A stretch of DNA of 32,000 bases from positions 270,001 through 302,000 of the forward strand of contig NZ_CP076228.1 of the NCBI RefSeq assembly GCF_021378375.1, given 5' to 3'. Made by a program: the position numbers and the translations under genes. This DNA is from Wolbachia endosymbiont of Drosophila innubila (GTDB lineage: Bacteria > Pseudomonadota > Alphaproteobacteria > Rickettsiales > Anaplasmataceae). How positions within the stretch are numbered: the first letter of the stretch is position 1; the number at the start of each line of letters is the position of its first letter. Shown here piece by piece: positions 1-32,000 of the stretch. A model generated the notes under the pieces. It did no database searches and was not told the DNA's origin. It saw nothing but the letters and a program-made list of their open reading frames with translations.

Positions 1-8625: not shown

Positions 8626-9731
8626 ACTTTACTATAGCTCAATAATGCTATGTCTAACATTCTCAGCGAAAAAGCCCACTCATTGTCATACCACGCTGCA
8701 ACCCTGCATATATCACCTGTAACATATGTACCAGTTAAATCCACAATTGCACTATAAGGGTTATGCACAAAATCTATTGAGACTAAAGGTTCCTCGCATA
8801 TAGAAAGTACATTTGACATTGGATAACCCTCTGTCATCCTAGTACCCTCTGATGTCATCCGAGTAGCTGACACTGGGATCCAGAAATTAGATTCCAGCGT
8901 CACGCGCTGGAATGACGTAGAGGAGAGAGCTGCATCCTTAAACATTTCATTGATTTCTTTAACGGTCGCTTTCTTATCAGTCGTAAATGTAAAATCAACC
9001 ATAGAAACATTGCTAACCGGAACTCTGACGGCAGTGCCATCTAGCTTGCCCTTTAATTCAGGAATTATAGAACCAATTGTTTTTGCTGCCCCGGTTGTAG
9101 TTGGCACCATAGATAATCCGCAAGCCCTTGCTCTACGCAAATCTTTATGATTACCATCAAGAACATTTTGATCATTCGTGTAGGCATGTATAGTAGTCAT
9201 AAAACCGCTTTTTATACCTAAACTGGAGTGTAGGACTTTCACAATCGGAGCAAGGCAATTTGTAGTGCAAGAACCTGCTGATATCACTTTATGCTCTTTT
9301 TCGAGCATATCGTCATTCACACCATAAACTATAGTGACATCAGCATCCGGAACTGGAGCAGAGACAATTACTTTCTCTGCATTGTGCCTTATTGCTTCTT
9401 CACGTTTATTGAATGCACCAGTACATTCAAGTATTACATCAACATTCCAAGGAATATTTTCAGGATTCCGTTCTCTATATAAAGAAAACTTTTTGCCATT
9501 TATAGAAATCCAATTTTGAGACTCATTAAAATCAATATCACCACTGAATTTGCCATGAACAGAATCATATTTAATCAAATGTGCATGCTGCTTTGCACTG
9601 AGCGATCCATTGACAGCTACAACTTCTATTTGTTTGCTATATTCTTCTATTTCGAAAATAGCACGCAATACGCCTCTGCCTATTCTACCCAGACCATTAA
9701 TTCCTACACGAATCGTCATCTCTTCATTCAA
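8622..9731 (-). CDS. gap: Glyceraldehyde-3-phosphate dehydrogenase carrying an in-frame palindromic-repeat insertion
   Basis: NAD-binding N-terminus GINGLGRIGR, active site SCTTNCLAP, and C-terminal WYDNEW. An extra ~30-aa segment (SFQRVTLESNFWIPVSATRMTSEGTRMTEG) is encoded by repeat DNA. Confidence 0.9.
   Translation of the reverse strand: MNEEMTIRVGINGLGRIGRGVLRAIFEIEEYSKQIEVVAVNGSLSAKQHAHLIKYDSVHGKFSGDIDFNESQNWISINGKKFSLYRERNPENIPWNVDVILECTGAFNKREEAIRHNAEKVIVSAPVPDADVTIVYGVNDDMLEKEHKVISAGSCTTNCLAPIVKVLHSSLGIKSGFMTTIHAYTNDQNVLDGNHKDLRRARACGLSMVPTTTGAAKTIGSIIPELKGKLDGTAVRVPVSNVSMVDFTFTTDKKATVKEINEMFKDAALSSTSFQRVTLESNFWIPVSATRMTSEGTRMTEGYPMSNVLSICEEPLVSIDFVHNPYSAIVDLTGTYVTGDICRVAAWYDNEWAFSLRMLDIALLSYSKV
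8829..8920 (-). repeat. Family-1 composite palindromic element within the gap coding sequence
   Basis: Plus strand 8851-8918 reads GATGTCATCCGAGTAGCTGACACTGGGATCCAGAAATTAGATTCCAGCGTCACGCGCTGGAATGACGT. This is the same family as the intergenic copies. Boundaries are approximate. Confidence 0.85.
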
Positions 9732-9830
9732 AAAATTTAATTATAGAGGATATCACTTGATATTTCATTTTATTCTTTTGCTTTTCTATCGATATGAACA
9801 TTATAGCAAGGAGACAGGGCTAAAAACTTG

Positions 9831-10292
9831 CTTGACAAACTCCGCCAGCTCCCCTATCATGAAACTGAAGCTATTGTATTTGCTTTCGCCAATCTGCAGA
9901 TTAAAAGGTAAGGATTACTTAATGTATCGGCGTCTTATGTTCAATTTTTTGCAGTATATAGATACTGTATGTCTTTACAAAACTTCATCTACATCTAGAT
10001 TTTTATCTAAATAAGCTGAACGCGCTTATAAAGCGTTACAAGACATCAAAAAATGCCAATACTCGACAGAGATAGTAAAAGACTAGCTAACTCGGGGATT
10101 CTTTTGTCTTTTTCTGCTTAGTAAACTTCTTAAACATTTGCAGCGTAAGTTAGTTGCAATTAAAAGCAGCTTAATCTTGCTTGTCAAGCGTTTAAAACAT
10201 AAAAAACGCCAATATTTTAAAGCGGATAATAACCCCAGGGCTTCTTTTGCCTTTTTTTTCATTTGGTAAATTTCTTAATGTTTATAGCTAAA
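9831..10292 (+). repeat. ~462-bp repeat, copy A, with a promoter-like motif at its 5' end
   Basis: Aligns end to end with the reverse complement of 24872-25334. By eye I count about 6 substitutions plus T-run length differences. TTGACA at 9832-9837, 17-nt spacer, TATCAT at 9855-9860. An internal ~156-bp module (10031-10186) is repeated in diverged, shortened form at 10187-10292. Confidence 0.9.
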
Positions 10293-10320
10293 AGAGCCCA
10301 AGAGAGGTCAATGCCCCTGT

Positions 10321-10403
10321 GATGTCATTCCAGTGCTTGACACTGGAATCCAGCCTTTATTATGCAGCCACTTGGTTGAAATTAAGTCTTCTGGATCCCA
10401 GTG
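10321..10403. repeat. Family-1 palindrome plus the left half of a second palindrome that is interrupted by the insertion at 10404
   Basis: GATGTCATTCCAGTGCTTGACACTGGAATCCAG at 10321-10353. TTTATTATGCAGCCACTTGGTTGAAATTAAGTCTTCTGGATCCCAGTG at 10356-10403 matches 16796-16843. Confidence 0.85.
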
Positions 10404-10729
10404 GGCTTTGTTGCATCGCTAGCTATGATGGATTAAAGATAAAAAAGATAGGGAATATCAGTAGCTTATTATTCTGGTATTTATAACAAGAACGGTCAAT
10501 GAATACCTAAATTTGAGTAAAAGAAATTTCACTACCATTTACCAATCCGGCTAAAATTCAAGAATTTCAATGCTTTAGCTATTTTCAATAGAATTAAATT
10601 TATTAATATAAATAACAAATTACTATTCTTAAATTTGATCAGATTGATTGCAAAAAAACAAGATTTTCAATAGGTTGCTTATAATCCTAACTATAGTTAG
10701 CCTTTCATAAGTAGCGATGCAACAAAGCC
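10404..10729. mobile_element. 326-bp MITE-like non-autonomous element
   Basis: Perfect 18-bp terminal inverted repeats: GGCTTTGTTGCATCGCTA (10404-10421) and TAGCGATGCAACAAAGCC (10712-10729). Flanked by the 9-bp direct repeat ATCCCAGTG (10395-10403 and 10730-10738). The interior is AT-rich with no ORF in the track. Removing the element restores the intact palindrome seen at 3492-3524. Confidence 0.7.
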
Positions 10730-10856
10730 ATCCCAGTGTCAAGCACTGGGATGACAAAAAAAGGAGGCTACTCGGATGACAGGAGAAGGTACTGCCGTCA
10801 TAAAGGAACCAGTTTCAGCTACTTTCATGACATCGTTGTAACATTGTACCATATTA
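10730..10856. repeat. Right half of the interrupted palindrome plus an extended family-1 segment
   Basis: ATCCCAGTGTCAAGCACTGGGATGAC at 10730-10755. It is followed by ..GGCTACTCGGATGACAGG..CAGCTACTTTCATGACATCGTTGTAACATTGTACCATATTACAAT. The tail matches 3517-3554 upstream of the capsid gene. Confidence 0.8.
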
Positions 10857-10902
10857 CAATTTAGCGTTTTTAGTAACTAAGAAAGTGCTTCCCCCTTTTA
10901 GA

Positions 10903-10933
10903 GCACTGCATATAATAGAATTATATGCAGTGC
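10903..10933. promoter_or_regulatory. Perfect 14-bp inverted repeat (hairpin or operator candidate) containing TATAAT
   Basis: GCACTGCATATAAT (10903-10916), AGA, ATTATATGCAGTGC (10920-10933). Lies 38 nt upstream of the prohead protease ATG. The structure is certain; its function is unknown. Confidence 0.4.
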
Positions 10934-10970
10934 ATTGCGAAACAAAATTCCCAATACTACAGGAGGCTTT

Positions 10971-11504
10971 ATGAATAAGAAATTTTTCTATTCACCATTG
11001 TCAATAAAAAGTATAGGAGAAAACGGTGTATTTTCTGGTTATGCGAGCGTTTTTAACATAGTTGATAAACAAAATGATCTGATATTGCCCGGAGCATTTA
11101 AGGAAAATTTAAACAGAAATAAAATAAAACTCCTTTGGCAGCATAATCCTGACGAACCTATAGGTAGTATCATAGATATTTATGAAAATGATGTTGGCCT
11201 GTATATAACCGCACATTTACTTTTGGGTATTCAGAAAGCAGAAGAAGTGTATTTGATGCTCAAAACTGGGGCAATTAACGGACTTTCCATCGGCTATATA
11301 CCTATAGAGTATGATGTTGATCATAAAAGTGGAGCTAGAGTGTTAAAACAAGTGGAATTATGGGAAGTCAGTTTGGTCACTTTTCCTGCAAACTTGGCTA
11401 CTCAGGTAATCAATGTGAAAAATCAGAACAATGAACAGGGAGTGTTAGCAAGAGCGATAGAAAAAGCAAATGCTGTACTTGCAGACATGTACATTTCTGC
11501 TTAA
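10971..11504 (+). CDS. HK97-family phage prohead (maturation) protease
   Basis: ATG 10971 is preceded by AGGAGG at 10961-10966. Family strings are present: FSGYASVFN..D...D.I.PGAF, LLWQHN..EPIG, GLSIGY, and VELWEVSLVTFPAN. Confidence 0.85.
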   Translation: MNKKFFYSPLSIKSIGENGVFSGYASVFNIVDKQNDLILPGAFKENLNRNKIKLLWQHNPDEPIGSIIDIYENDVGLYITAHLLLGIQKAEEVYLMLKTGAINGLSIGYIPIEYDVDHKSGARVLKQVELWEVSLVTFPANLATQVINVKNQNNEQGVLARAIEKANAVLADMYISA

Positions 11505-11639
11505 AGTGTATTAGGCGGGCAAAGACTTTACCATAATTTGACACCTGCGTTAGTATTTGTTTAACATTTATACTAATATATATAACTTTATTACTATTAA
11601 AATTTTCTGTAAATTAAAGTTAAAAAATAAGGTAATTTT

Positions 11640-13415
11640 ATGCTAAATATTAATAATAAGGTTAATTATGAAATTAATATTAAGCGAAAGGAAAAAAAAT
11701 ACAGCTGGTCTACTGTATTTGCTTGGTTATATCTAAAAACGATTGGACGAATATTGCCCAAGAGATGGAATAGATGGGCAGAAAATATTTTGTACTACGA
11801 TAAAACTACTGCAAACAATGAAGTTCAAACTGATGCTTTTAAGACAATAGATGGAAGTGTTCAAGTTGACTTAAAACCTGAAGTTGTAGAGAAAGAGAGC
11901 CAAAGTGTAGTGATAAACAAAGATGGAGGGGTTCAGACTGATGGAGTAGCATTGATAACAGAGGAAGATGATGAAGCATTAGAAGAACAGCTGGAGGGCA
12001 TAAATTAGGAATTAGAACTTGAACGTTTACAAAATGCTTCCTTAAAAGAAGAAAATAGAGAATTACGATCTGCAATTGAAGGACTTGAAAAGAGTTATAA
12101 GGGACTTACAGAAGATGCAGGCGAACGAGAAGAGGAACTAACCAAATACAAACAAGATAAAAAAGCAATGCAGGATAAAGTTGATGAACAACAGAAAACT
12201 ATATTTGATCAATACATGATAATAAGAGAGCAAGGAGAAGAAATTGAAGCTACTAGGAAAGATAATGAAAGTCTGCAAGCACAAATAATAGAACTTAAGA
12301 GTAGGTTAAAGGACAAGGAGGATAAATTAATTGAATTGAATCAACAATGGCAAGCTAGCAAATTAGTGGCTTTACTTAAATCACAGACTGATAAATTGTG
12401 TCAGGCTAAAGACAAAAATACTGAATTAGAAAATAAAGTCAGTGACTTAGGTCATGAAAACAAAGCTCTACGATTAAGTGTGAATACATTGACTGCTCAA
12501 TTGGGTGAAATGGAGAACTTGGGGAAGCAATTACAAAGTGTTCAAGAATCTAAACAACAATTGGAGATTGATTTAGAAGGTCAATTGAAAGCTGACACTA
12601 AGAAACTACAGGAAGCAAAAGAAGGTCAATTGGCTAAAAAGGCAGGTGCAGTGAGTACAGTATCTACTGCAAAATCAACTCTTTCAAAATTACGAAACTT
12701 GCCCAATAAGCTTTCTAGGGATAAGGGTCTCAATAACTTTTTATCTGGGAAAAACGAGGAGTTAAAAAAAGGTTTTCCTGAATTTAAAGAGAAACACTTT
12801 TGCCATAACGTGCTTAATGAAACTATAAAGTCTCTATCAAATCAAGATGATGGCAAATTTGAAAGCAGTAAGCTGCTTGAATTATTAGAAAGTAATTTGA
12901 AACAATCCGCAAGGGAGATCATAGAAGCTAAGGTTAAAGAAGTTGTCAACGAACATTGTAACATTGGAAAAAATATGGGTAAAGAACTACGAGATGACAC
13001 GTTAAAAGCCAAGTGGTCACCTTCTGTTAGAAAATGCGTAAAAAAATTAGAATTTAACAAACAAGAAGGGGTAAATAAGATTGTAGACTCTATCTTGCAC
13101 AGCTTTAATAGCAAGAATAATAATAATAACGACTCAGGAGAATTGCTTAAAGAAATTGTTACAGGAAAATTAACAGAGGCTAAAATGAAATGTTTTTCAA
13201 ATAAGATTCAAGAGTTACAACTGGCATTAAGCATAAGAGATAAATTTTTATCTCCAGATCAGGAAATGTGTAATCAAACTCAAGGAGGAGTAAACGAATA
13301 TCAATTAACAGAAAAAGCTAAAAAAGAACATATACCTAATTCCTCTATGAGTTCCCCTAATATTGCAAGCATACATTCATTGAACAGTCAGAAAGCAGTT
13401 AGAATAGGTCCTTAG
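11640..13415 (+). pseudogene. Large coiled-coil protein gene interrupted by one in-frame TAG (12006-12008)
   Basis: ORFs 11640..12008 and 12168..13415 are in the same frame. The 159 nt between them (12009-12167) have no stop and translate as coiled-coil sequence (ELELERLQNASLKEENRELRSAIEGLEKSYKGL...) that continues into the second ORF. Confidence 0.65.
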
Positions 13416-14574
13416 CATAAAGCACCAGCTCCTCTTTTGTTAAAGTGTAGGAGCTATCTTCCCAATGTTGTTTTAGCAATTCCAAGTTTCTACCTAAACT
13501 TTTTCCTGGCTGGTGACCTATACTTATTAAATCATCGCCAGATAAAGGAAATTTTGGAATATTGAATGTGTTAGCAAATGAAATGTATTCATCAACATTT
13601 TCTCCAGACTCAACACCGCAAATTTTCACTAAATCACAATATAATTCTCTACCAAATAAAGATATGTATTTTTTTTGCTCTTTTTCTGAGAGTTCTGTTT
13701 TGATATCGTTGGATAGTAAAAATAGCAGCTTTTTCTTTTGCTTGTTCGAAAGACGTAAAAATTTGTTTACATATTCTCCAAGACTTAACCTGTCATTTTT
13801 TTTAGTAGCCCTAAGGAGTAACGCTAATTTTACTAGTGCATCAGTGCCCAAAAGAAGTGGCGAAGACAGAATTTCGCATTTTACTTCTTTTGGGATAATC
13901 TTTTGCAAAACATCAGATTCTTGCATGCTCTTAAGTGTTGGAAAAGGATCATTGCACTCCAGCAATTTAAGTATTTCATCTCTTATTCTCTCTCCAGAGA
14001 GGTTTTGGATCATATGCGAATGCTTTTTGCATACGCTTAGTATTTCATCACTCAAATCTCCGACACATATTTTTGCATGAAAACGAAAAGCTCTTAGAAT
14101 ACGTAGATAGTCTTCTTTAATTCTATCTTCAGCGTTGCCTATAAAGTTTAACCTTCGCGCTTTTAAGTCCTCTATACCACCAAAGTAGTCATATATATGG
14201 CCATGCTTATCTGCATACAGAGCATTAAATGTAAAGTCGCGCCTTGAAGCATCCGCTTGCCAATTATTGGTAAATTCTACTTTTGCATGCCTACCATCAC
14301 ATTTCACATCATGCCTTAGTGTCGTAATTTCAAAAGACCTCTGATTTAGAACCGCAGTGATAGTTCCATGTTTTAAGCCAGTTGGAATAGTTTTTATATT
14401 ACGGAGTTTTAGCGCTTTAATCGTTTGATTGGGAAGCAAATTAGTAGCTAAATCGATGTCGTGGACATCACGCTGCAAAATTGAGTCTCTCACACACCCG
14501 CCGACAAGCCTAGCCTCACCACCAAATTCCTCTATGGCATCAATAATTAAACTAGTCTCATGGTCAACTTGCAT
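13399..14574 (-). CDS. cca: CCA-adding tRNA nucleotidyltransferase / poly(A) polymerase family protein
   Basis: The N-terminal nucleotidyltransferase motif is present: ARLVGGCVRDSIL....HDIDLAT. Also RRDFTFNALY and a C-terminal helical tRNA-binding-like region. Confidence 0.85.
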   Translation of the reverse strand: MQVDHETSLIIDAIEEFGGEARLVGGCVRDSILQRDVHDIDLATNLLPNQTIKALKLRNIKTIPTGLKHGTITAVLNQRSFEITTLRHDVKCDGRHAKVEFTNNWQADASRRDFTFNALYADKHGHIYDYFGGIEDLKARRLNFIGNAEDRIKEDYLRILRAFRFHAKICVGDLSDEILSVCKKHSHMIQNLSGERIRDEILKLLECNDPFPTLKSMQESDVLQKIIPKEVKCEILSSPLLLGTDALVKLALLLRATKKNDRLSLGEYVNKFLRLSNKQKKKLLFLLSNDIKTELSEKEQKKYISLFGRELYCDLVKICGVESGENVDEYISFANTFNIPKFPLSGDDLISIGHQPGKSLGRNLELLKQHWEDSSYTLTKEELVLYAKDLF

Positions 14575-14622
14575 TTAGGTTAGTACGTACTGCAAGTTCA
14601 TATTATATGAAATGCTTGCAAA

Positions 14623-14648
14623 AGCCCTATATAAAAATATACAGGGCT
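14623..14648 (-). terminator. Possible intrinsic terminator downstream of the OTU gene
   Basis: On the minus strand: AGCCCTGTATA, TTTTT, a complementary arm ending ..TAGGGCT, then TTTGC. The stem has one mismatch and the T-tract is short. Confidence 0.35.
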
Positions 14649-14649
14649 A

Positions 14650-15582
14650 TTAAGATTTTACAAGTTGTGGTGCTCGTTGTTGATGAAATGGTTCTGCCAT
14701 CGATTCCGTACCACATCTTAGTAAACTTGAAGGGTTTTGCTGCTCTATGCGCTGCTTTATATCACTAACGCACTGCCCTACAACATCACCAATTTTTCCA
14801 TCAGCATTTTCTGCCAATAACTTATCAAATCCCTTTTCAATCTCTGCTCTCTCAGAGATATCCTTTGAAAGGTTACAATATTCTAAGATCTCGTCTAGCT
14901 GCAGTTTTTTTGCTAATAGGAAATCTTCTTGTTCTTGCTCTTGTTTAAGTTTGGTTTCCTCTTGCAGTTGTTTTGCTGAACTTTTATTTCTATCAAGCAA
15001 TGGTTCGAAATGCAATCCGCCTTTGTTTATTATATGCACAGTACTACTATCATCATAATCAACTTTATTGTATTCACCTGCACTTTTTGAACCTGAATTG
15101 TCTATTAATTCATGCAAAGACAGATCTTGGTTATCAACAGTCTGGTTCTCTATAACATGTAGCTTTACCTTATACTTTTCACAAAGTATTCTGCCTTCAA
15201 CGTCAGGATCACCCCACCTACTGTTACGCATAATGTCTGCTGTATAATCATCTACAGTTTCACTACGGTGCTGGCCATTGTTATCATGACTATTGACAAT
15301 TGCATTTGTAAACCACTTTGGTGGATTCTTTTGCGCAAATTCCCTACAATCATTTCTTAATTTTTCGGCAGTAACTTGCTCTCCTGTCTGTTGTTCTAGA
15401 CTTTGCCTGAACGAGTCAAAAAAACAGCTTCCATTACCAATTGCTTGTCCTACATAGAAATTGTCAGGGTAAGGGTTACTATTTAAAAGAGTTATTTCTT
15501 GCCCTGAGATCCTGGGCCTTTTTATTCCAACCTCAACATCATGAAAGTCACTTGGTAGTTTCCGTTTCTTAGCTGTAGTCAT
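14650..15582 (-). CDS. OTU-domain cysteine protease (deubiquitinase-like effector candidate)
   Basis: Cys motif GNGSCFFDSF (Cys53), a central WGD...E segment, and His motif GGLHFEPL (His191), spaced as in OTU domains. The N-terminus is basic (KKRK-x12-KRPR). Confidence 0.8.
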   Translation of the reverse strand: MTTAKKRKLPSDFHDVEVGIKRPRISGQEITLLNSNPYPDNFYVGQAIGNGSCFFDSFRQSLEQQTGEQVTAEKLRNDCREFAQKNPPKWFTNAIVNSHDNNGQHRSETVDDYTADIMRNSRWGDPDVEGRILCEKYKVKLHVIENQTVDNQDLSLHELIDNSGSKSAGEYNKVDYDDSSTVHIINKGGLHFEPLLDRNKSSAKQLQEETKLKQEQEQEDFLLAKKLQLDEILEYCNLSKDISERAEIEKGFDKLLAENADGKIGDVVGQCVSDIKQRIEQQNPSSLLRCGTESMAEPFHQQRAPQLVKS

Positions 15583-15699
15583 AGTTTTACCTTAATTTAA
15601 GCTATATATTACTATACCAACAAAATTGTCAATAAGCGACTAATTAAGTATAGCAGAAATTTTTAAATTATGCAATAGTTATAATTTTACATAGCAAAT

Positions 15700-16794
15700 A
15701 TGAGTTTTAACTGCGGTATAGTTGGGTTACCAAACATAGGAAAATCAACCTTATTTAATGCGCTTACAGAGTCAAGTGCAGCCGAAGCTGCAAATTATCC
15801 TTTTTGCACAATCGAGCCAAATATAGGCAAGATTTCGATAAAAGATCAACGTTTGAAACAAATCGCAGCAATTGCAGGCTCAGAGAAGGTAATCTACAAC
15901 CAATTAGAAGTTGTAGATATTGCAGGTCTGGTAAAGGGTGCGAGCAAAGGCGAAGGGCTTGGCAATAAATTTTTAAGCCATATCAGAGAAGTTGATGCCA
16001 TCGTTCATCTGCTCAGGTGCTTTACGGATGACGATATCAGCCATATACACAGTAAAATAGATCCAATATCAGATGCTGAAGTGGTAGAAATGGAATTAAT
16101 CCTAGCTGATATTGATAGCATAGAAAAAAGGCTTCCTCAATTGGAAAAGAAAGCAAAGCAAGGTGATAAAGAGCTAAAGAGACAACTTGAATTAATGCAA
16201 GAGGTATTAGCTACTTTAAAATTAGGTAAACCTGCAAGAAGTTTGGAGAATATCAATGAAGATGAGATGAAGTTGCTTCAATTGCTGACAACAAAGCCCG
16301 TTATGTACGTTTGCAATGTTGAAGATACAAATGTTATAACTGGCAATGAATTATCTAAAAAGGTAGAGAGGATGGCGGAGGAAAATAAAAGCAAATTTTA
16401 TTGCATTTCAGCAAAACTCGAAGCAGATATTGCAAATCTTGATAGTGAAGAGGAAAAACAGAGTTTTTTATCAGAATTTGGCTTACAAGAATCAGGCCTT
16501 GATGGAGTAGCGCGTATTATGTATGAAGTGCTGAGTATGATAACTTTCTTTACTGTGGGCCCCAAAGAAGCACGTGCATGGCCAGTAAAAATAGGGTCAA
16601 CAGCCGATAAAGCAGCAGGTGTAATCCACACTGATTTTGAGAAAGGCTTTATAAAAGCAGAGACAATAAGCTTTGCAGACTACATAAAGTATGGAAGTGA
16701 ATCAGCTTGCAAAGACGCAGGAAAAATTCGCTTTGAAGGCAGAGATTATATCGTGCAAGATGGCGATATAATGCACTTTAGGTTTAATGTGTAG
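15700..16794 (+). CDS. ychF: Ribosome-binding ATPase YchF (Obg-family P-loop NTPase)
   Basis: GIVGLPNIGKSTLFNALT, ANYPFCTIEPN, DIAGLVKGAS.GEGLGN.FL, and a C-terminal TGS-like domain (YIVQDGDIMHFRFNV). Confidence 0.92.
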   Translation: MSFNCGIVGLPNIGKSTLFNALTESSAAEAANYPFCTIEPNIGKISIKDQRLKQIAAIAGSEKVIYNQLEVVDIAGLVKGASKGEGLGNKFLSHIREVDAIVHLLRCFTDDDISHIHSKIDPISDAEVVEMELILADIDSIEKRLPQLEKKAKQGDKELKRQLELMQEVLATLKLGKPARSLENINEDEMKLLQLLTTKPVMYVCNVEDTNVITGNELSKKVERMAEENKSKFYCISAKLEADIANLDSEEEKQSFLSEFGLQESGLDGVARIMYEVLSMITFFTVGPKEARAWPVKIGSTADKAAGVIHTDFEKGFIKAETISFADYIKYGSESACKDAGKIRFEGRDYIVQDGDIMHFRFNV

Positions 16795-16946
16795 TTTATT
16801 ATGCAGCCACTTATTTAAAGTTAAGTTTTCTGGATCCCAGTGTCTGGGCACTGGGATGACATCCTCCCTAGCGGAGATTGCTCTCAAACCACAATGTTCG
16901 TACAGTAAGCACTGACCACTTTGCTTCAATATTTGCGATGCCCCTG
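16795..16946. repeat. Family-1 composite repeat starting immediately after the ychF stop
   Basis: TTTATTATGCAGCCACTTATTTAAAGTTAAGTTTTCTGGATCCCAGTGTCTGGGCACTGGGATGACATC.. matches 10356-10403. The segment ..CACAATGTTCGTACAGTAAGC.. is the reverse complement of the 4895-4920 type sequence. Confidence 0.85.
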
Positions 16947-17046
16947 AACAGATACAAAAAATCTATTGTTTTTTTATAAATTAAATCCTAAGGCATTTTT
17001 TACTGTAGATTAATCATTTGATTATAGTATCATTTTAATTAAGCTT

Positions 17047-18255
17047 ATGCTTGGGATATTTATGAAGAATATTTTATATTTTATATTATTAGCTGTCGTA
17101 TTCGGATCACCCATCCTGTTTGCCGTAGAGCAGCTTGAAGAAAAGAAAATTGAATCAGTTCATAAAAACGAAAATGTAGGTGTAAGGAAGCAAGATAGCA
17201 CAAATCAAAAAGATGAGTTAAAAAGCAACGTCGATGCTAAACAAACACAAGAGGCTGAGAGCAAAAGATTAGACGGCACTACCGATAAAGAGAAACTGCA
17301 ACACAACGAGAACAAAGCTTTCGTGGTTGAAAAAACTATAAGTGAAGGTGAAAGGATTGATAAAGATTTGCCAAATGACCAGCTAGAAGGAAGCACAGAC
17401 AAATTTGCTCAAAATTTACCAAATGTGGCCAATAAAGAAGTGAATAAAGATTTGAAACCAGAGCCTTTGCCTTTAAGTGCTGATTTAAATGAGAATACAG
17501 CTAACCCGCAAAAAAATCTACAAGCTGATCAGAAGATTGATATAAAAGATAATGAACTTTCAAAAAGTGATGCGAGTCAATTATTAGAGGGAAAAAAAGA
17601 AAAAGTAGAGAATCAGTCTGAAGAAAAAAAAGTGAAAGAAACAAACAGTAATTCCAAGGACCGCAATAGAGTAAAATCTATAACTAAAAAAGATGAAGAA
17701 GAGCAAAGTGAAAAGAAAAGTTTACAAAAATGGACAAAGCTAAACAGAGAACCAATAAAAGAATGGGGTCATAAAGACATACAAAGCAAGTCAATATATA
17801 AACGACAATATGATAGCCTTAATGAGCATCTTCCTACAACTGTGTTTATTGATGATTACAGTAAGCAATTTTTTTACTGCATTAAGAAGAACAACTTAAC
17901 TTGCTTAAGAGGAGTAATAAGTAAGCTAGAAAAAATTGGATTAACAATTCAAGAGATACTAAGGTTTAGAAATAAATTGGGTGATACTCCTCTCATTTAT
18001 TCAGTTAAACAAGGTGAGGTAGACATAGTGCGCTTTCTCTTATTACAAGGTGCTGATCTTAGAGTAGTTAACAATAATTTTCAATCCCCAATTGATATAG
18101 CAATCGAAAAAAAGCAGATCAATATAATAAATGCGATTGCCGAAATGATGCCACATCTTTTGGAGGATAGAAAAATAGACAATAAAGAAAGCTCAGCAAT
18201 GTACGATTGGGCTGTGAAAACGAAAGAAATACAGTGCGATAAGCAAGATGATTAG
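17047..18255 (+). CDS. Secreted ankyrin-repeat protein
   Basis: N-terminal signal-peptide-like segment MKNILYFILLAVVFGSPILFA (alternative start at 17062). A ~230-aa K/E/D/N/Q-rich low-complexity region follows. C-terminal ANK repeats are present: GDTPLIYSVKQGEVDIVRFLLLQGADL and SPIDIAIEKKQINIINAI. Confidence 0.8.
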   Translation: MLGIFMKNILYFILLAVVFGSPILFAVEQLEEKKIESVHKNENVGVRKQDSTNQKDELKSNVDAKQTQEAESKRLDGTTDKEKLQHNENKAFVVEKTISEGERIDKDLPNDQLEGSTDKFAQNLPNVANKEVNKDLKPEPLPLSADLNENTANPQKNLQADQKIDIKDNELSKSDASQLLEGKKEKVENQSEEKKVKETNSNSKDRNRVKSITKKDEEEQSEKKSLQKWTKLNREPIKEWGHKDIQSKSIYKRQYDSLNEHLPTTVFIDDYSKQFFYCIKKNNLTCLRGVISKLEKIGLTIQEILRFRNKLGDTPLIYSVKQGEVDIVRFLLLQGADLRVVNNNFQSPIDIAIEKKQINIINAIAEMMPHLLEDRKIDNKESSAMYDWAVKTKEIQCDKQDD

Positions 18256-20053
18256 ATTTTTGATATTAATTTTAGTTGGTCATTTATGTTATGGAAACGA
18301 AACAAATGATGAAAAAAATCAGATTAGTGATTTTTTAAACGCTTTGCGTGATGCAAAATACGCATCTTACAGTAAAAAAGACTTTGCTGAATTTTTGGTG
18401 CAGTGCCACAAAGAGGGCGTGCCAGAAGATTTTAAGAAAGGTTTTGGTTCTAACTTAAATGGAGCTAATTTTAACCAACTGTACCTAAGTAAATCTGTTT
18501 TTGATGGAGTAAGTCTGATTGGTGCTGATTTTTCTAACACCGATTTATCCGATGTGTCTTTCATTGATGTTGATTTACGTGGTGCTAATTTTTCCAATGC
18601 TAATTTACATGGCATTAAAATAAAAGGTACAAATTTGAGTTTTACAAAATTTGTTTCTGCAAACTTAACAGATATCGTATTTGATCAGTCTAATGTTAGT
18701 TATGCTGATTTTATCAGTTCCGATCTCAAAAAAGTAAGTATGCACAACGTAATTGGTTTGCATACTAATTTCTCGAATGTGAAAATGAATTTCTCCAACT
18801 TATCAAACTCGAATGTTAGCCACGTAAATTTTAGTGATAGTGAAATAAACGATACTGTTATGCAGAAAAACAACCTTGATAATGCAAGTTTCTTTGGAGT
18901 GGATGCATATAAATTAAAGATACAATTTTCTTCATTAAAAAATGCTAACATATATGGTGCAGAGTTAAAAGAATCAGACTTTACAGGTAGCAATCTTTCC
19001 GATGCTTGCCTTAATTCTTCTATCATAATTAACAGTAACTTCGACGAAACTGATTTAAGCAACACACAAATTTCCTATGTGAATGACGATAATTCAAGTT
19101 TTGTTCAATCTATACTAAATGGTTCCAAGATAAAACATGCATATGTTTCTGAAGCAAATCTTCATGATGCTGATTTATCCAATATTGATTTTAGTTTTAG
19201 TGAACTGCATCAAGTTAATGTCTCTAATGCTGACATTCGTCACGGAAAGTTTCATAATACTAAAGTTGCAAATTCTAACATGAATGGCTCATTTTTTGAC
19301 CATTCACTATTCACCTATGTGAAGATAGAAGATTCAGACCTTTCTACAACTTCAATGTATAAGATAAAAATCCAAGACTCTCAAGTTTATAACAGTACAC
19401 TTTCTCGCCATAATATTGATTCCAGTGAAATAGAAAATTCAACATTCTTTAATTTATTAGCTGATAATTCGAGTTGGTCCAATTTAAAAGTAACTAATTC
19501 AAATTTTATTGAAAGCGATTTCAGATCTTCTTTGCTTCACGCTAATGCCTTTAGGAAAACTAGTTTTTTTCTTAGCAATTTGAGTAATTCAACAATTAGT
19601 GATATGTCTTTTCACTCTTCAAGCATATATAAAAGTTCAGTTGCTGATGTTCATTTAACAGATTGCAAGTTTGATAATTCGATTTTGATTGACAATCAAG
19701 GACAGAAAAAACTTGCAGGGTTAGAAAATGCTATAACTTCAATTGGAGATTTGCAAGAGAAAATATCACAGGGTGAAAAATTTAATGTAAATTATTCTTA
19801 CTTTGAATTTAAGAATATGAATTTAGAAAATGCCGATTTTTCTAATTCAACATTGAGTAGAGCAAAGTTTGTAAACGTTAATTTGAATAAGGCAAATTTT
19901 GAAAAAACCGATTTGCGCTATACTGTCTTTGATAACTCTTCTCTCATTGGCACCAACTTATCAAATTCTAATTTAGAAGGTTCTAGCTTTTTAAACTCTG
20001 ATCCAAAAAGCACCATGTTAAAAAATGCAAAGAAAAATGACCGTAAAAAGTGA
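18248..20053 (+). CDS. Pentapeptide-repeat protein (601 aa) with an N-terminal signal-like sequence
   Basis: Dozens of A(D/N)LSx-type pentapeptides (GADFSNTDLSDVSFIDVDLRGANFSNANLHG...). The hydrophobic N-terminus is MIRFLILILVGHLCYG. The start overlaps the upstream ANK gene by 8 nt. Confidence 0.85.
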   Translation: MIRFLILILVGHLCYGNETNDEKNQISDFLNALRDAKYASYSKKDFAEFLVQCHKEGVPEDFKKGFGSNLNGANFNQLYLSKSVFDGVSLIGADFSNTDLSDVSFIDVDLRGANFSNANLHGIKIKGTNLSFTKFVSANLTDIVFDQSNVSYADFISSDLKKVSMHNVIGLHTNFSNVKMNFSNLSNSNVSHVNFSDSEINDTVMQKNNLDNASFFGVDAYKLKIQFSSLKNANIYGAELKESDFTGSNLSDACLNSSIIINSNFDETDLSNTQISYVNDDNSSFVQSILNGSKIKHAYVSEANLHDADLSNIDFSFSELHQVNVSNADIRHGKFHNTKVANSNMNGSFFDHSLFTYVKIEDSDLSTTSMYKIKIQDSQVYNSTLSRHNIDSSEIENSTFFNLLADNSSWSNLKVTNSNFIESDFRSSLLHANAFRKTSFFLSNLSNSTISDMSFHSSSIYKSSVADVHLTDCKFDNSILIDNQGQKKLAGLENAITSIGDLQEKISQGEKFNVNYSYFEFKNMNLENADFSNSTLSRAKFVNVNLNKANFEKTDLRYTVFDNSSLIGTNLSNSNLEGSSFLNSDPKSTMLKNAKKNDRKK

Positions 20054-20642
20054 GGGCGTATTATTGGTTCTATCCTCCCCTTCTGGAGCTGGAAAAACTA
20101 CTATATCAGCAAAATTACTTGAGCAATCAACTAATTTAGTTAGGTCTGTTTCTATGACTACACGCAAGCCTCGCCCCGGCGAAATAAATGGAAAAGACTA
20201 TTTTTTCGTTACCGAAGAAAAATTTCACGAGCTATGCAAAGCTGGCCAAATGCTTGAATACGCCAAAGTTTTTGAGAATTTTTATGGTATACCAAGAGAT
20301 TTTATAGAGCAAAACCTGAGCAGTGGAATAAGCGTTTTACTCAGCATAGACTGGCAAGGAGCATTTCACTTATTCAAGCTCATGAGAAAAAAAGTTGTGA
20401 GTGTTTTTATACTTCCCCCTTCAATGGAAGAGCTTAGGTTGCGTTTGCAAAAGCGTAATAGTGATGATGCAAGCGAAATAGAGCGCAGATTAGCCGAAGC
20501 TCAAAAAGAGATAAGCAAACGTGATAAATATGATTATGTAATAATCAATGATGATATTGATAAAAGTGTAGAAGAGATAAGCTCCATACTAAATAAAGAA
20601 AGACTTAAAAAACTAAAAGAAAAACCAAGTCTGGAAGACTGA
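20025..20642 (+). CDS. gmk: Guanylate kinase
   Basis: P-loop SSPSGAGKTT and TTRKPRPGE.NG.DYFF, typical of Gmk. The true start may be ATG 20037 (MTVKSEG). Either start lies inside the 3' end of the pentapeptide-repeat gene. Confidence 0.88.
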   Translation: MQRKMTVKSEGVLLVLSSPSGAGKTTISAKLLEQSTNLVRSVSMTTRKPRPGEINGKDYFFVTEEKFHELCKAGQMLEYAKVFENFYGIPRDFIEQNLSSGISVLLSIDWQGAFHLFKLMRKKVVSVFILPPSMEELRLRLQKRNSDDASEIERRLAEAQKEISKRDKYDYVIINDDIDKSVEEISSILNKERLKKLKEKPSLED

Positions 20643-20936
20643 TAAAAACATCAATTTGGATATTTGCAGCTATAGTTTCTTATCCTATTTTAGCCAATAG
20701 CACATTTCACAGTTTAGCTATATTTATTATTTTTTAAGATTAAATGGTTAAAATAGTAGCAACTGTTCAAGTGAGGTTTAACTATGACGGCAAAATTTCT
20801 CACAGAAATTAATTTTCTGCCTTTTCACCTATATTTTGATCACATATACAACGTTTAGCTCAATTTAAAAGTCAAACTTCTTGGTTGTTAGTTTAGTGCT
20901 GACAACTTAAATAGCTTTTAATATTGAGGTTTTAGT

Positions 20937-22835
20937 ATGGGTATAGATATAACTGCACTAACTACTAATGCAGATAAATTAGGTGAATGCATAGATAAAA
21001 ATAAAAAGCAAGAGCAGGATAGAAAAGACGAGCAATTGTATGGCATTATAGAGAGAAAGGTAAAAAAAGAAGAACACAAGCGTGAAAAACCAAGAGGTCA
21101 AGATGGAACCCTCAAGAAGTGTAAAAGGTTATTTGAAAAAGATGCTAGTCCTGAAGTATTAACTAAATTAGAAGAATCACTTAGAGAACAAGAAAAATAT
21201 TATAGGTATTATGTCCAATGCTTCCTTCCAGTGCTAGATAAAGCAATAGAACGATCGAAAAAAATATCAAATGAAACAAAAGAGCGAGTAAAGCAAGCAA
21301 TTTCAGAAATTACTTATAATAGCAAATATTGTAACCAAAATGATCGTAGGGACAGTGGAATTGAAAGTGACTACAGTAGCGATGCTGGTGATGATTATGA
21401 GAAACATTCAATCAGTAATCCTAATACAGCAAATGAAGATCAAGAAGTAGAGAAAAGCAACGAAATAACAAATAGCAATGCTCTATTACTAAAAGCGATC
21501 AAAAATGGAAATAACAGGAAATTTGAAAAATATCTAAAAGATTGTACGGATATTAGCAGCATAAAAAATGAAAAAGGAAACAATATTTTACACCTTATCG
21601 TATCGTTGGAAAAGAAACAGAAACGCAAGTTTCTAGGTATTCTAATAAAAACGGTCACCAAGAAAGATCTAGCACAACTCATTAATAGTGAAAATCAAAC
21701 CCCTCTTCAGGTGGCACTAATTAACAAGATAACAAAAGAAAAACATGAGTCTCACACAATCCAAGATAACGATAACATACTTAAGTTTCTTACAAAATTG
21801 TTAGAGCATGGAGCCAGCCATGATCAGTTAGAATTACCTGAGGAAAGCTTAAAAAAATTGTCTAAGGGGCAAAATGAATACTATTGTAAATTTTTAAAGA
21901 AATTAGCTAAAAAGGCTGAGCTAAAGCAGGAAATAAAAATCAAGACAGAAGCAAAAGTTAAAGAAATTGTGGCACATACTGTAAACACTCCAAATAGTAA
22001 TAGTGATTATCCGTTACATTTAGCAATTAAAAATAATGATAAAGAACTTTTTAAAGAACTATTGCAAGAGGGGGCGAACATTAGCCTTGAAGGTGCAAAT
22101 AAAAATAATGCCTTACACCACATTGCTTTACTTAAAGGAGAATATAAAATCAAATATTTGAAGTTAATATTAGATTTTGAAAAAAAAGGAGTAATATCTT
22201 CAGAAAAATTGCATAAGGCTATAAACGCTCAAAATAAAGATGATAAATATCCAGCGCAAGTTGCTTTAATTAGACAAACAGAGAAGATACCTAGTAAGTT
22301 AAAAGACTTTTCTAGGTGGGTTAGATCAAGGCCCACAAAACATTATTATACTGCTGAATTTTGTGCAGAATTGTTACAAAATGGTGCTGAGAATAAAAGT
22401 GACCATATAACAATACCTAAAGAGCATCGTAAGCAAAAATATTATCAGACTACAAAAAGAATCAAAGATATAACAGGTGTTAGCCCTGACCCAGAAACAC
22501 AAGAAGAACTTGAAGAGCATTTTTCTAAGAAGAATGCTCGTAAGAATATAAGTCTTCCAGTAAAATGGATACTCGGAGGTTTAATTTTTGCAACAGTATT
22601 TAGTGCTTTAGCAGGAAACATGATAGCTGCAGCCGCTTTATCGGTGACCATAGCGGTTTGTGCAATGTGTTACCCTATTTACTTAAAGTTAGAAAATGCT
22701 CTTAATGCTAGAGCATCAGATCAATCAGAGCATACAGAAAACCCAGCTACTAAAATGAGCGATGTATCAATACTACGTCAATTCATGAATAAGCTAGATG
22801 GGCTGACTAATAAACCCTCTTCTCTGGCGCTATGA
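20937..22835 (+). CDS. Ankyrin-repeat protein with internal module duplication and a C-terminal hydrophobic hairpin
   Basis: ANK strings include [36 protein letters not shown] and [36 protein letters not shown]. The C-terminal ~40-aa hydrophobic block is [44 protein letters not shown] lies 8 nt upstream of the ATG. Confidence 0.8.
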
Positions 22836-24606
22836 AATCAATCTCACCGCTCAGAGTTTTTTCAGCCACTTTTTTATAATCAATTTTTACGTTAATTTGC
22901 CCTTTCTTTTCTTCAAGCCACGCTATAGTGTGCTTCATCCAGTTTTTGTCATCACGTTCAGGAAAGTCTTCACGAGCATGTGCACCTCTGCTTTCCTCGC
23001 GATTAGCTGCGCATTCCATGGTAATAACCGCTTGTGGGATCATGTTAGCAAGCTCCAGCGCTTCAACTAAATCACTGTTCCACATCATACTGCGATCCTC
23101 AAGTGAAATATCAGGCATCATTTTTGCTACCTTTTTTATAGCTTTTTTGCCTTCTTCTAAAACTTCAGCAACACGGAAAACTGATGCGTATTTTTGCATA
23201 GTGTTCTGCATTTCACCGCGTATTTTTGCTACTTTTAGCCCACCGGAAGCAAATCGCATTTTATTAAATCTATCTACTATCCAGTCTGTGCAGTCTGAAT
23301 GCAATTTTTTATGTGGTGTACCGGACTTTAGCTTCTCTTTTGCTCTGAGCGCTGCAGCTCTACCAAAAACCACAAGATCAAGAAGCGAGTTAGAGCCAAG
23401 TCGATTTGCACCGTGCACAGAGACACACGCAGCTTCTCCAATTGCAAATAGTCCATCTACTACCTCTTCCTTACCTTGCTTCAGCGTGATCACTTCTCCA
23501 TAATAATTGGTTGGAATGCCACCCATGTTATAGTGAACAGTCGGAATGACCGGTATTGGATCTTTAGTGACATCAACTCCAGCAAAAGTTCTTGCGGTTT
23601 CGCTGATGCCCGGCAATCTGAGTTTTATTACTTCCGGATCAAGATGCGCTATAGTTAAATACATATGATCTTTTTTTGGTCCAACCCCCCTTCCCTCTCT
23701 AATTTCAATTGTTATTGCGCGACTTACCACATCACGGGAAGCTAAATCTTTTGCTTTTGGTGCGTAACGTTCCATAAACTTCTCGCCCTGAGAATTAACG
23801 AGGTACCCCCCTTCACCACGGCATCCTTCTGTCATCAAGCACCCTGAGCCATATATTCCTGTTGGATGAAATTGTACAAATTCCATATCTTCAAGTGGTA
23901 ATCCAGCCCTTACTACCATGCCATTACCATCACCTGTGCAGGTATGCGCACTTGTTGCAGAGAAATAAACACGTCCATATCCACCTGTTGCTAGCACCAC
24001 TCTATGCGCACGAAATCTATGTAATGTGCCGTCGCATAGCGACCAAGCAAGAACTCCGCAGCATGTTTCGCTATCCATAATTAAATCAATCACAAAGTAT
24101 TCAACAAAAAATTCAGCGTTGAATTTAAGACACTGCTGATATAGAGTGTGAAGGATTGCGTGCCCAGTCTTATCTGCTGCCGCACAAGTGCGCTGCGCTG
24201 ATTTTCCTTTACCAAAGTGAGTTGTCATTCCACCAAAGGAACGCTGGTATATTTTGCCATCTTCTGTACGAGAAAAAGGTACGCCAAAATTTTCAAGTTC
24301 AATAACAGCTTTAGCAGCGTTTTTACACATATATTCTATTGCATCTTGATCACCAAGCCAGTCTGAACCTTTTATTGTGTCATATGCATGCCAGCGCCAA
24401 TCGTCTTCACCGATATTACCTAAAGCTGCACTAATTCCGCCTTGTGCTGCAACTGTATGACTTCGTGTAGGGAAAATTTTAGAAATGCAGGCAACTGAAA
24501 AATTAGTTGCAGCCATCCCAAGCGTTGCTCTGAGCCCTGCTCCACCTGCACCTACTACTACCACGTCATACTCATGTTCTATGATCTCATACGCTGACTT
24601 ATCCAT
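22807..24606 (-). CDS. sdhA: Succinate dehydrogenase flavoprotein subunit
   Basis: 599 aa. FAD-binding motif [13 protein letters not shown], the [13 protein letters not shown]-attachment region, and [10 protein letters not shown]. Full-length SdhA architecture. Confidence 0.95.
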
Positions 24607-24682
24607 ATTTACTTATTTTATCATTACAGGCTTATGATATCACAGAAGTAGAAAAAATCTATACAAGTTTTCTATAGTTAAG

Positions 24683-24866
24683 ACGTCATGCCGCCGCGGC
24701 GCTAACAAGTAGCGGGATGACAGCAATCCTACGTCATACCGCCGCAGTATCTCAGCCACTAACACGTAGCGGGATGACGAGCTTATTGTCATGCCGCCAC
24801 GAACCGTCATACCGCGATTCATTCGCGGTATCTCTAGATCCCGCTAACAAGCAGCGGGATGACGAT
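24683..24866. repeat. Tandem cluster of family-2 multi-hairpin repeats
   Basis: The complete unit is at 24805-24864 and has four parts. CGTCAT opens it. Hairpin 1 is ATACCGCGA-TTCAT-TCGCGGTAT (24809-24831). Hairpin 2 is ATCCCGCT-AACAAGC-AGCGGGAT (24838-24860). ATGACG closes it. Degenerate or partial units lie at 24683-24723, 24731-24782 and 24785-24803. Confidence 0.85.
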
Positions 24867-24871
24867 TGTCG

Positions 24872-25334
24872 TTTAGCTATAAACATTAAGAAATTTACCA
24901 AATGAAAAAAAAGGCAAAAGAAGCCCTGGGGTTATTATCTGCTTTAAAATATTGGCGTTTTTTATGTTTTAAACGCTTGACAAGCAAGATTAAGCTGCTT
25001 TTAATTGCAACTAACTTACGCTGCAAATGTTTAAGAAGTTTACTAAGCAGAAAAAAAGACAAAGAATCCCCGAGTTAGCTAGTCTTTTACTATCTCTGTC
25101 GAGTATTGGCATTTTTTGATGTCTTGTAACGCTTTATAAGCGCGTTCAGCTTATTTAGATAAAAATCTAGATGTAGATGAAGTTTTGTAAAGACATACAG
25201 TATCTATATACTGCAAAAAATTGAACATGAGACGCCGATACATTAAGTAATCCTTACCTTTTAATCTGCAGATTGGCGAAAGCAAATACAATAGCTTCAA
25301 TTTTATGATAAGGGGGCTGGCGGAGTTTGTCAAG
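24872..25334 (-). repeat. ~462-bp repeat, copy B, inverted relative to copy A
   Basis: Its reverse complement aligns along its whole length with 9831-10292. On the minus strand the -35 TTGACA is at 25333-25328, the spacer is 17 nt, and the -10 TATCAT is at 25310-25305. Confidence 0.9.
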
Positions 25335-25351
25335 AAATTTTCTTATTTCAT

Positions 25352-26773
25352 TTAAATTGCTTGTAACCTTCTTATACACTCATCTTTACCAAGAATCACC
25401 ATGATATCAATGATTCCAGGTGCATCCATTACTCCAGTTATAGGGGCGCGTAATGAGTGGTATACATCGCTTATTTTCATATCGTGCAATTTTGCACATT
25501 CCTTGATCTGAGAAGATAAAAAACCCTTATTCCAATTTTCATCACCGATCTTTGACAGAAATGACGCAAGTAACTTGATTATATCGAGGTTAGATTTGAC
25601 AATTTGCTCAGCCTCTTCACTTAAATCAAGTGGCGGATCTTGAATATAAAATTTTGCTAAATCCAATAATTCGGTCAGGTAGTTTGCTCTTTTTTTTAGC
25701 TCTGTCAGTCCCTGCAGTAAATAGCCCTTTTTTTTATCAGTTAGAGTATTTTCTCTAAGCATTAGAGTCAGAATATCTTCATTGCTCATATTACTAATAT
25801 AGTGGTTATTCAAATGCTCCAGTTTTTTGAAATCGAGCCGTGCAGATGAACGACCAATACTTTCTAAATTAAACCACTCTATTGCTTGCTCATCGCTAAT
25901 AATCTCATCGTTGCCGTGACTCCAGCTAAGTCTCAGCAAGTAATTACGCATCGCTTTTGGCAATATTCCCATCTTTTCATAATCGCAAACGCTTGTGGCA
26001 CCATGCCTTTTGGATAGCTTATTCCCATCTTCCCCATGGATAAGCGGCACATGTGCAAAGCGTGGAATGTCAAAATCAAGAGCCTGGTATATTAGCAGAT
26101 GTTTAAAGGTATTAGTGAGATGGTCAGAACCACGTATTATATCAGTTATTCCAGCATCATGATCGTCAACTACCACAGCAAAAATATATGTTGGAGTGTT
26201 ATCAGAGCGTAAGATCACTATATCATCAAGCTGGTCGCTATTTACTTTGATTTGGCCGTATATTTTGTCATCAATGACGATCTCTTGCGAATCTGGCACT
26301 TTAAAGCGGACAACTGACCTCACACCCGATGTCATTCCAGCGCGTGACCACATATTTTTCCAGTGTCGGCTACTTGGATGACAAGAAGGAGGTTTTGTAG
26401 TACATTTATGCTTGTATATCTTGCCCTCTTCTCTTGCTTTTGCCTTCTTTTCTGCAACTTCATCTTCAGGGCAGTAACAGTGATACGCCCTACCCTTTTC
26501 AACTAAAAGGTTTGCTACTTCTTTATGCCGCTCTATTCTTTTTGACTGATATACTATTTCCCCATCATAGCTCATACCGAGCCATCTTAGCCCTTCTATA
26601 ATTGCATCAATTGCTTCTTGTGTTGAACGTTTTCTGTCGGTGTCCTCAATTCTTAGCAAAAACCTGCCACCATGATGCTTTGCATAGAGCCAATTAAATA
26701 ACGCAGTACGAGCTCCTCCAATGTGCAAAAATCCTGTTGGTGATGGAGCAAATCTCGTGACTATACCTGGCAT
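25352..26773 (-). CDS. gltX: Glutamate--tRNA ligase carrying an in-frame palindromic-repeat insertion
   Basis: Class I aaRS motifs are present: HIGH-type PTGFLHIGGART and KMSKS-type KLSKRHG. The extra segment ..CHPSSRHWKNMWSRAGMTSGVRS.. is encoded by repeat DNA. Confidence 0.9.
   Translation of the reverse strand: MPGIVTRFAPSPTGFLHIGGARTALFNWLYAKHHGGRFLLRIEDTDRKRSTQEAIDAIIEGLRWLGMSYDGEIVYQSKRIERHKEVANLLVEKGRAYHCYCPEDEVAEKKAKAREEGKIYKHKCTTKPPSCHPSSRHWKNMWSRAGMTSGVRSVVRFKVPDSQEIVIDDKIYGQIKVNSDQLDDIVILRSDNTPTYIFAVVVDDHDAGITDIIRGSDHLTNTFKHLLIYQALDFDIPRFAHVPLIHGEDGNKLSKRHGATSVCDYEKMGILPKAMRNYLLRLSWSHGNDEIISDEQAIEWFNLESIGRSSARLDFKKLEHLNNHYISNMSNEDILTLMLRENTLTDKKKGYLLQGLTELKKRANYLTELLDLAKFYIQDPPLDLSEEAEQIVKSNLDIIKLLASFLSKIGDENWNKGFLSSQIKECAKLHDMKISDVYHSLRAPITGVMDAPGIIDIMVILGKDECIRRLQAI
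26328..26384 (+). repeat. Family-1 palindromic element within the gltX coding sequence
   Basis: Plus strand reads GATGTCATTCCAGCGCGTGACCACATATTTTTCCAGTGTCGGCTACTTGGATGAC. Relative to the coding strand it is in the opposite orientation to the copies in gap and pccA. Confidence 0.85.
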
Positions 26774-26922
26774 ATTTGTCTGTTACAGTAATGTAAATGA
26801 TGATAGCTAAAATTTATGTTTGTAACAATTTAGAATTTATTTGTTCTGAGAGATAAAATTTACTTATTTTTCATAAATTGTGTTGTATAATTTAGTATTG
26901 GTTGAATATAGCGAGGTGAGTT

Positions 26923-27633
26923 ATGGATGGACTTGTAGATATAGCAAAATTGCTTTCAGATAATGAAGCTAATATCAATTGGCGTTACACCGGCCCTTTT
27001 GATAAAACAAAACAAAGAGTACAGGCAGGTAATCTCCTGCATTTAGCTGCAAGAATACAAAACAAAGGTAAATTTGTAGACATTTGTAAGAAGAACATTG
27101 CTTCTGTAACTGCGCATAATGAATATGGAAATAATCCATTTCATGAAGCAGCAAGAAGTGGAATTTTGCTGCCTGCAGTACAAGAGATTGTGAATGACTT
27201 AGAGAAGGAAGCTAATAACAAAATTACGAAAGCAGAAGAAGCTGGAGATCGGAAAGAAGTAAGCAGATTGAAAGAGGAACTCAAATGTAATAAAAAATAT
27301 ATTAAAGATGCGCTCTGCAGTAAAGGCTATGCTTTTAATAAGAAGAGGGAAACTCCTCTTTATTACTTAAATGCTGCACAACAGAAAGAAATTAAGCAAA
27401 TCGCAGGCATAAAAGACAGCTTTATATGTAACCAGAAGTTTCACCTGTGCTTATATATAATAGGAGCGATAGCATGTATCGCTGCTTTATGTTTGTCTTT
27501 ATACTTTTTATTTTTAGTTTCTCAATCTTTTGCACTAAGCTCGATGGTTGCAATAGCTTCTGGCGGAGTCACATACCTGTCAGTTAAAGCATGTAGCGAG
27601 ATACATGCCTTGCATAACGAAAGCACTTTTTAG
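26923..27633 (+). CDS. Small ankyrin-repeat protein with a C-terminal hydrophobic hairpin
   Basis: ANK-like strings: GNLLHLAARIQNKGKFVDICKK and GNNPFHEAARSG. Two C-terminal hydrophobic stretches: LCLYIIGAIACIAALCLSLYFLFLV and FALSSMVAIASGGVTYLSV. It appears to begin mid-repeat (MDGLVDIAKLLSDNEANIN). Confidence 0.7.
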   Translation: MDGLVDIAKLLSDNEANINWRYTGPFDKTKQRVQAGNLLHLAARIQNKGKFVDICKKNIASVTAHNEYGNNPFHEAARSGILLPAVQEIVNDLEKEANNKITKAEEAGDRKEVSRLKEELKCNKKYIKDALCSKGYAFNKKRETPLYYLNAAQQKEIKQIAGIKDSFICNQKFHLCLYIIGAIACIAALCLSLYFLFLVSQSFALSSMVAIASGGVTYLSVKACSEIHALHNESTF

Positions 27634-27752
27634 TGGAAAATGCTAATGTACAACTTGCAGGAGAAAGTTTAGGTGTTTGATGAAGCTAGAAATTACTTGC
27701 AGGCAATGATATAGAAATTTACTTTCTTAACTTCAGAAAGTATACTCATACG

Positions 27753-29828
27753 ATGATAGAAAAGAAGTACAGTAAGATTTTAATAGCAAACAGAGGAGAG
27801 ATTGCCTGCAGGATTATCAGAACTGCCCATAAGATGGGTATATCTTGTGTGTGCATATACTCGGATGCAGATGTAAATTCTGTGCATGTAAGACAAGCAG
27901 ATGAGTCAAGATATATCGGCCCTTCGCCATCTTGCCTCAGTTATTTAAACATTGAAAAAATATGTGAAGTAGCAGTTGAAACAGGTGCTGAGGCAGTTCA
28001 TCCTGGCTATGGTTTTTTAGCAGAGAATCCAGATTTTCCACGTGCTCTTCAAAAACATAATATAGACTTCATCGGTCCCAGTGCAGAAACAATAGAAGTT
28101 ACAGCCAACAAAATAACAGCAAAAGAAGCTGCAAGAAAAGCTGGAGTGAATGTAGTGCCAGGATATATGGGTAAGATCAGCGATGCTGCCCACGCAGCTC
28201 AAGTTGCTAAAGAGGTCGGTTTTCCCGTTATGCTCAAAGCTGCATCAGGCGGTGGTGGCAAAGGAATGCGAATTGTAAACTCCAAAAAAGAAATTGAACT
28301 AGCATTTACATCAGCCACAAATGAAGCAGAGAAAAGTTTTAAGGATGGCAGTATCTTTATAGAGAAATATATAGAGTTGCCAAGACATATTGAAATACAA
28401 ATCATAGCAGATAAATATGGCAATATAGTTTGTCTTGGAGAAAGAGAATGCTCGATACAAAGGAATAATCAGAAAATAATAGAAGAAACGCCAAGTCCAT
28501 TCATTAGTGAAGAAGTAAGACAAAAAATGTATGTTCAATGTGTTTCTCTGGCAAAGCAAGTTGGCTATTTTTCAGCAGGCACTGTTGAGTTTGTTGTAGA
28601 TAAAGACCAAAACTTCTATTTTCTTGAGGTAAATACGAGATTGCAAGTTGAGCATCCAGTAACAGAATTTATAACTGGAATAGACATAGTAGAAGAAATG
28701 ATTAGAACTTCCTGTGGAGAGAAATTGAGATTCAATCAGGATGATATTAAACTTACTGGTTCTGCAATAGAAAGTAGAATTTGCGCTGAAGACCCATCGA
28801 AGAAATTTTTCCCTTCCAGCGGAAGAATAAAATATTACGATAAACCGGGTGAAAATGATTATGTAAGAATAGATGATGGAGTTGCTGCAGGTTCAGAAAT
28901 TAGCATGTTCTATGATTCGATGATTGCCAAAGTGATAACATATGGAAAAGATAGAGTAGAAGCGATCAGCAGAATGCAAAAAGCATTGTCTGAATGCTAT
29001 ATAGAAGGAGTAACAAATAATATAGAATTTCTAGAATCCATCTTCCATCACCCAAATTTTATCGCAGCAAAGCTCCATACGAGATTCATTCCAGATCATT
29101 ACCCTAGTGGGTTTCACGGCGATTTTGTTACAGAGGAGTATATTAAAATATTTATTTTCACTGCGTTATATGTTCATTTGGAAAATGAAGAAAGGTACCA
29201 TCATAAAGCAGTGAATGAAACATCTCAGGTGTCATTCCAGTGCGTGACACTGGAATCTAGTAAAAAAGAAGGGGCACCAGTATCAGCTACTCGGATGGCA
29301 GGTGACCGTGCAAGAGATTTATTCATAGTGAATATAAATGACAATGAGTACTCCGTAAATGCAAAATACCAAGATAATATATTAATAACGGTATATAATC
29401 ACAATAAATACTCCGTTATAGGCAAGTGGAAATCAAGTTATAGATTGCTATATATCACAATTAATGACGATACCAATATAGCACTTAAAATAGAAAGACA
29501 AGGCAGCAAGTACTTCATAAGGCATGCAGGCATGAAAGCTGAGTGTTGTATATTTAAGCCTCATGTAGCTGAATTAAGTAGGTTAATGCTAAATAATGAA
29601 ACAGAAGGGATTTCAGCAGATGCTGTAAAATCCCCAATATCTGGTTTATTAGTTAAATTGCACGTAAATGTAGGAGATCAGGTGGAAATAGGACAACCTT
29701 TATTTGTGGTGGAGGCAATGAAAATGGAAAATATCATATGTGCTGAAGCAGCAATGGTGATAAAAAATATTCCCGTTCAAGAAGGAAAAAATGTGCAGAT
29801 TGGTGATGTAGTCTGCTTTCTTAAATAA
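27753..29828 (+). CDS. pccA: Propionyl/acetyl-CoA carboxylase alpha subunit (biotin carboxylase plus biotinyl domain) with an in-frame repeat insertion
   Basis: Biotin carboxylase N-terminus [16 protein letters not shown]-grasp region with the GGGGKGMR loop, [14 protein letters not shown], and the C-terminal biotinylation motif VEAMKMEN. Confidence 0.88.
29229..29303 (+). repeat. Family-1 palindromic element within the pccA coding sequence
   Basis: GGTGTCATTCCAGTGCGTGACACTGGAATCTAG...CAGCTACTCGGATGGCAGG. It is translated as [25 protein letters not shown], the same peptide type as in gap. Confidence 0.85.
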
Positions 29829-30829
29829 CATAAGAAGTACAAACTTGACCCAAACAAGATAAATGAAAACACTTGATGAGCTATGGCAATGGCTATTGGT
29901 ATGTGCAATAATAGAGTAATTACACCTAAAATGATCTGAATGACGACGGAGAGCAGCATAATATATACCGGTTTTATGCTAGCATTTTTTACTGTGAGTA
30001 TTACTACCAAAGTTAGTATTAGCAATGCCAGTGCTCGATGTATAAATTGCACTGTCGCTCTGTTCTCAAAGATATTCAGCCATGTAGGCTGTAAGAAAAA
30101 TAAATCTTCTGGAACGATTTGTCCGTCCATTAGTGGAAAGGTATTGTAAATTAGACCAGCATTTAATCCTGCAACAAATGCGCCGAAAATTATTTGTATC
30201 ATGATCAGAACTAAAATAATTCCTACGTAGTACTTGGTGTTACAACTAATCTTAAGTTTAGTTTGCTTTGGCCTGATTTGGTAATCAAAAAATTGATATG
30301 AAAATAATGCAAAGATAATTAATGCTAATAATAAGTGAAGTGCGAGCCTATAGTGGCTAACATGAGGCTTGGCTACCAAGCCGCTTTTTACCATATACCA
30401 ACCAGCAAAAGCTTGTAAAGCTCCAAATAATAATGCCACAAATAGCTTTATTACTACCTTTTTAGATATTTTTCTTCTTAATGTAAAATATATAAATGGC
30501 AGGACAAAAACTAAACCTGTTAGTCTTGCAACCAATCTGTGTACATATTCTATTAAGTATATAGCGCGAAACTCCTCCATACTAATACCATAGTTAAGTG
30601 CTTTATATTCAGGTGTAGCTTCGTATTTTAATTTTTCTTGTAGCCAGTCTTGTTCACTCAGTGGTGGTAATGTTCCAGTAATGGGTTTCCACTCCGTGAT
30701 TGACAATCCTGCTTTTGAAAGTCTGGTAAATCCACCAATCCCTACCATGAGAATTACCATGACCGAGCAGAGAAAAAGCCAAATAGCTACAGGTTTTGCT
30801 TCCATAAACCATGCTGAGTTTTGTTCCAT
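29777..30829 (-). CDS. ctaA: Heme A synthase (COX15/CtaA family)
   Basis: 350-aa polytopic membrane ORF. The N-terminal region is typical of COX15 ([33 protein letters not shown]). Conserved His-containing helices are present (EYVHRL, HLLLAL, FIHRALA, IAHQ). The start may be the second ATG at 30805. Confidence 0.85.
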
Positions 30830-31989
30830 CGCTCAGGGTAAAGAATAAATTCCCATAAGGCAAGAAAAGCTGCAACACTATGTAGCAGACTATAGACCGG
30901 AAAAAATATCGATACTATATAAAAATAAAAAGGCATCTTTTGCTGTTTGACAGCTATTACCAAAAGAATCAGGTTAGTAACGTATACCACTACAAAGTAG
31001 TACAAAAATAATTCATTTAAAACTTTAGTTAATATCAATGAAAGCAGTAAAAATGGAGTAGTAAAAAATATAAAAGCTGCAGAGCCAACAAAAAGATTCA
31101 ATAGCAAAATTCCCTTAAATCCAGTGTGTTTATAAAGTGACTTTATATTTTTTAAATGAACAATATAAGTTTGCATATAGCCTTTGATCCAGCGCGCTCT
31201 TTGCTTAATCCAAGCAAATACAGCAATTGGTGACTCTTCCAATGTTTCTGAGTCAATCATCCTGGTTTTATATCCCATTTGCGCAAGTCTCAAACCAAGG
31301 TCAGCATCTTCGGTAACACTATAAGCATCCCAGAAAAACACTTCTTTTAGAATTTTTACTGAAAAATGATTACTGCTACCACCCAAAGGTATCGGCATGT
31401 TCATTTTTTGGAATCCAGGCAATAAGTATTGAAACCAGTTCATATACTCCAGAGAAAAGAATTTTGTGAGAAAATTATAATCACAATTGTAGTAATTTAA
31501 TTTCGCCTGTACACAGGCAAGCTTATCGTCGTCCTTATTAAATTCAATCAGTGCTTTTTTTAACTGCAATGGGTCTGGTTTATCGTCCGCATCATATATT
31601 ACTGCATACTTTCCTCTAGCAAAGCTCATAGCATAATTGCATGACTTGGCTTTTGTTCTAGGCAAAGAATGAGGCACTTTTATTACTTCAAAATACTGCG
31701 GTAAAGTGTACTTTTCTATAGCTGCTAGCGTTTCTTGGTCATCACTTTCTACCTGAAGCTTCACATCTAATTTTGATTTTGGATAATCCAAACTTTCAAT
31801 GCTTTCGATCAATTGCTCTATCACTGCACTTTCTTTAAAAGCAGGCAATAAAATAGTATATATAGGAAAATCTTCTTCATTCAGCTTACTATAATCCACT
31901 TTTTGATTAGAGGTTTCACATAAGCTAAAAACTGTAGCTATAAACTTGAATAAATAACTAGAACATCCGATTATAAATATCAACATCAA
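30787..31989 (-). CDS. Family-2 glycosyltransferase, processive-synthase type; 5' end probably beyond the window
   Basis: Motif series: YDADD (DxD), TEDADLG (TED), and QRARWIKG (QxxRW), plus C-terminal TM helices. The frame stays open from 31989 to the window edge, so the N-terminus is unresolved. Confidence 0.8.
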
Positions 31990-32000
31990 AGCAAAATATG

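Follow-up and report, generated by a model that had tools for sequence, protein, structure and literature searches.

Several bacterial insertion sequences (ISs), i.e., IS1397, ISKpn1, ISPpu9/10 and ISPa11, insert specifically in short palindromic extragenic repeats (REPs). Each of them is autonomous, belongs to either the IS3 or the IS110 family, and has its insertion point in the loop or at the foot of a REP. MITEs of maternally inherited intracellular symbionts form a second group of relevant systems. According to a 2022 paper in Microbiol Spectr, no MITEs had been reported earlier from such symbionts; the element described there, MITECca01, resides in the Bacteroidota endosymbiont Cardinium of Oedothorax gibbosus and is derived from the IS982-family element ISCca4 in the same genome (PMC9769881). 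For Wolbachia, a 2011 IS census lists no repeat with IS hallmarks beyond true ISs, and a 2024 census (NAR) counts 'cMITEs' in bulk only.

Here we describe a 326-bp element in a 32-kb stretch of Wolbachia DNA of the wMel-like group, which we call the window. We are confident that it is a true MITE, with ends of the IS903 group, and that it transposed into a palindromic repeat of the Wolbachia WsnRNA46 family. No prior description of this MITE or of its terminal sequence was found in the literature searched.

Results

A short non-coding element is framed by inverted ends and a 9-bp direct repeat

The element (10404–10729, + strand) is AT-rich and non-coding and sits in a 1.25-kb spacer between gapA (8622–9719, − strand) and a gene for a HK97-type S78 prohead protease (10971–11504, + strand), which starts 240 bp downstream of it. 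At its ends it has perfect 18-bp inverted repeats (TIRs): the left TIR GGCTTTGTTGCATCGCTA (10404–10421, + strand) has its exact reverse complement in the right TIR (10712–10729, − strand), and the inverted repeat runs on imperfectly to 38 nt with 79% complementarity. With up to three mismatches allowed, the TIR 18-mer has only two matches in the 32-kb window, where 0.05 are expected by chance. The 9-bp direct repeat ATCCCAGTG abuts both TIRs (10395–10403 and 10730–10738, both + strand), and we estimated the chance of a perfect 18-bp inverted repeat within 400 bp combined with a 9-bp direct repeat at far below 1e-6 in 32 kb. The 290-bp interior has a GC content of 25.5% compared with 35% in the whole window, and the longest stop-free stretch of the element is 50 aa. 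Removing 10404–10738 in silico produced the uninterrupted site CTGGATCCCAGTGTCAAGCACTGGGATGAC, which has one G/A difference from 3491–3520 and occurs naturally as an allele of a related genome. The initial annotation had been correct about the exact TIRs and the flanking 9-bp copies, about the AT-rich interior without an ORF and about the palindrome that is restored by the deletion with a single G/A difference.

We found no function encoded within the element. Searches by tblastn with the transposases of IS903 and of an environmental IS (L055, see below) gave no similarity in it, and the 32-kb window as a whole contains no transposase gene. Outward promoters are possible in IS903-group ISs (PMC3281130); the element has five promoter-like sites compared with 3.0 ± 1.7 in shuffled sequences, i.e., no excess. 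No evidence of a terminator was found in it, no Rfam family matched it and no link of the element to ncrwmel02 was found. A structured RNA was considered and rejected: the fold z-score of −3.7 is explained by TIR pairing. In summary, the element combines small size and TIRs with a target duplication (TSD) of fixed length, and it carries no transposase gene; multiple homogeneous copies and empty sites are described in the following.

The element belongs to a family that spans Wolbachia supergroups

An exact scan with the TIR 18-mer over 185,579 representative genomes, one per bacterial species, gave 30 loci, 11 of them in Wolbachia or a Rickettsiales MAG. The other 19 were single matches in unrelated bacteria, about the chance level, one of them in a Cytophagales MAG (L019). 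Paired ends were always 307–328 bp apart and never ~1 kb. Nine full-length copies of 307–328 bp from supergroup A and B genomes align end to end and are 84–100% identical, and sequences of the type GGCTTTGTTGCA are the ends of this family. The element is thus multi-copy, and intact TSDs were found at other loci, i.e., AGGTGGAAT at L004 and CACTGGGAT at L018 and L020; the repeats agree in eight of nine positions at L012 and in seven of nine at L010.

The copies with perfect TIRs and duplications (window, L004, L010, L018 and L020) are 96.6–100% identical, and the three among them from the Psylliodes chrysocephala strain (wPsyChr, OU909470.1; L010, L018 and L020) are 99.7–100% identical to each other, which suggests recent activity. 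The copies of wCon, wStur and wTis are 84–91% identical and most have lost a recognizable duplication; no clear TSD is present at the older copies L002, L007 and L014. This distribution suggests at least two age classes of copies. Truncated copies were found in wStri (L013), in the Rickettsiales MAG (L006) and in the filarial Wolbachia of Litomosoides brasiliensis (L015). An ORF beside the TIR of the latter was rejected as a partner of the element, being an unrelated IS630-type C-terminal fragment.

One copy lies in a WO prophage. The L004 copy is 98.5% identical to that of the window, has AGGTGGAAT on both sides, and its locus is also present in a WO record from wMel_KL. When the element and one 9-mer were removed from L004, an ORF for a RuvC-like Holliday junction resolvase was restored, a gene that WOVitA1, WOVitB and other WO phages carry without interruption. 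The site of this copy is not palindromic, so that the 9-bp duplication has to be ascribed to the element and not to a palindrome. We also considered the TSD of the WO copy as a Shine-Dalgarno sequence with start codon and dismissed this, as it is internal to the resolvase ORF in the reconstructed site. Elsewhere in mobile DNA, the exact TIR had no match in IMG/VR viral contigs and the element had no blastn match in plasmids. Phage records gave a single match, 51 bp long, in a WO record flagged UNVERIFIED; this fragment is an end of the WO-prophage copy, truncated at an apparent assembly join.

The insertion splits a WsnRNA46-family repeat in a hairpin arm

The host sequence of the insertion is a repeat of the WsnRNA46 family (RF02625), in which two inverted arms give a stem of ~31 bp. 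The original WsnRNA46 paper is reportedly that of Mayoral and colleagues from 2014. Each repeat arm in turn is a hairpin of 23 bp whose stem has 9 bp, and at the insertion site this 9+5+9 unit reads ATCCCAGTG-tcaag-CACTGGGAT (10730–10752). The right TSD (10730–10738) is the inner stem arm of this unit, and the TSD corresponds to RF02625 model positions 38–46, inner stem arm CACTGGGAT. Riegler et al. 2012 described the same 23-bp unit in VNTR-105/141 (PMC3287509); WsnRNA46 and VNTR-105/141 relate to the host repeat and not to the element.

The effect of the insertion on the repeat is visible in the covariance model scores. The empty allele of a related genome (L040, 2283–2410) scored 84.6 bits over model positions 1–151, with the RF02625 gathering score at 65.3 bits; the interrupted copy of the window reached only 33.8 bits (10341–10403, model positions 38–115). 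The larger of its two fragments (10320–10403, − strand) gives only a partial RF02625 match; in it, the distal arm (10320–10349) and the central loop are joined by the initial 9 nt of the second arm. The smaller one (10730–10790, − strand) comprises the proximal arm and the 5′ tail and was assigned to model positions 1–46 via the empty allele. An intact paralogue at 3362–3540 matches RF02625 on both strands (87.3 bits on +, 85 bits on −) and has an unoccupied target 9-mer (3496–3504) in a palindrome with one mismatch (3496–3518). A partial copy with the loop and one 23-bp hairpin (16795–16860, + strand) has unoccupied targets at 16834 and 16849. The predicted long hairpin of one WsnRNA46-type paralogue is broken by the insertion, and other copies are left at 3362–3540 and 16795–16860.

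Six of the seven interpretable insertions (window, L006, L010, L012, L018 and L020) lie in the same 9-bp stem arm. Relative to the hairpin, three are inserted each way, and their loop and flank sequences differ. The target 9-mer has only eight occurrences in the window, counting both strands, and a chance recurrence of the target is therefore not credible. From these sites, a true target preference for the hairpin arm appears likely.

The same pattern would also emerge from one or two insertions into the hairpin and subsequent copying of the element as a passenger of the larger host repeat, in which case the apparent targeting would be an artefact. The flanks of the window, L020, L018 and L010 copies do belong to larger dispersed repeats: window positions 9822–10400 are 77% identical to L020 730–1337, and 10237–10358 are similar to L010. 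Moreover, Wolbachia repeats undergo gene conversion, and both orientations could arise via TIR-TIR recombination as shown for ISWpi1 (PMC3004938). We nevertheless regard passenger copying as an improbable general explanation. The sequences adjacent to the insertions differ (ccagaagac..., ccagaaaat..., ctaggtttt..., ctatgccc...), and insertions are found in both orientations. The host-repeat flanks of the near-identical wPsyChr copies are much more diverged than the copies themselves, and at the window locus the element alone sets the occupied alleles apart from the empty one. Passenger spread or TIR-TIR inversion could lie behind part of the pattern, and target preference for the stem arm is the reading we prefer for the remainder.

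The element ends resemble those of the IS903 group

We compared the element with IS903 from a Klebsiella plasmid (L032), which is 1057 bp long, has the 18-bp inverted repeat GGCTTTGTTGAATAAATC and encodes its own DDE transposase of 307–322 aa. Both have 18-bp TIRs that are identical in the first ten nucleotides (GGCTTTGTTG), and both produce a 9-bp target duplication. In contrast to IS903, the MITE has only 326 bp and encodes nothing, and its TIR differs at five of the last eight positions. IS903 prefers a symmetric target, as reportedly found by Hu and Derbyshire in 1998; this preference would fit the palindromic target of the MITE. The GGC-initiated inverted repeats, within the 15–27 bp range, and the 9-bp duplication are as found for IS5/IS903 ends. 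The IS903-clade DDE transposase (NF033579; PF01609 plus PF13737) and the length of ~1050 bp are absent. The element, being non-coding and 326 bp in size, is therefore a derivative or mimic and not an IS903-group IS. In a Paracoccus survey, all ISs of the IS5/IS903 group made 9-bp duplications, whereas those of other IS5 groups were 2–6 bp long (PMC3281130, Table 2). By end sequences and the 9-bp TSD, we thus classify the MITE family in the IS903 group of the IS5 family.

A full-length IS with the same terminus, which the initial annotation had suggested looking for, was found in metagenomes. The 18-mer scan gave mostly chance matches, with IS ends at L055, L059 and L066, and it led to a 1105-bp IS in L055 (Ga0068876_10124117) with a second copy in L059 (Ga0068872_10194378). 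A 25-nt pattern of the TIR plus conserved subterminal bases had no match in metagenomes. The left end (IRL) of the L055 IS is identical to the MITE TIR in 18 of 18 positions. Its transposase of 329 aa is 37.7% identical to that of IS903 (E = 1.5e-68), both match NCBIfam NF033579, and 7109 homologues of it were found at E ≤ 1e-20. At L067, an 81%-identical transposase is flanked by a 17/18 match to the TIR, and the Cytophagales MAG locus L019 has the same end together with an N-terminal transposase fragment.

The L055 IS differs from the MITE in its right end GGCTTTGTTGCAACGAGT and in its non-Wolbachia host. It lies on low-GC environmental (Cytophagales-like) contigs, its nearest named relatives are Bacteroidota, and neither of the two copies read shows a TSD. 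Because nothing is shared beyond the 18-bp TIR, the MITE is not a simple deletion derivative of this IS, and we do not claim that the L055 IS is its parent. The first 10–12 nt of the TIR are conserved across the group, which comprises thousands of lineages, and identity with the L055 lineage in the last 6 nt could therefore be coincidental.

Ends of IS1-family elements follow the pattern GGnnnTG (ISfinder family descriptions), a loose pattern that GGCTTTG fits. One could hence propose that the MITE was mobilized by a different family that makes 8–9-bp duplications, i.e., IS1, IS4 or a potentially functional Wolbachia IS such as ISWpi1 or ISWen1, all the more as we found no IS903-group transposase in the Wolbachia loci examined. 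We consider this very unlikely. The TIR agrees with IS903 in ten of the first ten nucleotides and in inverted repeat length, and in all 18 with the IRL of an IS903-group IS. The termini of the ISWpi1-type IS in L042 are unrelated (GAGGTTGTCCGGAAAC...), and no IS of any family with the exact MITE termini was found in representative genomes. Moreover, the IS1 family is unlisted in Wolbachia (PMC3205602, Table 1), whereas IS903-group relics are listed in wMel and wPip, with 14 IS903-group copies reported for wPip.

No IS903-like transposase is found in the Wolbachia loci examined

The initial annotation had expected the genome to encode a transposase that works in trans. No such enzyme turned up: tblastn with the IS903 and L055 transposases detected no IS903-like transposase in the window and 25 Wolbachia loci, and no IS903-group transposase in WO phage records. 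A search of 5.8 billion proteins returned no Wolbachia-named protein among the best 120 of the 7109 homologues of the L055 transposase, and the nearest match of the transposase queries in plasmids was from Bacteroidota Chondrinema (48%). A weak tblastn match in L020 (E = 0.3) was discarded as spurious, since it lies inside a PBP2 gene. ISWpi1 was likewise rejected as a partner; the ISWpi1-type IS that adjoins the orthologous locus in L042 has unrelated ends. IS903-group relics occur in wMel and wPip and none is listed as potentially functional (PMC3205602, PMC2515876); for wMel, this applies to the IS903-group copies in the list of Cerveau et al. 2011 (PMC3205602). The 'orphan' status of the MITE agrees with this literature of IS903-group relics without function. 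The mobilizing transposase has probably died out or decayed in wMel-like genomes, or it came from another strain or from a phage.

Empty alleles date the insertion to the wMel-like clade

To compare the orthologous locus, we used contigs that encode an identical GapA, which gave seven complete genomes; the exact GapA of the window is also encoded in wMelCS_b (CP046924.1) and wTei (CP069052.1). Six of the seven (L035–L039 and L041), these two included, are occupied at the same gapA/S78 site, and the copies are identical except for one SNP in wTei. The seventh, L040 (OZ034694.1), is without exactly 335 bp, i.e., 326 + 9, with ~200 bp on each side 100% identical. At ~1.1% divergence it is the most divergent of the set: over 7 kb it has 73–89 substitutions, whereas the window and the occupied genomes differ from one another by 5–24. 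A 95%-identical S78 protease led to three more distant genomes of supergroup A (L042, L043 and L044), which have the uninterrupted sequence ...ctggATCCCAGTGtcaagcactgggatgac..., and the 9-mer of the left TSD is present as a single copy in L040 and in these outgroups. No copy at the gapA/S78 locus was found in the representative genomes of other Wolbachia species. Empty alleles are reported in the assemblies OZ034694.1, OX366375.1 and OZ034796.1.

Since L040 and L042–L044 lack the element and have an uninterrupted site, the empty state is ancestral and the insertion derived. The alignments show that the insertion arose in the ancestor of the wMel-like clade, which includes wMelCS_b, wTei and the window. 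It is evolutionarily recent yet fixed across this clade and not currently segregating. The relatively recent mobility proposed in the initial annotation hence stands as far as the insertion is derived within the wMel-like clade, but it has to be qualified, as the insertion is common to wMelCS_b, wTei and four other complete genomes.

Alternatively, the element might be ancestral at the locus, and the empty alleles might be precise deletions, by excision or by recombination between the 9-bp repeats, without a recent gain. Direct repeats of 9 bp could support precise deletion, and at the level of L040 alone the comparison is unrooted. This history would, however, require that L040 and the L042–L044 lineage each underwent a precise deletion independently, or that a single deletion was then transferred. 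The occupied genomes are a tight cluster and the empty ones are more divergent, and the representative genome of any other Wolbachia species lacks a copy at this locus. We hence find an ancestral element hardly credible, and even then it would remain a MITE that was inserted by transposition.

That no transposition took place at all, with the 9-mers as two arms of a degenerate palindrome and the 326 bp as ordinary intergenic sequence, might be suggested by the 9-mer being one arm of a palindromic repeat with its reverse complement 14 nt further on, but it has a practically negligible probability and is already refuted by the natural allele that lacks exactly the element and one 9-mer between 100% identical flanks, by the three equally empty outgroups, by the same element with its own duplication AGGTGGAAT at a non-palindromic site in a WO resolvase gene that other WO phages carry uninterrupted, and by TIRs that match an IS903-group IS end.

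The initial description as a footprint of non-autonomous transposition nested in another repeat is corroborated by the natural empty allele, the outgroups and the multi-copy family with TSDs. In each of three respects that could speak against it (a single copy, no IS sharing the termini, no empty site at the orthologous intergenic region) the opposite was found.

Discussion

From these observations we propose how the element would have inserted. An IS903-group DDE transposase, provided in trans, would bind to both 18-bp TIRs, each starting with GGC, and cleave the target with a 9-bp stagger; repair of this cut would then leave the 9-bp duplication. The element went into the inner stem arm (9 bp) of the 23-bp hairpin and thereby split the WsnRNA46-family repeat. 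Judging by the recurrent sites, the element family probably has a strong preference for the 9-mer CACTGGGAT / ATCCCAGTG, and it inserts in either orientation.

Of interest are the strong hairpin-arm targeting, the orphan nature of the element, the near-identity of the copies within a single strain and the copy inside phage WO. In a bolder and rather doubtful scenario, the system would still be active, recognize the 9-bp stem arm of the ubiquitous 23-bp Wolbachia hairpin by sequence or structure, and repeatedly knock out WsnRNA46-family sRNA paralogues. Phage WO might carry it from strain to strain, given the copy in a WO prophage gene, and its ends may ultimately stem from a Cytophagales/Bacteroidota IS903-group element that passed between co-resident symbionts. 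If this were true, the 18-bp ends and an L055-type transposase would make up a minimal transposon that is naturally compatible with Wolbachia, a genetically intractable bacterium. The MITE ends could be a starting point for a transposon tool.

With TIRs, TSD, natural empty sites and a family that spans supergroups, this is a cleanly documented Wolbachia MITE. WsnRNA46 loci of the published type form a dispersed repeat whose copies can be destroyed by insertion, which matters for the interpretation of that small RNA. Moreover, presence or absence of the element is a strain marker that tells the wMel-like clade, with wTei and the wMel/wMelCS strains used for mosquito releases, apart from its closest relatives. 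A recently mobile orphan element also extends what is known of IS waves and of horizontal supply in Wolbachia.

Like MITECca01, the element described here is a MITE in a maternally inherited intracellular endosymbiont of arthropods. It differs from MITECca01 in being of the IS903-group type, in its alphaproteobacterial host and in that no parent was found in the genome. Compared with the REP-targeting ISs, the Wolbachia MITE is non-autonomous and IS903-type, and it duplicates one 9-bp stem arm of its palindromic target.

Spacer variation at the gapA/S78 locus

The spacer between gapA and the S78 protease gene, in which the MITE splits a WsnRNA46-type hairpin repeat, differed in repeat number among relatives with an empty site. 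In L043 (OZ034796.1), the orthologous spacer carried a 123-bp unit in 3.8 copies at 99% identity (1669–2138). This unit was single in L042 (2030–2150) and lacking in the window. The spacer is a VNTR-like locus made of hairpin-containing units. Two short-read Logan contigs that encode the window's S78 protease without change (L033, L034) break at position 1, within the 23-bp hairpin, and this break coincides with the MITE boundary. We therefore conclude that the MITE and its host repeat are assembly breakpoints in draft Wolbachia genomes.

Just short of the host hairpin repeat ends a 473-bp inverted repeat, with copies at window 9824–10295 and 24869–25341 (97.5% identity, about 15 kb apart). 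In its first copy, 7 or 8 window-specific differences from the MITE-occupied wMelCS_b and the empty-site relative L040 (OZ034694.1) match the second copy. This pattern points to gene conversion. Relatives of this repeat also border the MITE copies L018 and L020 of the Psylliodes chrysocephala strain.

MITE copies and phage WO

MITE copies were also found in phage WO surroundings. In a WO prophage, the gene for a RuvC-like Holliday junction resolvase is split by a copy at L004 2146–2471. In the wStri region L013 1787–2000, the MITE copy breaks off after about 88 nt, and a WO large serine recombinase gene (1976–3472, minus strand) has its 3' end about 100 nt beyond this stop, whereas the homologous site in wCon (L007, 4838–5152) holds a complete 315-bp copy without the recombinase. 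From this comparison of the two sites, a MITE copy may contain or adjoin a WO prophage end. In the UNVERIFIED entry MN180250.1, this WO-prophage copy is cut short after its initial 51 bp (7159–7209, i.e., L001 3001–3051), and the sequence continues directly with part of a baseplate gene, probably through an assembly join at the repeat.

Reach of the element family

In L015 (2609–3033), from the filarial Wolbachia of Litomosoides brasiliensis, the 18-bp TIR is preserved without change, together with roughly 200 bp of the MITE (86% identity over 134 bp). The family, or its remains, hence extends to nematode Wolbachia. An IS630-type transposase C-terminal fragment follows the MITE portion there. 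In metagenome contig Ga0316607_1005308 (L066, 1645–1850), a MITE-type 18-bp end is joined to 13 nt of subterminal sequence of the type seen in L055, a metagenome contig with an IS903-group IS. No transposase follows this end in L066, only unrelated AT-rich DNA; the environmental L055-type IS may be present here as a truncated copy or as a MITE derived from it.

Hairpin repeats at phage and housekeeping genes

In the window, WsnRNA46-family repeats directly precede both the HK97-type major capsid gene (repeat 3362–3540, gene 3561–4832) and the S78 prohead protease gene (repeat 10320–10790, gene 10971–11504), and on either strand the capsid-proximal repeat exceeds the Rfam gathering score. Between the capsid and protease genes lie housekeeping genes that span about 6 kb.

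Repeats of the same 23-bp-hairpin/WsnRNA46 type also lie in frame within gapA (8775–8924 in 8622–9731, minus strand) and within a biotin carboxylase/pccA-like ORF (29230–29263 in 27753–29828, plus strand). These two unrelated housekeeping genes gain a similar repeat-encoded peptide, ..SFQ(R/C)VTLES..PVSATRM.., and the insert-bearing GapA of 365 aa is common to many genomes. These in-frame repeats resemble the Rickettsia palindromic elements that occur within coding regions.
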